NCBI GenBank assembly: GCA_963747235.1
Contig: CAVVEU010000004.1
Span: 1-64,000, forward strand
Source of the DNA: an uncultured Candidatus Rokubacteria bacterium
Lineage (GTDB): Bacteria > Methylomirabilota > Methylomirabilia > Rokubacteriales > CSP1-6
Reading direction: 5' to 3'
DNA: 64,000 nucleotides
Positions 1 through 64,000 of the stretch are shown one piece after another; within the stretch, counting starts at the first letter, position 1, and every line of letters starts with the position of its first letter. The position numbers were made by a program, and so were the translations under genes. Below the pieces are notes generated by a model, which was not told the origin of the DNA, made no database searches, and worked only from the letters and a program-made list of their open reading frames with translations.

Positions 1-377
1 GCCTCGATCTCGATCAGGTAGTCGGGGTGCGACAGCGAGCTGACCTCGACCATCGTCGAGGCCGGCCCGCGCTGGCCGAAGAACTCGTCGCGGACGACGC
101 GGAAGTCCATGCGGCGGCGGACGTCCGTGACATAGGTGGTGATCTTGACCACGTTGTCGAGCGTCCCTCCGGCGTGCTCGACCAGCGCCTTCACCGCGCC
201 GAACACCTGGCGGGCCTGTCCGATGAAGTTGCCGATGTGGTTGACGGTGCCGTCCGAGGCGTAGGGCACCTGGCCGGCGAGAAAGAGGATGGTCTGGGCG
301 CCGGTGACCTTGATGGCCTGGCTGTAGCTCGGCGTGTCGTAGACACCGGGAGCGCAGTATTTCTCGATGGTCGCCAT
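1..377 (-). CDS. RidA/YjgF/YER057c family protein (3' end runs off the window)
   Basis: Not in ORF track. Manual translation MATIEKYCAPGVYDTPSYSQAIKVTGAQTILFLAGQVP...GGTLDNVVKITTYVTD...PASTMVEVSSLSHPDYLIEIEA carries the typical Rid motifs (YSQA, AGQ, VVK, PAST, IEIEA). Confidence 0.9.
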   Translation of the reverse strand, partial: MATIEKYCAPGVYDTPSYSQAIKVTGAQTILFLAGQVPYASDGTVNHIGNFIGQARQVFGAVKALVEHAGGTLDNVVKITTYVTDVRRRMDFRVVRDEFFGQRGPASTMVEVSSLSHPDYLIEIE

Positions 378-412
378 GTCGTCTCCTCGCGCGTTTGCGA
401 TCCAGAAGCCCG

Positions 413-1657
413 TCAGCGCGCCTTGAGACGGGCGCGCGCCTCGTCCAGGTCGGGCACGTTGCTGGACGAGGCGGCCAGCAGCGGCGATTTTGTGACCGCG
501 AGCGCGGCGGCCGCGGCCTCGTTCTCGGTGATCTTCGCCATCACCGCGTCGCGGGCGCGGTTGAAGTACTCGCGGTTGTTGGCCACGAATTCGCGGGACT
601 TGCGCAGGTTCGCCACGTAGCCGTTGATCTCCGGCACCACGTAGCGCGCCACCATGTCCCAGCTCCGCATCGTGTTTTCCGGGTTGGCCCAGTCGTGGAC
701 GAAGCCGACGACGGTGCCGAAGCCGCCGGAGATGTCGAGGACGGACTTGATCCGCTCGACGAGATCGTCCGGGGTGCCGATCGTGGCGACGGCGCCGGGG
801 ACGAACGCGGTCTTGTCCACCGCCTCGTCGGGGGTCTTGAAAGGATGCGCGCCGGGCCGCTGCAGGGTGGCGGTGATGTACTCGTTGTGGTGGCGCAGCA
901 GGCCGTCGCGGGCCTCGGCGCGGGCCCGGTCACGGGTCTCCGCGATGTGCCAGCTCAGCAGCACGCGCCAGTTCTTGCGGTCGACGGTCTGGCCGTGCTT
1001 GGCGGCCGCGGTCTCCGCGAAGCTCCATTGCGTCGGCAGGGCGTTCAGCCCTTCCTCCGACAGCGAGCCGATCGAGATGATGCCGATCCCGTGCTTGCCG
1101 GCCAGCGTCATGCCCGAGGGGCTGATCTGGGAGGCGACCGCGCAGGGCATCTCCTCCTGCAGCGGCAGCAGCTGCAGGGCCGCGTCCTGGAGCGTGAACC
1201 AGTCGGACTTGTAGGTCACGCGCTCGCCGCGGAACAGGCGGCGGATGACGCCGATGGCCTCGTCCTGACGGTCGCGGAGGAGCATGGGATCGATCGCGAG
1301 CGTATGCGCGTCCGACGCCAGCGCCCCCGGCCCGGAGCCGAAGATCGCCCGTCCGCCGGTCATGTAGTCGAGCTGCACCATCCGCTGGGCCACGTTGAAC
1401 GGATGGTGATAGGGAAGCGAGATCACCCCGGTCGCCAGCTTGATGCGCTTCGATCGCTCGGCCGCCGCGGCGAGGAACATCTCGGGCGAGGCGATCATCT
1501 CCCAGCCGCTGGAATGGTGCTCGCCGCACCAGAATTCCTCGTAGCCGAGCTTGTCCAGATGCTCGACCAGGTCGAGATCGCGGCGGAACTGCAGCATCGG
1601 GTGCTCACCAATCGGATGGTGGGGGGCGATGAAGGCGCCGAAGTTCAGACGTGGCAT
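413..1657 (-). CDS. LLM-class flavin-dependent monooxygenase (limonene 1,2-monooxygenase-like)
   Basis: FGAFIAPHH, WCGEHHSSGWE, IKLATGVISLPYHHP, GSGPGALASDA motifs. Confidence 0.9.
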   Translation of the reverse strand: MPRLNFGAFIAPHHPIGEHPMLQFRRDLDLVEHLDKLGYEEFWCGEHHSSGWEMIASPEMFLAAAAERSKRIKLATGVISLPYHHPFNVAQRMVQLDYMTGGRAIFGSGPGALASDAHTLAIDPMLLRDRQDEAIGVIRRLFRGERVTYKSDWFTLQDAALQLLPLQEEMPCAVASQISPSGMTLAGKHGIGIISIGSLSEEGLNALPTQWSFAETAAAKHGQTVDRKNWRVLLSWHIAETRDRARAEARDGLLRHHNEYITATLQRPGAHPFKTPDEAVDKTAFVPGAVATIGTPDDLVERIKSVLDISGGFGTVVGFVHDWANPENTMRSWDMVARYVVPEINGYVANLRKSREFVANNREYFNRARDAVMAKITENEAAAAALAVTKSPLLAASSSNVPDLDEARARLKAR

Positions 1658-1893
1658 GAACAGATCTCCTGGTTGGTGATGATGACCGAGTCAGCTGCTC
1701 CCGTTCCCCCCCAACGTTACCATCGCTTGAGGTGGCCGGGCCATGCCGTCGTGGCCGCCAGATCGGCGGTCTGGACCCGGCGAGGGCCAGGCGGACCAGC
1801 TCCGCGAGCCGCAAGCGGCCCGGACAGCCGGCGGATACCTGGTATGCTAAGGACGCCGAGTCGACGCTTCCATTGCCTTGAATACCGAAGGAA

Positions 1894-2373
1894 ATGAACA
1901 AGAAAATGACCGGCCGACTCTACCGGGCGTGTCTCCTCGTGGTGGCGATAGTCCTGGCGGGGGTGGCGGCCGGTTGCGCCCATCGGCTCGTCGCGCCGAT
2001 GCAAGCCGAGGGCGTCATGCAGCGGATTCGGGATGGGGATCGCGATCCGATCGCGTATCTGTGGCAGACAATGTCCGATGGCCAGCTCCAGATCGGCAAG
2101 CCGAATCGTCCCCCCACGTTCGTCTGGAGAATGCCGGTGACGGAGCGGAGGCACGACCAGTTCGGCGTGCGGACGGACAACTGCACCAATATGGTGGTGG
2201 CGACCGCGGCCCCGGCGGGTATCAACCTGAGCCATCGGATTCGGCTCACCTTGCCGCCGGAGACGACGTTGTGGGATCGGACCCTGCGGGTCTGGACGGA
2301 TCCACAATGCCGGGTACTGGAGTTCAGCACGCCCGAGGTTTGGAGGTGGATCTGCGCCAGCTTGCCCGGGTAG
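1894..2373 (+). CDS. hypothetical lipoprotein
   Basis: Hydrophobic signal ending in a lipobox-like VAAGC; no recognisable domain. Confidence 0.55.
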   Translation: MNKKMTGRLYRACLLVVAIVLAGVAAGCAHRLVAPMQAEGVMQRIRDGDRDPIAYLWQTMSDGQLQIGKPNRPPTFVWRMPVTERRHDQFGVRTDNCTNMVVATAAPAGINLSHRIRLTLPPETTLWDRTLRVWTDPQCRVLEFSTPEVWRWICASLPG

Positions 2374-2460
2374 GGATCGGGAGTGACGCCACCGAGTGGT
2401 ACCTGGCATTGAAGCCCTGACGATGCGCATTCCTGCGGGGGGTCCGTGATGAGACCTGTG

Positions 2461-3432
2461 ATGGATCGGCGAGCGTTCATTGCCGGGAGCGTGGGCCTGG
2501 GATTGGCGCCGGGCATGGCCTGGGCGCAGCAACGGAGAATCCCGACAATCGGCGTCCTTCGGCCGGGTACGCCTCCCGATCCACTCATCGAGGCGCTTCT
2601 GCAGGGGTTACGTGATCACGGACATGTGGAGGGCCGGAACATTCGCCTCGAGTACCGCTGGGCGGAGGGCATGCAGGAACGGCTTGGCGCCCTGGCCGCC
2701 GATCTGGTCCGGCTGCCGGTCGACATCATCACCACGTGGAGTACCCCCGCGGCGCTGGCGGCAAAAAGCCTCACGACGGCGATTCCCATCGTATTCGCCG
2801 GGGTCGGCGATCCGGTGCGGACAGGCCTGGTCGCCAGCTTGGCCCGGCCCGGCGCGAATGTGACCGGCGTTTCGACGCTGGCCGAGGAGCTGAGCGGCAA
2901 GCGATTGGAGCTGTTGCGGGAAACCGTGCCCAAGGTCGGCCGCGTCGCGATGGTGTGGAACTCGACAAACCCCAGCATGGTGTTCCGGGCCCGCGAGACG
3001 CAAATGGCGGCCGACAAGCTGGGGGTTGTCATTCAGTCGTTCGGGGTGCACGAGCTGAACGACTTCGATCAGGTCTTCGCCGCGATGACCCGCCAGCATC
3101 CCGACGCGGTCCTCACCCTGGTCGATCCGTTCACCACCGCCCATCGCCAGCGCATCGTGGATTTCGCCGCCGCTCAGCGCATGGTGGCGGTCTATGAGGT
3201 CAGGCAGTTCGTCGAGGCCGGTGGCCTGATGAGCTACGGGCCGAGTCTCTCGGCATTACAGCAGCGCGTCGCGTTGTTCATCGACAAGATTCTCAGGGGT
3301 GCGAAGCCCGCCGATCTTCCCGTCGAGCAGCCGACGAAATTCGAGCTGGTCATCAACCTCAAGACCGCGAAGACCCTGGGCCTGACGATCCCGCAGTCGG
3401 TCCTGCAACGAGCGGATCAGGTGATCGAGTAG
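2461..3432 (+). CDS. ABC transporter substrate-binding protein (ABC_sub_bind type), orphan
   Basis: MDRRAFI signal; GDPV..GLVASLARPGANVTG; KRLELLRE; GAKPADLPVEQPTKFELVINLKTAKTLGLTIP. Confidence 0.93.
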   Translation: MDRRAFIAGSVGLGLAPGMAWAQQRRIPTIGVLRPGTPPDPLIEALLQGLRDHGHVEGRNIRLEYRWAEGMQERLGALAADLVRLPVDIITTWSTPAALAAKSLTTAIPIVFAGVGDPVRTGLVASLARPGANVTGVSTLAEELSGKRLELLRETVPKVGRVAMVWNSTNPSMVFRARETQMAADKLGVVIQSFGVHELNDFDQVFAAMTRQHPDAVLTLVDPFTTAHRQRIVDFAAAQRMVAVYEVRQFVEAGGLMSYGPSLSALQQRVALFIDKILRGAKPADLPVEQPTKFELVINLKTAKTLGLTIPQSVLQRADQVIE

Positions 3433-3448
3433 AGGCGAGGAGGCGGCA

Positions 3449-3772
3449 ACGTCCATCCTGGGTCGCGTCTCTCTTGTACTGCTGATTAGCGTCGTCGCGA
3501 ATGGCTGCGCCGGCCGCGCCAGACCTGAGCCGCCGGGCGGGCAGGCCGGATCTCGCACGTCGCCACGATCCGATCGTCTGCGAGACGGCGTTCCGCGAAG
3601 CGCGCCGATCGCCGAGACGCCCACCCCGGCCCGCGCGCCTGAACCGGTTCGGACGCAAGAACCGGTACGGATTCAAGAGCCGCCTCGGCCTCCCGAAGCC
3701 GTGCCGGCTCAGGGCGGCGGCGAACCCGATCCGTCGTCCGTCATCGACTGGCTCCTGAAGCAGAGGAGGTAG
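3449..3772 (+). CDS. unannotated Pro-rich lipoprotein-like ORF with non-ATG (ACG) start
   Basis: Open frame after SD GAGGAGG + 5 nt: (T/M)SILGRVSLVLLISVVANGC...EPVRTQEPVRIQEP...DPSSVIDWLLKQRR*. Confidence 0.55.
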   Translation, partial: TSILGRVSLVLLISVVANGCAGRARPEPPGGQAGSRTSPRSDRLRDGVPRSAPIAETPTPARAPEPVRTQEPVRIQEPPRPPEAVPAQGGGEPDPSSVIDWLLKQRR

Positions 3773-3882
3773 TCGCGTCATGAGACGCACGATGCGACCC
3801 TGATGCGACGAGAGGTCCCCGATCCAACATCACGTTCGGGGTCGTCAAGGACCTCAAGGACTACGGCCCGCTGCGGAATGTC

Positions 3883-4155
3883 ATGCCCCGGGACATTCAC
3901 GCGGTCTCGGTCCGACACTACGACGGCTCGTTCAAGGACATCCAGGAAGTCCAGCGGTACCTGACGGCGGTGCTGCGATCGGAGAAGGGAAGCACCACGA
4001 GCTACTGTCCCTGGGCCGAATCGCTTCCGGTCCCGGCGATCGAGGCGACCATCCAGTTCGCGTCGGGCGAGAAGGGCCGGCTCCTCCTCTGGCGCCAGGG
4101 GCGTCTGGTCTACCAGGATCCGGGCCTGAAGTGGTGGTTCGCCCACGGCTGGTAG
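3883..4155 (+). CDS. hypothetical protein, probably a 5'-truncated fragment
   Basis: Protein-like composition; the frame stays open upstream to a TGA at 3781 without a good start. Confidence 0.45.
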   Translation: MPRDIHAVSVRHYDGSFKDIQEVQRYLTAVLRSEKGSTTSYCPWAESLPVPAIEATIQFASGEKGRLLLWRQGRLVYQDPGLKWWFAHGW

Positions 4156-4161
4156 AAGCTA

Positions 4162-4770
4162 TTGAGGATCATTCAGCGCTCCTGGCGGTCGCGCTACTAT
4201 GCGCTCACGCCCAGGGCCACCTACGCCATCGCCGGCCTCGTGGTGTCACAGCATCGCGGCGACGCGCTGCTGAACCTCTACCACCAGACGGATCCCGGCA
4301 ATATCAAGGACGTCTGCGTCGTCTGGGGTGAGGCCATCACGAACGGCTCGTATCGAAAGGTCAAGTTCTGGAGTGGGGAGTTCACCTGCTCCTATCGCTG
4401 GTCGGGGATTCTCACGCCGATGTTCATTCCCGAGAAGGTGTCGATCAATCATCTGATCCCGGCCAGCCGCGCCATCGCGGGACAGATCGATGCGATTCAG
4501 GTCGGGGATCAGATTCGAATGACGGGCCTGCTGGTCGACGACAAGGTGTCAAAGAACGGACACGAGATCTTCACCCGGCGGACCAGTCTGGTCCGGAATG
4601 ATATGGACAATGGCGCGTGCGAGATCCTGTACGTCACATCGCGGTGATCGCGAAGGGCGATCACCTGCGGGCGGACGCGGGACGGTACCTGTGGTGCGCG
4701 AGCCTCGCGTTACTCGGGGCGCTCGGCGTCGTCTGGTTCGTGCGGCGTCCGCTCGCGGAGTGCGCGCGGC
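4162..4770 (+). CDS. conserved-looking hypothetical protein with probable C-terminal TM segment (frameshift near 4640)
   Basis: NHLIP..., GDQIRMTGLLVD, RTSLVRNDMDNGACEILYV; the alternative frame continues with hydrophobic YLWCASLALLGALGVVWF. End position approximate. Confidence 0.55.
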
Positions 4771-5910
4771 TAGGACAGCCCCTTGTTCGGGTTGATCAGA
4801 TACTTTTCGCCGGTGGCCTGCTTGCCATAGACGGCGATCTCCGCGAGCTGGAGCGCGCCGGCGAGGGAGACTTCCTTGGTGTACGTGCTCGCGAACGTGG
4901 TCTTGATCTCGGCCGCGACCCGCTCGCGCAGCTTCTGGGCGGCCTCGAAGCCGATCCTTTGTAGAAATGGGGTGAGCAACCAGCCGCCGATCCCCCAGGC
5001 CATGCCGAAGGCGCGGTTGAACTGGGTCGGCCCGCGATCGAGGCCTCCGTAGATGTAGACCTGCTTGTGCGTGGTGGAGCCGTACCGGCTGTATTCCTTC
5101 GCGGTCCGGTTCAGCGCGATCTCCATGGCGGTGAGGATCTGCCCCGCCAGGGTGCCGCCGCCGATGGCGTCGAAGGCCACCGTGGCCCCGGTGGCGACGA
5201 GCGCCTCGGTCAGGTCGTCCATGAAGGTGGGCGAGCTCGAGTTGCACACGTGGGTGGCGCCGATCTTCTTGAGCACGTCTGCGTGCTCCGGCTTGCGCAC
5301 GATGTTCACCAGGCCGACCTGGTCCTTGAGGCAGATCTTGTTGAGCATCTGCCCGAGGTTCGAGGCGGCCGCGGTGTGCACGAGCGCCTTGTGCCCCTCG
5401 GCGCGCATGGTCGCGACCATGCCGAGGGCGGTCAGTGGGTTGACGAAGCAGGAGGCGCCCTCGGCTGGCGTGGTGCCCGGCGGCAAGACGAGGCACTGCA
5501 CGGCCTTGATGCAGCGGTACTGCGCGTACATGGCGCCGCCGAGGATGGCGACGGTCTTGCCCAGCAGCGCCTGCGCGGCCGGAGCGGCCCCGGCCTGGAC
5601 GACCACGCCGGCGCCTTCGTTGCCGACGGGCAGGGATTGGTCGAGCCGCCCGGCCATCGCCTTCATCGCGGCGGACGCGATGCTCGCGGTCACCACGGGC
5701 TGGTCGGCCGTGCCGGAGGCCTTGGCCTTCGTCATGTCGGCGCCGCCGAACAGCAGACCCTGGTCGGAAGGGTTGATGGGGGCGGCGTCGATGCGGACGA
5801 TCACCTCCTCCGGCTTCGGCTCAGGGGTGGCCACGCCGACGAGCGAGAGCTCGAGGGTCCCGTCTTTCTTCACCGTGGAACGAAGCTGAAGTCCCGTGTG
5901 TGTTTGCCAT
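4770..5910 (-). CDS. zinc-binding dehydrogenase / NADPH:quinone reductase-like MDR family protein (frameshift near 5895)
   Basis: AAPINPSD, VGNEGAG, FVNPLTALGM, HTAAASNLGQML; the real start MANT..GLQLRSTVKK is offset by one base. Confidence 0.88.
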
Positions 5911-5955
5911 GGGTCGCCTCCCGTGTGTCGCCTTCGATGTCCTGCGATTGGCCTA

Positions 5956-6837
5956 TCAGGCCAGGTTCTTCTTGAAGAAGGCGATGGTGCGGTCCCACGC
6001 CAGTTTCGCCGACGCTTCGTGGTAGCGCGGCGTCGAGTTGTTGTGGAAGCCGTGCTGGGTGCCCGGGTAGACGTGCATCTGGTGCGGCACGCCGGCGGCC
6101 TTCAGCGCCGCCTCGAACGCGGGCCACATCTCGTTGATGCGCTGGTCGGTCTCGGCGTACTGGATCAGCAGCGGCGCCTTGATCTTCGGCACTCCGGCGG
6201 TTTCGGCCGCCGCGCCGTAGAACGGCACGCCGGCGTGCAGGTCGCTGCCCATCGTGACCGCGAGGAAATTGACCGCGCCGCCGCCCCAGCAGAAGCCGGT
6301 CGCGCCGAGCTTGCCGCTCGAGAGCTTGTGCGACTTGAGCACGGCCGCGCTGTTGAGCATGTCGGTCCGCAGCTTGACCTGGTCGAGATTGCCCTGCAGC
6401 GCGCGGCCGTCGTCGTCGTTGCCGGGGTAGCCGCCGACCGGGAAGAGGCCGTCGGGCGCGAGCGCCACGAAGCCCTCGACCGCGGCGCGACGCGCCACGT
6501 CCTCGATGTAGGGATTGAGGCCGCGATTCTCGTGGATCACCAGCACCGCCGGGAACGGCCCCGTTCCCGTGGGCTGCACCAGGTACCCGCGCATCTGTCC
6601 CGAGTTGCCGCCGGGCGACGGGTAGGTCACGTACTGCGCCTTGATCCGCGTGTCGGTGAAGGAGATGGTCTGAGCGTCGGCGTAGCGCGGCAGCAGCGCC
6701 TGCGCCATCGCCAGGCCGCCCGCCACCAGCGCGGCCAGCCGCAGGAACTCGCGGCGGTCGATGCGACCGTGGCAGTACTCGTCGTAGAGATCGAACACGC
6801 GCTGGTCGATCTCGAGCTGCGTCACGGTGTCGGTCAT
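5956..6837 (-). CDS. dienelactone hydrolase family protein (YghX-like)
   Basis: FDLYDEYCHG.IDRREF, HENRGLNP, GFCWGG, HGFHN. Confidence 0.92.
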   Translation of the reverse strand: MTDTVTQLEIDQRVFDLYDEYCHGRIDRREFLRLAALVAGGLAMAQALLPRYADAQTISFTDTRIKAQYVTYPSPGGNSGQMRGYLVQPTGTGPFPAVLVIHENRGLNPYIEDVARRAAVEGFVALAPDGLFPVGGYPGNDDDGRALQGNLDQVKLRTDMLNSAAVLKSHKLSSGKLGATGFCWGGGAVNFLAVTMGSDLHAGVPFYGAAAETAGVPKIKAPLLIQYAETDQRINEMWPAFEAALKAAGVPHQMHVYPGTQHGFHNNSTPRYHEASAKLAWDRTIAFFKKNLA

Positions 6838-7007
6838 GGCTGGGCCTCCTCCCGGGGGATTCTAACCGGGAACGGCGTCCCCGGACGGTGCTATCGTGGC
6901 GCGGCAATCGCGGCGACCAGCCCCGAGTCGCGTGACGTCACCGAAATGGTCGTCCCATGGACCAAGGTCCACTATGCCGACCCGACCTGGCCGACTAGGC
7001 TCAGCAG

Positions 7008-7709
7008 GTGATGACAGGCTCAGTCCGTAACCGTCTTCTGGCCGGTCTGTCGCGCAAGGAATACGCGCGGATTCTCCCCGACCTCACGCGCGTCACTTTG
7101 AGCTCCGGCCAGGTGATGTATGAACCCGGGAGCGTCATGTCGATGGCATACTTCCTCGAGACCGCCATCGTCTCGATCCTGTCGGTGGCCGAAGACGGAA
7201 CGTCCATCGAGGTGAGCGTGGTCGGCGATGAAGGTGTGATCGGGATACCCATTGTCTTGCGGTCTCACGGGCTCCCGTACCGGATCGTCGTCCAGGAGCC
7301 TGGTATCGCCTGGAGGATGAAGGCCGATGTGCTCCGAAGGGAGTTCGAGCGATGCGGGCCGCTTCACAAGCTGGTGTTGCACTACGTGCACACCTTGATC
7401 GTGGTCCTGGCTCAGTCGGGCGCCTGTAACCGATTTCACACCATACGGCAACGCTTCTGTCGCTGGGTGCTGACGTCCCAGGATCGTGCGCGATCCAGCG
7501 AGATCAGGTCCACTCAAGAGTTCCTGTCGCAGATGCTGGGCGTGAATCGCGGCAGCGCCAGTCAAGTGGCCAGCGCTTTGCAGAGGGCAGGGCTGATCAG
7601 CTACCGGCGTGGCCGGATCACCATCCTCGATCGTTCGGGTTTGGAAGCGGCCGCCTGTGAGTGTTACCACATCGTCAAGGGCGAGGTCGATCGCTTCTTT
7701 CGCGCCTAG
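7008..7709 (+). CDS. Crp/Fnr family transcriptional regulator
   Basis: NRLLAGL..., VGDEGVIG cNMP domain, ACNRFH..QRFCRW, TQEFLSQMLGVNR HTH, ACECY. Confidence 0.92.
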   Translation: MMTGSVRNRLLAGLSRKEYARILPDLTRVTLSSGQVMYEPGSVMSMAYFLETAIVSILSVAEDGTSIEVSVVGDEGVIGIPIVLRSHGLPYRIVVQEPGIAWRMKADVLRREFERCGPLHKLVLHYVHTLIVVLAQSGACNRFHTIRQRFCRWVLTSQDRARSSEIRSTQEFLSQMLGVNRGSASQVASALQRAGLISYRRGRITILDRSGLEAAACECYHIVKGEVDRFFRA

Positions 7710-7780
7710 CATCCGTCGTACCCCGCCTCCCGCGTCCCGCCGGTAGCTCCCTTCCCTCCGCGGCCCCGATGACCATCGTA

Positions 7781-7796
7781 TGTCGGGTATCCGACA
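7781..7796. promoter_or_regulatory. palindrome TGTCGG-N4-CCGACA, candidate Crp-family operator
   Basis: Perfect 6-4-6 inverted repeat between two Crp genes, about 30 bp upstream of a -10-like TAGAGT (7819-7824). Confidence 0.55.
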
Positions 7797-7879
7797 GACA
7801 TTCGGGGTCTCGTATCCCTAGAGTACTGGCAGCCTGGAATTGGCTGTCACACTCGACGGGAGATTCCGCGGAGGCCGCA

Positions 7880-8527
7880 ATGGACCGCAAGCAGACTCCA
7901 GGGTTCGATGCGAAGGCGTTCCTGACGAGAGCGATGGGCCGACCGGTCTCCACCCGGAAGAAGCAAGTCGTCTTCGCTCAAGGGGATCCCGCGGACGCCG
8001 TCTTTTACATCGAGAGAGGGCAGATCAAGCTGACGGTGGTATCGGAACGGGGGAGAGCTGCGGTGGTAGCGATGCTCGGACCCGGTGACTTCTTTGGCGA
8101 AGGGTGTCTCGCGGGCCAACCCGCTCGTATGGCGACCGCGTCTGCGATGACCGAGGCGTCTCTCGTGCGAATCGGTAGGCTAGCCATGATCGGGCTGCTC
8201 CGCGAGCCGTCGGTATTCACCGAGCGCTTCATGGCGCACCTGTTGGCCCGCCATGTGCGCGTCGAGGAAGACCTGGTGGATCAGCTGTTCAACTCGAGCG
8301 AGAAGCGGTTGGCGCGGGTGCTCTTGTTGCTGGCCCGCCTTGGCAAGGAAGGGAAGACCGAGCCGATCATTCCGAAGGTCAGCCAGGAGGTTCTGGCGGA
8401 GATCGTCGGCACCACTCGGCCGCGTATCAATGAGTTCATGAACAAGTTTCGGAAGCTCGGCTTCATCGACTACAACGGCGGCCTACACGTTCACACGTCG
8501 CTCCTCAATATCCTCCTGCACGGGTAG
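7880..8527 (+). CDS. Crp/Fnr family transcriptional regulator
   Basis: GDFFGEGCLAGQP.R, DQLFNSSEKRLAR, SQEVLAEIVGTTRPRINEFMNKFRKLGFI. Confidence 0.93.
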   Translation: MDRKQTPGFDAKAFLTRAMGRPVSTRKKQVVFAQGDPADAVFYIERGQIKLTVVSERGRAAVVAMLGPGDFFGEGCLAGQPARMATASAMTEASLVRIGRLAMIGLLREPSVFTERFMAHLLARHVRVEEDLVDQLFNSSEKRLARVLLLLARLGKEGKTEPIIPKVSQEVLAEIVGTTRPRINEFMNKFRKLGFIDYNGGLHVHTSLLNILLHG

Positions 8528-8549
8528 GCGCGGCCCATCTCTCCCGGGC

Positions 8550-10586
8550 TTACTTGGTGAGCGTGCGCACGCCTCGACGAGCCACCCGGTCATCGCCGCG
8601 CCCGACGCCCGCGGCGTGGAGGCTCGGGACGAGATCGCCGCGCACGATGAGATCCGAGACCTCGAGCCGCGCTCGCGCTTCGCCACGCTGCTCCGCGACT
8701 AGGGCGCAATCGACGCGCTGTCCGGTCTTGACCGCGTAGCAGGTGCCGGCCGTCAACCCGACGCGGTGGGCATACCAGGTCGTCCCGTCGGTGAAGCTGC
8801 CATCCCGGAACACCACGAGGGAGCTCTGGGCCTGGGTCAGATCCCGGCCCAGCATCAGGCCCGACTCGTGCCGGATCCCCAGGAGCGAGAGAAGCGTCGG
8901 GGCGATGTCGAGGTGCCCGCCGGTGACGGTCCTGACGCCGGCCTTCTCGCCGTGCGGCAGCCGGATCAACATCGGGACCTTTTTCCGGACCTGGAGCGTC
9001 CGATATTCGTCCCCGGCCGCGATGCCCAGGAGGCGACCGAGCTCGGGGGGATCGCCGAGAAAGCCGTGGTGATCGCCGTAGAGCACGACGACGGAGGTGT
9101 CCAGGAGGCCCGCCGCGCGGAGGCGATCCACGAACGTGCCGAAGGCGCGGTCGAAGTAGCGGACCGACTGCAGGTAGTCGCCGAGCAGGGTGCCTTCGAG
9201 ATCGCCCAGCGAGAGCTCGCGATGCTCGGGAGGCAAGCGGTAGGGATGGTGGTTCGAGGCGGTCAGCAGGAACGCCATGAAGGGCGCGGGCTGGGCCTTG
9301 AGGAACGACGTGGTCTGCGCGAAGAACTCGTGATCGGCCAGCCAGGGACCGATACGCTCCGTCATCCGGTAGCGGTCCTCGAAGAAGGATCGCTTGAAGC
9401 CGAGGCCGGCATGCATGGCCCGCATGTTCCAGAAATCCGCCGGGGCCGCGCAGGCCGAGACGGTCATGTACCCCTGCTCGGAGAGGATGCGCGGGAGGCC
9501 CCGGTGGTGGTTATAGGCGAAGTGATTGGAGAGCACGCCGACCGCCAGCGGATGGAGCGAGTGCATGGCCGCGAACTCGGCGTCCGACGTCGTGCCCAGG
9601 TGCGTCTGATCGTGGAAGCTCGTGAAGTGAAGACTCTCCCGGGCGAAGGCGGACAGGCGCGGAGTGATCGGCTGGCCGTTGATCTCCAGATCCATCGGGA
9701 ACGCCTGCAGGGACTCGGCGTTGATCACGATGACGTTCTTCCCGCGCGCGTGGCCGAAGAGCGGAGAGGCGCCCTGCGTGCTGCGCGAGTGATCGGCCAG
9801 GAAGCGAGCGACCCGCTGACGCTCGCGCTCCCCGATGGTCGGCTTGGCCGTGGCCAGCCGCAGCGCCAGGTCGCCCAGGTGGTAGGGCAAGATGCCGATC
9901 GCCGAGGCGAGCTCGATGCGAGGGCTCGAGTACGCCAGCAGCGCCGGCCCGTTTCGCCACGCCATCCGCACGGTCGGGACCGCGAGCACGAGACCCGCGC
10001 CGAGCACCGCGAACGCGACCCCGATTCGCACCGGGCGCGGCAGGGGTGGAATCGCCCGGCAGGCCTGCCGGTACCAGGGCAGGAGGAGCAGGCCCGCGAC
10101 GATGTCGAGATAGTAGAGCGCGTTCAGGGTGGAGAGCGATTCGAAGACGCGCGGCAGCACCCCCAGCACCATGGGCGCCATGACCACGTCCGAAAGGGAG
10201 ACGACGTCGGCGTAGAAACGGACGTGCACGAGATCGGTGATGCCCAGCGACGTCAGGAACAGGTTGAGGAAGAGGAGCGTCAGAAGGCGCGGGAGGCGCG
10301 GCAGCACCAGCAGGGAGGCCACGAGGAGCAGGAGGCCGGCGAGCGTCGCGGCCAGCACCTCGGGGTGGGCCTGTACCGCGCTCACGGCATGGAAGGCCGG
10401 ACGCATCCACTGGATGATCGTCTCTTCCGGCGCCCACCACTCGCCGGGCAGGAGCGCGCTGAAGTAGACCAGCTTCGCCCAGAGCAGCGCCACCATCGCG
10501 GCCAGGGGACCGACCTCGAGCAGCCAGCGGAGGCCCGCGCGTGGCGGGGCCGGACTCAAGGGGTCGGTGGAGGCGGGCGCGGGCAT
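8550..10586 (-). CDS. LTA synthase family protein (membrane-anchored sulfatase fold)
   Basis: N-terminal TM helices; NVIVINAESLQ, G.TSDAEF (catalytic Thr), SNHHPY, YGDHHG, DIAPTLL. Confidence 0.88.
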   Translation of the reverse strand: MPAPASTDPLSPAPPRAGLRWLLEVGPLAAMVALLWAKLVYFSALLPGEWWAPEETIIQWMRPAFHAVSAVQAHPEVLAATLAGLLLLVASLLVLPRLPRLLTLLFLNLFLTSLGITDLVHVRFYADVVSLSDVVMAPMVLGVLPRVFESLSTLNALYYLDIVAGLLLLPWYRQACRAIPPLPRPVRIGVAFAVLGAGLVLAVPTVRMAWRNGPALLAYSSPRIELASAIGILPYHLGDLALRLATAKPTIGERERQRVARFLADHSRSTQGASPLFGHARGKNVIVINAESLQAFPMDLEINGQPITPRLSAFARESLHFTSFHDQTHLGTTSDAEFAAMHSLHPLAVGVLSNHFAYNHHRGLPRILSEQGYMTVSACAAPADFWNMRAMHAGLGFKRSFFEDRYRMTERIGPWLADHEFFAQTTSFLKAQPAPFMAFLLTASNHHPYRLPPEHRELSLGDLEGTLLGDYLQSVRYFDRAFGTFVDRLRAAGLLDTSVVVLYGDHHGFLGDPPELGRLLGIAAGDEYRTLQVRKKVPMLIRLPHGEKAGVRTVTGGHLDIAPTLLSLLGIRHESGLMLGRDLTQAQSSLVVFRDGSFTDGTTWYAHRVGLTAGTCYAVKTGQRVDCALVAEQRGEARARLEVSDLIVRGDLVPSLHAAGVGRGDDRVARRGVRTLTK

Positions 10587-10678
10587 CGGACAACGGTGGG
10601 GGGTGGAGGCCGCCGGTGTCAAGTACCCGGCGGTACGCCTCCGGGATGGCTTATCATGACCGGCCAGAGGGGGACGCC

Positions 10679-11821
10679 ATGGACTACACGCGGATCTCCG
10701 CCGACTGCCACATCGACATGCCCTGGATCCCGCCCGATCTCTTCACGGCCAACGCGTCCGCCGCCCTGCGCGAGCGCATGCCGTATGTCACCGATGGGCC
10801 CGACGGCCCGTGCTGGGTGGCGAAGAACGGCGCCGCGTTCGGTCTCGTGGGCGGCGTCGGGCCCTCCGGCCAGAAGTACGTGCCGGGCCTCCACTACCGC
10901 GCCGACGTGATGGCGTCGACCGGTTTGTACGATGACGGCCGGAAGGGGATACGCCGGCCGACCGATCCGCATCTCCGCATCCTGGACATGGAGCGGGACG
11001 GCGTGCAGGCCGAGATCATCTTCGGCATCCTGGGCGCGGCCACGCGGCTGCGCGATCACGAGGCGGCCACCGAGATGTTCCGCATCTACAACGACTGGCT
11101 CGTGGACTTCTGCCGCCACTACCCGGCGCGCCAGATCGGCCTGGCCTGCCTGCCCCACGGCGACGTCGGCGCGGCGGTGCGCGAGATCGATCGGGTGGCG
11201 AAGCTGGGGCTGCGCGGCCTCGAGCTGTCGTGCTCGTGGGACATGGAGCCGATGTGGCACCCGTCGTGGGAGCCCCTCTGGCAGGCGGTGAACGAGGTGG
11301 GCCTGCCGCTGCACTTCCACACCTTCCCGACCATGCCGCCCAGCGTGCGGGAGAAGGCCACCGGCCTCACCCGGCGCGCCGCCATGTTCACCAGCGTCTC
11401 GGGGTTCCAGATGAACCTCATCAACATCCTGGCCGCGGTGATCGGGAGCGCGGTGCTCGAGCGCTACCCGCGGATCCGCATCTCGTTCGGCGAGAGCGGG
11501 ATCGGCTGGCTGCCCTACGCGCTCGACCGCATGGACTTCGAGTGGGAGGACCGCTTCCGCGACCTGGGGCTCCGGATGAAGCCGAGCGACTACTGGCGGC
11601 GGCAGTGCAAGGCCACGTTCCAGTTCGACCGCATCGGCACCCAGATGATCCACGAGATCGGCGAGGACACGCTCATGTGGGGCTCCGACTATCCCCACGG
11701 CGACGGGGTGTGGCCGGAGTCCTCCAAGTACATCGAGGAGCAGTTCGGCCACCTGCCCGCCGCGACCGTGCGCAAGATCGTCTGCGAGAACGCGGGGAAG
11801 TTCTACGGCCTGATCACGTAG
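10679..11821 (+). CDS. amidohydrolase family protein (amidohydro_2)
   Basis: ISADCH, DMERDGV, YNDW, LHFH, ESGIGW, MWGSDYPH. Confidence 0.92.
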   Translation: MDYTRISADCHIDMPWIPPDLFTANASAALRERMPYVTDGPDGPCWVAKNGAAFGLVGGVGPSGQKYVPGLHYRADVMASTGLYDDGRKGIRRPTDPHLRILDMERDGVQAEIIFGILGAATRLRDHEAATEMFRIYNDWLVDFCRHYPARQIGLACLPHGDVGAAVREIDRVAKLGLRGLELSCSWDMEPMWHPSWEPLWQAVNEVGLPLHFHTFPTMPPSVREKATGLTRRAAMFTSVSGFQMNLINILAAVIGSAVLERYPRIRISFGESGIGWLPYALDRMDFEWEDRFRDLGLRMKPSDYWRRQCKATFQFDRIGTQMIHEIGEDTLMWGSDYPHGDGVWPESSKYIEEQFGHLPAATVRKIVCENAGKFYGLIT

Positions 11822-11827
11822 CCGGGC

Positions 11828-12713
11828 TCAGATGCGCTCGACGGCCGGCCGACCGAACATCCCGTACGGCCGCGCGAACAGCATCGCGATCAGCGCGAGG
11901 TAGGAGGCGACGCTGCTGAATCCGCCCCCCACGAAGGGATCGAGATAGCCGGCGGCCAGGCTCTCCAGCACGCCGATGGCCAGGGCGGCGACGATGGTCC
12001 CGGGGATGCTGTCGAGGCCCCCGACGATCACGATCGGGAACACCTTGAGCCCCACCAGCACGACCCCGAATCCGCTGCCCGCCACGAAGACCCACAGCGT
12101 GCCGGTGAGGACCGAGATCGTGGCCATCATCGCCCACGCGATCGAGAGGTGGCGATGGATGATCGATGCCCATCGCCATCGCGATCTGCTGGTCGTCGGC
12201 GATGGCCCGGAGCGCCAGCCCGGTGCGGCTGCGGCGGAAGAACCAGCTCACGACGGCCACGCAGACGGTGGCGATCGCCGCGGTCAGGAGCTTCTCGGGC
12301 GAGAGCGGCAGGCCACCCGCGATGAGTGGATCCGACGGGAAGGGCAGCGGAATCGCGCTGGGGATACCCCCGAGCACCAGAGGGGTCGCTCCGCGCATGA
12401 GCATGCCGAGACCGAGGGTGACCATGATCACGGAGATCATCGGGCGCCCGACGAGCCGGCGCAGGACCAGTCGGTTGAAGACGAGGGCCCCCGCGACGGT
12501 GGCGGCACATGCGAGACCGATGGCTCCGGCGAGCCCGAGGCCCATCGCGTGGAGGCCGGTCGCGACCAGTCGTGAGCCCAGCATCGCCCACTCGCCCAGC
12601 GCGAAGTTGACCATGCGGGAGGTCTTGTAGACGACGACGAACGCCAGGGCGATCAGGGCATAGAGGGGGCCGGCCAGGAGTCCATCCACGAGGAGGGAGA
12701 CGAAGAACAGCAC
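11828..12713 (-). CDS. branched-chain amino acid ABC permease (LivH-like), frameshift near 12160
   Basis: LYALIALAF..VNFALGE, RTGLALRAIADD; second frame IVGGLDSIPG...RPYGMFG. Confidence 0.85.
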
Positions 12714-12747
12714 TCAGGTAGACCGAGCGGGCGGCGCCGGGTCGCCG

Positions 12748-15700
12748 CTACAAGCGCGCGAGTGTGCTGGTCACCGTCTCGAGATCACGATCCGCGCCGA
12801 CCTGCCTGAACAGCGCGCCGGCCCGCCCCAGGGCCGGGACGGCCTGATCGCGGCCTCCGGGGGCCCCGCGCTGCAGCAGCGGTCATGGCCATCGCGTGGT
12901 GGGCGCGCGCCTCGTCGTAGGGGAGCTCGAAGGCCCGCGTGACCGCGATGGCTCGCTCGAAATGGCCGTCGGCCTCCTCCCAGCGGTGGCCGGCGGCGGC
13001 GAGCCGACCGCGGACGATCTCGAGCCGGCCCGGGAGGCCGTACCACTGCCGGTCGGGGTCGAGAAGGGCGAGGCTCCGACGGACGCACGCGTCGACGATG
13101 TCCAGACGCTGCATCGCGAGCGCCACCTCGGCGAGCTCGGTCAGCCCCCAGGACTCGAGGAGCACGTTGCCGCCGCTCCGGGAGATCTCGAGCGCTTCGT
13201 CCAGCATGGCGTGGGCCGCCTTCAGGTCCGCCTGCTTTCCATGCAGGTGCCCGAGGACGACGAGACAGGCGGCGTAGGCCGCGACATTCCGGCCACGGTT
13301 CTTCGCCGCCGCGGCGTCGAGGTAGGCGCGGGCCCGGTCCCACTGGCCGCGTCGCGCGTAGAAGAACCCCACGCTCGCGGCGTCCTCGAAGAGGCATCCG
13401 AGCTGGGTATCACGCTCGATCCTGACGATCGCCTCGCAGGCCTCCTCCCCCTTGGCCACGTCGCCGGACAGCGCGTAGACCAGCGCCAGGGGACGCCGGA
13501 GCAGGCCCTCGAACACCGGGCTCGCCTTCATCGCGAGCGGCAGCGCCTTCTCGCCCCAGGCGCGCGCCCGGGGCACGTCGAGCGCCAGCGCGAGGGTGAG
13601 GGTCAGCTCGTGCCCGAGACCCGCGATCACGAGCGGATTCGCGGCGGCCACGACCGCGTCCCAGTTCTGCTCGTTGTAGGCGACGCCCTCGTCGAGGCGC
13701 CCCATGTACGAGAGGATCGTTCCCCGCGAGGTCCCCATCGGAATGTTCAGGCGCGCGAAGAGATCCACGGCTCGGTTCGCCCAGCCCAGGCTCGTCGACG
13801 GCTGTCCGCGATGCAGGTGCAGGTGGGCCGCTCGCTGATAGATCAGGCCCTTCTCCAGGCTGTCGTCGTCGGTCTCCACGCTGGCCGCCACCGCTTCCAG
13901 ATGACGCCGGGCGCGATCCTCCTCGGCCGCGTCGCCGTACCCGTCGGTGGACAGGCGCGAGATGTCGAGATGCATCCGCAGCGCGTTCCGCTTGTCGCCG
14001 AGGGCCTGGTACACCTCGAGCGCCCCTTCGACGTAGCGGAGGCTCGCGGCGGCATCGCCCAGAAAGATGCTGGCGGTGCCCAGCTTGTGCAGCAGGGCCG
14101 CTTCGATGGCTCGATCCCCGCCGTGGTGGAGCTCGAGCGCCTCGCGGTAGAGGGCCAGCGCCTCCCGGTTCGAGAATGCGGCCGCCGCGCGGTCCCCCGC
14201 CTCGATCAGGTACTTGACGGCCTTGCCCGCGACCTCGCCGCGAGCAAAGTGATACGCCAGCGCGCTGCCGTGCTCGGAGAGGGTCGGCGGGGTCATCTCC
14301 TCGAGGGCCTCGCCGATGAGGCGGTGGAGCTGCTTGCGACGAGGGGCGAGGAGGCTCTGGTACACCACCTCCTGGAAGATGGCGTGCTTGAAGGCGTACT
14401 CCGGCTCGGGGAAGAACTGGGTCTCGTGCACGAGCTCGGCGCGCTTGAGCACCTCCAGGTGTGCCGCCACGTCCTCCGGCGCCTCGACGGTTCGTGAGAG
14501 CAGGCTCACGCTGAAGTGCCGGCCGACGACGGCGCCGACCTGGAGCGTGCGCCGCGCCGGCTCCGGAATGCGATCGAAGCGGGCGCTCACGATGTCCTGG
14601 ATGCTGGCCGGGAAGTCGACGTCCGCGGCGCCCATCCAGCGCACCTGCTTCTGCTCCCGGCGCAGCACGCCGCGCTCGAACATCGAGCGGACGATCTCCT
14701 CGACGAAGAGGGGATTGCCCTCGGCCTTCTCCCAGACCAGGTCCGCGAGCTCCGGCGGCATCTCGGTCGTCCCGAGGAGGTTCGACACCATCGCGCTCAC
14801 TTCCGTGGTCTCGAGGAGATCGAGGCCGATCTGGGCGGAATAGGCGGTCCAGCGGGGGGTGTAGCCGGGGCGATGGGTGGTCAGGAGCAGCAGCGGCATT
14901 CCCGGCAGGCTGTCGATGAGCTGGACGAGGTACTCCTCCGACGTGGTGTCGATCCAGTGGAGGTCCTCGAGGACGACGACGAGCGGCCGGCGCTGGGCGG
15001 CGGCCATGGTGAGCGCCCGGATCGTCTCGAAGATGCGCTGGCGCTTCGAGTGCGGATCGAGGCGTTGCAGCGCGTCGCTCGAGACCGGCAGGCCGAACAC
15101 CATCTCGAGCACGGGAAGGACGGTCTCGGGGTCCATCTCGAGCTGTCGGACGCCGTGCCGGATCTTCTCCCGGATCTGCGACGCGCTGTCGTCGGTCTCG
15201 ATGCGGAAGCTCATCCGCATCACGTGGAGGATCGGCTGATACGGCACGGATTGGCCCGAGGCCGAGCACTGGCCCTCGAGCCAGGTGATGGCCTCCCCCT
15301 GGAGCGCGCGGCGAAACTCGTGCACCAGTCGCGACTTTCCGACGCCCGCCTCGCCGACGATGCTCACCACCTGCCCGCGCCCGGCGCGCGCGCGCGCCAG
15401 GCGCTCGTTCAGCAGCTTGAGGTCGCGCTCGCGGCCGACGAACGAGGTGAGGCCGCGCTCGGCGGAGACCTGGAAGCGGCTCCGGCTGGCCCGCACGCCC
15501 AGCAACCGGTGCGCCACGACCGCCTCCGCGCGCCCCCTGATCGCGAGCGGTCCCAGGGAATCGAGCCGGACGTAGCCCTCCACGAGCCGCGCGGTGTCGT
15601 CGCTGATCAGGATGTCCCCGGGGTCGGCGAGGACCTGGAGCCGGGCGGCGAGATGGGTGGTGTCGCCGACCGCGGTGTAGTCCATCCGGAGATCGTCCCC

Positions 15701-16285
15701 GATGCGGCCGACGACGACGAGCCCGCTGTTGAGTCCCATCCGCACGCGCAGGGCGGCGCCCTCCCGGGTCCCGGGGCGCTCGTTGAAGGCCCGCAGCGCG
15801 TCGCGGATTCCCAGCGCGGCATAGATCGCCCGCAGCGCGTGCTGCTCGAGGGCGACCGGCGCGCCGAAGAGCGCCATCAAGCCATCGCCCAGGAACTGGT
15901 TGACGGTTCCTTCGTAGCGGTGGACGGCCTCCGCCATCAGCCGGAGGGCCTGGTCCATGATCTCGTGCATCCCTTCGGGGCCGAGCTGTTCCGCCAGCCG
16001 GTAGGATTCGACCACGTCGCAGAACAGGACGGTGACCCGTTTCCGCTCGCCTTCCAGGGCGCTCCGGGTGGTCAGGACGCGGTCGGCGAGATGCTTCGGG
16101 GTGTAGGCCTCGGGTCCGGCGCCGGACGGCGGGGAGCCCAGGGGCGCGCCGCAGCCACCGCAGAAATGGTCGAGGGGCTTGTTGACGAAACCGCAGCGGA
16201 CACAGCCACGCGGGAGGGCCTCACCACATGCGGAGCAGAACAGCCGCCCGGAATCATTCTCTGCGCTGCATCGCCCGCAGATCAT
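12748..16285 (-). CDS. double zinc ribbon + class III adenylate/guanylate cyclase + AAA (STAND-like) ATPase + TPR protein (frameshift near 12865)
   Basis: Four CxxC at the N-terminus; VLFCDV, FLGDGLMALFGAP, GDTTHLAARLQ; GEAGVGKSRL, LEDLHW, GNPLF; TPR-like helices. The true C-terminus ...TSTLARL* ends at 12748. Confidence 0.9.
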
Positions 16286-16474
16286 GACGATACACGGACG
16301 CCATATCGCATGAGGAAGCGAGGATCGCGGCCCCGGTCAATGCGGCGTCAACACGGGGCCGGGCAAAGGACGGGGCTTGACCCGGTCGCCCGCCAAGACT
16401 AAGCTCTCGCCACCGTCCGACCGGGTCGGCCCGGCCCCCCTGGATCCGAGGGGCTGCCGGGCAGGAGAGATGCC

Positions 16475-17308
16475 ATGGCGATTCTGACGATCTCCCACGA
16501 AATGGGCAGCGGCGGTGCCGAGATCGGCATGGCCTTGGCGACCCGCCTCGGGTACACCTACGTCGACAACGAGGAGCTGCTCGGCCGGGCGCAGAAGTAC
16601 GGGCTGGCCGAGGAACGCCTCGCGCGCCTCGTGGAAGACCGGCCGTCCTGGGTCGAGCGCTTCGATGCGGAGACGCGCCGCTGCATCCTGGCCCTCCAGG
16701 CGGTGCTCTACGAGTTCGCGCAGGCCGATAATGCCGTCCTGATCGGCGGCGGTGGCCAGTGGCTCCTCCGGGGGGTGCCCCACGCGCTCCGGACGAGGAT
16801 CGTGGCGCCCTTCCCCGAGCGCGTGACCCGGCTGACCGCCACCCTGTCGGCGCAAGGGCGCGAGCGCGTCACGCCGAAGACCGTCGCCCAGTTCATTCGC
16901 CGGGACGACATCCAGAAAGCGTCGCGGATGCGCTATCTCTTCGACGCCGACATCAAGGATCCCGGCCTCTACGACATCCTGATCAACACCGCGGGCTTCT
17001 CCCGCGCGGCCGCGGTGGAGCTGCTGGCCGAGGTGGCCCGGCGGCCCGAGTTCGCCACCACGGACGCGGCCACGGAGCTCGTGGCCGACCGCGTCGTGGC
17101 GTCCCAGGTGGAAGTCGCGCTCGCCGGCCATCCCGACATGCGGCGGTACCGGATCGACGTGGAGTCCACCCGCGGCCTGGTGACGCTCGAGCTGCCCGCC
17201 GGCGTGGACCCCGACGCGGCCCTCGCGGTGGCGAGAGGCGTCGCGGGCGTGCGGGACGTCAAGCTGAGAATCGCGGAGCTCCCGGTGGCGACCCCGTTCC
17301 CGGGGTGA
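16475..17308 (+). CDS. cytidylate kinase-like family protein with C-terminal BON domain
   Basis: ILTISHEMGSGG.EIG..LA..LGY, YDILINT; C-terminal IDVESTRGLVTL...ARGVAGVRDV (BON). Confidence 0.85.
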   Translation: MAILTISHEMGSGGAEIGMALATRLGYTYVDNEELLGRAQKYGLAEERLARLVEDRPSWVERFDAETRRCILALQAVLYEFAQADNAVLIGGGGQWLLRGVPHALRTRIVAPFPERVTRLTATLSAQGRERVTPKTVAQFIRRDDIQKASRMRYLFDADIKDPGLYDILINTAGFSRAAAVELLAEVARRPEFATTDAATELVADRVVASQVEVALAGHPDMRRYRIDVESTRGLVTLELPAGVDPDAALAVARGVAGVRDVKLRIAELPVATPFPG

Positions 17309-17332
17309 GTATGTTCGGTAGATCCGTTTCTG

Positions 17333-17360
17333 AGCAGCGGGTGCGGCCACCGCTGCTTTC
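17333..17360 (+). terminator. GC-rich hairpin with short T tract, candidate intrinsic terminator
   Basis: AGCAGCGG-G-TG/CGGC/CA-CCGCTGCT followed by TTC, 25 bp after the stop. Confidence 0.45.
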
Positions 17361-17454
17361 GTGAGCAGCTCCCCGCGCCGCCGGCGCCTCTGACCCGGCG
17401 AAACGGCGCGAATCAGGCCTCGTCAGCGGGGCACGTCGGTTGCATGATGCGCGC

Positions 17455-18414
17455 ATGCCGTTACTGACCGTCCGCGACCTCAGCGTGTCCTTCGAGACAC
17501 GCGACGGCACCGTGTGCGCGGTGAACGACGTGACCTTCTCGCTCGAGGCGGGCAAGGTGCTCGCGCTCCTGGGCGAGTCGGGATCCGGGAAGAGCGTCAC
17601 CCTCCGGGCGATCCTCGGGCTGCACCAGGGCGCGCGCACGCGCGTGAGCGGCGAGGTGCTCGTGAAGGGGCAAGACGTCAACCGGCTCGCCGAGCGCGCG
17701 CGCGAGGCGCTGCGCGGCAGCGTCGTCTCCCTCGTGTTCCAGGAGCCGATGACCGCGCTCGATCCGGTCTACACCATCGGCCAGCAGATCGCGGAGACGC
17801 TCGCGCAGCACCGCCGGCTCGACCGCGGGGCGGCGCGCCGGCGCGCGCGCGAGCTGCTCGATCTGGTGCAGGTCCCGTCGCCGGAGCGCTGCCTGGCCAG
17901 CTACCCGCACGAGATCTCGGGCGGCATGCGCCAGCGCGCGATGATCGCGATCGCGCTCGCGTGCGAGCCCGAGCTCCTGCTCGCCGACGAGCCGACCACC
18001 GCGCTCGACGTCACGGTGCAGGCGCAGATCCTCTGGCTGCTGCGCGACCTGCAGAAGCGCCTCGACCTCGCGGTGATCTTCGTCACCCACGATCTCGGCG
18101 TCGCGGCGGAGATCGCGGACGACGCGGCCGTGATGTACGCCGGGCGCATCGTCGAGCAGGCCCCGATCCGCGAGCTGTTCCGCCGTCCCGCGCACCCGTA
18201 CACCGCCGGCCTGATGCAGGCCACGGTGCGCCGCGGCCAGAAGGGGCGCCCCCTCGTCCCGATCGCGGGCGCGCCGCCCAACCTCGCCGCGCTGCCGCCC
18301 GGCTGCTCGTTCGCGCCGCGGTGCCCGGGCGCGCTCGAGATGTGCACGACCACCGCGCCGGCGTTCCACCCCGTGGCCTCCGGCCACACCGCCCGCTGTC
18401 ACCTCGTCGCCTAG
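17455..18414 (+). CDS. dipeptide/oligopeptide ABC transporter ATP-binding protein (OppD/DppD-like)
   Basis: [32 protein letters not shown], oligo_HPY tail. Confidence 0.93.
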
Positions 18415-18424
18415 GAGACTCGCC

Positions 18425-20033
18425 ATGAGACGCTTCGTCATCCTGCTCCTCGCCCCGCTGCTCGCCTTGATCCTGCCGCTCTCCCTGACCGGCCCCGCCC
18501 TCGCGCAGGGCACGCTGCGGATCGGCATGACCGCCAGCGACATTCCCTACACCGGCGGCCAGACCGACAACGGCTTCGAAGGCTTCCGCTTCGTCGGCTA
18601 CCAGATCTACGAGCCGCTGATCGCCTGGGACCTCACCCGCGGCGACCGCCTGGCTCCGCTGGTGCCCGGGCTCGCCGAGTCGTGGGAGCCGCGCAAGGAC
18701 GCGCCGACGAAGTGGGTGTTCAAGCTGCGGAAGGGCGTCACCTTCCACGACGGCAGCCCGTTCAACGCGGACGCGGTGGTCTTCTCGTTCGAGTCGATCA
18801 AGAAGAAGGACGCGCCGCACTTCGACACCTACGGCTCGGGCCAGGTCAGCTTCCGGCTCGCCTCGATCGTCGGGGTCACCAAGATCGACGACTACACGGT
18901 GGAGTTCGAGACCAACAAGCCCACCAGCTTCGTGCCGTACCAGATCTGCTACATGCTCATCGTGTCGCCGACCCAGTGGCAGAAGGTCAAGGACTGGCGC
19001 AAGTTCGCCGAGCAGCCGTCGGGCACCGGCCCCTTCAAGGTGACCAAGTTCGTGCCGCGCGAGCGGCTCGAGCTCGACGCCAACAAGAGCTACTGGGACG
19101 CCAAGCGCCGGCCCAAGATCGACAAGCTCGTGCTGCTGCCGCTGCCGGAGCCGACCACGCGGCTGGCCGCGCTGCGCAGCGGGCAGGTGGACTGGATCGA
19201 GGTGCCGCCCCCGGACTCGATCCCGCAGCTCAAGGGCGGCGGGTTCACGATCACGATGAACAGCTATCCGCACAACTGGACGCACACCCTGCGGCTGGAC
19301 AAGGAGCCCTGGAGCAACAAGCTGGTCCGCAAGGCGGCCAACTACGCCATCGACCGGGTCGGCATCTGCAAGAGCCTGCTCAACGACACCTGCATCCCGG
19401 CCACCGGCGTGGTCTACAAGGGCCATCCGTGGTTCGGCAAGCCGAAGGAGATCTACGAGTACAACCCGGCCAAGGCCAAGGACCTGCTGCGCCAGGCCGG
19501 CTTCGACGCGAGCCAAGCATCCCGCGAAGGCGGTGCAGCTCATCTCGACCTCCGGCTCGGGCCAGATGCTGCCCCTGGCGATGAACGAGCTCATCCAGAA
19601 GAACCTCAAGGACGTGGGCATCGACGTGGACCTGCAGCCGGTGGAGTGGAACACGCTGCTCACGCGCTGGCGGGCCGGCTTCAAGACGCCGGAGAACGAG
19701 GGCATCAACGCCTGGAACATCTCGTGGAACTTCCTCGAGCCCTGGAGCGGGTTCGGCCGGTTCTTCCACAGCAAGTCGGTGGTGCCGGTCTCGGTCAACA
19801 CGATGCCCTACATCAACCCGGAGGCGGACAAGCTCATCGACGAGGCGGAGCGGACCTTCGACGTGGCCAAGCAGAACGAGCTCCTCGCGCGGCTGCACGA
19901 GCTGATCGTCGACGACGCCCCGTGGATCTTCGTGGTGCACGACCAGAACCCCCGGGCGCTGTCCCCGAAGGTGAAGGGGTTCGTCCAGCCCCAGAGCTGG
20001 TTCGTGGACCTGACCGCGGTGACGGTGAGGTAG
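18425..20033 (+). CDS. family 5 ABC substrate-binding protein (frameshift near 19515)
   Basis: Signal peptide; PGLAESWE, LRKGVTFHDG, GTGPFK, VRKAANYAIDR; second frame continues to LHELIVDDAPW. Confidence 0.9.
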
Positions 20034-20042
20034 CGCCGCCTC

Positions 20043-20981
20043 GTGTGGGTCTACGTCGGCCGGCGTCTCCTGCTCGCGATCCCGACGCTGCTCGGGGCCA
20101 GCATCATCGTGTTCGCGATGGTGCACCTGGCCCCGGGCGATCCGATCGCGGCGGTGATGCCGGCCGAGGCCAGCCAGGCGGAGATCGAGGCCACCAAGCG
20201 CGCGTACGGCTTCGACAAGCCGCTGCCGGTGCAATACCTGATCTGGCTCGGGCGGGTGGCCCAGGGCGATCTCGGCAAGTCGCTCGCCACCCGCCGTCCC
20301 GTGATCCTCGACGTGCGCGATGCCCTCGCCAACAGCCTCGTGCTGGCGCTGTCGTCCTCGCTGATCGCGTTCGTGCTCGGGGTGGCGCTCGGGCTGCTCG
20401 CCGCCTTCCGGCAGGGGCGGGTGCTCGACAAGCTGGCGAGCGGCATCGCGGTGATCGGGGTGTCGGTGCCGCACTACTGGGCGGGGATCATCCTCATCAT
20501 CGTCTTCTCCGTGCAGCTCAACTGGCTGCCCGCCATGGGCGCCGCGAATGACCCCGGGATCTGGGAGTACCTGCGCCACATGGTCCTGCCCACGGTGGCG
20601 CTCGCCCTCATCCCGCTCGGCGTCATCACCCGGGTCGTGCGGTCGGCGGCGCTCGACATCCTGAACCAGGAGTTCGTGCTGGCCCTGCGCGCCAAGGGCC
20701 TGGCCTCGCGGCGGGTGTTCACCCACGTGGTCAAGAACTCCCTCCCGCAGATCCTCACCGTGCTCGGGCTGCAGTTCGGCTTTCAGCTCGGCGGCTCGGT
20801 CCTCGTGGAGGCCGTCTTCTCCTGGCCCGGCACCGGCTACCTGCTGAATCTCGCGATCTTCCAGCGGGACATCCCGGTGCTGCAGGGCGTGATCCTCGTG
20901 CTCGCGACGTTCTTCGTGCTGCTGAACCTCGCGGTCGACCTGCTGCAGACGGTGATCGACCCGCGGATCGCGCGCCACTGA
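20043..20981 (+). CDS. ABC permease (OppB/DppB-like)
   Basis: PGDP, GDLGKS, RAKGL, VEAVFSWPG.G, DPRI. Confidence 0.93.
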   Translation: MWVYVGRRLLLAIPTLLGASIIVFAMVHLAPGDPIAAVMPAEASQAEIEATKRAYGFDKPLPVQYLIWLGRVAQGDLGKSLATRRPVILDVRDALANSLVLALSSSLIAFVLGVALGLLAAFRQGRVLDKLASGIAVIGVSVPHYWAGIILIIVFSVQLNWLPAMGAANDPGIWEYLRHMVLPTVALALIPLGVITRVVRSAALDILNQEFVLALRAKGLASRRVFTHVVKNSLPQILTVLGLQFGFQLGGSVLVEAVFSWPGTGYLLNLAIFQRDIPVLQGVILVLATFFVLLNLAVDLLQTVIDPRIARH

Positions 20982-21870
20982 TGGCCATCGCGGTCCCGCT
21001 GGTCGAGGCGCCGGTGGTCGCCGCCGCGCCCATGTCGTACTGGCGGACCGTCGCGTGGCGGCTCGCGCGCGATCGGGCCACCCTGGTCGCGGGCGGCGTG
21101 CTGGCGGTCATCGTGCTCTCGGCGATCCTGGCGCCGTGGATCGCCCCGTACGATCCGGCCGCCGGCTCGATCCGGCTGCGTCTCGCCCCGGTCGGCGCGC
21201 CGGGGCACGTGCTCGGGACGGACGAGCAGGGGCGCGACATGCTGAGCCGCCTGCTCTGGGGCGGCCGCATGACCCTGGTGGCCGGGCTCACGCCGGTGCT
21301 GGTGGCCTTCGTGGTCGGCGCCGCGCTCGGCGTGATGGCGGGCTACGTGGGCGGCCTCACGAACACGCTGATCATGCGCACGATGGACATCTTCTACGCG
21401 TTCCCGGCGGTGCTGCTCGCGATCGCGATCTCCGGCGCGCTCGGTCCCGGGCTCGCCGAACACCCTCATCTCCCTGTCCATCGTCTTCGTGCCGCGGGTC
21501 GTGCGCGTCGCCGAGTCCGCCACCGTGCAGGTGAAGGGTCTCGAGTACATCGCGGCCGCGCGGGCCAGCGGGGCCGGGGTCCGGGCCATCGTCCGGCACC
21601 ATCTGCTCGCCAACGTGCTGGGCCCCATCCTCGTGTTCTCGAGCACGCAGGTGTCGCTCGCCGATCATCCTGGCCGCGGGCCTGTCCTTCCTCGGGCTCG
21701 GCGTCACCCCGCCCGCGGCGGAGTGGGGGCTGATGCTGAACACGCTGCGCCAGTCCATCTACGTCAACGCGATCGTGCCCGCGCTGCCCGGCGTGGCCAT
21801 CTTCGTCACGTCCATGGCGTTCAACCTGCTGTCCGACGGCCTGCGCGACGCCATGGAGATCCGCGGGTGA
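20981..21870 (+). CDS. ABC permease (OppC/DppC-like), frameshifts near 21455 and 21660
   Basis: [42 protein letters not shown]. Confidence 0.88.
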
Positions 21871-22856
21871 GGGCGCCGCTGCTGGAGGCGGTCAACCTGC
21901 GCAAGCACTTTCCCCTGCGCGGCGGCGTGCTGCAGCGCACGCGGGCCTGGGTGCGGGCGGTGGACGACGTCTCGTTCGAGGTGGCGCCGGGGGAGACCCT
22001 CGGCATCGTGGGCGAGTCGGGCTGCGGCAAGTCCACCCTCGCGCGGCTCCTGCTGCGATTGATCGAGCCCGACGCGGGCATGGTGCGGTTCGACGGCGAG
22101 GACGTGCTCGCGGCCTCCCCGTCGCGCATGAAGCGGCTGCGCCGGGACATGCAGCTCGTCTTCCAGGATCCCTACGCGTCGCTGAACCCGCGGCTGACGA
22201 TCGAGGACACCGTCGCGTTCAGCCTGCTCGTGCACGGCACCCCGCGCGGGGAGGCGGGCGAGCGGGCGCGCGCGCTGCTGGGGCGCGTGGGCCTCGACCC
22301 GCGGCTGCACGGCCGGCGCTACGCCCACGAGCTGAGCGGCGGCCAGCGCCAGCGCGTGAACATCGCGCGCGCGCTCGTGCTGGACCCGAGGCTCCTGGTG
22401 CTCGACGAGCCGGTGTCCGCGCTCGACAAGTCCGTGCAGGCCCAGGTGCTGAACCTGCTGCAGGATCTCAAGGCCGAGCGCGCGCTGACCTATGTGCTCA
22501 TCTCGCACGACCTGAACGTCATCGAGTACGTGAGCGATCGGGTGCTCGTCATGTACCTCGGCGAGGTCGTGGAGACCGGGACCGCGGAGGCGCTCTCGCA
22601 GGCGCCGAAGCATCCCTACACCCAGGCGCTCTTCGCCTCCGCGCCCAGCATGGATCCCGACCGCCGCATGGACCGCCTGCCGATCACCGGCGATCCGCCG
22701 AACCCGATCAACCCGCCGTCCGGCTGCCGGTTCCGCACGCGCTGCCCGTTCGCGATGCCCCGCTGCGCGGAGGCGACGCCGCCGCGCGTGCCGGTGGGCG
22801 CCGCGCACGAGGTGGCGTGCTACCTGTACGAGGCCGCGCCGGCGTCCGTCGCGTGA
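21867..22856 (+). CDS. ABC ATP-binding protein (OppF/DppF-like)
   Basis: [45 protein letters not shown]. Confidence 0.93.
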
Positions 22857-22857
22857 C

Positions 22858-23347
22858 TCAGCGGAGGTGGACCTCGGTATACGCGCAGCGGGCGTAGCCC
22901 TGCGCGGCCGCCGCGGCCAGGATCGCGTCGGCGTGGGCGGCCATGGCCGCGAGCCGCGGCCGGGGATCGGCCGCGTGGAGCGTCTTCGCCACGTGCCCGA
23001 ACAGCGTCATGCTCGAGACGAGCTTGAGGGCGTCGATCTCCGAGCCCATCAGCCCCGCGAGACGCATCGGGCGGCCCCTGGCGCCGGACAGGTGCGCCCG
23101 CACGGCCGCCGACGCGGTGACCAGCCGCTCGCCGAGCACGCGATCGCGAAGGTAGGCCGCGGCTTCCTCCACGCCGGCCAGGCCGTAGTAGACGGCGGTG
23201 GAGGACCGTCCCAGTCCCGCGAGCTGCGGGAACACGTACCAGATCCAGTGGCCGGTCTTCTCGCCGGCCTGTAGCTCGCGGAGCGCCACCGCGTAGCCGG
23301 CGTGCGGACGCGTCCTGCGCCTGGCGAAAGCGGTCCAGCTTGTCCAT
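22858..23347 (-). CDS. DUF1810 family protein (frameshift near 23300)
   Basis: LDRF..AQ, ELQAG.K.GHWIWYVFPQLAGLG.S, DALKLVSSMTLF. Confidence 0.88.
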
Positions 23348-23421
23348 GCCGTCCTCTCGGGAGTACGCTCTCACCACCTGTCCGACCTGTCCAGGCTCCG
23401 AATCGCCGGGGAGGCTCCCGC

Positions 23422-23722
23422 ATGCGAGGTGTCCGCTGGATCCGGCTGGGCGTCTTCGCGACTCCTCCTGCTCGTGGCCGCGCCGTCGGCCGAGCCGCAG
23501 GGGACCATCGCGAACGTCTGCAACACCGCGTGGGGATGGTGCCTCCTGCCGCCGGGGACCATCGTCCAGATCACGAGACCGTGCCGCTGCTACACCACGG
23601 CCGGCCAGCCCGCCGATGGCCGCACGCACTCGTTCAACTTCTCGGAGGTGCGGCAGATCAACCCCAGCCCCTATCTGAACCCGCACGCGCCGCCGCCCCA
23701 GCGGCCGGGCGTCACGCCGTAG
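23422..23722 (+). CDS. small secreted Cys-containing protein (frameshift near 23460)
   Basis: SD GGAGG; signal MRGVRWIRLGVFA/LLLLVAAPSAEPQ; C-NTAWGW-C...C-R-C; Pro-rich tail. Confidence 0.6.
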
Positions 23723-23787
23723 GAGTCCTTCTCCCGCGGCAGTTTACGAGTGCCCGTTCCCACGTCCGTCCGGCTCGCCATTTCCCC

Positions 23788-23814
23788 TGTCGATCCCGGC
23801 CCTCCCTGGACGAC
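23788..23814 (+). promoter_or_regulatory. ECF42-type promoter TGTCGA-N17-CGAC
   Basis: Matches the TGTCGA (-35) / CG(A/T)C (-10) consensus known for ECF42 sigma factors, whose targets include DGPF proteins; a DGPF gene lies in the downstream operon. Confidence 0.6.
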
Positions 23815-23821
23815 TATCTGG

Positions 23822-23863
23822 CGTCAGGCAGTTGCGCGAGCTCACGTCAGGCGGTTGCACGAG
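23822..23863 (+). repeat. 19-bp direct repeat, period 23 (CGTCAGGCaGTTGCgCGAG / CGTCAGGCgGTTGCaCGAG)
   Basis: Two copies with 2 mismatches in the leader of the SRPBCC operon. Confidence 0.7.
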
Positions 23864-23897
23864 GGCGTAGGATTTCCAGGGAGGGAATGGAGCCATC

Positions 23898-24438
23898 ATG
23901 ATTCTCAAGATTCTGATCGCGGTCGCCGCGATCGTGGTCGTGCTGGTCGTCGTCATCGCCACGCGGCCGACCGAGTTTCGCGTGGAGCGGGCCGCCACCG
24001 TCTCGGCTCCGGCGCCGGTCGTCTTCGCCCAGGTGAACGATTTCCACAAGTGGGACGCCTGGTCCCCGTACGCGAAGCGTGATCCCGCGATGAAGAAGAG
24101 CTTCGAGGGCGCGCCGGCCGGGGTGGGCGCGATCTACACGTGGTCCGGCAATCACGAGGTGGGCGAAGGGCCGCACGACGATCATCGAGAGCCGGCCGAG
24201 CGAGCTGATCCGGATCAAGCTCGAGTTCGTGCGGCCCTTCGCGGGCACCAGCACCGCGACGTTCACCTTCCGGCCCGAGGGCGAGCGCACCGCGGTGACG
24301 TGGAGCCTGGACGGCCGGAACAGCTTTCCCGCGAAGGCGATGAGCCTGGTCATGAACATGGACCGGATGATCGGCGACGATTTCGAGAAGGGCCTGGCCC
24401 AGATGAAGGCGATCGCGGAAGCGGCGCCCAGACCATAG
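23898..24438 (+). CDS. SRPBCC/polyketide cyclase family protein (frameshift near 24170)
   Basis: FRVER, DFHKWDAWSPY..DP, GVGAIYTWSGN.EVGEG; second frame MDRMIGDDFEKGL. Confidence 0.88.
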
Positions 24439-24447
24439 GAGGCTACC

Positions 24448-24927
24448 ATGGGAGCGAAGAGCGAAGAGCTGGCGAAGCAGTTCGAGGCGAAGTCCCGGGA
24501 CGCGCTGGCCACGCTGGAGAAGCTCAGCGACGCGGACTGGAAGAAGGTGACGGAGGCCGAGAAGTGGTCGGTGGGCGTGACCGCCCACCACCTGGCCAGC
24601 GTGCTGGAGGCGGTCTCCAGTATGATCAAGGCCGTCGCGGCGCGGCAGGCTCCGGGCGATCTCAGCATGGGGCTGATCGACGAGATGAATGCCCAGCACG
24701 CGAAGGACTTCGCCAACTGCACCCGGGCGGAGACGATCGAGCTGCACCGGAAGGGCAGCGCGACCGCGGCCGCGACGATCCGCGGGCTGAGCGACGCGGA
24801 TCTGGCGACGGGCGGCACGGTGTTGAAGGGCATACCCCCGATGACCGCCGAGCAGCTGATCGCCGGCGGCCTGCTCGCCCACATCGACGATCACTATGGC
24901 AGCATCCGGAAGACCATCGGCCACTGA
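24448..24927 (+). CDS. DinB/MDMPI-like four-helix protein
   Basis: WSVGVTAHHLA and C-terminal HIDDH metal-ligand pattern. Confidence 0.75.
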   Translation: MGAKSEELAKQFEAKSRDALATLEKLSDADWKKVTEAEKWSVGVTAHHLASVLEAVSSMIKAVAARQAPGDLSMGLIDEMNAQHAKDFANCTRAETIELHRKGSATAAATIRGLSDADLATGGTVLKGIPPMTAEQLIAGGLLAHIDDHYGSIRKTIGH

Positions 24928-24955
24928 CGGCTCGGCCGTCCCGAGGAGACAGACC

Positions 24956-25342
24956 TTGAGGGCAGCAAGTGGGAGCGGAAAGATCGTGTGGACCGGACGG
25001 GTGATCACGGGGCTGGTGTCACTCCTCTTCTTCTTCAGCGCGGCCATGAAGTTCGTGGGCGGGACCGAGGTGAAGGAGGGGATGGCGCACCTGGGGCTGC
25101 CCGAGTCGATGATCATCCCGCTGGGGATCCTCGAGGCCGCCTGCACGGTGATCTACCTGATCCCGGCGACGTCGGTGCTGGGCGCGATTCTCCTCGCCGG
25201 CTACATGGGAGGCGCGATCTGCACCCACTGGCGGGTCGGGGACCTGTTCATCGGGCCGATCGCCATCGCGCTCGTGGTCTGGCTCGGCATCTACCTGCGG
25301 GAGCCGCGTCTCCGGGCGCTCATCCCGCTGAGAAAACCCTGA
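24956..25342 (+). CDS. DoxX family membrane protein
   Basis: SAAMKF, LIPATSVLGAILLAGYMGGAICTH.R; TTG start after SD GAGGAG. Confidence 0.85.
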   Translation: MRAASGSGKIVWTGRVITGLVSLLFFFSAAMKFVGGTEVKEGMAHLGLPESMIIPLGILEAACTVIYLIPATSVLGAILLAGYMGGAICTHWRVGDLFIGPIAIALVVWLGIYLREPRLRALIPLRKP

Positions 25343-25348
25343 GGAGAC

Positions 25349-25786
25349 ATGACGATGCGTTTCATGATGCTGGTCAAGGCGTCGAAGGAGTCGGAGGCGG
25401 GCGCGCTCCCGAGCAAGGAGCTCCTCGCCGCGATGGGACAGTTCAACGAGGAGATGGTGAAGGCCGAGGTGATGATCGCCGGCGAGGGGCTCCAGCCGAG
25501 CTCGAAGGGCACGCGGGTCACGTTCTCGGGGTCGCAGCGCACCTTCGCCGACGGGCCCTTCGCGGAGACCAAGGAGCTGCTGGCCGGCTTCTGGATGATC
25601 GACGTGAAGTCGAAGGCGGACGCGCTCGCGTGGGCGTCGCGCGTGCCGTTCACGGACGGCGAGGTGATCGAGGTGCGCCAGGTGTTCGAGGCCGAAGACT
25701 TCCCGGCCGAGGTCTTCCCTCCCGAGGAGGTCGCGCGGGAGCAGAAGCTGCGCGACGAGCTGCAGCGGAAGGCGGCGAAGCGATGA
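25349..25786 (+). CDS. YciI/DGPF family protein
   Basis: [34 protein letters not shown]. Confidence 0.92.
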
Positions 25787-26899
25787 GCCGCGTCCGGGTC
25801 CTGGTGGGCACGCGCAAGGGGGCATTCGTCCTCACGCGGACGGCACGCGCGACCGGTGGGACGTGAGCGGGCCCCACTTCGGGGGCTGGGAGATCTACCA
25901 CCTCAAGGGATCGCCCGCCGATCCGGACCGCCTCTACGCCTCGCAGTCCAGCGGGTGGTTCGGGCAGGTGATCCAGCGCTCGAACGACGGCGGCAAGACG
26001 TGGGAGTCGGCGGGCAACAAGTTCGCCTACGACGGGCCCACCGGCACGCACCTCTGGTACGACGGCACCCCGCACCCGTGGGAGTTCGCGCGGGTCTGGC
26101 ATCTCGAGCCGTCGCTCGACGATCCGGACACGGTCTACGCCGGGGTCGAGGACGCCGCCCTGTTCCGCACCACCGACGGCGGCCAGAGCTGGCAGGAGCT
26201 GCCGGGGCTGCGCACGCACGCCTCGGCCTCCCTGTGGCAGCCCGGCGCGGGCGGGATGTGCCTGCACACGATCCTGCTGGATCCGAGCCGGGCCGGGCGG
26301 ATGTTCGTCGCCATCTCGGCGGCGGGCGCGTTCCGGAGCGACGACGCGGGCGCGACGTGGCGGCCGGTGAATCGCGGCCTCCAGTCGGAGGGCATCCCCG
26401 ATCCCACCGCCGCGGTCGGCCACTGCGTGCACCGCACTCGCGATGCACCGGTCGCGGCCCGGGCGTCCTGTTCATGCAGAAGCACTGGGACGTGATGCGG
26501 AGCGACGACGCGGGAGAGAACTGGCGAGAAGTGAGCGGGAACCTGCCGAGCGACTTCGGGTTCCCGATCGACGTGCACGCGCACGAGCCGGAGACGATCT
26601 ACGTGGTTCCCATCAAGAGCGACTCGGAGCACTATCCGCCCGACGGCAAGCTGCGCGTGTACCGGAGCCGCACCGGCGGCCACGAGTGGGAGGCACTCAC
26701 GAAGGGGCTGCCCCAGAGCCACTGCTACGTCAACGTGCTGCGCGACGCGATGAGCACCGACACGCTCGATCCGTGCGGCGTGTACTTCGGCACCACCGGC
26801 GGCCAGGTGTACGCGTCCGCCGACGGGGGCGATAGCTGGGCGCCGATCGTCCGGGACCTCCCGGCCGTGGTGTCCGTCGAGGTCCAGACGCTGCCATGA
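25783..26899 (+). CDS. BNR/Asp-box beta-propeller (sialidase-like) protein, frameshifts near 25835 and 26440
   Basis: VLVGTRKG, repeated S.DGG.TW / SDDAG..W Asp boxes, [27 protein letters not shown]. Confidence 0.88.
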
Positions 26900-27192
26900 T
26901 CCGGGTCGTCCTGCCCGCCCACCTGCGGACGCTCGCGCGCGTGGACGGCGAGGTGAAGGTGATGGTCGCCGGCGCGGTGACGCAGCGGTCGGTGCTCGAC
27001 GCGCTCGAGGCCGCCTATCCGATGCTGCGCGGGACTATCCGCGATCACGTCACCCGGCAGCGCCGGCCGTTTCTGCGGTTCTTCGCCTGCGAGGAGGATC
27101 TGTCCCACGAGTCTCCCGACGCCCCGCTCCCGGACGCCGTCTCGGAGGGCACGGAGCCGTACCTGGTCGTGGGCGCGATGGCCGGGGGCTAG
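26896..27192 (+). CDS. MoaD/ThiS-family ubiquitin-like protein
   Basis: beta-grasp pattern with C-terminal AMAGG; ATGA overlap with the propeller gene. Confidence 0.88.
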
Positions 27193-27200
27193 GATGGATC

Positions 27201-27320
27201 ATGCGTTACGCGGATGGCGATGGCTATGTGTTGCCGTCGCATCGCGCTCTAGGCGGGCAGGATGTGGCGTGAGCACAAGACGATGCCGTTCGACGTCAAA
27301 CGCATGGTCTAGGGCGGTGC
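27201..27320 (+). pseudogene. DUF1428 family relic
   Basis: Fragments MRY.DG..VLP, AGRMWREH and KTMPFDVKRMV*GG match the family's N-terminal, middle and C-terminal motifs; most of the middle is deleted. Confidence 0.7.
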
Positions 27321-27395
27321 TCCCCGCGTCTTGACTGCCGGCCCGGAGAGGCGCAGAGTTCTCGGCGCATCGCACTGTGAGCGAGGAGGACCTCG

Positions 27396-27722
27396 ATGCC
27401 GACTTACATGGTGCAGGCGTCGTACACGAACACCGCGTGGAACAAGCTGGTCCAGCGTCCCGAGAACCGCATGGAGGCGCTCAGGCCGGTCGTCGAGAAG
27501 CTGGGCGGGCAGGTGCTCGCCTGGTACTACACGTTCGGCGACTACGACGTGCTCGTCCTCTTCGACGTGCCCAGCGCCATCAATGCCGCGGCGTTCTCCA
27601 TGGCGATCGCGGGAAGCGGAGCCGTGAAGGAGTTCAAGACCACCGTCCTGATGTCGCCCGACGAAGGCTTCGATGCCCTGCTCCTGGCGCAGGGGGCAGG
27701 ATACCGTCCGCCTGGTGGCTGA
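27396..27722 (+). CDS. GYD domain protein
   Basis: MPTYMVQASYT...LGG....YYTFGDYD...KTTVLMS. Confidence 0.88.
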   Translation: MPTYMVQASYTNTAWNKLVQRPENRMEALRPVVEKLGGQVLAWYYTFGDYDVLVLFDVPSAINAAAFSMAIAGSGAVKEFKTTVLMSPDEGFDALLLAQGAGYRPPGG

Positions 27723-29359
27723 TCCGGCAAGCAATCCCGGACGGGCGCCGTGGCGCGAGTGGACGCTGGTCCATCTGATTCGCCGGCAGGCCGGCGAGCG
27801 GGGCGCGCGCCCGTTCATCCGCTTCGAGGACGGCCAGGCCTTCACCTTCCGCGCCCTCGACGCGTGGACAGACGAGTTGGCCTCCTCGCTGGCCGCCCTC
27901 GGCGTGCGCCCGGGCGATCGCGTGCTGGGCCTGCATCGGCAACCGGGCCGAGGCGATCGGGATGCTCTTCGCCACCGTGAAGCTCGGCGCGGTCTGGGTG
28001 CCGGTCAACACCGGCCTGCGCGGCGCGTTCCTCCAGCACCAGCTGCACAATGCCGAGCCGCGCGTCGTCGTCCTGGAGGACCGCCTGGCCGCGAACCTTC
28101 GGGACGTCGTGGGCGGCCCGGTGGCCCCCGAGGCCCTGGTCATCGTCGGGGATGCGGCCACCCCGACGCCCGCGTGCCTGAGCGGCTCGCGGCGGCTCAC
28201 GCTTCCCGAGCTGCGCGCGCTGCGAGCGCCCGCCGATCTCGTGACGCCCGCGCCCGGCGACGTCGCGATGATCATGTACACCTCGGGCACGACCGGTCCG
28301 TCGAAGGGCGTGCTCATCCCGCACGGCCACTGCTACCTGGCCGGCCTCGGGCTGGCGGAGGCGACGGCGCTCACCGCGGCCGATCGCTACTTCGTCTGCA
28401 TGCCCCTGTTCCACGCCAACGCCCTGCTCATGCAGTTCCTGGGCTGTCTCATCGCGGGCGCCGAGGCGGTGGTGACCGAGCGCTTCCGGGCCACGAGCTG
28501 GCTCGAGGAAGTGCGCGCGGCCGACGCCACGATCACGAACGGCCTCGGCGTGATCCCCGAGTTCATCTTTCGCCAGCCCCCGACCGCCCGCGATCGCGAC
28601 CACCGCCTGCGCCTGATGATGGCGGTGCCGATCGCGCCCGAGTGGGGCGCGGCCTTCGAGGCGCGCTTCGGGGTGCCGTTCATGCAGGGGTTCGGCATGA
28701 CCGAGTGCAATATCGTGGCGTACACGCGCCCGGGCGACCCTCTCGTCCCGGGCTGCGCCGGCTATCCACTGGACGACTGGTTCGACGTCGCCATCGCCGA
28801 TCCCGCCACCGACGCGCTGCTGCCCGCGGGGCAGACCGGCGAGATCGTGGTGCGGCCGAAGGTGCCGGGCTGCGTCATGGCCGGCTACTTCCGGATGCCC
28901 GAGAAGACCGTCGAGGCGTGGCGCAACCTCTGGTTTCACACCGGCGACGCCGGCCGCTTCGACGACGCGGGTCGCCTGCACTTCGTGGACCGCATCAAGG
29001 ACTGCATCCGCCGGCGGGGCGAGAACATCTCGAGCTTCGAGATCGAGCAGGTGCTCAACGCCCACCCGGCGGTGGCCGAGTCGGCGGTGGTCGGCGTCAA
29101 GGTGGCCGGCGCGGGCGGCGAGGACGAGGTGAAGGCCTATGTCGTGCCGGCCGCCGGCGCGGCGGTCGATCCGGTGGCGCTGCTCGACTGGTGCGCGCCC
29201 CGGATGCCGCACTTCGCGGTGCCGCGCTTCGTGGAGGTGGTGTCCGCGGAGCTGGCCAAGACTCCCACCGGCAAGATCCAGAAGACGCCGCTGCGCGAGG
29301 CGGGGATCACCGCGGCCACCTGGGATCGCGAGTCCATCGGCTACGTGGTCCGGCGGTGA
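27715..29359 (+). CDS. AMP-binding acyl-CoA ligase (CaiC-like), frameshift near 27930
   Basis: YTSGTTGPSKG, PLFHANA, GFGMTE, WFHTGD, DR.KD.IRRRGENISS, KTPTGKIQK. Confidence 0.9.
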
Positions 29360-30739
29360 CCCGGAGCGGCCCACCGGGGCATCCGGGTCCGCCGGCGCCG
29401 CGATCGATCGCGCGCGGCATCCTCGACCAGGCGCGGCCGATCTTCGTCGGCCAGGTCGCGGTGATGCTGTACGGGGTCGTGGACACCGTCTTCACCGGCC
29501 ACGCCTCGGCCACCGACCTCGCCGCGATGGGCCTCGGGACCGGGGTCTACTCGAGCGTCTTCGTGAGCCTCCTCGGCGTGCTCAACGCGCTCAATCCCAT
29601 CATCGGGCAGCATCACGGCGGGGGCCGGCACACCGCCATCGGCGCGAGCTACGTGCAGGGGCTCTGGCTGGCGCTGCTGCTCTCGGTCGCGGGCGGCTGC
29701 TTCCTCGCGTTTCCCGAGCCGTGGCTCGGATGGATCCACGCCCCGTCCGACGTCGAGGCCCTGGTGACGCGATACCTGCGCGTCCTCGCGGTGGCCATGC
29801 CCGCCGCGCTGATGTTCCGGGCGATCTCCGCGCTCAACATCGCGGTGGCGCGGCCGCACGTCGTCATGCGCATGCAGGTCGCCGGGCTCGCGCTGAAGGT
29901 GGTCCTGAGCTATGGCCTGATCTTCGGCGCGCTCGGGCTGCCGCGCCTGGGCGCGGTGGGCGGCGCGCTCGCCTCGGGCATCGTCTTCTGGGGGCTCTTC
30001 GCGGCGGGCTGGGCGCACACGCGCCTCGACCCTTTCTACCTCCGCTTCGCGATCCGCGGCGCGCGGCCCCGCTGGTCCGTCGTCCGCGAGCAGATCCAGC
30101 TCGGCATCCCGATGGGCCTGTCCTACGCGATCGAGGCGACGTCCTTCACGTTCATCACCCTGCTGGTGGCCCGGCTCGGCACCAGCGTGATGGCGGGCCA
30201 CCAGATCGTGGCGAATCTCGCGGCGCTCTGCTTCATGGTCCCGCTCTCGCTCGCGGTCGCCACCTCCACCCTCACCGCCCACGCGATCGGCGCGGACGAC
30301 GCGCGCGCGGGCGCAGCGCACCGCGGCCACCGGGATCCGCATCGCGGGGCTGGCGGGGGCGTCGCTCGCGCTCGCGGTGTGGACGTTGCGCCACCCCATC
30401 GTCCGGCTCTACACGAGCGACGCGGCGGTGGCGGCGGTGGCGCTGACGCTGGTCCCGTTCCTGGCCGCCTTCCACGTGTTCGACGCCGTGCAGACCGCGG
30501 TCGGCTTCGTGCTCCGCGCCCACAAGCGCGCGGTGGCGCCCACCGTGGTCTACGCGCTCGCGCTCTGGGGCGTCGGCCTCTTCGGCGGCTATCAGGTCGC
30601 GTTTCGCGGCGTCTGGGGGCCGCCGCGCGGCGTCACCGGCATGTGGCTCATGCAGTCGGTCGGGCTCGCGCTGGCCGGCGCGCTGCTGCTCGGGTTCTAC
30701 GTCTGGCTGATGCGGCCGCGAGACTACGCCCTGAAGTAG
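29356..30739 (+). CDS. MATE family efflux transporter (NorM-like), frameshift near 30310
   Basis: VVDTVF.GH....LAA, GLPRLGAVG, LGIPMG, HQIV.N, FDAVQT. Confidence 0.88.
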
Positions 30740-31554
30740 GGCCGGTCCCCCTTCACGGTCACGCGGTGGCCGTGGCGGCGCTGCGGGAAGTAGTCCCACA
30801 TCGCGTGGTGCTGGACGGCGCGGTTGTCCCAGAACGCCACCGAGTTGACGCGCCACCGGAAGCGGCACTGGAACTCCGGCGTCTCGATGTGCTCGTAGAG
30901 CATGCGCAGCACGCCCGCGCTCTCGGTGCGGCTGAGCTGCGGGATGCGCGTGGTGAAGGTGCGGTTGACGAAGAGCGCCTTGCGGCCGGAGACCGGATGC
31001 GTGCGGATCACCGGGTGCTCCGCCTCCGGGAAGGTCCTGCCCTCGTCCTTCACGCCGTAGCGGCCGCGGTAGACGTGCTCGCCGCGGTGGATCGCGGTCA
31101 TGCCCTCGAGCAGCCGCTTCATGGGCTCGGAGAGCGCCTCGTAGGCCGCGTACATGCTGGCGAAGAGGGTGTCGCCCCCGACGGGGGGCAGCTCGTGCAT
31201 ATAGAGGATGCTGCCCATCGGCGGCTCGGGGTCGCAGGAGACGTCGGAGTGCCAGTTCTCGCCCGCCACGTGCTTCGAGCTCTCGTCGGCGTGGATCACC
31301 AGGATCTCGGGATGGCCCTCCACCAGGCCGGGGGCGGCGGGGTGCACCGCGAGCTCGCCGAAGAGGCGCCCGAACGCCTTCTGCTGCTCGGGGGTCATGT
31401 GCTGGTCCCGGAAGAAGATCACCTGGTTCTCGACGAGGGCGTCGTGCACCTGCTTGAACGTGGATTCGTCCAGCGGCCGCGCCAGGTCCACGCCGAGCAC
31501 CTCGGCGCCGATGTGGGGCGTGAGCTTCTCGACGGTCAGGGTCTGCTGCGTCAT
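30724..31554 (-). CDS. tauD: TauD/TfdA family 2-oxoglutarate/Fe(II) dioxygenase
   Basis: IGAEV.GVDL, WHSDVS (HxD), GGDTLF, HPVIRTHP, WDNR..QH, R.G.RVT. Confidence 0.88.
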   Translation of the reverse strand: MTQQTLTVEKLTPHIGAEVLGVDLARPLDESTFKQVHDALVENQVIFFRDQHMTPEQQKAFGRLFGELAVHPAAPGLVEGHPEILVIHADESSKHVAGENWHSDVSCDPEPPMGSILYMHELPPVGGDTLFASMYAAYEALSEPMKRLLEGMTAIHRGEHVYRGRYGVKDEGRTFPEAEHPVIRTHPVSGRKALFVNRTFTTRIPQLSRTESAGVLRMLYEHIETPEFQCRFRWRVNSVAFWDNRAVQHHAMWDYFPQRRHGHRVTVKGDRPYFRA

Positions 31555-31556
31555 GG

Positions 31557-32677
31557 TCAGCTCCTCTCGACGAGTGTCTGGAGCGCGGTCGCCGGCTCCC
31601 CGAGCGCGTCCGCCACCGCCGGGTGCACGACGCGCCCGCGCCAGATGTTGACGCCCTTCGCGAGCGGCGCGTTGTCCCGCACCGCCGCGGCCAGGCCCTT
31701 GCCGGCCAGCTCGAGCACGTAGGGCAGCGTCGCGTTGGTCAGCGCGAAGGTGGAGGTGCGCGGCACCAGCGCCGGCATGTTGGCGACGCCGTAGTGGACG
31801 ACGCCGGTGACGAGATAGGTCGGGTCGCTCAGCGTGGTCGGGTGGATCGTCTCCACGGTGCCGCCCTGGTCCACCGCCACGTCCACGATCACCGAGCCTT
31901 CCTTCATGGAGGCCACCATCTCCTGGGTGACCAGCACCGGGGCCAGGGCGCCGGTGACGAGCACCGCGCCGACCAGGAGATCGGCCCGGCGCAGCACCTG
32001 GCTGATGTTGAAGCTGTTGGACACCAGCGTGATCACGCGGCCGTGGAAGAGATCGTCCACCGCGCGCAGGCGATCGAGATTGATGTCGAGGATCGAGACG
32101 TCGGCGCCCAGGCCCAGCGCCATGCGCGCGGCATTGACGCCGACGGTGCCCGCGCCCAGCACCACGATGTTGCCGGGCGGCACGCCGGGGACGCCGGCCA
32201 GCAGGATGCCGCGGCCGCCGCGCGCCTTGGTGAGGAAGAACGCGCCTTCCTGTACCGACAGGCGCCCGGCGACCTCGCTCATCGGCGCGAGCAGGGGCAG
32301 CGTGCCGTCGGCGCGCTGCACCGTCTCGTAGGCGATCGCGATGACGCCCGAGGCCTGGAGCGCCCGCGCCAGCTCGGGCGCGGGCGCCAGGTGGAGGTAG
32401 GTGAAGAGGATCTGCCCCGGTCGGATCCGGGCGTACTCCTCCGGTACCGGCTCCTTCACCTTGAGGATCAGCTCGGCCTGCGCGCCACACTTCCTCGACC
32501 GATCGCGAGCGTCGCGCCCTCGCGCGTGTACTCCTCGTCGCGGATGCTGCTGCCGAGGCCGGCGCCGCGCTCGACGATCACCTGATGCTTGCCCTCGACC
32601 AGGGCGCGGGCGCCGGGCGGCGTGAGCGCCACGCGCTGCTCGCCCGACTTGATCTCGCGCGGCACGCCGACGATCAC
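31557..32677 (-). CDS. ald: alanine dehydrogenase (frameshift near 32490)
   Basis: IVGVPREIK.GEQRVALTP, KVKEP, FTYLHLA, PMSEVAGR, DVAVDQGG, YGVANMP, ALTNAT. Confidence 0.92.
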
Positions 32678-32711
32678 GCCGCCGCGGCTCCGCGGCTCGG
32701 CCGGGCGCGCG

Positions 32712-33515
32712 TCACGGCAGCGGGATCCGCGACGGCATCCCGGTCTGGACGGTGAGCCCGCCGTCGGCCACCAGCGCCGCGCCGGTGACGTAGGACGCGA
32801 GATCGGAGGCGAGGAACATCACGCACCCCGCGATCTCCTCGGGCCGGCCGAGCCGCCGCATCGGGATCATCGCGGTGGTGGTCTCCCCGAAGCCGCGCAG
32901 CCCCAGCGACGGGCGGAGCAGGGGGGTGTCGATCGCGCCGGGGCAGACGCAGTTGACCCGGATTCCGCGCGCCGCGTACTCGATCGCGGCCACCCGCGTG
33001 AGGTTGATCACACCCGCCTTGGCCGTGTTGTAGGCGCCGATGGCGAAGTCGGCGAAGAGGCCGGAGATGGACGCGGTGTTGACGATGACGCCGCCGCCGC
33101 GCGCGAGCAGCTCGGGGATGGCCCGCTTCATCGCGCGGAAGACGCCGGTGAGGCCGAGCTCGATGGTGTGCGTCCACACCGCCTCGTCGATGTCGGCGGT
33201 GAACGCCAGGCGGCTCCGGCCCGCGGGCAGCGCGGGCTGGCCGAAGGCATTGTTGTGGAGGATGTCGAGCCCGCCGAAGGTCTTGACGGTGCCGCCGATC
33301 ATCGCCTCGATGCCCGCCGGGGTGCCCGCGTCCGCCACGATGGCCGTCGCGGCGCCGCCCGCCTTCACGATCTCCGCGGTCACCGCCTCCGCCTTGCCGC
33401 CGTCGATGTCCGCCACCGCCACCCGCGCGCCCCGCTCGCCGAAGCCGAGCGCGGTGGCCCGCCCGATGCCGGATCCGGCGCCCGAGATGAGCACCACCTT
33501 CCCGTCGAATCGCAT
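32712..33515 (-). CDS. SDR family oxidoreductase
   Basis: GAGSGIG, NNA, YNTAK, VCPG, DGG. Confidence 0.92.
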   Translation of the reverse strand: MRFDGKVVLISGAGSGIGRATALGFGERGARVAVADIDGGKAEAVTAEIVKAGGAATAIVADAGTPAGIEAMIGGTVKTFGGLDILHNNAFGQPALPAGRSRLAFTADIDEAVWTHTIELGLTGVFRAMKRAIPELLARGGGVIVNTASISGLFADFAIGAYNTAKAGVINLTRVAAIEYAARGIRVNCVCPGAIDTPLLRPSLGLRGFGETTTAMIPMRRLGRPEEIAGCVMFLASDLASYVTGAALVADGGLTVQTGMPSRIPLP

Positions 33516-33528
33516 GGGGCCCGCCGCC

Positions 33529-34737
33529 CTACTTCCGGATCAAGGGACAGCCACCCTCGGCGAGCGGGCGGAAGGCCTGCTCGCCCGGGATCGTGCCCAC
33601 GATCTTGGCGAGATCCCACTCGCCCTTCGATTCGTCCGGCGTCTTCACCTGCATGAGGTACATGTCGCGGATCACCCGGCCGTCCTCGCGGATGCGGCCG
33701 TTCTTCGTCATGAAGTCGTTGATCGGCAGCTCCTTCATCTTCGCCATGACCGCCTTGGCCTCGTCGGTGCCGGCCGCCTTGACCGCTTTCAGGTAGTGCA
33801 GGGTGGCGCCGTAGGTCCCGGCCTGGATCATGGTGGGCGGCATGCCCTTCGCGGCGGCGAAGCGGTCGCTGAAGACGCGCGCCTCCGGCGTCATGTCCCA
33901 GTAGAACGAGCTGGCCATCAGCAGGCCCTGCGCGGTCCGCAGGCCGATGGCGCGCACCTCCGGATACTGGATGAGGAGCGCGGCCACCCGCTGGCCGCCC
34001 TTCTCGAGCCCGAACTCGTTGGCCTGCTTGATGGCGTTGGTGATGTCGGCGCCGCCGTTCGCCATCACCACCACCTTCGCCTTCGAGCTCTGCGCCTGGA
34101 GCAGGTAGGAGGAGAAGTCGGCGTTGTTCAGCGGGTGCCGGGCCGAGCCCAGCACCTTGCCGCCCGCCGCCTTCACGAACTCGGTCGCGTTCTGCTCCAG
34201 CGCGTGGCCGAAGGCGTAGTCCACCGTGATGAAGAACCAGCTATCGCCGCCCTGCTTCACGATCGCGCTGGCGAGGGTCTTGCCCTGGCCGTAGGTGTCG
34301 TAGACCCAGTGCACGCTGTGGGCCGAGCACGCCTTCCCGGTCAGGTCGGACGTCGCGGCCGCCGTGGGCATCACCAGCCGGTTCGTCTGCTCGGCCAGCT
34401 TCACCACGCCGAGGGCGATCGCGGAGTGGGGGATGCCGATGATCATGTCCACCTGGTCCTGCTCGTACCACCGCCGCGCGATCCCGACGCCGACGTCCAC
34501 CTTGTTCTGCATGTCGGCCGAGATCACCTCGATCGGCTTGCCGAGCACGGAGCCGCCGAAATCCGCCACCGCCATCCGCACCGCCAGGAGGTCGCCCGGC
34601 CCGGTGTTGTCCGCGTAGGGGCCGGACATGTCGTCCAGCACCCCGATCTTGATCACGCCATCCTGGGCGCCACTTTGGCCCTGGGCCAGGACCACGACGG
34701 CAACGAGTGCAACCAACGCAGCATTGAGCCGGCGCAT
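33529..34737 (-). CDS. branched-chain amino acid-type ABC substrate-binding protein
   Basis: IKIGVL.DMSG.YAD, AD.QNK.D, DYAFG, DFSSYLLQA, IREDGR. Confidence 0.92.
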   Translation of the reverse strand: MRRLNAALVALVAVVVLAQGQSGAQDGVIKIGVLDDMSGPYADNTGPGDLLAVRMAVADFGGSVLGKPIEVISADMQNKVDVGVGIARRWYEQDQVDMIIGIPHSAIALGVVKLAEQTNRLVMPTAAATSDLTGKACSAHSVHWVYDTYGQGKTLASAIVKQGGDSWFFITVDYAFGHALEQNATEFVKAAGGKVLGSARHPLNNADFSSYLLQAQSSKAKVVVMANGGADITNAIKQANEFGLEKGGQRVAALLIQYPEVRAIGLRTAQGLLMASSFYWDMTPEARVFSDRFAAAKGMPPTMIQAGTYGATLHYLKAVKAAGTDEAKAVMAKMKELPINDFMTKNGRIREDGRVIRDMYLMQVKTPDESKGEWDLAKIVGTIPGEQAFRPLAEGGCPLIRK

Positions 34738-34820
34738 CACTCGGGTCCTCCTCGATGGGGTTCGCGGCTGGGCCCGATCCTGCGCCCGGGCCGCCGTCGG
34801 GTCAAGCCTCCCGCAGTTCT

Positions 34821-34848
34821 TTGACCTCCCGCGCAGAATCCGTACACT
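34821..34848 (+). promoter_or_regulatory. sigma70-like promoter TTGACC-N16-TACACT, probably giving a leaderless mRNA
   Basis: The -10 ends 7 nt before ATG 34856; no SD sequence present. Confidence 0.55.
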
Positions 34849-34855
34849 GGCCCCC

Positions 34856-35185
34856 ATGCTCTACGATCCGGGGGTCTGGCTGTTCGGGCTGGCGGTGGCG
34901 CTGTTCCTCGCGGGCGTCCTGGGCGTGGTCCTGTCCACCCGGCGCGTGCCGCCGAACGAGGCGCTCGACCTGCCCGGTCTCGGCGCCGATCCGGGGGCCG
35001 AGCGTCAGCTCATGCAGCTCGAGGCGGAGGTGGAGCGGCTCCGTGCCGAGCGCGATGAGCTTCAGACCGTCCTCGGCCGGCTCGCGTCGCTGCTGGAGCG
35101 GCGGTACCCGCAGCTCTCCCCGGAGCGCCGCGCGCAGCTCGTGACCACGCCGGACGACGGGGAGCATCGGGCCGGCGGCAGCTAG
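34856..35185 (+). CDS. small single-TM coiled-coil protein
   Basis: N-terminal TM WLFGLAVALFLAGVLGVVL; heptad region LMQLEAEVERLRAERDELQTVL. Confidence 0.65.
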   Translation: MLYDPGVWLFGLAVALFLAGVLGVVLSTRRVPPNEALDLPGLGADPGAERQLMQLEAEVERLRAERDELQTVLGRLASLLERRYPQLSPERRAQLVTTPDDGEHRAGGS

Positions 35186-35189
35186 AGGC

Positions 35190-35420
35190 ATGCCCGTGCC
35201 GCTCCAGCGCTCGCGCGAGCACAAGATGATCGCCGGCGTCTGTGGCGGCATCGCGGAGTGGCTCGGCTGGGATCCGACCATCGTCCGCATCCTGTACGTG
35301 GTGGTGTCCTGCGTCTCGGTGGCGTTCCCCGGGATCCTCGCCTACATCGTGCTCTGGCTCATCATGCCGAAGGCGCCCGTGTCAGAGCTCCTCCGGGGTC
35401 AGGACGACCGCCGTCCGTAG
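35190..35420 (+). CDS. pspC: PspC domain protein
   Basis: LQRSR..KMIAGVCGGIAE.LG.DPT.VR...AYIVLWLIMP. Confidence 0.9.
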   Translation: MPVPLQRSREHKMIAGVCGGIAEWLGWDPTIVRILYVVVSCVSVAFPGILAYIVLWLIMPKAPVSELLRGQDDRRP

Positions 35421-36252
35421 CGTCTCGCCCGGCTCCAGGACGAGCATCCCGCTGTCGGTCTGCCCCGCATCCGCCAGGTTGAACGCGTCGGTCACGTGGC
35501 TGACCGGCTCCACGCAGAAGAACGGCCGGCGCGCGGGTGTGAAGACCACGAGGTAGTCGAGCGGCGGCTCCGCTCGCATCACGAGCCGCGCCCCGAGCTC
35601 GGGCCACTCGATCGTCGCCCGCCGGCCCCAGCCCACGAAGCAGTTGTCCCGCCCATGCTCGAAGGGCGTCGCGGGGGGCGCCACCAGCTCGGTCGGGAGC
35701 TTCTCGTCGTCGGTGAGCCACATCGCGCGAACGTCCGCGGTGATCGTCGCGCGCGGGGTGCGGGGGAAGTAGGGGTGCCAGCCGAGCCCCGCCGGCATCG
35801 GGGAGGCGCTCTGGTTCGAGAGGCTCAGCTCGACGGTCAGGCTCGACGGCTCGAGGACGAACCGCTGCGTGGCGTGATAGGCCCACGGCCAGGCGCCGGC
35901 CGGATGCCGGTACTCGAGCTGCGCCTCCGCGGCCCGCACGTCGGTTGCCTGCCAGCGCGCCTGCCAGCCGTGACCGTGGATGGCGTGACGCTCGGGCGGC
36001 CGGTTGAGCGGCTCGACGACCGCGCGACCCCGAAACGAGAACCGGCCCCCGCGGATCCGGTTGGAATAGGGCACCAGCGGAAAGGCGGCGGCCCGGTACG
36101 GATGGCCAGCCCGCAGGACGCCGGCCGGAGTCGGGCGCAGCCACTCCCGCGTCACCGGGCCGCGCGCGAGCCAGTAGCGGGTGACCGCGCCACCGGCCTC
36201 CGGCGCCAGCTCGATCGCGGCGTCGCCCGCGCGCAGGGTGATCGAGATCCAT
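35382..36252 (-). CDS. aldose 1-epimerase family protein (frameshift near the start)
   Basis: FPLVPYSNRI, HAIHGHGW, GLGWHPYF, FFCVEPVSH. Confidence 0.88.
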
Positions 36253-36268
36253 CGCTCTCGCGCCGGAG

Positions 36269-36298
36269 CCTAGCACGGGCGCCCACCTGTGCTAGGTT
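36269..36298. promoter_or_regulatory. inverted repeat CCTAGCAC-N12-GTGCTAGG forming back-to-back extended -10 elements
   Basis: TG-C-TAGGTT on + and TG-C-TAGGCT on -, between the divergent epimerase and sugar dehydrogenase genes. Confidence 0.55.
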
Positions 36299-36305
36299 GT
36301 GCGCC

Positions 36306-37073
36306 ATGATCCGGTCCGCGACGTACCCGAGCCTCGAGGATCGCGTGGTGTTCGTGACGGGCGGCGGCAGCGGCATCGGCGCCGCCATCGTCGAGCACTT
36401 CTGCGCCCAGCGGGCCCGCGTGGCGTTCGTGGATATCCAGCGCGAGGCCTCGACCGCGCTCGTGGAGACGCTCCGGGCCCGCGGCCTGCCCGCGCCCGCG
36501 TTCATCCCGTGCGACCTGCGCGACATCGCGGCGCTGCGCGCGGCGGTGACGGAGGCGCAGGCGCGACTCGGGCCGATTCGCGTGCTGGTCAACAACGCGG
36601 CCCACGACGAGCGGCACACGATCGAGGCGGTCACGCCCGAGTACTGGGACGACCGCTTCGCGGTGAACCTGCGTCACCAGTTCTTCTCGGCCCAGGCGGT
36701 GGTGCCCGCGATGGAAGCGGCGGGCGGCGGCTCGATCATCAATCTCGGCTCGACGTCGTGGATGGTGGGCCAGGGCGGCATGCCGGCCTACCTGAGCGCC
36801 AAGTCCGCCGTCGTCGGGCTGACCCGCGCGCTCGCCCGCGACCTCGGGCCCCGGAGCATCCGGGTCAACTCGGTCGTGCCCGGCTGGATCATGACCGAGC
36901 GGCAGATCGCGCTCTGGCTCACGCCGGAGGGCGAGCAGGAGCTGCTGCGGCGGCAGTGTCTCAAGCGCAAGCTCCTGCCCGAGGACGTCGCGCGCGTCGT
37001 CCTGTTCCTGGCCGCCGACGATAGCGGCGCCTGCACCAACCAGAGCTACGTGGTGGACGGCGGCTGGGTGTAG
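36306..37073 (+). CDS. SDR sugar dehydrogenase (D-xylose 1-dehydrogenase-like)
   Basis: YPSL....V.VTGGGSGIG, NNAAHD.RH, VNLRHQFF, QCLK, DGGW resemble Caulobacter XylB-type pentose dehydrogenases. Confidence 0.85.
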   Translation: MIRSATYPSLEDRVVFVTGGGSGIGAAIVEHFCAQRARVAFVDIQREASTALVETLRARGLPAPAFIPCDLRDIAALRAAVTEAQARLGPIRVLVNNAAHDERHTIEAVTPEYWDDRFAVNLRHQFFSAQAVVPAMEAAGGGSIINLGSTSWMVGQGGMPAYLSAKSAVVGLTRALARDLGPRSIRVNSVVPGWIMTERQIALWLTPEGEQELLRRQCLKRKLLPEDVARVVLFLAADDSGACTNQSYVVDGGWV

Positions 37074-37140
37074 GAGACACGCGGTCCGGGGTATAGTCCC
37101 GGTGACGTACGACCCGCTCTCTCAAGGAGGTGTCCGCACA

Positions 37141-38037
37141 ATGCCCGGCACAGTCGGATTCATCGGTCTCGGGGCCATGGGCGATCCGATGGCGCTCAAC
37201 CTCGTCAAGCGCGGCTTCTCCCTCGTGGTCCACGACATCGATCCCGTGAAGGCCGAGCGGTGGCGCACGCGCGGCGCCGCCCTGGCGCCCTCGCCCGCGG
37301 AGGTGGCGGCCAAGGCCGAGCGGACGATCTGCATGGTGGAGACCACCGCGCAGGCCGAGGCGGTCATCGCGGGCGAGCGCGGCATCATCCACCTGGCGCG
37401 GGCCGGGCACATCGTGGCCTGCATGAGCACCATCGATCCGTTCGTGGCGCGCCGGCTCGCCGAGCAGCTCGCGGCGCGCGGCATCGCGATGGTGGACGCG
37501 CCGGTGAGCGGCGGCACCGAGCGGGCCGCCTCCGGCGAGCTCTCCATCATCGTGGGCGGCGACGCGCAGACGGTGGCCGCCTGCCAGGACCTCTTCCGCG
37601 CGATGGGCAAGAACGTGTTCCACATGGGCGGGCTCGGGCAGGGGCTCGCGATGAAGCTCGTCAACAACATGCTGATCCAGGTCAACACGGTCGCGGTGGC
37701 CGAGGCGCTCGTGCTCGGGGTGAAGGCGGGGCTCGACCCGCAGGCGATCTACGACGTGGTGCGGGTGAGCACGGGCAACAGCTTCGCGTTCGAGATGCGC
37801 GTGCCGCGGATGCTCAAGCGCGATTTCTCGCCCGGCGGCACGGTGGACATCTCGTTCAAGGACCAGGAGCTCGAGACCGCGTTCGCCAAGCAGCTCGGCG
37901 TGCCGGTGCTCCTGGCCAACATCACCCAGCAGGTCTACCAGATGGCGCGGGCGGCCGGTCTCAACAAGGAGGACGGCTCCGCGGTCGTGAAGATCTACGA
38001 GCAGCTCGCCGGCGTGAAGGTCGGCGGGAAGGGATAG
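37141..38037 (+). CDS. NAD(P)-dependent beta-hydroxyacid dehydrogenase (3-hydroxyisobutyrate DH family)
   Basis: GFIGLGAMG, DAPVSGG, KLVNN, KD. Confidence 0.9.
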   Translation: MPGTVGFIGLGAMGDPMALNLVKRGFSLVVHDIDPVKAERWRTRGAALAPSPAEVAAKAERTICMVETTAQAEAVIAGERGIIHLARAGHIVACMSTIDPFVARRLAEQLAARGIAMVDAPVSGGTERAASGELSIIVGGDAQTVAACQDLFRAMGKNVFHMGGLGQGLAMKLVNNMLIQVNTVAVAEALVLGVKAGLDPQAIYDVVRVSTGNSFAFEMRVPRMLKRDFSPGGTVDISFKDQELETAFAKQLGVPVLLANITQQVYQMARAAGLNKEDGSAVVKIYEQLAGVKVGGKG

Positions 38038-38041
38038 CGCG

Positions 38042-38725
38042 ATGGCGACCTACGTGCTGGTTCACGGAGCCTACCAGGGCGGCTGGATCTGGAAGCCGGT
38101 GGTCCAGCGCCTGCGCGCGGCCGGCCACGCGGTCCACGCGCCCACGCTCGACGGCTGCGCCGAGCGCGCCGATCAGATCCGCCCCGGCATCACGGTCGGG
38201 AGCCACGCCCGGGAGGTCGCCGGCCTGCTCTTCTACGAGGACCTCCGCGATGTCGTGCTGGTCGGCACGAGCTCGGGCGGCATGGTCATCTGCAAGGCGG
38301 CCGAGCTGGCCGCCGACCGCATCGCGCGCCTGGTCTTCGTGGACGCCCTCGCCCTGCTGCCGGGCGAGAAGGTGGGCGACATCGTGAGCCGGCCCCCGGG
38401 CGACGTGACCGCGGTGACGATCGCGCCGACGCGCGCCGACGCGGAGAGCCGCATGTTCTCGGACCTGGATCCGGCCACCCGCGCGTGGGCGCTCGCGCGC
38501 TACACGCCGCACCCGATCGCGGCGCTCGAGGCCCCGATGGAGCTGACCGATTTCTGGGATCGCAAGTGGCCCACCTCGGTGATCCGCTGCCGGCGCGCCA
38601 AGAACCCGCCCGAGCCGCACCAGCGCCGCACCGCCGAGCGCCTGAAGGGGAGCTACGCGGAGATGGACACCGGGCACTACCCGATGCTGAGCCAGCCGGA
38701 CGAGCTGGTGCGGCTGCTCGGCTGA
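38042..38725 (+). CDS. alpha/beta hydrolase (methylesterase-like)
   Basis: VLVHGAYQGGW.W, GTSSGG nucleophile, DTGHYPMLS. Confidence 0.88.
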   Translation: MATYVLVHGAYQGGWIWKPVVQRLRAAGHAVHAPTLDGCAERADQIRPGITVGSHAREVAGLLFYEDLRDVVLVGTSSGGMVICKAAELAADRIARLVFVDALALLPGEKVGDIVSRPPGDVTAVTIAPTRADAESRMFSDLDPATRAWALARYTPHPIAALEAPMELTDFWDRKWPTSVIRCRRAKNPPEPHQRRTAERLKGSYAEMDTGHYPMLSQPDELVRLLG

Positions 38726-39107
38726 TGGCCCGCCGGCCGGCCGCGCGACGCGGGGATCACCGTCGCGCCCAATCCGAACCGGGTGATCGTCCGGCTGGGC
38801 GGGGCGATCGTCGCCGACACGACCCGCGCGCTCGTCATGCGCGCGCCGGGGACGCCCGATCAGCAGTACATTCCTCGAGCCGACGTGGACATGACGCGCC
38901 TGGTCCGCACCGCGCACGTGACCCACTGCCCCTACAAGGGCGACGCGTCCTACTGGAGCATCCAGGGCGGCCCGCGCACCGTGGAGAACGCGGTGTGGAG
39001 CTACGAGACGCCGCACGACGACATGGCGCTCCATCTCGGGCTACCTCGCCTTCTACACGGATCGGGTGGACGCGATCGAGGAGCGGCCTCTCGACCCTCC
39101 GCGATGA
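38725..39107 (+). CDS. DUF427 family protein (frameshifted)
   Basis: YIPRADV, THCPYKGDASYW, NAVWSYE, YLAFY. Confidence 0.85.
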
Positions 39108-39958
39108 CGCGCCGGGCCGCCCTGCTCGCCGCGCTGCTCCTGCTGCCGGCGCAGGGGGCGCGGGCGCAGGCGCCGCCGGTCGCCGAGACCATCGCGATTC
39201 CGCTGATCGAGAAGCGGCTGCTCGGCGCGCCCCGCGAGCTCTCGCTAGAAGCCTTCCTGTACCGGCCCGCGTCGCCCGGGCCTCTGCCGGTGCTCGTCTT
39301 CAACCACGGCTCGACGGGCGCGGGGCGCGTCTCGCCGGCCGATACCGAGTACTACCGCTACCCCGAGGTCGCGCGCTTCTTCGTGGCGCGGGGCTGGGCG
39401 GTGCTGATCCCGATGCGGCGCGGCCGCGGCGGCTCGGGCGGCGAGTATCTCGAGCGCTACGATTGCGATCGCGCCATCCTGACCGCGGGCGTGGAGCGGG
39501 CGGTCGAGGACCTGGACGCCGTGCTCGCCTTCGTCGCCGCGCAGCCTTGGGCAGACCCGGCGCGACTCCTGCTGGGCGGCATGTCCCGCGGCGGCCTGCT
39601 CGCCGTGGTGTATCCCTCGCGGCGCACGGTCGCCGCGCGCGGCGTGGTCAGCTTCGCGGGGGGCTGGACGGTCGAGCGCTGCGACGGCCGCACCCGCTTC
39701 AACGCGGACACGTTCGCGGAGGCCGGCCGGATCGCCCGGCTGCCGATGCTCTGGTTGTACTCCGAGAACGACCGCAACTACGGCCCCGCGTCCGTGCGCT
39801 CCTACCACCAGGGGTTCGTCCGGGCGGGTGGGACCGCGACGCTCGAGATGTTCCCGCCCATCGGCCGCGACGGGCACATCCTGCTGCCGGGCGAAGTCCG
39901 CGCGTGGGGGTCCGCGGTGAGCGAATTCCTGACGCGGCTCGGCCTCGGCGAGCGCTGA
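39104..39958 (+). CDS. secreted alpha/beta hydrolase (dienelactone hydrolase-like)
   Basis: Signal peptide; FNHGS, PMRRG.G.S, GMSRGG, YSEND, DGH. Confidence 0.82.
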   Translation: MTRRAALLAALLLLPAQGARAQAPPVAETIAIPLIEKRLLGAPRELSLEAFLYRPASPGPLPVLVFNHGSTGAGRVSPADTEYYRYPEVARFFVARGWAVLIPMRRGRGGSGGEYLERYDCDRAILTAGVERAVEDLDAVLAFVAAQPWADPARLLLGGMSRGGLLAVVYPSRRTVAARGVVSFAGGWTVERCDGRTRFNADTFAEAGRIARLPMLWLYSENDRNYGPASVRSYHQGFVRAGGTATLEMFPPIGRDGHILLPGEVRAWGSAVSEFLTRLGLGER

Positions 39959-39974
39959 CGAGGAGGTGACGGAG

Positions 39975-40939
39975 ATGGAGAAGAAGTCGATTCCCGTGGC
40001 GAGCCTGCAGAACGTGCTCCCGCCGAACCTGGATCGGACCTACTTCGACGATGCGGCCACGAACCCGTTTCAGCCGCAGGCGCCGGCGTTCGAGCCGGTC
40101 AACGCGTGGTGGCTGGCCGAGACCGCGCTCCTGACCTACGCCGACGAGGAGTTCGCCCGCGGACAGTTCGAGCGGGCCGGCCTTGGCCAGGTCGCGTTCG
40201 TCTCGAACGCCGGGAGCCAGTGCTATCTGGTCGAGGGTCGCGACTTCGTGATCGCGGCATTTCGAGGGACCCAGGTGCCGAAGCCGGGCGCCACCCCGGA
40301 TCTCGTGCGGGGATTCGAGGAGACGGTCCGGGACTTCCTGGCCGATGTGAACATTCCGATTTGCCGAGGCCGGCCCGGGTCGACTCGTCCACGCCGGCTT
40401 CAAGGGGGCGCTCGATTCGATCTGGAGCGACCTCGAGCCCCGGCTCCTGGCGCACGCGCAGCGCCCGCCGCCCCATCTGGATGACGGGACACAGCCTCGG
40501 CGCCGCGCTGGCCACGCTGGCCGCGGACCGGCTCCGCACCGTGCAGGGCCTCTACGTCTTCGGATCTCCCGCCGTCGGCGATCGCGCGTTTGCCGACACG
40601 TTCCCCGTCAACGCGTTTCGAATCGTCCACCACCGCGACATCGTGGCCCGGGTGCCGCCCTTCGGGAGCCGGCCCGACAAGGGGCAGGCCGACTACGTCC
40701 ACGTGGGGGCGCTCAAGTACATCGACGGCGACGGGCGACTCCGGGACGAGGCGGACGGCACGGAATCCCTGCGCGGCCTCACGCGGGAGGCGATTCGCGC
40801 GCTCTTTCGCCTCCCGTTGCCGGCACGGCTCGCGGGGCTGTTCGACGCCGCTCGAGAGCCGTTCGACGACCATGCGCCCTTGTACTATGCGCTTCGTGCC
40901 TGGAACTGTTACGTGGACAGCCGGGCTGTCACCCAGTAA
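39975..40939 (+). CDS. lipase class 3 family protein (frameshifts near 40360-40450)
   Basis: AFRGT, VHAGF, TGHSLGAALA, FGSP.VG, DIVARVPP, DHAP. Confidence 0.85.
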
Positions 40940-41005
40940 GGGCACAAATCGTTTGACGGTAGCGATGGGCCCCCGTCATCCTCGACCCCGGCAAGGGGAG
41001 GTGCG

Positions 41006-41876
41006 ATGAAGGGTTTCGATGGCCTCTGGAACGCCGCGGTCGACCGGATCCAGGGTGAGCGGCTGGTCGACCAGCTCCGCGCGCTCGACTTCCCCGCCGC
41101 GCTCGCGGTGCTCGGGGTCGGGCAGGCGCCGTCTCCCGGCCCCCCGCCGGACCTGCTCGACCAGGTGGCCGGGCAGGTGGGTGGCGCCGATGGCGAGCGG
41201 CTCCGGCACGCGCTCCAGCAGCTCTTCGTGGCCCGCAAGCCCCCGGTGGACGCGGGGAGCCGGGACGTCCTGATCCGCGCGCTCCAGGTGGGCGGCGGCA
41301 TCGCGCGCCCGGGCCTGCCCGTCACGCCGGAGGAGGCCGCGAAGGTCCTCGAGCTGCTCCGGAGCGGCGAGTTCTTCAGCGACGCGGCCGGCACCACCAG
41401 CGCGGTGGTCCAGCTCACGCAGGAGCTCCCGCAGGCGCTCGTGCGCGACATTCCGAGGACGCCGAGCCGGCTCGGCGAGCTCGGGCGAGGCCCTGGCGCG
41501 GGACGGGGCCGACGCGTTCGGCCACATCAGCCAGCTCGCGGCCGACCTCCTCGACGGCCATCTCGACCGGCCGCCGAGTCCGCTGACCAATACGTTGAGA
41601 TGGCTCTACGGCAATGCGGCGGCCGCCGCGGTGGCGGAGACGGTGCGGCGGATCATCGCGCGCGACAACGAGACCGCGCGGCTCGCCATCCTCATCTACG
41701 CGCGCGCCCACGGCATCCCGCTGACCCCCGAAGGCCTCGACGCGCTCCACGACGGCCCGCTCAACCCGCGGGATCCCGATCTCGGTCCCGCGCTGGCCGC
41801 CGGCGTGGAGACGCTGACCGCGCAGCGCGGCGGCGAGCAGGGCGTGGTCGGCGTGCTCCGGCGCCTGCGTCTCTGA
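41006..41876 (+). CDS. hypothetical helical protein (frameshift near 41490)
   Basis: SD GGAGG; two protein-like frames (41006 and 41595) join; no recognisable domain. Confidence 0.6.
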
Positions 41877-42611
41877 TCAGCCCTCGCGGAGCAGTCGCCC
41901 GAAACCCGGCACCGGATCGCTCACGCCCGCCAGGCGCAGCGCCCGCCAGAGACACGCCTGGTTGCTGCTGATCACCGGCTTGCCCAGCTCGCGCTCGAGG
42001 CGCTCGAGCACCCCCACCGTCGGCAGGCCCGTCCCGCTGATCAGCACCGCCTGCGCCTCCGGCGTGTCGGCCTGGCGCGCGAGCTCGGCCGCGCGCTCCT
42101 CGCTCTCCGCATAGATGTCGACCACGCCGGCCAGGCGGTGATAGCCGACGAGCTCGAAGCCCGCCGCCTCCCAGTACGCGCGGCCCTGCCGGCTGATCGA
42201 TTCCGGGTAGGGCGTGCCGAGCGCGAGCCGGGTCACGCCCAGGTGGTGGAGCGCGGCCCGCACCGCCTGCGCGGCCAGGAGCGCGGGCGCGCGGCAGAGT
42301 GAGGCGACGCGGTCCACCAGCGGCTGCTCGCGCCCCCAGCCGAGCGCGTAGCTCGACGCGGTGTGGGCCAGCAGCACGATCGCGGGGCGCACCTCGCCGA
42401 GCGCCTGGGCCGGGCCGTCCAGCCCCTCGCGATAGGCGCGCGTGCGCTCCTCCATGCCGCCGGCGCCACCCGGCGGGCCGTCTGACGGCGGCGCTTGCAT
42501 CCGGGCGAAGTGGATGCTGACGCCGGGCGGCGCCATCCGGTAGAGCTCGGGCTCCACCGTCGGGTTCCCCGGCGGAACCAGCACGCCGATGCGCGCGCGT
42601 CGGCTCATCAC
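41877..42611 (-). CDS. maleate isomerase/arylmalonate decarboxylase (Asp/Glu racemase) family protein, Cys-less variant
   Basis: [27 protein letters not shown]; the catalytic positions read LAHTAS and ISGTGL. Confidence 0.85.
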
Positions 42612-42612
42612 G

Positions 42613-43211
42613 CTAGGGCTTCGGGACCTTGAGCGTCTTGCTGATCATCAGGCTGCCGGACAGGAGGAAGAGCAGGCTGACCAGATGCAGCTCGAGCCCG
42701 GCCACCACGACCGGATACAGGCTCTGCCGGTGGAAGGCCAGCAGGAGCAGGCCGAGCGGGACGATGCTGGTCGGGATCGGCGTGCCCTCGAAGTAGCGCA
42801 CCTTGCCGGTCTCGGTCGCGAGCGACTCCGCGGTGACGTTGTAGCGGGCGAGCCGGCTCAGGCCGCAGCCGACGAAGTACATGAGGATGATCTGGTCGAG
42901 CGGGCTCCGCAGGCCCGCCGCGAACGCGATGCCCGCCGGGGCCACGCCGAACGAGATCACGTCGGCCAGGGAGTCCAGCTCGCGCCCCAGCGGCGAGGCG
43001 TGGTGCCGCCAGCGCGCGATGCGCCCGTCGAGCACGTCGAAGAGCAGGGCCAGCACGACGAGCGCGGCCGCGAGGTCCAGGCGCCAGCGCTCCCGCCGGC
43101 GAGGAAACGCATGGCCTGGAACAGGGCGGCGACGCCGCAGAAGCCGTTGGCGATGGTGAAGAAATCCGCCAGGTGAAAGTTGCGGATCATCGAGAAGTGC
43201 CGGCCGGGCAT
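42613..43211 (-). CDS. pssA: CDP-diacylglycerol--serine O-phosphatidyltransferase (frameshift near 43090)
   Basis: DVLDGRIAR...[30 protein letters not shown]. Confidence 0.88.
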
Positions 43212-43220
43212 CGGGACGGC

Positions 43221-44423
43221 CTACCGCGCCGAGTCGGCCGGGGGGCCGGCGGGCTCGACGCCGACCATGCGGACGAAGTTCGCGACCAGCCCGGGGCTGT
43301 GGAAGGTGCCCACGCGCTCGGTGAGCACGCTCACCGCGAACTGGCGAGAGCGCGCCTTCGCGTACGGGCGCGTGGTGCAGATCGCGTCGTAGACGTCGGA
43401 GATGGAGGTCATCTGGCTGGCCAGGGTGGGCCGGCGGCCGATGCGCGGCACCGGGTAGTTCGGCTGGCCGTCGAAGCGCATGTGGTGCTCGTAGGCCACC
43501 AGGATCGCGAGCGGATGGCTGCCCTCGACGCCGCAGAGGTGGGTGGCGCCTTCCTGCGCGTGGCCCATCATGATCCGCCACTCGTCGCCCTCGAGCTTGC
43601 CCGGCTTGTTCAGCACGTCGAGCGGGATCTTGAGCTTGCCGATGTCGTGCAGGAACGCGGCGAGCCCGATGGCGTGCAGCCGGGCCCCCTCGATGCCGAA
43701 CGAGCGCGCCTGGGCCAGGGTGAGCAGCGAGACGTTCACCGAGTGCACGAAGGTGTAGTCGTCGTGGGTCTTGAGCGGGGCCAGCGGCAGGATCTCGCGC
43801 GTGGCCCGCTGGAGCGCGTCCATGAGGCTCCACACCACCTGCTCCAGGCGCACGAGGCCGCCGCGGCGGTCGGTGCGGAACTCGGTGAAGGCGTCTCGCG
43901 CGCCGTCCACGCCCTGCGCGGTCAGCGCCTCGATCGCCGAATCACCGCCCGGGCCCGCGCCGGGGCCCCCGCCCGCGCCGGTCCCGGGGCCGGGGCCCTC
44001 CTCGACGGCGGCGGCCTGGAGCTCGACGCGGCCCACCGTGATGTACCGGGTCGAGATCGGCACGCCGCCGAGGGCCATCGGGGTCAGGAAGCGCACGCAC
44101 TCCTCGGTGTCGAGGCCTTGCGCCACGGTCAGGCGCTCCACGCCGCGCCGGGTGAGCGCCCGGATGAACTGCTGGTGGTAGAGGCTGCCCGTCCGCAGCG
44201 GCTGGGTCTCCACGACCAGGTCCGTCCCGACCACCAGGAACGTGAGCGAGTCCCGCTGCCGCTCCTCGCAGGCCGCGGTCACCGCCTCGATGATGCGCTC
44301 CACGTGGCTGGCGAGCGCGGGGTGCTCGGCGCCGTAGAGCGCGCGCATGTTGATCCCCGCGACCAGGCTGACCACCAGCCGGTCCACCGCGGAGAGCGCG
44401 CCCGGAATCGCCGGCTCGGTCAT
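43221..44423 (-). CDS. HD-GYP domain protein
   Basis: HDDYTFVHSVNV, LHDIGK, KPGKL, EHHMRFDGQPNYP, DVYDA...RPY; the start overlaps (ATGA) the upstream gene's stop. Confidence 0.9.
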   Translation of the reverse strand: MTEPAIPGALSAVDRLVVSLVAGINMRALYGAEHPALASHVERIIEAVTAACEERQRDSLTFLVVGTDLVVETQPLRTGSLYHQQFIRALTRRGVERLTVAQGLDTEECVRFLTPMALGGVPISTRYITVGRVELQAAAVEEGPGPGTGAGGGPGAGPGGDSAIEALTAQGVDGARDAFTEFRTDRRGGLVRLEQVVWSLMDALQRATREILPLAPLKTHDDYTFVHSVNVSLLTLAQARSFGIEGARLHAIGLAAFLHDIGKLKIPLDVLNKPGKLEGDEWRIMMGHAQEGATHLCGVEGSHPLAILVAYEHHMRFDGQPNYPVPRIGRRPTLASQMTSISDVYDAICTTRPYAKARSRQFAVSVLTERVGTFHSPGLVANFVRMVGVEPAGPPADSAR

Positions 44424-46877
44424 TCGGATGCACCTCCGGCGGATGCACCTCCGGCGGATGCACCTCCGGCGGATGCACCGCCGGCGGATGCACCGCCCGC
44501 GGATGCACCTCCGGTCGATGAGCCCCCCGTGGGCGCATCTCCGACGGGCCGGTCCTCGCGCGGGGCGGGCGGCCCCGCCTTGGTGAGCCCGCGGCAGATG
44601 TCGCGGATCACGGGATCCCGGGACTTCTCGACCGCGCGCCACCCAGGGCGCGCGCGCGGCCACGTCGTAGGAGCTCAGGTAGCGGTAGGCGGACCGCCGC
44701 TCGTCGATCGGCACGAGCGGGAACGGCCGCTCGCGGAAGAAGCGGCCGAGCCGCGGCAGCACGGCCGCGTCCCCGAGGTCGGCGAGGGCGCGGAGCGCCT
44801 TGAGGCGCATCGAGCGGTGCCGCCCGAAGAAGTCCCAGCGGAGCAGGATCTCGACGAGCAGGTCGGTCGCCTGCGTGATGCCGTGCTGGCCGGAGAGCAG
44901 CACCGCCGCCTCCGCCAGCCGCGGGTCGGGATGGTTGATGGTGCGCGCGAGCAGGTCGCGCGGCACCTTGGAGTCGAAGGCGAAGAGCGCGCGGATGGCT
45001 TCGAGCCGGACCCGGAGGTCCGCGTGATCGGCGCAACGCAGGATCTCGCTCATGGCCGAGCGGTCCTGCACCCGCCGGAGGAGCAGCACCATGTTCCGCA
45101 CCACGTACCAGCGCGGATCCGCGAGCAGGCGCCGCGTCTCCGGGACGATGGCCGCGCCCAGCGAGGCCGCGAGCTCGATCAGGCGGAGCCGGCGCCCCCG
45201 ATCCTGCTCGGCGGCCAGCGCCTCGAGCAGCCCGCGCGAGGCCGACGCGCCGAGGGCCAGGATCAGCGTCTGCACCTGGACGAAGGGTGGCCCACCCGGC
45301 TGCCGGCTCGCGGCGACGAGCGCGGCCAGGGTCGGGGCATCGGCGATGTGGGCGAGGAATTCCTCGAGCGCCTCGCGCCGCGCCGCCAGGTTCGGGTCCG
45401 CGGTCAGGTCGCGCACCGCGCGGATGATGCCCACGGCCTGGGCGAAGCGGTTCTGCTGGAGCGCGCGGACGAAGATCTCCCGCAGGCGGCCCAGGACGAG
45501 CGGCCGCACGATGTCGGGGGAGCCCGCGGTCATGTCGAGCAGCGTCGTGACGACCCGCCGCTCGATGGCGTCGTCGCTCTCGGTGTCGGGTCCGAAGGCG
45601 TCGGGGTCGGCGGCCACCTCGACCGCGATCGCGTCCAGGTCCACCGTCGGCTTCTGGGCGAGCAGCACCCGATGGTCCTCGGGGTTGTAGCGGTCCACGT
45701 CTTCCTCGCGGAAGAGCGCGGCCATCTCCGCGAAGTCGGCCGGCGGCTCGGGCAGCCCCGCCGGCGCCGGGCCCATCTCCTCGTGCGCCTCGGCCAGCGC
45801 CTGGGCCATCTGGAGCGCGTGGCTCGAGAGCTGGCCCTGCTCGCGGGCCAGGCGGCGCAGGCCCCGCAGCACGTCGGCGGCCGGCAGCGCGGCGGCCAGG
45901 CTGGCCAGGTGCCCGCTCGCGGTTTCCTCGCGGGCGAGGGTGCGGAGCGCGGCGGCCAGCACCGGCTCGCGGACCTCGCCCGGCAGCGCGCGGAGGAGCT
46001 GGATGATCTGCGGCGCCAGCTTCTCCCGCTCGTCGCTGTCCGCGCTCTCCAGGCGAGTGCCCACCAGGCCGGCGAGCGTGTAGGCGGCGGCCATGCCGAG
46101 CCGGCCGCCCCCTCCCGCTTGCCCGCTGCCCACGTCGTATCCGGTGCCGCCCGGGCCGCTGCCCCGTCCCTGCCCGCCGCCGCCCCAGCCGCCCCCGCTG
46201 GCGCCTCCACCGCCGGGGCCCCCGCTTCCCCCGCCGGGCCCCCCGCCGCCCGGGCCGCCGGCGCCCGGTCCCCCCGTGCCGGGGCCGCCGCGGAACAGCG
46301 AGGCGATGGTCTCCGCCGAGGAGCTTTCGCGCGGACCCGACCGGTCGCCTCCCGACCCGATCGGCTCGGCGGCCAGCAGGGACTCGAGCAGGCCGTCGAA
46401 GAGCGAGCTTTCCTCCGGCGTGGCGGGCGTGAGGTCCGTGGTCGTCACCAGCGCGCTGTAGTCGATGGCCGAGACCGAGATGTGCGTGATGCCGGCGGCC
46501 GGCAGCTCGTCGCCGGTGAGGGGATGGTCGCGGGCGGTCCCGGTGTCGCCCAGGATGGCCAGGAAGCGCTCCAGCTCGGCGGGCTCCACGTCCTCGTCGA
46601 TCCGCAGCAGGCCGCCGTTGCGCCGGTAGAGCGCCCGCGCGAAGGCGCGCACCTGCGCGGACTCGATCTTCTTGCCCGCGCTGACGAGCCCGTCGCGCCC
46701 GATCCCGAGCACCAGGGGGCTCGAGGAGGCCAGGAAGGCGCGCACCCGGGCATGCGCGGTGGCGAGCGCCGAGGCGCGGGCGGGGTGGCCCGGGGGGTAG
46801 GCGGCCAGATTCCGCCACGCCGTCACCAGCGCGGACACGACTTCGGGCAGTGTGGGCGGGGGACCCGGTTTCTCCAC
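44420..46877 (-). CDS. HEAT-repeat protein with Gly-rich linker (frameshift near 44630)
   Basis: YPPGHP N-domain; HEAT units DPRWYVVRN, HADLRVRLEAIRAL; the tail frame ends (GGASA)n-E*. Confidence 0.85.
44425..44514. repeat. 15-bp tandem repeat CGGATGCACCTCCGG x6 (encodes GGASA on - strand)
   Basis: Six consecutive units, two of them with substitutions, ending next to the HD-GYP start codon. Confidence 0.95.
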
Positions 46878-46987
46878 GTTTGGAGTTGAGTCTAGCCGAC
46901 CCGAGCCGCTTCCCTTGCAAACTTGAGCCGGCCCCGCCGGTCGCTTATGCTTCCCCCATCCCAGTGCCGGGAAGGGAGAGCCCGTCC

Positions 46988-48227
46988 ATGAAAGTCAGCG
47001 CGTTCCACCTGATGCCCCACCGCGAGCTGCCCCAGGACTTCGAGCGCCGCTACGACAGCGTCTGGGTGACCCCGCCCTGGTGGGAGCTGGCCGATGCCCG
47101 GCGCGTGGGCCAGTACTACAACTGGACGCTGGACGAGCTGCTGTACGCGGCGCGGGCCGGCTTCGACGGGGTCTGCACCAACGAGCATCACCAGAACGCC
47201 TACGGGTTCATGCCGAGCCCGAACCTCATGGGCAGCGTGCTGGCCAAGCAGACCAACGGCCTCGACGTGGCCATCGTGCAGATGGGCATGACGCTGCCGA
47301 CCACCTCGCCGCCGATCCGGGTGGCCGAGGAGTACGGCATGCTCGACTGCATCAGCGGCGGCCGGCTCGTCGCGGGGCTGCCGCTGGGCAGCCCGATGGA
47401 CGTCAACCTCGCCTACGGCATCACCCCGATGGAGCACCGCGAGCGGTATCGCGAGGCGTTCGAGCTCGTGCTGAAGGCGTGGCAGGCGAAGGAGATCTTC
47501 GCGTGGAACGGGAAGTACTTCCAGCTCGGCCAGGTCAACCTCTGGCCGCGGCCGGTGCAGGAGCCGCATCCGCCGGTGTGGGTGCCGGGCTCGGGCAGCA
47601 TCAGCACCTTCGACTTCGCCACCGAGCACAACGTCTGCTACTGCTTCCTCTCGCTACGCGGGAGCCCGCGCCGCCACGACGATGATGGACGGGTACTGGG
47701 ACGTGGTGGAGAAGAAGGGGCTCGAGCGCAATCCGTATCGCGCGGGATTCCTGCAGCTCGTCGCGGTGTCCGAGACCGACGCGCAGGCGGAGGCCGACTA
47801 CGCGAAGCACGTCGAGTACTTCTATCACAAGTGCCTGCACGTGCCGCCGCAGTGGTTCGCCCCGCCGGGCAACCAGGACTACCGCAGCCTGCTCGCGGCC
47901 AACCGCAACCCGGTGCGGCGGGCCGAGGATCCCAAGACGCTCCGCTACAAGGACTTCGTGGACAAGGGCTACGTGATCGCGGGCAGCCCGGCCACCGTGA
48001 AGGAGCGCCTGATCGAGGAAGTCATCAAGCGCCTCAACGTGGGCAACCTGATGGTGCTGGTGCAGATCGGCTCGATGCCGCACGAGCTGACGCTCAAGAA
48101 CATCGATCTCTTCGCGCGCGAGGTGCTGCCCGGGCTGCGCGAGATCTGGGACGACAAGGGCTGGGAGAACCACTGGTGGCCGAAGAGCCTGCGCGGCAGC
48201 CGCCAGCCCGCCGGCGCGGCGCGATGA
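46988..48227 (+). CDS. LLM-class flavin-dependent oxidoreductase (frameshift near 47655)
   Basis: GFDG...NEHHQNAYG.MPSPN, RVAEE..MLD.ISGGRL, WPRP.Q.PHPPVW, LFAREVLP. Confidence 0.9.
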
Positions 48228-49082
48228 CCGCGCGCGACACCCTCTCCCCTCAGGGGAGAGGGCAGGGTGAGGGGTCCGGTGGTGAGGGCCGTGGCGAGAT
48301 CCGGACCGTCACGGTCTGGAACGGCCGTGTGCCGATTCGGGTCCACGTCCAGGGCAGCGGGCCCGGCGGTGGTCTTCTTCCACGGGCCGTGGGGCCTCAC
48401 GTGGGGCCCGTTCCTCGACGCGCTCGCGGGGCAGTTCACGGTCTACGCGCCGGAGCACCCGGGCACGAGCCCGGGCGACCCGGACGCGATCCAGCACGTG
48501 GACTCCCTGTGGGATCTGGTGCTCTGCTACGACGAGCTGCTCGAGCAGCTCCGGCTGCGCGACGTCATGCTCGCCGGCCACTCCTTCGGGGCCATGATGG
48601 CGTGCGAGGTGGCGGCGCTCCAGCCGGCGCGGGTGAAGCGGCTGGCCCTCATCGATCCCATCGGGCTCTGGCTGGACGACGCGCCGGTGATCAACTGGAT
48701 GCTCCAGGGCCCGGCGGAGATGCCGGCGTACGTGTTCCACCGGCCGGACGGCCCCGCCGCCCAGGCGATGTTCGCGGTGCCCGCCGAGCTGGAGGCGGGC
48801 GCGCTCGCGCGGACGCGGCTCACGTGGGCGATGGGGGCGACCGGCAAGTTCATCTGGCCGATCCCGGACAAGGGGCTGAAGAAGCGCATCCATCGCATCA
48901 CCGCGCCGACCCTGCTGCTCTGGGGCGAGCACGACCGCCTCGTCCCGCGCGCGTACGCCAAGGAGTTCGCGGGACGCATCGCGGACACGCGGCTCGAGGT
49001 GGTGGCGGACGCCGGCCACGCGCCCCATCTGGAGGAGCCCGACGCCACCGCGCGGGTCGTCCAGGCCTTCCTCAAGGCCTGA
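48224..49082 (+). CDS. alpha/beta hydrolase (frameshift near 48362) with N-terminal palindromic insert
   Basis: FFHG, PEHPG, GHSFG, WGEHD, GHAPHLE; ATGA overlap with the LLM gene. Confidence 0.87.
48240..48288 (-). repeat. 49-bp REP-like palindromic element, copy 1 (in frame in the hydrolase gene)
   Basis: Reverse complement CCCTCACCACCggACCCCTCACCCTGCCCTCTCCCCtGAGGGGAGAGGG; 46/49 identical to 56693-56741. Confidence 0.9.
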
Positions 49083-49088
49083 CCCGGC

Positions 49089-49993
49089 TCAATCCTTCGC
49101 GTCGCGCAGCGCCGCGCGAACCTTGTCGAGCTCTTTCCGCTTGGCCTTGTCCGACTCGGGGAAGGTGAGATCCAGGTCGTCCAGCGCCTCGACGATGGCG
49201 GCGGCCACGATGAGATGGGTGTACCACTTGTGGTCCGCGGGCACGACGTACCACGGGGCCCGCTGGGTGGCGGTGCCGCGGATCGCGGCCTCGTAGGCCT
49301 CCTGGTAGTCCGGCCAGGACTCCCGCTCCGTCACGTCGCCGAGCGAGAACTTCCAGTTCTTCGCGGGCTCGTCGAGCCGCGCCAGGAAGCGCCGCCGCTG
49401 CTCCGCCTTCGAGAGGTGCAGGAAGAACTTGCGGATCACCGTCCCGTTGCGGGCGAGGTACCGCTCGTGCGCGTTGATGTCCTCGTAGCGCTCGTCCCAG
49501 ATGTGCTTGCCCACGAGCGGCTCGGGGAGGCGCTCGGCCGCGAGGAGCTTCGGATGCACGCGGGTCACCACGACCTCCTCGTAGTAGGAGCGATTGAAGA
49601 TGCCGATCCGGCCGCGCTCCGGGCACGCGGTGTGGGTCCGCCAGAGGAAGTCGTGGTCGAGCTCTGGTGGGCTCGGCTGCCTTGAAGGAGTGCACGTCGC
49701 AGCCCTGGGGATTGACGCCGGACATCACGTGCTTGATGGCGCTGTCCTTGCCGGCGGTGTCCATGCCCTGGAAGATCAGCAGCAGGGCCCAGCGGTCCTG
49801 GGCGTAGAGCTTCTCCTGCATCTCGCTGAAGGATCGCGGTGCTCTTCTCGAGGAGCTTCTCGGCGTGGGCCTGCGACTTCACCCCGCTCGTGTCGGCCGG
49901 ATCCACGTCCTCGAGCCGGAACTTGCGTCCGTTCCGCACGCGGTACCGCTCGGCCAGACGGGACATCTCCTTGAGCGCCCGGCGGGTCTTCAT
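49089..49993 (-). CDS. ppk2: polyphosphate kinase 2 family protein (several frameshifts)
   Basis: [51 protein letters not shown]. Confidence 0.9.
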
Positions 49994-50082
49994 GACCAGG
50001 CCAGTCTAGCCCGGGCTTGCCTTCCCCGCATCGACTCGACTATTCTTGGCCACCCCAGTGACAACCCGGCAAGGAGGCCGCC

Positions 50083-51501
50083 ATGAGTCGCACTAAGCCC
50101 GTCGCCAGCAATAGCCTGACCGTCCGTCTCCGTCTCGCCAACAAGCCGGGCATGCTCGGCCGGATCACCTCCGCCATCGGCGAGGCCGGCGGCGACATCG
50201 GGGCGGTGGACGTGGTGGAGGCCGGCCAGAAGGAGATGACCCGGGACATCACCTTCAAGGCCTCCGACGAGGCTCACGGGCAGGCCATCGTCGACCGCCT
50301 GCGGCAGGAGCCGGACGTCACGGTGGTCAACGTCTCCGACCGCACGTTCCTCATGCACCTGGGCGGCAAGATCGAGGTCAACGGCCGGGTGGCGGTGAAG
50401 ACCCGCGATGACCTCTCGATGGCCTACACCCCGGGCGTCGCGCGCGTCTGCATGGCCATCCACGCCGATCCGGAGAAGGTCTACAACCTCACGATCAAGC
50501 AGCACACGGTGGCGGTGGTCACCGACGGCTCCGCGGTGCTGGGCCTGGGCGACATCGGGCCGGCGGCGGCGCTGCCGGTCATGGAAGGCAAGTGCCTCAT
50601 CTTCAAGGCGTTCGCGGGTGTGGACGCCTTCCCGATCGCGCTCGACACCAAGAACGTGGACGAGATCGTGCGCACCGTGAAGGCGATCGCGCCGGTCTTC
50701 GGCGGCATCAACCTGGAGGACATCTCGGCCCCGCGCTGCTTCGAGATCGAGGAGCGCCTGCAGGCCGAGCTCGACATCCCGGTCTTCCACGACGACCAGC
50801 ACGGCACCGCGGTGGTCACCCTGGCCGCCTTGCTCAACGCCCTGAAGGTCGTGAACAAGAAGCTCAACGAGGTGAAGATCGTGTTCACCGGGGCGGGCGC
50901 CAGCGCGATCGCCACCGCGAAGCTGATGATGCTGGAGGGCGCGCGCCACATCATCGCCTGCGATCGAGCCGGCGCGCTGTACCGCGGCCGCACCGAGAAC
51001 ATGAACCCGATGAAGGCCTGGTTCGCCGAGCACACCAACGCGGAGGGGATCCGCGGCACCGTGCGCGACGCGATGGTCGGCGCCGACATCTTCATCGGCC
51101 TGAGCGGCCCCGGCGTCGTGAAGGTGGACGATCTCGGCGCGATGCACCGCGACGCGATCGTCTTCGCGATGGCCAACCCGACCCCCGAGATCATGCCGGA
51201 GGAGGCGGGGAAGTACGTGAAGGTGATGGCCACCGGGCGGTCGGACTACCCGAACCAGATCAACAACTCGTGCGGCTTCCCCGGCTTCTTCAAGGGGCTC
51301 TTCGACGTGCGGGCGCGCAAGGTCAACGACGAGATGAAGCTGGCCGCCGCCCACGCGCTCGCCAACATCGTGTCGGACGGCGAGCTGAGCGACGAGTACA
51401 TCACGCCCTCGATGTTCGATCCGCGTGTGGTCCCGGCGGTGGCCTCCGCGGTGGCCGACGCGGCGGTGCGCACCGGCGTGGCGCGGCGCAAGCGGGGCTA
51501 G
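50083..51501 (+). CDS. NAD-dependent malic enzyme with N-terminal ACT domain
   Basis: ACT (NKPGMLG); YTPGVA, PVMEGK, INLEDI, FHDDQHGT, AMANP.PE, TGRSDYPNQINN. Confidence 0.93.
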   Translation: MSRTKPVASNSLTVRLRLANKPGMLGRITSAIGEAGGDIGAVDVVEAGQKEMTRDITFKASDEAHGQAIVDRLRQEPDVTVVNVSDRTFLMHLGGKIEVNGRVAVKTRDDLSMAYTPGVARVCMAIHADPEKVYNLTIKQHTVAVVTDGSAVLGLGDIGPAAALPVMEGKCLIFKAFAGVDAFPIALDTKNVDEIVRTVKAIAPVFGGINLEDISAPRCFEIEERLQAELDIPVFHDDQHGTAVVTLAALLNALKVVNKKLNEVKIVFTGAGASAIATAKLMMLEGARHIIACDRAGALYRGRTENMNPMKAWFAEHTNAEGIRGTVRDAMVGADIFIGLSGPGVVKVDDLGAMHRDAIVFAMANPTPEIMPEEAGKYVKVMATGRSDYPNQINNSCGFPGFFKGLFDVRARKVNDEMKLAAAHALANIVSDGELSDEYITPSMFDPRVVPAVASAVADAAVRTGVARRKRG

Positions 51502-51506
51502 GCGCC

Positions 51507-51805
51507 GTGCCCGCCTACGTCATCGTGGACGTGACCGTGACCGACCCGCGCCACGATGGAGGAGTACCGCAAGCAAGTGCCCGCCACCCTCACGCCCTAC
51601 GGCGGGCGCTTTCTCGTGCGCGGCGGCGCTCACCAGACGGTGGAAGGCGACTGGAAGCCGAATCGCCTGGTCGATCCTCGAGTTCCCGAGCCATGGATCA
51701 CGCGAAGCGCTGGTACGACTCCGAGGAGTACCGCGAGCCCCTGGCGATGCGCCTCCGCGCCGGCCACACCAACCTCGTGATGGTCGACGGCGTCCCCCCG
51801 CCTAG
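51507..51805 (+). CDS. DUF1330 family protein (frameshifted)
   Basis: MPAYVIVD, YGGRFLVRGG, EG.W, LEFPS, WYDSEEY. Confidence 0.85.
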
Positions 51806-51818
51806 AAGCGCGCCAAGT

Positions 51819-51894
51819 CGGGGTCAGTTCGACGCCGACTTCAGCGCCAGGTGACCTGCTCGCCACTGGGAATGTCGGAGTAGACCTGACCCCG
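51819..51894. repeat. imperfect ~25-bp inverted repeat (GGGGTCAG...CTGACCCC ends), REP/MITE-like hairpin
   Basis: Left CGGGGTCAGTTCGACGCCGACTTC vs reverse complement of right CGGGGTCAGGTCTACTCCGACATTC; lies between convergent genes. Confidence 0.7.
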
Positions 51895-51909
51895 TCGGCC
51901 GTCGAGGCC

Positions 51910-52484
51910 TTACGCCTCGGGCCGGCGTCGAAGCGCAGGCCCATCTTGGTCTTGAACACCTCGAGCGCGTTCGGGTCCACCGCCTGGATCTGCCTGGCGA
52001 TGGCGGGCGGCAGCCCGATGTCGTTGCGGTCGTTGATGCCGCCGGTGATGACGGTCAGCAGCACCGCGTCCCTGGCGCCCACGTTGCGGAAGCCCCGGTT
52101 CACGCCCGGCGGGCACGAGAAGGTGTCCCACTGGTTCAGCACGATCTTCTCGCCCCCGTCGTCGTTGAGCGAGAACTCGAGCGTGCCGTCCAGCACGGTG
52201 AAGGTCTCGAAGGTCTTCACGTGCGCGTGCAGGCACGGCCCCTGGCCCGGCGGCATGATCGAGATGAACATGGTGAGGCCGGCCGCGTTGTAGATCGGCG
52301 CGTCGTTGCCGAAGGCGGACTGGGTGCGCTCCAGCACCACCGGCATCAGCTTGCGGGCCAGGATGATGTCCTTGGCGGCCTGGGTCACCGTGGTGTCGTT
52401 CTTCATGAACTCCATCGGCTGGAGCTGCGCGAAGCGGCCGGTGCGCGCCGCGATCTCGTCGCGGGTCATCTGGACGGTTTCCAT
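51910..52484 (-). CDS. cupin domain protein
   Basis: PPGQGPCLHAH..TFETF, D..S.PPGV.RGF.N; the probable true stop is 51910 via a frameshift. Confidence 0.82.
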
Positions 52485-52508
52485 GGCGAGTCCTTTCTGG
52501 CGGAAGAT

Positions 52509-53562
52509 CTAGCGGAAGACGATGGTGCTGGGGCTGCCCACCGGGACGACGTGCCCGGTGGGCGTGAGCGTGCCGGACTGCCGGTCCACGCGGAAGGCCA
52601 CGATGGTGTCGCTGTCCTGGTTGGCCGCGTAGAGCATCGCGCCCGCCGGGTCGAGGCCGATGAACCGCGGCGTCTTGCCCTGGGTCGGCGCCCAGCCGAC
52701 CGGGGCGAGCGTGCCGGTGGCCTGCTCCACCGCGAACACGACGACGCTGTCGTGGCCGCGATTCGAGGCGTAGACGAAGCGGCCCGACGGGGCGACCGCG
52801 ATCTCCGACGTCGTGTTCCGCCCGGTGAACGCGGGCGGCAGCGTCGTGATGGTCTGGCGTGGCTCCAGCGCGCCGGTGTCGGCGTCGAAGCGATACGTGG
52901 TCAGCGTCGAGTCGAGCTCGTTGAGGACGTAGGCGAAGGGCCCGGTCGGGTGGAAGCCGGCGTGCCGTGGTCCCGCCCCCGGCCGGCTGGCGACCGACGG
53001 GGGCGCGCCCGGGACCAGCTTGCCGCCCGCCGTCCACGCGGAAGACGAAGACCGCGTCGAGGCCCTTGTCCGGCACCAGGCAGAAGCGCCCGCGCGGGTC
53101 GAAGGCGACGTCGTGCGGGTGCGCGCTGGTCTGCTCGGTCGGGTGCGGGCCGGTCTTGCCGGTGAGCGGGACCAGGTCGCGCAGCGCGCCCAGCGCGCCG
53201 TCCGCCTCGATCGGGAGCACCGCGACCGTGCCCGAGCTGTAGTTGGCGCAGACCAGGAAGCGGTCGGAGGCCTCGATCCCGAGGCGCACGCCGTTCTTGC
53301 CCTGGGTCGGCTGGCGGTTCAGGACGCGCAGCCGGCCGGTGGCGGGCTCGATCGCGAAGGCGGTGGCCTCGTGCCCTTCGCCGTGCGCTGCGTACAGCAC
53401 CGGCCGCCGGCGATCGAGCAGGAGCCACGAGGGGTTGACCAGATCGCCCAGGCACTGGACGTGGCTCCAGGCGCCGGAGGCCTCGTCGATGCGGTAGACG
53501 TTGATGCCGTCGCCCCGCCCGTTGCGGTCCTTCGACGTGTAGGCGCCGACGTAGGCGAACAT
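52509..53562 (-). CDS. lactonase family protein (6-phosphogluconolactonase/Pgl-like beta-propeller), frameshift near 53030
   Basis: YVGAYT, NPSW, ANYSSG, HPH, GAGPRH, NELDST, SNRGHDS, ANQDSD. Confidence 0.88.
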
Positions 53563-53681
53563 GGCGGGCCGATGCTGCGACAGCGGCCGCCGAGCTGTCA
53601 AGGGCCCCTTGACACGTCGGGCCGGGGGGCGTTACCTGTCTGGGCGAGCCAACCCGCGACGAATCCCCAGAGGAGGCCATC

Positions 53682-54761
53682 ATGAAAGCAGCCGTGTTCC
53701 ACGGGCCGCATCAGCCGCTCACGATCGAGAACGTCGACATCGACAAGCCCATCGGCCGCGAGGTGCTGGTGCGCACGGTGGCCTCCGGCGTGTGCCACAG
53801 CGATCTGCACTTCGTGGATGGCTTCTACCCGTTCCCCACCCCCGCCATCCTCGGCCACGAGGCGGCCGGCATCGTCGAGGCGGTGGGGCTGCAGGTGAGC
53901 GAGTTCAAGCCGGGCGATCACGTCATCGCCTGCCTGTCCGTCTTCTGCGGGCACTGCGACTACTGCCTCACCGGCAAGACCCATCTCTGCCAGACGCGGC
54001 CGGTGCGGGCCAAGACGGATCCGCCGAAGCTCTCGTGGAAGGGCCAGCCGGTCAACCAGTTCGCCAATCTCTCCGCCTACGCGGAGCAGATGCTGGTGCA
54101 CGAGAACGCGCTGGTGAAGATCGACGACAGCATGCCGCTCGACCGCGCGGCCCTGATCGGCTGCGGGGTCACCACCGGGGTGGGCGCGGTGCTGAACACC
54201 GCGCGCATCGAGGCGGGCTCGACCGTCGCGGTCTTCGGCGCCGGCGGCGTGGGCCTGGCCGCGGTGCAGGGGGCGCGCATCGCGGGCGCCCGCATGATCA
54301 TCGCGGTGGACACCGTCGAGTCCAAGCTGGCCACCGCCAAGGAGCTCGGCGCCACCCACGGGGTGAACGCCAAGGCCGACGACCCGGTCAAGCAGATCCG
54401 GGCCCTGACCAACGGCGGGGTGGACTACTCCTTCGAGTGCATCGGCCTCAAGCTCGCGGCCGAGCAGTGCTTCGACTGCATCAAGCCCGGCGGCACCGCC
54501 ACCATCGTGGGCATGATCCCGGTGGGGCAGAAGATCGAGCTGGACGGCCCGATGTTCCTCCGCGAGAAGAAGATCCAGGGCTGCAGCATGGGCAGCAATC
54601 GCTTCAAGGTGGACATGCCCCACTACATCGAGCTCTACCGGCAGGGGCGGCTCAAGCTGGACGAGATGATCACCCGCCGCGGCAAGCTCGAGGACGTCAA
54701 CGAGGCGTTCCGCGCGATGAAGGCGGGCGAGGTCTCACGCACCGTGCTGATGCTCGGATAG
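53682..54761 (+). CDS. Zn-dependent alcohol dehydrogenase
   Basis: GVCHSD, GHEAAG, CGHCDYC..G...LC, GCGVTTG, GAGGVG. Confidence 0.93.
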   Translation: MKAAVFHGPHQPLTIENVDIDKPIGREVLVRTVASGVCHSDLHFVDGFYPFPTPAILGHEAAGIVEAVGLQVSEFKPGDHVIACLSVFCGHCDYCLTGKTHLCQTRPVRAKTDPPKLSWKGQPVNQFANLSAYAEQMLVHENALVKIDDSMPLDRAALIGCGVTTGVGAVLNTARIEAGSTVAVFGAGGVGLAAVQGARIAGARMIIAVDTVESKLATAKELGATHGVNAKADDPVKQIRALTNGGVDYSFECIGLKLAAEQCFDCIKPGGTATIVGMIPVGQKIELDGPMFLREKKIQGCSMGSNRFKVDMPHYIELYRQGRLKLDEMITRRGKLEDVNEAFRAMKAGEVSRTVLMLG

Positions 54762-54785
54762 GCCTCTGCTACACTACGGAGCGAC

Positions 54786-55085
54786 ATGACCGACAACACC
54801 CCGAAGAGCGCGCTCGAGCTGGCGATGGAGCGGCTCCGGCAGAAGGACAAGGACTCGAACGCGCCCGATCGGCCGCTCACCGACGAGCAGAAGGCGGCCA
54901 TCGCCGAGGTCCGGCAGATGTACCAGGCCAAGGGCGCCGAGCGCGAGATCCTGCACCAGGCCGCGATGCGGAAGGCGGCCAGCCACGAGGAAGTCGAGCA
55001 GCTCAACGAGGGGCTGCGGCGCGATACGGAACGGATGGCGGGCGAGCGGGATCGCAAGATCGCCGCGATCAGGGAAGGGAGGTGA
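54786..55085 (+). CDS. hypothetical helical protein
   Basis: KSALELAMERL...LTDEQKAAIAE; SD GGAG; coding-like codon usage. Confidence 0.75.
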   Translation: MTDNTPKSALELAMERLRQKDKDSNAPDRPLTDEQKAAIAEVRQMYQAKGAEREILHQAAMRKAASHEEVEQLNEGLRRDTERMAGERDRKIAAIREGR

Positions 55086-55089
55086 GCAC

Positions 55090-55149
55090 ATGGCCAAGGG
55101 CCGGAGCATGAAGAAGGAGAAGAAGAAGCCGAAGAAGGAGAAGAAGTAG
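55090..55149 (+). CDS. 19-aa Lys-rich small ORF MAKGRSMKKEKKKPKKEKK
   Basis: Strong SD GGGAGGT overlapping the upstream stop; all Lys codons are AAG; ends 6 nt before the ABC-F start. Missed by the ORF track. Confidence 0.7.
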   Translation: MAKGRSMKKEKKKPKKEKK

Positions 55150-55155
55150 CCGAGC

Positions 55156-56988
55156 GTGCCCCGTTCGCTTCTTCTGAGCTGTGAGGGGGTGGGCAAGGCG
55201 CACGGCCCCCGGTCCCTCTTCGAGGGGCTGTCGTTCGGGCTCTTCGAGGGGGACCAGGTGGGGCTGGTGGGGCCCAACGGGGCCGGCAAGTCCACCCTCC
55301 TGCGCATCCTCGCCGGCATCGAATCGCCCGACCGCGGCCAGCGCTCGCTCCGCAGCGGCGTGCGCGTGGGCTACGTCCCGCAGGATCCCGTCTTCCCGCC
55401 CGAGGGCACCGTCGAGGACGTCCTGACCGCCGTGCTCGCCTCGCTGGACGAGTACGAGCGCGCGGGACGCATCGCCCAGGCCCTGGGCCGCGCCGGGTTC
55501 GACGACGGGCGCGCCGAGGTGGCCGCGCTCTCCGGGGGCTGGCGCAAGCGCCTGGCGATCGCGCGCGAGCTGGCGGGCGAGCCCGACGTCCTGCTGATGG
55601 ACGAGCCCACGAACCACCTGGACGTCGAGGGCATCCTCTGGCTGGAGGGCCTGCTCACCGAGCGGGGGCAGCGCGCCTGTCTCGTGGTGAGCCACGACCG
55701 CTACTTCCTGGAGCACGTGGCCACGCGCATGCTCGAGGTCAACCGCATCTACCCGAGCGGCCTCTTCGAGACCGAGGGCCGCTACAGCGAGTTCCTCACC
55801 CGGCGCGACGAGTTCCTGCGGGGCCAGGCCGCCTACGAGGAGTCCCTCGCCAATACCGTCCGCCGCGAGATCGAGTGGCTGCGACGGGGCGCCAAGGCCC
55901 GCTCCACCAAGGCGAAGGGCCGCATCAAGGAAGCGGATCGGCTGATCGAGGAGCTCGGCGACGCGCGCGCGCGGGCGGCCACCCGCACCGCCGACATCGA
56001 CTTCACCGCCTCCGGCCGGCGCTCGCGCCGGCTGCTCGTCGCCCAGGGGCTGACCAAATCGCTCGGCGGTCGGACGCTGGTGCGGAACCTCGATCTCATC
56101 ATCACGCCGGGCACGCGCATCGGGCTCATGGGGCCGAACGGCAGCGGCAAGACCACCCTGCTCAACGTGCTGGCGGGCGCGCTCGCGCCCGACGCGGGCA
56201 CGATCGAGCGCGCGGAGGACCTGCGCGTCGTCCGGTTCGAGCAGCAGCGGCCGGGGCTCGATCCCACGCAGTCGCTGCGGCGGGCCCTCGCCCCCGAGGG
56301 CGACACGGTGACCTTCCAGGGTCGGACCCTGCACGTGGCGGCCTGGGCCAAGCGCTTCCTGTTCCCGCCCGACCAGCTCGAGGTGTCGGTGGGCCGGCTC
56401 TCGGGCGGCGAGCAGGCCCGCATCCACATCGCGCGGCTGATGCGCGAGCCCGCCGATCTCCTGATCCTCGACGAGCCGACCAACGATCTCGACATCCCGA
56501 CGCTCGACGTGCTGGAGGAGAGCCTGACCACGTTCGAGGGCGGCCTGGTGCTGGTGACGCATGACCGGTTCATGCTCGATCGGGTGGCGACCGGCATCGT
56601 GGCGCTGGATGGGCGCGGGGGGGCGGAGAAGTTCGCCGACTACGCGCAGTGGGAAGCGGCGCGGGTCGCTTCGCGGAAGACGAGCGGGCCTCCCCTCACC
56701 ACCACACCCCTCACCCTGCCCTCTCCCCAGAGGGGAGAGGGAGAGAGGGGGAAGCCGCGGAAGAAGCTCGGGTATCTGGAGCAGCGGGAGCTCGACACGA
56801 TGGAGGCGACGATCCTGGCGGCGGAGACCGCGCTGGAGGCCTGCCGCCGGGCGGCGGAGGACCCGGGCATCGCCTCCGATCCGGCCGCGCTGCAGGCGCG
56901 CTACGCGGCGCTCGAGGCCGCCCGCGCCGAGGTGGACCGGCTCTACGCCCGCTGGGCGGAGCTGACCGCGAAAGGAGACACACGATGA
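55156..56988 (+). CDS. uup: ABC-F family ATPase, Uup-like
   Basis: Two ABC domains (GPNGAGKST, LSGG, DEPTNHLD; GPNGSGKTT, DEPTNDLD), linker EWLRRGAKARSTKAKGRI, no TM segments, C-terminal KKL.Y.EQRE coiled coil. Confidence 0.88.
   Translation: MPRSLLLSCEGVGKAHGPRSLFEGLSFGLFEGDQVGLVGPNGAGKSTLLRILAGIESPDRGQRSLRSGVRVGYVPQDPVFPPEGTVEDVLTAVLASLDEYERAGRIAQALGRAGFDDGRAEVAALSGGWRKRLAIARELAGEPDVLLMDEPTNHLDVEGILWLEGLLTERGQRACLVVSHDRYFLEHVATRMLEVNRIYPSGLFETEGRYSEFLTRRDEFLRGQAAYEESLANTVRREIEWLRRGAKARSTKAKGRIKEADRLIEELGDARARAATRTADIDFTASGRRSRRLLVAQGLTKSLGGRTLVRNLDLIITPGTRIGLMGPNGSGKTTLLNVLAGALAPDAGTIERAEDLRVVRFEQQRPGLDPTQSLRRALAPEGDTVTFQGRTLHVAAWAKRFLFPPDQLEVSVGRLSGGEQARIHIARLMREPADLLILDEPTNDLDIPTLDVLEESLTTFEGGLVLVTHDRFMLDRVATGIVALDGRGGAEKFADYAQWEAARVASRKTSGPPLTTTPLTLPSPQRGEGERGKPRKKLGYLEQRELDTMEATILAAETALEACRRAAEDPGIASDPAALQARYAALEAARAEVDRLYARWAELTAKGDTR
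56693..56741 (+). repeat. 49-bp REP-like palindromic element, copy 2 (in frame in the ABC-F linker, PLTTTPLTLPSPQRGEG)
   Basis: Hairpin CCCTCTCCCC-AGA-GGGGAGAGGG; matches 48240-48288. Confidence 0.9.
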
Positions 56989-57275
56989 GCGATGCGGACG
57001 CGGTGCCCACCGTCAAGGTCGACAATGCGCGCGTGCGGGTGACCGAGTGGCGCTTCGCGCCCGGCGCGCGGACCGGCCACCATCGTCACGAGTACGCCTA
57101 CGTGGTGGTGCCGCTCACCACCGGCTCGCTGACCGCCACCGGCGCGGCGGGCGAGACGACCAACGCGCTCCGCGCCGGCGAGCCCTATTTTCGCGACGCG
57201 GGGGTCGAGCACGACGTGCGCAACGCGAATTCCTTCGAGTTCACCTTCATCGAGATCGAGCTCAAGGACACATGA
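56985..57275 (+). CDS. cupin domain protein
   Basis: DNARVRVTEWRFAPGA.TGHHRH, GVEHDV.N; ATGA overlap. Confidence 0.88.
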   Translation: MSDADAVPTVKVDNARVRVTEWRFAPGARTGHHRHEYAYVVVPLTTGSLTATGAAGETTNALRAGEPYFRDAGVEHDVRNANSFEFTFIEIELKDT

Positions 57276-57385
57276 GAGACGTGCTAGTGTTGTAAGGCCT
57301 TCCTCTGGGCCCCCGCGGCTCACCGGCATCTGGCTCGACCTCGACCTCGCTCACCGGTTTCACGTCCCGTCTCGAAGGGAGCCCC

Positions 57386-57529
57386 ATGAAGAAGAAGCCA
57401 CCAGGAGTCTTCTCGCTCATCGTCACCGCGTTCACGGGCTTCGGCGCCCACATCGTGGCCCTGTGCGTCACGGGCCGGGACCGCCTCCTCGCCTTCCAGG
57501 GGCGGAAGGCGCGGCACGGGAAGCGGTAG
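57386..57529 (+). CDS. 47-aa small protein MKKKPPGVFSLIVTAFTGFGAHIVALC...
   Basis: SD AAGGGAG; basic N-terminus, hydrophobic core and basic tail; not in ORF track. Confidence 0.45.
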   Translation: MKKKPPGVFSLIVTAFTGFGAHIVALCVTGRDRLLAFQGRKARHGKR

Positions 57530-57537
57530 GCGCCCTC

Positions 57538-57816
57538 ATGGCCCTGCCCTCCACGGTCTTTACCGCCGGAGACTTCATCCGGCGCGTCGTCGACAGCCTG
57601 CTGCACGGCGATCACCGGGGCCAGTTCCTCTGCGCGCGGTGCCTCGTCAAGCTGGCGAAGGACAACCTGGACCGGAGCTACATGAAGCCGGACATCGCGC
57701 GGGTGATGGACGACATCTTCGCCACCCCGGGCTCGCTCACGCTCGCGCCCGCGAGCCTCTGCGCGCTGTGCGCGAGGAAGAAGGTCGCGTGTCTCGGAGC
57801 GTCGGCCGCGCGCTGA
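57538..57816 (+). CDS. small CxxC...CxxC (putative Zn-binding) protein
   Basis: FLCARCL...LCALCARKK. Confidence 0.65.
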   Translation: MALPSTVFTAGDFIRRVVDSLLHGDHRGQFLCARCLVKLAKDNLDRSYMKPDIARVMDDIFATPGSLTLAPASLCALCARKKVACLGASAAR

Positions 57817-57830
57817 CGCGAGAGCTCCCC

Positions 57831-58097
57831 ATGTGCGTGTACTGCCGGGAAGATGCCGCCTGCGAGCACGAGCGCGATTCCTGCGCGGCCAGCGGCGGGG
57901 ACACGTGCGCGGCCTGCGGCCACACCTCCGCGGCGCTGCCCTGGCGCCCGCCCGCGTTTCCCGGTCCGGGGCCGCGGTGGAGCCGGCCGAGGCCTCGGGT
58001 GGTCAGGAGCCGGCCGAGCGGAGCACGCCCGGCGGGGCCTGGGGCGGCGGGGCCTGCGAATCCCCCACCGCCGCGAGCTCGCGGCGGTGGGCGCTGA
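57831..58097 (+). CDS. small Cys/His-rich ORF (C-terminus uncertain)
   Basis: MCVYC...CEH...C...CAACGH. Confidence 0.4.
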   Translation: MCVYCREDAACEHERDSCAASGGDTCAACGHTSAALPWRPPAFPGPGPRWSRPRPRVVRSRPSGARPAGPGAAGPANPPPPRARGGGR

Positions 58098-58106
58098 TCG
58101 TTCGGA

Positions 58107-58310
58107 CTAGCGGGTCACGCCGCTACGCGCGCGGCTGAGCCACTGGATATCCAGGTCGTGATCGGTCCAGCCGTGGGTACGGAGATGGGCGATCCAGGCC
58201 TTGACGGTGGCGGCGGGGACTTCGAGATCGGTCGGATCGACCTCGACGGGGGACGCGCAGCGCGCGGGCTTGCTGGGCGGTGGTGGCTTCGTGGGGTTGG
58301 CGACATCCAT
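58107..58310 (-). CDS. small hypothetical protein
   Basis: SD GGAG; WIAHLR.HGW amphipathic helix. Confidence 0.5.
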   Translation of the reverse strand: MDVANPTKPPPPSKPARCASPVEVDPTDLEVPAATVKAWIAHLRTHGWTDHDLDIQWLSRARSGVTR

Positions 58311-58344
58311 GTCGGTCTCCGTGACGTCGTGAGAGGCGAACCGG

Positions 58345-58560
58345 CTACTCGGCGATCATCCGCTGGTTGATCTCGTCGGTGAAGAGCGCGAGCGTGAGCG
58401 GGCACGGCGGCTCGTTCTCGTCGATGTACTGGCAGTCCTTCTCGCTGCACGCGACGAAGAGCTTGCCCCGGCCGGCCATGGAATTCCGCCGCCGCAGCGT
58501 GATGGACACGGACTCGGATACGACCCCGCAGGTGAAGGACTTCGACGGCATGCGACTCAC
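58345..58560 (-). CDS. small four-Cys hypothetical protein
   Basis: SD AAGGAG; FTC...CSEKDC...PPCPL. Confidence 0.6.
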   Translation of the reverse strand: MSRMPSKSFTCGVVSESVSITLRRRNSMAGRGKLFVACSEKDCQYIDENEPPCPLTLALFTDEINQRMIAE

Positions 58561-58716
58561 GCGGACTCCTTTGCGAGAAACAGCGGCGGTGACACGACGA
58601 GAGCGTGAGGTGCGGGCGAGGGCGATGAACGATGGCAGGGTCGCTACGGCCTACCAGTATCTTCAGCGAAGACACGACCAGTATAGCTGATCGCGCGCGG
58701 CCGCAGGAGGCCCATT

Positions 58717-59601
58717 TCAGCGCGGCGCGGCAATGAGCGAGCGGAGCACCGCGATGATCGCGGAGTTGTCGTGGTCGCCCAGGCCGCCCGCCACGCCCGC
58801 GAGCAGGAGCTGCCGGTGGAGCGCGGTCGCCAGCAGCGGGGCGCCCGCCGCGTGGCCCACCTCCAGCATGAGCTCGACGTCCTTCAGGTGCTGCACGAGC
58901 TTGCCTTCCGCCTCGAAATTGCCCTCGATCATGCGCTCGCCCTTGATGTCCATCGCCCGCGAGTAGGCCGAGCTGTCCTTGAGGATGGCGAGCAGGGCCG
59001 TCCCGTCGAGGCCCTGCCGCAGCCCGAACAGCAGGCCCTCGGCGAGAGCCAGCCGGTTGAGCCCGAGGACGAGATTGACGACGAGCTTGGCGCGGGCGCC
59101 CGCGCCGTTCGGGCCGACGTGACGCACGCGCTCGCTGAGCGCGTCCAGGATCGGGCGGCAGCGCGCGAAGACATCGGGATCGCCCCCCACCATCACCGGC
59201 GCCTCGCGCCGGCGCGCCTGCCCGCTCGATCCCGCGACCGGCGCGTCCAGCATCGGGATCCCGCGCGCCGCGAGCCGGGCGGCCAGCGCGGCGGACGCGT
59301 CGGGATGGATCGTGCTGTTGTCGATCACGACGACGCCGGGCGGGGCCGCGTCGATGGCGCCGTCGGGGCCGAGCAGCACGTCGCGGACGAGGTCGGCGGT
59401 CATGAGGCAGGTCATCACCACCGCGGCGCCGCGGGCCGCATCGGCGGGCGAGCGCGCCGGGATGCCGCCCCGCGCCTCGTGCTCGCGCATGCGCTCGGGC
59501 GCGATGTCGAAGCCGCGCACGGTGAAGCCCGCCTTGATCAGGTCCTCGGCGAGCGCCGAGCCCAGCAGGCCCATGCCGATGTACGCGATCACGCCGGCCA
59601 C
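58717..59601 (-). CDS. NAD(P)-dependent beta-hydroxyacid dehydrogenase family protein
   Basis: YIGMGLLG, DNSTI, DAPVAG, KLVVN, KD. Confidence 0.88.
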   Translation of the reverse strand: MAGVIAYIGMGLLGSALAEDLIKAGFTVRGFDIAPERMREHEARGGIPARSPADAARGAAVVMTCLMTADLVRDVLLGPDGAIDAAPPGVVVIDNSTIHPDASAALAARLAARGIPMLDAPVAGSSGQARRREAPVMVGGDPDVFARCRPILDALSERVRHVGPNGAGARAKLVVNLVLGLNRLALAEGLLFGLRQGLDGTALLAILKDSSAYSRAMDIKGERMIEGNFEAEGKLVQHLKDVELMLEVGHAAGAPLLATALHRQLLLAGVAGGLGDHDNSAIIAVLRSLIAAPR

Positions 59602-59618
59602 GGTGCGTCTCCGGGCGA

Positions 59619-60374
59619 CTAGCGGGCGGCGGGGGCGGGACGCGCCGGAGTCAGGTGCTCCAGCAGCCGGCCGAAGCCGGTGATCGGGCGGGTGACGCCG
59701 AGGGCGCGGAGCGCGGTCCAGATCGTGGACTGGTTGGAGCTCACCGCGGGCTTGCCGGTGCGGGCCTCGATGGCCGCGATGGCCTCGACCGAGCGCCACG
59801 CGGTGCAGGAGCAGAGCAGGGCGTCCGCCTCGGGCCGGCAGACCCGCGCGGCGAACTCGGCCACTTCCTCCGGGTCCTGATCGTTGATGCCCTGGTTGCC
59901 GGACGCGGCGGCGCGGGGCTCGCCGTCCACGTTCAGCACCTCGAAGCCCTGGGCCTCGAGGTAGGCGCGCAGCCGCTGGTTGTTCCACTCGGGATACGGC
60001 GTGGCCACCGAGAGCCGCCGGGCCCCGAAGAAGCGGAGCGCCTCGACCACCGAGGGGCTGGTGGCCACCGCGGGCACGCCCGCCTCGCGCCGGATCAGCT
60101 CGAGCATCTCGGTGTCCCAGCCCGGGCCCTTGTAGAAGCTGCCGGTGGTGCACCCGTAGACCACGACGTCCACGTGGGCGGTGGCCAGGTAGCGGGCCCC
60201 GCTCTCGATCTCGCCGTTCATGCGGACGTACGCGTCGTCGCCGGTGCCCTCGTTGGTCATCCACAGGCGCTGGCCGTGGATGGTGACGTCGCGCGGGACC
60301 GTCAGCTGGAAGTCGGCCTCGCACGTGGTGTTCGTGGAGGGGATCATCACGCCGATGCGCTTGCGCGGGCTCAT
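59619..60374 (-). CDS. maleate isomerase / Asp-Glu racemase family protein
   Basis: IGVMIPSTNTT.E, YGCTTGS, TPY, CSCT, SSNQ; both catalytic Cys present. Confidence 0.9.
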   Translation of the reverse strand: MSPRKRIGVMIPSTNTTCEADFQLTVPRDVTIHGQRLWMTNEGTGDDAYVRMNGEIESGARYLATAHVDVVVYGCTTGSFYKGPGWDTEMLELIRREAGVPAVATSPSVVEALRFFGARRLSVATPYPEWNNQRLRAYLEAQGFEVLNVDGEPRAAASGNQGINDQDPEEVAEFAARVCRPEADALLCSCTAWRSVEAIAAIEARTGKPAVSSNQSTIWTALRALGVTRPITGFGRLLEHLTPARPAPAAR

Positions 60375-60910
60375 AGGACGCAGAAGCCCTGCGCCTCGAC
60401 CCCGAGCGGCACGTTGAACTTGCTGCGGAAGTTCTCGAGCGCCACCGCGGCGGTCAGCTCGACGATCTGGGCCTCGTCGTAGCAGGTCTTGAGGCGCGCG
60501 AAGAGCTCGTCGCTCACCCGCTGGCCGGTGATGGTCATGGCCTCCGCGTACTCCAGCGCCACGCGCTCGGCGTCCGAGAAGCGCCGGCTCTCACGCCAGG
60601 TCGGGATCTCGCGCACCTTGTCCTCGTCCGCCCCCGCCTGCATCCCACGGGATGCATTGATGTCGATTCAGAAGGGACAGCCGTTGATCAGGGCGACGCG
60701 GAGGTAGATCAGGGGCAGCAGCGCGGCGGGGAGCCGGCCGGACTTCTCGATGGCGGCGCCGAGCTGCTTGGCCGCCTTCATGATGGGCGGGCAGTGCGCG
60801 AAGACCTTGGTGGGATTCAGGAGCCCGCCGAAGATCTCGCGCTCCCGGGCGAACACGTCCTTCAGGATCGGGTCGCCGCCGTCGTCCTCGATCTCGCTGA
60901 CTCTGGGCAT
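60371..60910 (-). CDS. AhpD/carboxymuconolactone decarboxylase family selenoprotein (CxxU), 179 aa
   Basis: ORFs 60668-60928 and 60371-60643 share a frame: LRVALINGCPF-TGA-IDIN...ERVALEYAEAMT...IVELT. The TGA sits at the second Cys of the CxxC motif. Confidence 0.85.
60639..60656 (-). promoter_or_regulatory. bacterial SECIS-like hairpin
   Basis: UGCAUCC-CGUG-GGAUGCA stem-loop starting 11 nt 3' of the UGA; GU in the apical loop. Confidence 0.75.
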
Positions 60911-60948
60911 GGGAAACGGAGTATACAATAGGGCCCGCGGAGGGCGCG

Positions 60949-61930
60949 ATGAGCGACGTACGGCATCGGACGGTGGAGACGAACGGCATCCGCATGCACG
61001 TGGCCGAGCAGGGCGACGGGCCGCTCGTGCTCCTCTGCCACGGCTTCCCGGAGTCCTGGTACTCCTGGCGCCATCAGCTCGCGGCGCTCGCGGCCGCGGG
61101 CTTCCACGCGGTGGCCCCCGACATGCGCGGCTACGGCCAGACCGACCAGCCGGCGGAGATCGACCAGTACACGCTGCTCCACCTGGTCGGCGACATGGTG
61201 GGCCTGGTGGACGCGCTGGGCGGCGGGCCCGCGGTGATCGCGGGCCACGACTGGGGCGCGCCCGTCGCCTGGCACGCCGCGCTCCTGCGTCCCGACCGCT
61301 TCCGCGCGGTGATCGGACTCAGCGTGCCGTACCGGCCGCGCGGCTCGGTCCGCCCGTCCACCGCGATGCCGCAGACCGACGACGCGATCTTCTACCAGCT
61401 CTACTTCCAGGCCCCGGGCGTGGCGGAGGCGGAGCTCTCGCGGGACGTGCGGAGCAGCATCCGCCGCGTGCTCTACTCGGGCTCGGGCGAGGGCCGGCAG
61501 GCGCGCGTCGGGCTCGGCGATCCCGCCGCGGTCGGCATGGTGCCCCGCGCCGGCGGGTTCCTGAGCCACACCGCCGAGCCGCCCGCGCCGCCGTCCTGGC
61601 TCACCGAGGCCGACGTGGACTTCTACGCCGGCGAGTTCAGCCGCGCGGGCTTTCGCGGCGGGCTCAACTGGTACCGCAACATCGACCGCAACTGGGAGCT
61701 GATGGCCCCGTACGCGGGCGCGCGGGTGACCGTGCCCGCCCTCTACGTTGCGGGCGACCAGGATCTGGTGGTCCACTTCCGCGGCATGGACCAGCTCCTG
61801 CCGAACCTGAAGCAGTTCGTCCCCGAGCTCCGCCGAGACGATCATGCTGCCCGGCTGCGGGCACTGGACGCAGCAGGAGCGCCCGAAGGAAGTCAACGAC
61901 GCAATGATCGCTTTTCTAAACACCCTGTAA
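60949..61930 (+). CDS. epoxide hydrolase-like alpha/beta hydrolase (frameshift near 61835)
   Basis: HGFPE, PDMRGYG, GHDWGA, LNWYRN, GHWTQQE; ends FLNTL*. Confidence 0.9.
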
Positions 61931-61947
61931 GCCCACAGGAGGCCTCC

Positions 61948-62448
61948 ATGGGACAGACGCTCGAGCAGCTCGCGGCCACGATGCACGACATCCTCGCGGC
62001 GGAGCCCGGCCCCGCCGGGCGCGAGAAGGTTCGCGCGCTGGTCGAGGAGGTGCTCAAGGACGAGGCCTTCGTCGCGAAGCACCTGGGCGACGACGTGCCG
62101 GAGCGCAAGATCCTCTTCGAGGATCCGCAGCTCGGCTTCTGCATCCTCGCCCACGTCTACAAGGGCGCGCGCGAGAGCAATCCCCACGATCACGGCCCGA
62201 CCTGGGCCATCTACGGCCAGGCGCGCGGCGAGACGCTCATGAACGACTGGGCCCTCGTCGAGCCGGCGAGCGACGCGAAGCCCGGGAAGGTGCGGCACGT
62301 GCGGAGCTATCCCCTGAAGCCCGGGATGGCCCACGTCTACAACGAGGGCGATCTCCACTCCCCGCGCCGCGACGGGCCGACGCGCCTCATCCGCATCGAG
62401 GGCCGGAACATGGACAAGGTCAAGCGGCTGGCCTACGACAAGGTCTGA
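61948..62448 (+). CDS. cupin-fold (cysteine dioxygenase-like) protein
   Basis: SD AGGAGG; PHDHG.TWAIYG, GDLHSP. Confidence 0.75.
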   Translation: MGQTLEQLAATMHDILAAEPGPAGREKVRALVEEVLKDEAFVAKHLGDDVPERKILFEDPQLGFCILAHVYKGARESNPHDHGPTWAIYGQARGETLMNDWALVEPASDAKPGKVRHVRSYPLKPGMAHVYNEGDLHSPRRDGPTRLIRIEGRNMDKVKRLAYDKV

Positions 62449-62468
62449 GCCAACAGGAGGCCCGAGCC

Positions 62469-63732
62469 ATGAAAGAGAACCTCCGCTTCGTCGATTCCGA
62501 CATGCACATCATGGAGCCGCCCGATCTCTTCGAGCGGTACCTGGATCCGAAGTTCCGCGACCGGGTGGTCCTGCCGATCGGAGCCGACGGCCGGCCGAAG
62601 CGCGGCACCATCGTGATCGACGGATTGCCGAGCACGATGGACGCCGAGATGCAGCAGTACCGCAAGCGCGGCCGCGGCGGGGCCGCGAGCGCGCACAGCA
62701 CGCAGCCGCTCTCCGGCTCGCGGCTGCAGGGGAGCGAACCGGCTCGACTTCGCGATCGAGCGCAACTACGACCCCGAGGCGCAGGTGATGGGCATGGCGA
62801 TCGAGGGCGTGGACATCGCGGTGCTCTACCCGACGACCGGCCTGAGCCTGCTCGCCCGCGACAACATGGATCCGCAGCTCTCGCTGGCGCTCTGCCGGGC
62901 CTACAACGACTGGATCCACGAGTTCTGCCGGTACAGCCCCGAGCGGCTCAAGTTCGTGGCCATGCTGCCGGTGCACGACGTGCACCTGGCCTGCCGGGAG
63001 CTGCACCGGTGCGTGCGCGAGCTGGGCGCGGTCGGGTCCTTCATCCGCCCGAACCTGCTCAACGGCCACTACTGGCACTCGAACTACTGGGATCCGCTCT
63101 ACAGCCTGCACGAGGAGCTCGACGTCACCTGGGGCTTCCACGAGGGGACCGGCGCCTGGAACTCGCACATGAACGTGCTCTACGGCGAGAACCGGTTCTA
63201 CCGCCACGTGGCCAGCCACTGGATCGAGATGCAGCAGGCGTTGATCGCGATGATCGTCGGCGGGGTGTTCGAGTTCCATCCGAAGCTGCGCGTCGGCTTC
63301 CTCGAAGCGCAGAACTCGTGGGTGCCCGGCATCCTGTCGCGCATCGAGTGGGACTACCCGCAGTACCGCGACACCCACGCGCCGTACCTCTCCCTGACGC
63401 CGAAGGAGTACTTCCGGCGGAACTGCTGGGCCGCGGTGGAGGGCAGCGAGCCCGAGATCGAGGCGACCGCGGGCCTGATCGGCGCCGACCGGATGTGCGT
63501 GTCCACCGACTACCCGCACTTCGACTCGAACTTCCCCAACGTGTCGGAGAACGTGCTCAAGAGCTGCTCGCGCGAGACCGCGGCGCAGATCCTGATGGGC
63601 GGGGCGCACCTCTACGGGTTCAGCGAGGCCGACTTCGCGAAGGCCGACGCGGCGGCGGCCGCGCACGCGGGCACGAACGGAGGGCCGGACGCGGCGCCCG
63701 CGAAGCGGCGAGGGGTAGCGGTCGGCGGCTAG
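62469..63732 (+). CDS. amidohydrolase family protein (frameshift near 62735)
   Basis: DSDMHIMEP, YPT.GL, AYNDW, FHEG, STDYPH.D. Confidence 0.9.
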
Positions 63733-63736
63733 GCGC

Positions 63737-63765
63737 GGCGGGTCACGGCCCGGTCGTGACCCGCC
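63737..63765. terminator. 11-bp stem hairpin at the convergent gene junction
   Basis: GGCGGGTCACG-N7-CGTGACCCGCC. Confidence 0.55.
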
Positions 63766-64000
63766 CGTTCGCGGGCGCCATCGCGGGCGCCACCTGCTCC
63801 GCGAACAGGCGCATCGAGCGCAGGGCCAGGCTCGTGTCCAGGCCCGGCAGCGCCATCAGCAGCAGCACGTGCTGGTACCCGGTGGCGTCGAGATACTTCT
63901 GCAGGCCCTCGCGGACCTCGTCCGGCGTGCCGATCAGGGCCCAGCCGTCGTCGAGATATTCCCGGAAGGTGCGGAGCCGCAGCAGTGAGCGGTTGAACGA
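63743..64000 (-). CDS. LLM-class oxidoreductase, C-terminal part (partial)
   Basis: LIGTPDEVREGLQKY...LRSMRLFAEQVAP. Confidence 0.8.
   Translation of the reverse strand, partial: SFNRSLLRLRTFREYLDDGWALIGTPDEVREGLQKYLDATGYQHVLLLMALPGLDTSLALRSMRLFAEQVAPAMAPANGRVTTGP

Follow-up and report, generated by a model that had tools for sequence, protein, structure and literature searches.

Organization of the locus

In silico analysis of the window, i.e., the whole 64,000-nucleotide stretch of DNA studied here, revealed an interrupted gene on the minus strand at positions 60910 to 60371. Both the sequence and its translation with TGA read as U give a single frame of 179 codons with one internal stop, which agrees with the preliminary description of two minus-strand open reading frames (ORFs) as one frame carrying a single TGA. 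The ORF listing splits the gene into 60668..60928 and 60371..60643, the latter starting at the ATG at 60643-60641, which is codon 90 and stands in the same frame as the former. The internal TGA is codon 81 and is found in the context I-N-G-C-P-F-TGA-I-D-I-N-A-S-R-G-M. The following features were assigned:

60371..60910, minus strand: predicted selenoprotein gene, complete; ATG at 60910-60908, TGA stop at 60373-60371; AhpD/CMD (YciW-like) fold
60677..60679, minus strand: Cys78 codon TGT, first residue of the CxxU redox motif; invariant in 106/106 distinct orthologues
60668..60670, minus strand: UGA codon 81, predicted selenocysteine (Sec), second position of C-P-F-U; aligned with the second Cys in the CAYC of PA0269
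60657..60667, minus strand: spacer AUCGACAUCAA, 11 nt from the UGA to the hairpin; 10 of 11 columns invariant or nearly so in alignment A1, synonymous sites included
60639..60656, minus strand: putative SECIS hairpin; 5' arm UGCAUCC (60656-60650), loop CGUG (60649-60646), 3' arm GGAUGCA (60645-60639)
60641..60643, minus strand: Met90 codon ATG, within the 3' arm of the hairpin; taken by gene callers as the start of a separate 90-aa ORF
60380..60382, minus strand: Cys177 codon TGC, in the C-terminal Q-G-F-C motif; possible third redox residue
59619..60374, minus strand: downstream gene, arylmalonate decarboxylase/Asp-Glu racemase-like (Pfam PF17645, 5.6e-33)

The ATG of the downstream gene overlaps the stop codon of the predicted selenoprotein gene (ATGA, 60374-60371). 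A decarboxylase-like gene adjoins the orthologue in 5 of 29 other loci (L027, L029, L031, and L032, plus a partial match in the L031 flank) and is to be seen as context rather than as a conserved partner. Neighbours of the Amdase-like, HIBADH-like, and alpha/beta-hydrolase types are common to the closest relatives only. A more distant same-genus group has a common upstream neighbour in 8 loci, DinB/MDMPI-like in the one scanned (L034), while the loci of family f4 share an upstream neighbour in 11 of 12 cases (HpcH/HpaI aldolase in the two scanned, L044 and L045) and a downstream one in 8 (a HAD hydrolase in the one scanned, L045). No conserved neighbour hinting at a substrate was found among the orthologous loci, and gene neighbourhood was dropped as a clue to function. 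Part of the stretch is contained in 21 sequencing runs, 6 of them recorded as RNA; run shares were not counted as evidence.

Conservation of the UGA codon

Orthologous loci, with identities down to 45%, were collected from 30 related genomes; represented among these are 17 of the 20 same-genus relatives and, in family f4, 12 of the 13 genomes. All 30 have TGA at the codon-81 column, and so do all 80 loci taken in addition from a public genome collection. Cys occupies the column in PA0269 and in the database relative P0004; of 13 more distant full-length relatives, 12 likewise have Cys and one (P0154) has Arg. The alignment thus bears out the earlier expectation that homologues would carry Cys or TGA at this position.

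Median dN/dS before the TGA was 0.20 in the same-genus set and 0.19 in f4, and the values for codons 82-179 were 0.27 (17 same-genus sequences, 136 pairs) and 0.21 (12 f4 sequences, 66 pairs). These figures point to purifying selection on both sides of the TGA. The locus could otherwise be read as a pseudogene, in which an ordinary CxxC AhpD-like gene has suffered a nonsense mutation and the hairpin is coincidental; standard callers do report two short ORFs, and the assembly holds other broken genes, e.g., selD and the frameshifted paralogue L059/L060. This is extremely improbable in view of a TGA at one column in 110/110 pooled sequences (106 distinct proteins) from two phyla, a dN/dS past the TGA (0.21-0.27) that stays close to the value before it, and frozen synonymous sites beside the TGA. 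There is equally little room for a sequencing or assembly error with TGC or TGT as the true codon. The assembly seems indel-prone, but the defects seen are frameshifts rather than substitutions, and independent assemblies, among them isolate genomes of Reyranella and Vineibacter, have the TGA as well.

The putative SECIS element

The stem-loop noted in the preliminary description was found as described, with 7 bp beginning 11 nt past the TGA and with the same arms and loop. The 32 nt from the UGA through the end of the hairpin fold with -9.6 kcal/mol. Compared with chance, the fold energy of the 71-nt context stands at a z-score of 0.09; when the 32-mer was shuffled 200 times, 19 of the products folded equally well. 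Such stability is unremarkable in a sequence of 70% GC, and fold energy was dropped as evidence for a SECIS element. What exceeds chance for this hairpin is its conservation and covariation, not its energy.

RNAalifold independently predicts the identical hairpin. With the hairpin taken from the MFE fold, the loop starts 18 nt past the UGA in 60 of 67 distinct 36-mers, which contain 23 distinct arm pairs and the loops CGGG, CGUG, CGUGU, CGUGC, or AGGG. Five of the seven pairs vary on both sides, and 93.5% of cells pair in a model-based alignment. The covariation score of 0.219, obtained from an alignment that was fitted to the structure and has gaps at inner pairs in 22 of 59 distinct rows, compares with 0.059 in 500 shuffles, none of which attains it, and with no more than 0.054 when partners are slid. 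The hairpin stays in place across homologues, and compensatory substitutions alter its arms.

Furthermore, where the residue is invariant and has three or more synonymous codons, a single codon is used at 3 of 4 positions within codons 80-89 versus 0 of 29 elsewhere, consistent with an RNA-level constraint on the synonymous sites adjoining the TGA. The codons of the hairpin had also been called atypical for the genome. This holds for AAT (12% of Asn), GCA (2% of Ala), and CGT (5% of Arg), which are rare in a crude codon table made from 41 high-GC3 open frames of the window and biased by its own GC3 filter, but not for TCC, which is ordinary (24% of Ser).

The SECIS element of Escherichia coli fdhF is a hairpin within the coding sequence, directly 3' of the UGA; its stem lies about 11 nt away, and its apical loop contains G-U. 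The hairpin studied here resembles it in its place within the coding sequence, in its spacing, and in the G-U of its loop, but it is much shorter, with an unbulged 7-bp stem and a loop of 4 to 5 nt. The bSECIS model, as laid out in the portion of the source available, has a loop of 3-9 nt with G within its first two positions, an upper stem of 4-16 bp, a UGA-to-loop distance of 16-37 nt, and an MFE of at most -7.5 kcal/mol (PMC13188914). When these values were applied by hand, not with bSECISearch, the hairpin fell within all of them (loop CGUG of 4 nt with G second and U third, 7 bp, 18 nt, -9.6 kcal/mol). A search of Rfam with positions 60300-61000 at E values up to 10 gave no SECIS family and two chance-level matches (sR7 and MEG3_2); the SECIS call therefore rests on the consensus model and on covariation across homologues, both of which favour the element proposed earlier.

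By the general mechanism, the hairpin (7 bp, CGUG, loop start 18 nt past the UGA) would work as a bacterial SECIS by bringing SelB with Sec-tRNA(Sec) to the UGA-paused ribosome, and UGA codon 81 would be decoded as selenocysteine. As the hairpin lies inside the coding sequence, codons 85-91 would be constrained.

Selenocysteine machinery of the genome

The preliminary description had proposed a search for selA, selB, selD, and the tRNA-Sec gene selC, and all four were found in the genome. The tRNA-Sec scores 69.3 bits and is given as SeC(tca) by ARAGORN; selA reaches 578 bits, selB 365 bits, and selD 228 bits, and all four genes score above their curated thresholds. One contig (C14, 40679-45481) holds selB, selA, and tRNA-Sec together, and the same genome has an FdhA gene (1122 bits) with one in-frame TGA. 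Both selD copies of the assembly are broken by frameshifts, which we read as probable assembly indels because selD is intact in 5/5 relatives examined.

The alternative that the UGA yields a standard amino acid rather than Sec, with Trp, Gly, Cys, or Arg inserted through a near-cognate or suppressor tRNA or under a reassigned code, has some footing in the database relatives P0002, P0003, P0005, and P0006, whose Sec column is filled by G, S, W, or L, and in P0154 with its R. Each such residue is one base from TGA or another code's reading of TGA. However, TGA is the stop codon of the predicted selenoprotein gene and, in the window, of 83 among 123 open frames with at least 250 codons, which shows that the genetic code is not reassigned. 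Against a standard residue also stand the complete Sec machinery, the SECIS-like hairpin at the canonical distance, and the redox-active Cys that homologues have at this column. Taken together, this makes a standard residue very unlikely.

Protein family, fold, and active site

Pfam PF02627 (CMD) matches residues 41-124, spanning the TGA, with 57.8 bits (gathering threshold 23; 1.1e-15), and TIGR00778 (ahpD_dom) reaches 30.6 bits against a cut-off of 27.8. Within NCBIfam, this generic domain model alone reaches its cut-off. The score on TIGR01926 (peroxidase-related enzyme) is 38.5 bits, below the cut-off of 81.8, and that on the equivalog NF053654 (GroundWater_YciW) is 149.1 bits, below 310. 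On NF053654, the f4 orthologue scores 134.1 and P0004 123.7, whereas the paralogues L065 (337) and L066 (334) pass. Closer comparison with this YciW-related (seleno)protein model shows likeness over the full length (residues 1-175 versus profile positions 1-175 of 179), with the length, the Sec column, D-[IVL]-N-A after Sec, and a hairpin about 11 nt past the UGA in common. The model's true members, L065 and L066, are same-lineage paralogues that carry C-E-F-U-Q-D-x-N-A-A-V and are without the A-H-C-P-P and Q-G-F-C cysteines, which are specific to the orthologues of the query. NF053654 models a sister family of the query protein.

In the AF2 model (pLDDT 94.4), U81 is located at the start of helix 79-91, and the CxxC-type redox motif at the helix N terminus is present as C78-P-F-U81. 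Foldseek retrieved AhpD-like structures, with PA0269 at the top (TM 0.90 by target length, rmsd 1.2 Å), and the model and these matches show the all-helical fold of AhpD. The closest solved structures are PA0269 of Pseudomonas aeruginosa (PDB 2ijc, 2o4d, 7xw1) and the AhpD-like Atu0492 (2gmy), both with Cys in place of Sec. PA0269 also matches by sequence (E 8.6e-18) and has I-N-G-C-x-[FY]-C in the matching place; its alignment confirmed that the TGA takes the position of the second Cys of the AhpD/CMD CxxC. Both proteins differ from the query in being about 35 residues shorter at the N terminus, in having no C-terminal G-F-C, and in having His where the query has Asn.

The His four residues past the second Cys of AhpD serves as a proton relay. 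In the query, this His of the canonical C-x-x-C-x-x-x-H is replaced by Asn85, which is found in 106/106 distinct orthologues and aligns to the His of PA0269, and AhpD-type catalysis is therefore not simply to be assumed. The His is likewise absent in 11 of 12 Cys-containing more distant relatives, and its loss is thus not specific to Sec forms. Mycobacterium tuberculosis AhpD (PDB 1knc, 1gu9, 1lw1), the reductant of the peroxiredoxin AhpC, belongs to the same superfamily and has CxxC at a helix N terminus, but it matches only weakly in structure (Foldseek E 0.7, TM about 0.5), and its catalytic His137 (so named in the title of 1lw1) has no counterpart in the query. The debrominase Bmp8 (PDB 6ohi, 6ohj), a CMD-family thiol-dependent dehalogenase, is closer in structure (TM 0.83 by query length) and matches with a sequence E of 3.3e-06 at 21-23% identity; neither halogenated substrates nor a bmp-type gene cluster is indicated for the query.

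The position of the helix also bears on a split gene, in which two peptides, an N-terminal one of 80 residues and a C-terminal one of 90 residues from Met90, would be made apart and then assemble. An in-frame ATG does follow the TGA (60643-60641) and position 90 is Met in 89 of 106 orthologues; the other 17 have T, V, L, A, or R instead, so that Met90 is not needed as a start, and the ATG sits in the 3' arm of the hairpin and varies along with that arm. Separate peptides would moreover be left without the second redox residue and with the active-site helix 79-91 severed, and the amino acids encoded by codons 82-89, which separate the TGA from the ATG, are conserved (D83, N85, and R88 are invariant among the 106 distinct orthologues). 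We regard separate peptides as highly improbable.

The locus very probably represents one gene for a 179-residue AhpD/YciW-like thiol-selenol oxidoreductase, with UGA 81 as Sec and the hairpin as a bacterial SECIS. The conservation of the TGA, dN/dS, the covariation of the hairpin, and the Sec machinery all support the split Sec redox protein of 179 residues that had been proposed. C78-P-F-U81 would most likely cycle between selenol/thiol and selenenylsulfide, and likely targets of reduction are a peroxide, a disulfide, or a partner peroxiredoxin. Cys177 may act as a third relay residue; its column is Cys in 105/105 distinct orthologues that reach it and also in 9 of 13 more distant relatives.

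Relation to known selenoproteins

AhpD-like (COG2128/YciW, TIGR01926-related) CxxU selenoproteins were reported by Zhang and Gladyshev from the Sargasso Sea metagenome in 2005 (PMC1088965) and again from the GOS marine metagenomes in 2008 (PMC2398784), and the earlier statement that such proteins exist is correct. As far as the available portions of the two papers describe them, the marine proteins have in common with the query the superfamily, CxxU with Sec second, widespread Cys homologues, and a small bacterial SECIS close on the 3' side with G in the apical loop (PMC1088965, PMC2398784). The comparison is one by description, not by sequence, and the 38.5 bits of the query on TIGR01926 are to be seen beside it. 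In distinction from the marine proteins, the subfamily described here is found in Methylomirabilota/Rokubacteria of soil and groundwater and in Alphaproteobacteria of the Reyranellaceae/Stellaceae. The gene is not a new kind of selenoprotein, its kind having been in print since 2005. The word "hidden" in the preliminary description is therefore apt for the gene callers only.

Distribution and annotation

The orthologues include those of cultured, non-pathogenic Alphaproteobacteria (Reyranella and Vineibacter), in which tRNA-Sec and selB are likewise present; both the insertion of Sec and the compact SECIS are thus testable at the bench. When the paralogues were used to root a quick tree, the alphaproteobacterial sequences fell into a single clade (SH-aLRT 99) that is nested among those of Methylomirabilota, and P0004, the only close Cys form found, is placed inside this clade. 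Tentatively, and with more doubt than confidence, we propose a distinct YciW-like subfamily outside the curated models that uses Sec almost without exception. It would have a three-residue relay (Cys78, Sec81, and Cys177) without the AhpD His and hence a chemistry or partner unlike AhpD. The same proposal includes movement of the gene between Methylomirabilota and Alphaproteobacteria, secondary reversion to Cys, and a SECIS stem that dictates amino acids 86-91.

The literature searched on selenocysteine or selenoproteins in Reyranella, Rokubacteria, and Methylomirabilota did not describe the protein, and BSepDB or recent surveys may list the subfamily. The lineage carrying the gene is reported to be very rich in selenoproteins, according to the available portion of that study, and the protein would add one more family to it (PMC13188914).

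Knowledge of Sec decoding is unchanged by this gene, and its main practical value is in annotation. Gene callers split the gene and thereby leave half-length records in public protein collections, so that a curated subfamily model would mend many records in genomes of Methylomirabilota and Reyranellaceae/Stellaceae. Among the best 120 database matches, 114 span only about half of the protein. A representative library at 50% identity holds 80-residue fragments that end just before the Sec codon as well as fragments from Met90. The three database fragments inspected (P0009, P0031, and P0051) and P0139 begin at Met90, and in P0139, P0159, P0165, P0185, and P0216, residue 1 of the record matches residue 90 of the query.

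Structure of the candidate selenoprotein gene

A single frame of 179 codons on the minus strand of the window encodes a putative AhpD/YciW-like selenoprotein. The relevant elements are:

60910-60371, minus strand: candidate selenoprotein gene, 179 codons in one frame, with a TGA stop at 60373-60371
60670-60668, minus strand: internal TGA (codon 81), the sole in-frame stop inside the gene
60656-60639, minus strand: hairpin UGCAUCC-CGUG-GGAUGCA, beginning eleven nucleotides past the internal TGA

The preliminary description had reported one frame with a single TGA and a hairpin 11 nt further on, and sequence and translation agree with it exactly; the residues around codon 81 read I-N-G-C-P-F-TGA-I-D-I-N-A-S-R-G-M. 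A mechanical ORF list splits the gene into two ORFs (60668..60928 and 60371..60643), the latter beginning at the in-frame ATG of codon 90. Database entries are fragmented in the same manner: 114 of the 120 best-matching proteins span only about half of the query, and the three half-length proteins inspected all begin at Met90. Furthermore, a library of representatives at 50% identity contains 80-residue fragments that stop exactly before the selenocysteine (Sec) codon (P0122, P0128, P0135, P0199, and P0237) and others that start at residue 90 (P0139 and P0159, among others). TGA is also an ordinary stop codon in the window, where it ends the candidate gene itself and 83 of the 123 open frames of at least 250 codons.

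The stop codon overlaps the start of an Amdase-like gene in an ATGA (60371-60374). Upstream, the stretch between the ATG and a divergent alpha/beta-hydrolase gene (60949-62448) measures only 38 nt (60911-60948) and contains a TATACT about 9 nt 5' of the ATG, so that the mRNA leader may be very short. Comparison across loci showed that the gene neighbors vary between clades and indicated no substrate.

Conservation of the internal TGA

When the window's genome and 40 relatives were searched in all six frames, 30 best loci emerged from 30 genomes, each with exactly one internal TGA. The locus was found in 17 of the 20 same-genus genomes and in 12 of 13 of a second family (f4), and it was absent from all 7 genomes searched that belong to other genera or families. 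The stop lies at the same column in 30/30 loci (G-C-P-F-*-[IMV]-D-I-N-[AS]-S-R-G-M), at identities down to 45%. A second scan, using one genome per species, returned 410 stretches encoding a relative, and the best 80 all had TGA at the Sec column. Because both sets draw on species representatives, they share some members; pooled, they comprise 110 sequences, corresponding to 106 distinct proteins. Most of the named records are metagenome-assembled genomes (MAGs) titled Rokubacteria, Rokuibacteriota, or Methylomirabilota, alongside a group of alphaproteobacterial records, four of them from isolates (Reyranella massiliensis 521, R. soli NBRC 108950, Reyranella sp. CPCC 100927, and Vineibacter terrae CC-CFT640).

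An internal stop could also mark a pseudogene or a base-calling error. However, median dN/dS was 0.20 for codons 1 to 80 and 0.27 for codons 82 to 179 in 17 same-genus sequences, and 0.19 and 0.21, respectively, in 12 f4 sequences. The same frame is thus under selection before and after the TGA, which excludes a pseudogene and, together with the recurrence of the TGA in independent assemblies, also a base-calling error.

P0004 (59% identity), the only close full-length relative lacking the TGA, carries Cys at the Sec column (C-S-F-C-I-D-I-N). Among 13 more distant full-length relatives (34 to 45% identity), 12 have Cys and one (P0154) has Arg. Four further proteins (P0002, P0003, P0005, and P0006) show G, S, W, or L at this position; these residues and Arg are single-base neighbors of TGA or readings under another code. 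The P0006 sequence appears error-ridden. Some Cys-form relatives (P0124 and several proteins of about 340 to 370 amino acids) have an N-terminal fusion of about 160 residues, which looks hydrophobic in P0124; such proteins may represent a membrane-anchored version of the family.

The hairpin downstream of the UGA

Taken together, the UGA, spacer, and hairpin span 32 nt, with a fold energy of -9.6 kcal/mol. Fold energy alone was rejected as evidence in a window of 70% GC, where this stability is near chance (z-score of 0.09 for the 71-nt context; 19 of 200 shuffled 32-mers fold equally well). The suggestion that the hairpin is built from atypical codons held for AAT, GCA, and CGT (12%, 2%, and 5% of their codon families) but not for TCC, an ordinary codon with 24% of Ser, in a crude table from 41 open frames that is biased by its high-GC3 filter.

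Conservation and covariation, in contrast, exceed chance. In a DNA alignment of 30 sequences, the segment from TTC-TGA to the 3' arm is nearly invariant, including third codon positions, and the codons immediately 5' (GGN, TGY, and CCN) vary freely. When invariant residues with at least three synonymous codons were considered, three of four such positions in codons 80 to 89 (ATC, TCC, and GGG) used a single codon, compared with 0 of 29 elsewhere in the gene. RNAalifold predicted precisely this hairpin and no other structure from the alignment. Between the two clades, both of its basal pairs change jointly, from U-A and G-C to C-G and U-A. Broader sampling was more informative than these 30 sequences. 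A covariance model built from the 30 sequences placed the element at the TGA in 81/81 sources (E ≤0.0023). In the model-based alignment, 93.5% of cells are paired, both sides have changed in five of seven pairs, and the covariation score is 0.219, compared with 0.059 ± 0.010 in shuffles (0/500 reach 0.219) and at most 0.054 with slid partners.

Since this alignment is structure-fitted and its inner pairs are gapped in 22 of 59 distinct rows, we gave equal weight to an alignment-free fold count. It covered 67 distinct 36-mers that begin with the UGA; in 60 of them, the hairpin picked from the minimum free energy (MFE) fold has a loop that starts 18 nt past the UGA. The count took only the first hairpin of each fold, and in two of the seven exceptions (GGUC/GACC and UCCCGC/GCGGGA) a second hairpin is visible at the conserved site. 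The 36-mers contain 23 different arm pairs, among them UGCAUCC/GGAUGCA, CUCAUCC/GGAUGAG, GCAUCA/UGAUGC, UUCCGUC/GAUGGAA, UUCCGCC/GGUGGAA, UCCCUC/GAGGGA, and CUGCG/CGCAG, with loops limited to CGGG, CGUG, CGUGU, CGUGC, or AGGG. Residues 86 to 91 track the stem changes (A-S-R-G-M-Q, S-V-R-V-M-E, S-A-R-A-V-E, A-A-R-A-A-E, etc.); the Cys form P0004 has S-A-R-L-A-A. Judged by these sequence patterns, the hairpin behaves as a SECIS element. Applied by hand, all criteria of the published bacterial SECIS consensus, as given in a 2026 review (PMC13188914), agree with it. No family in Rfam matched the hairpin.

Bacterial SECIS consensus (as given in PMC13188914) and the hairpin
Feature; consensus; hairpin
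Apical loop; 3-9 nt; 4 nt
Upper stem; 4-16 bp; 7 bp
G in first two loop positions; required, usually then G or U; loop C-G-U-G
UGA to loop; 16-37 nt; 18 nt
MFE; ≤ -7.5 kcal/mol; -9.6 kcal/mol

Selenocysteine machinery

All four genes that the preliminary description proposed to look for are present in the window's genome: tRNA-Sec (selC; 69.3 bits against a gathering score of 47, and SeC with anticodon tca in ARAGORN), selA (578 bits), selB (365 bits), and selD (228 bits). The selB, selA, and tRNA-Sec genes cluster on contig C14 (40679-45481). Both selD copies (C27:46033-46945 and C8:303114-303868) are split over two or three frames; as selD is intact in 5/5 relatives examined, all of which have tRNA-Sec, we infer that the breaks are assembly indels, consistent with an indel-prone assembly. 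Of these five relatives, the three from the same genus each carry a TGA-containing selD plus a copy without internal stops, and in the two f4 genomes only a TGA-containing selD scored above the cut-off. As a positive control, the gene for the formate dehydrogenase alpha subunit, FdhA (L073, C8:590703-593795), scores 1122 bits with TIGR01553 (cut-off 814) and contains a single in-frame TGA; FdhA is a predicted canonical selenoprotein of the same genome. The four cultured alphaproteobacterial carriers also possess tRNA-Sec and selB above the cut-offs.

Protein family and proposed function

The read-through product matches Pfam CMD (PF02627; 1.1e-15) over residues 41 to 124, spanning the TGA. Its nearest solved relatives are the AhpD-like PA0269 (2ijc, 2o4d, and 7xw1; E about 1e-17) and Atu0492. 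These have an I-N-G-C-A-Y-C motif, whose second Cys is aligned with codon 81. An AlphaFold model from 28 aligned sequences (pLDDT 94.4) is all-helical and places C78-P-F-U81 at the N-terminal start of helix 79-91. With this model, Foldseek returned PA0269 as the top match (TM 0.90 by target length, rmsd 1.2 Å), and full-length matches included Deinococcus AhpD 6k40 (TM 0.86 by query length), peroxidase-related proteins, and the debrominase Bmp8 (TM 0.83).

Two sequence traits qualify the AhpD analogy. While PA0269 has a His four residues past the second Cys, the orthologues have Asn there (106/106). That His is also missing from 11 of 12 Cys-containing relatives, so the exchange is a trait of the wider clade and not of Sec forms alone. 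Also, a C-terminal cysteine (Cys177, in G-[FL]-C) is invariant in 105/105 orthologues, and 9 of the 13 distant relatives have it as well. H39, D83, R88, and E115 are likewise invariant in the orthologues.

The UGA is conserved at the redox-active Cys position, a conserved, covarying hairpin follows at canonical distance, and the decoding machinery is present. These observations bear out the hidden CxxU selenoprotein initially proposed, and very probably both the finding and this interpretation are right. By analogy with Sec decoding as established in bacteria, SelB would bind the hairpin together with its cargo, Sec-tRNA(Sec), and deliver Sec at the UGA. Judging from the family, the C-x-x-U pair would cycle via a selenenylsulfide and might reduce peroxide, a disulfide, or a partner peroxiredoxin.

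Relation to known selenoproteins

Proteins of this kind have been known for two decades. In 2005, 27 CxxU AhpD-like sequences (COG2128), with SECIS hairpins bearing a loop G, were reported from the Sargasso Sea (PMC1088965), AhpD-like proteins were among the most abundant families in GOS data (299 "AhpD-like 1" and 70 "AhpD-like 2"; PMC2398784), BSepDB has a page for the AhpD-like family (PMC13326102), and a Methylomirabilota MAG is reported to carry 63 predicted selenoprotein genes (PMC13188914, citing Deng et al. 2026). The NCBIfam model NF053654, "YciW-related (seleno)protein," matches our protein end to end, but with 149 bits against a cut-off of 310, whereas true members, which are paralogues from the same lineage with C-E-F-U-Q-D-x-N-A-A-V, score 337 and 334 bits. 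Given this match and the earlier reports, the protein belongs to a sister subfamily of the catalogued NF053654 family. Literature searches combining the lineages with selenocysteine or selenoprotein returned no description of this subfamily within the literature collection searched; supplements or recent papers may include it. The value of the finding lies in annotation and in a compact, covarying SECIS testable in cultured hosts rather than in surprise.

Phylogeny and paralogues

A quick, preliminary IQ-TREE analysis included 110 rows, and for reading the tree was rooted with the NF053654 paralogues. In it, the f4 sequences form one group (SH-aLRT 95), and the alphaproteobacterial sequences all fall into a single clade (SH-aLRT 99) amid Methylomirabilota sequences, with P0004 on a long branch inside this clade (SH-aLRT 83). 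These placements suggest that the gene moved between phyla and that Sec was secondarily replaced by Cys. Six loci 67 to 96% identical to the window's protein (L076, L077, L088, L103, L111, and L136) come from MAGs titled Limnocylindria, Acidoferrum, Dormiibacterota, Nitrosocosmicus (an archaeon), Verrucomicrobiia, and Sulfotelmatobacter and are probably mis-binned contigs; the four in the distinct-protein tree (L088, L103, L111, and L136) adjoin Rokubacteria or Alphaproteobacteria rows.

The window's genome contains further CMD-family genes with one in-frame TGA:

Contig C33:223536-223889: L057, C-A-R-U
Contig C33:9140-9650: L059/L060, C-R-Y-U, plus a frameshift
Contig C28:612-917: L062, CMD family

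Cys-form CMD paralogues are also present (L056, L058, L061, and L063). In two relatives, the loci L070 (G030) and L071 (G036) encode Sec without the first Cys (Y-G-V-P-Y-U-M-D-I-R-H) and have their own hairpin past the UGA, representing a paralogue family with a predicted Sec-only active site in the CMD fold.
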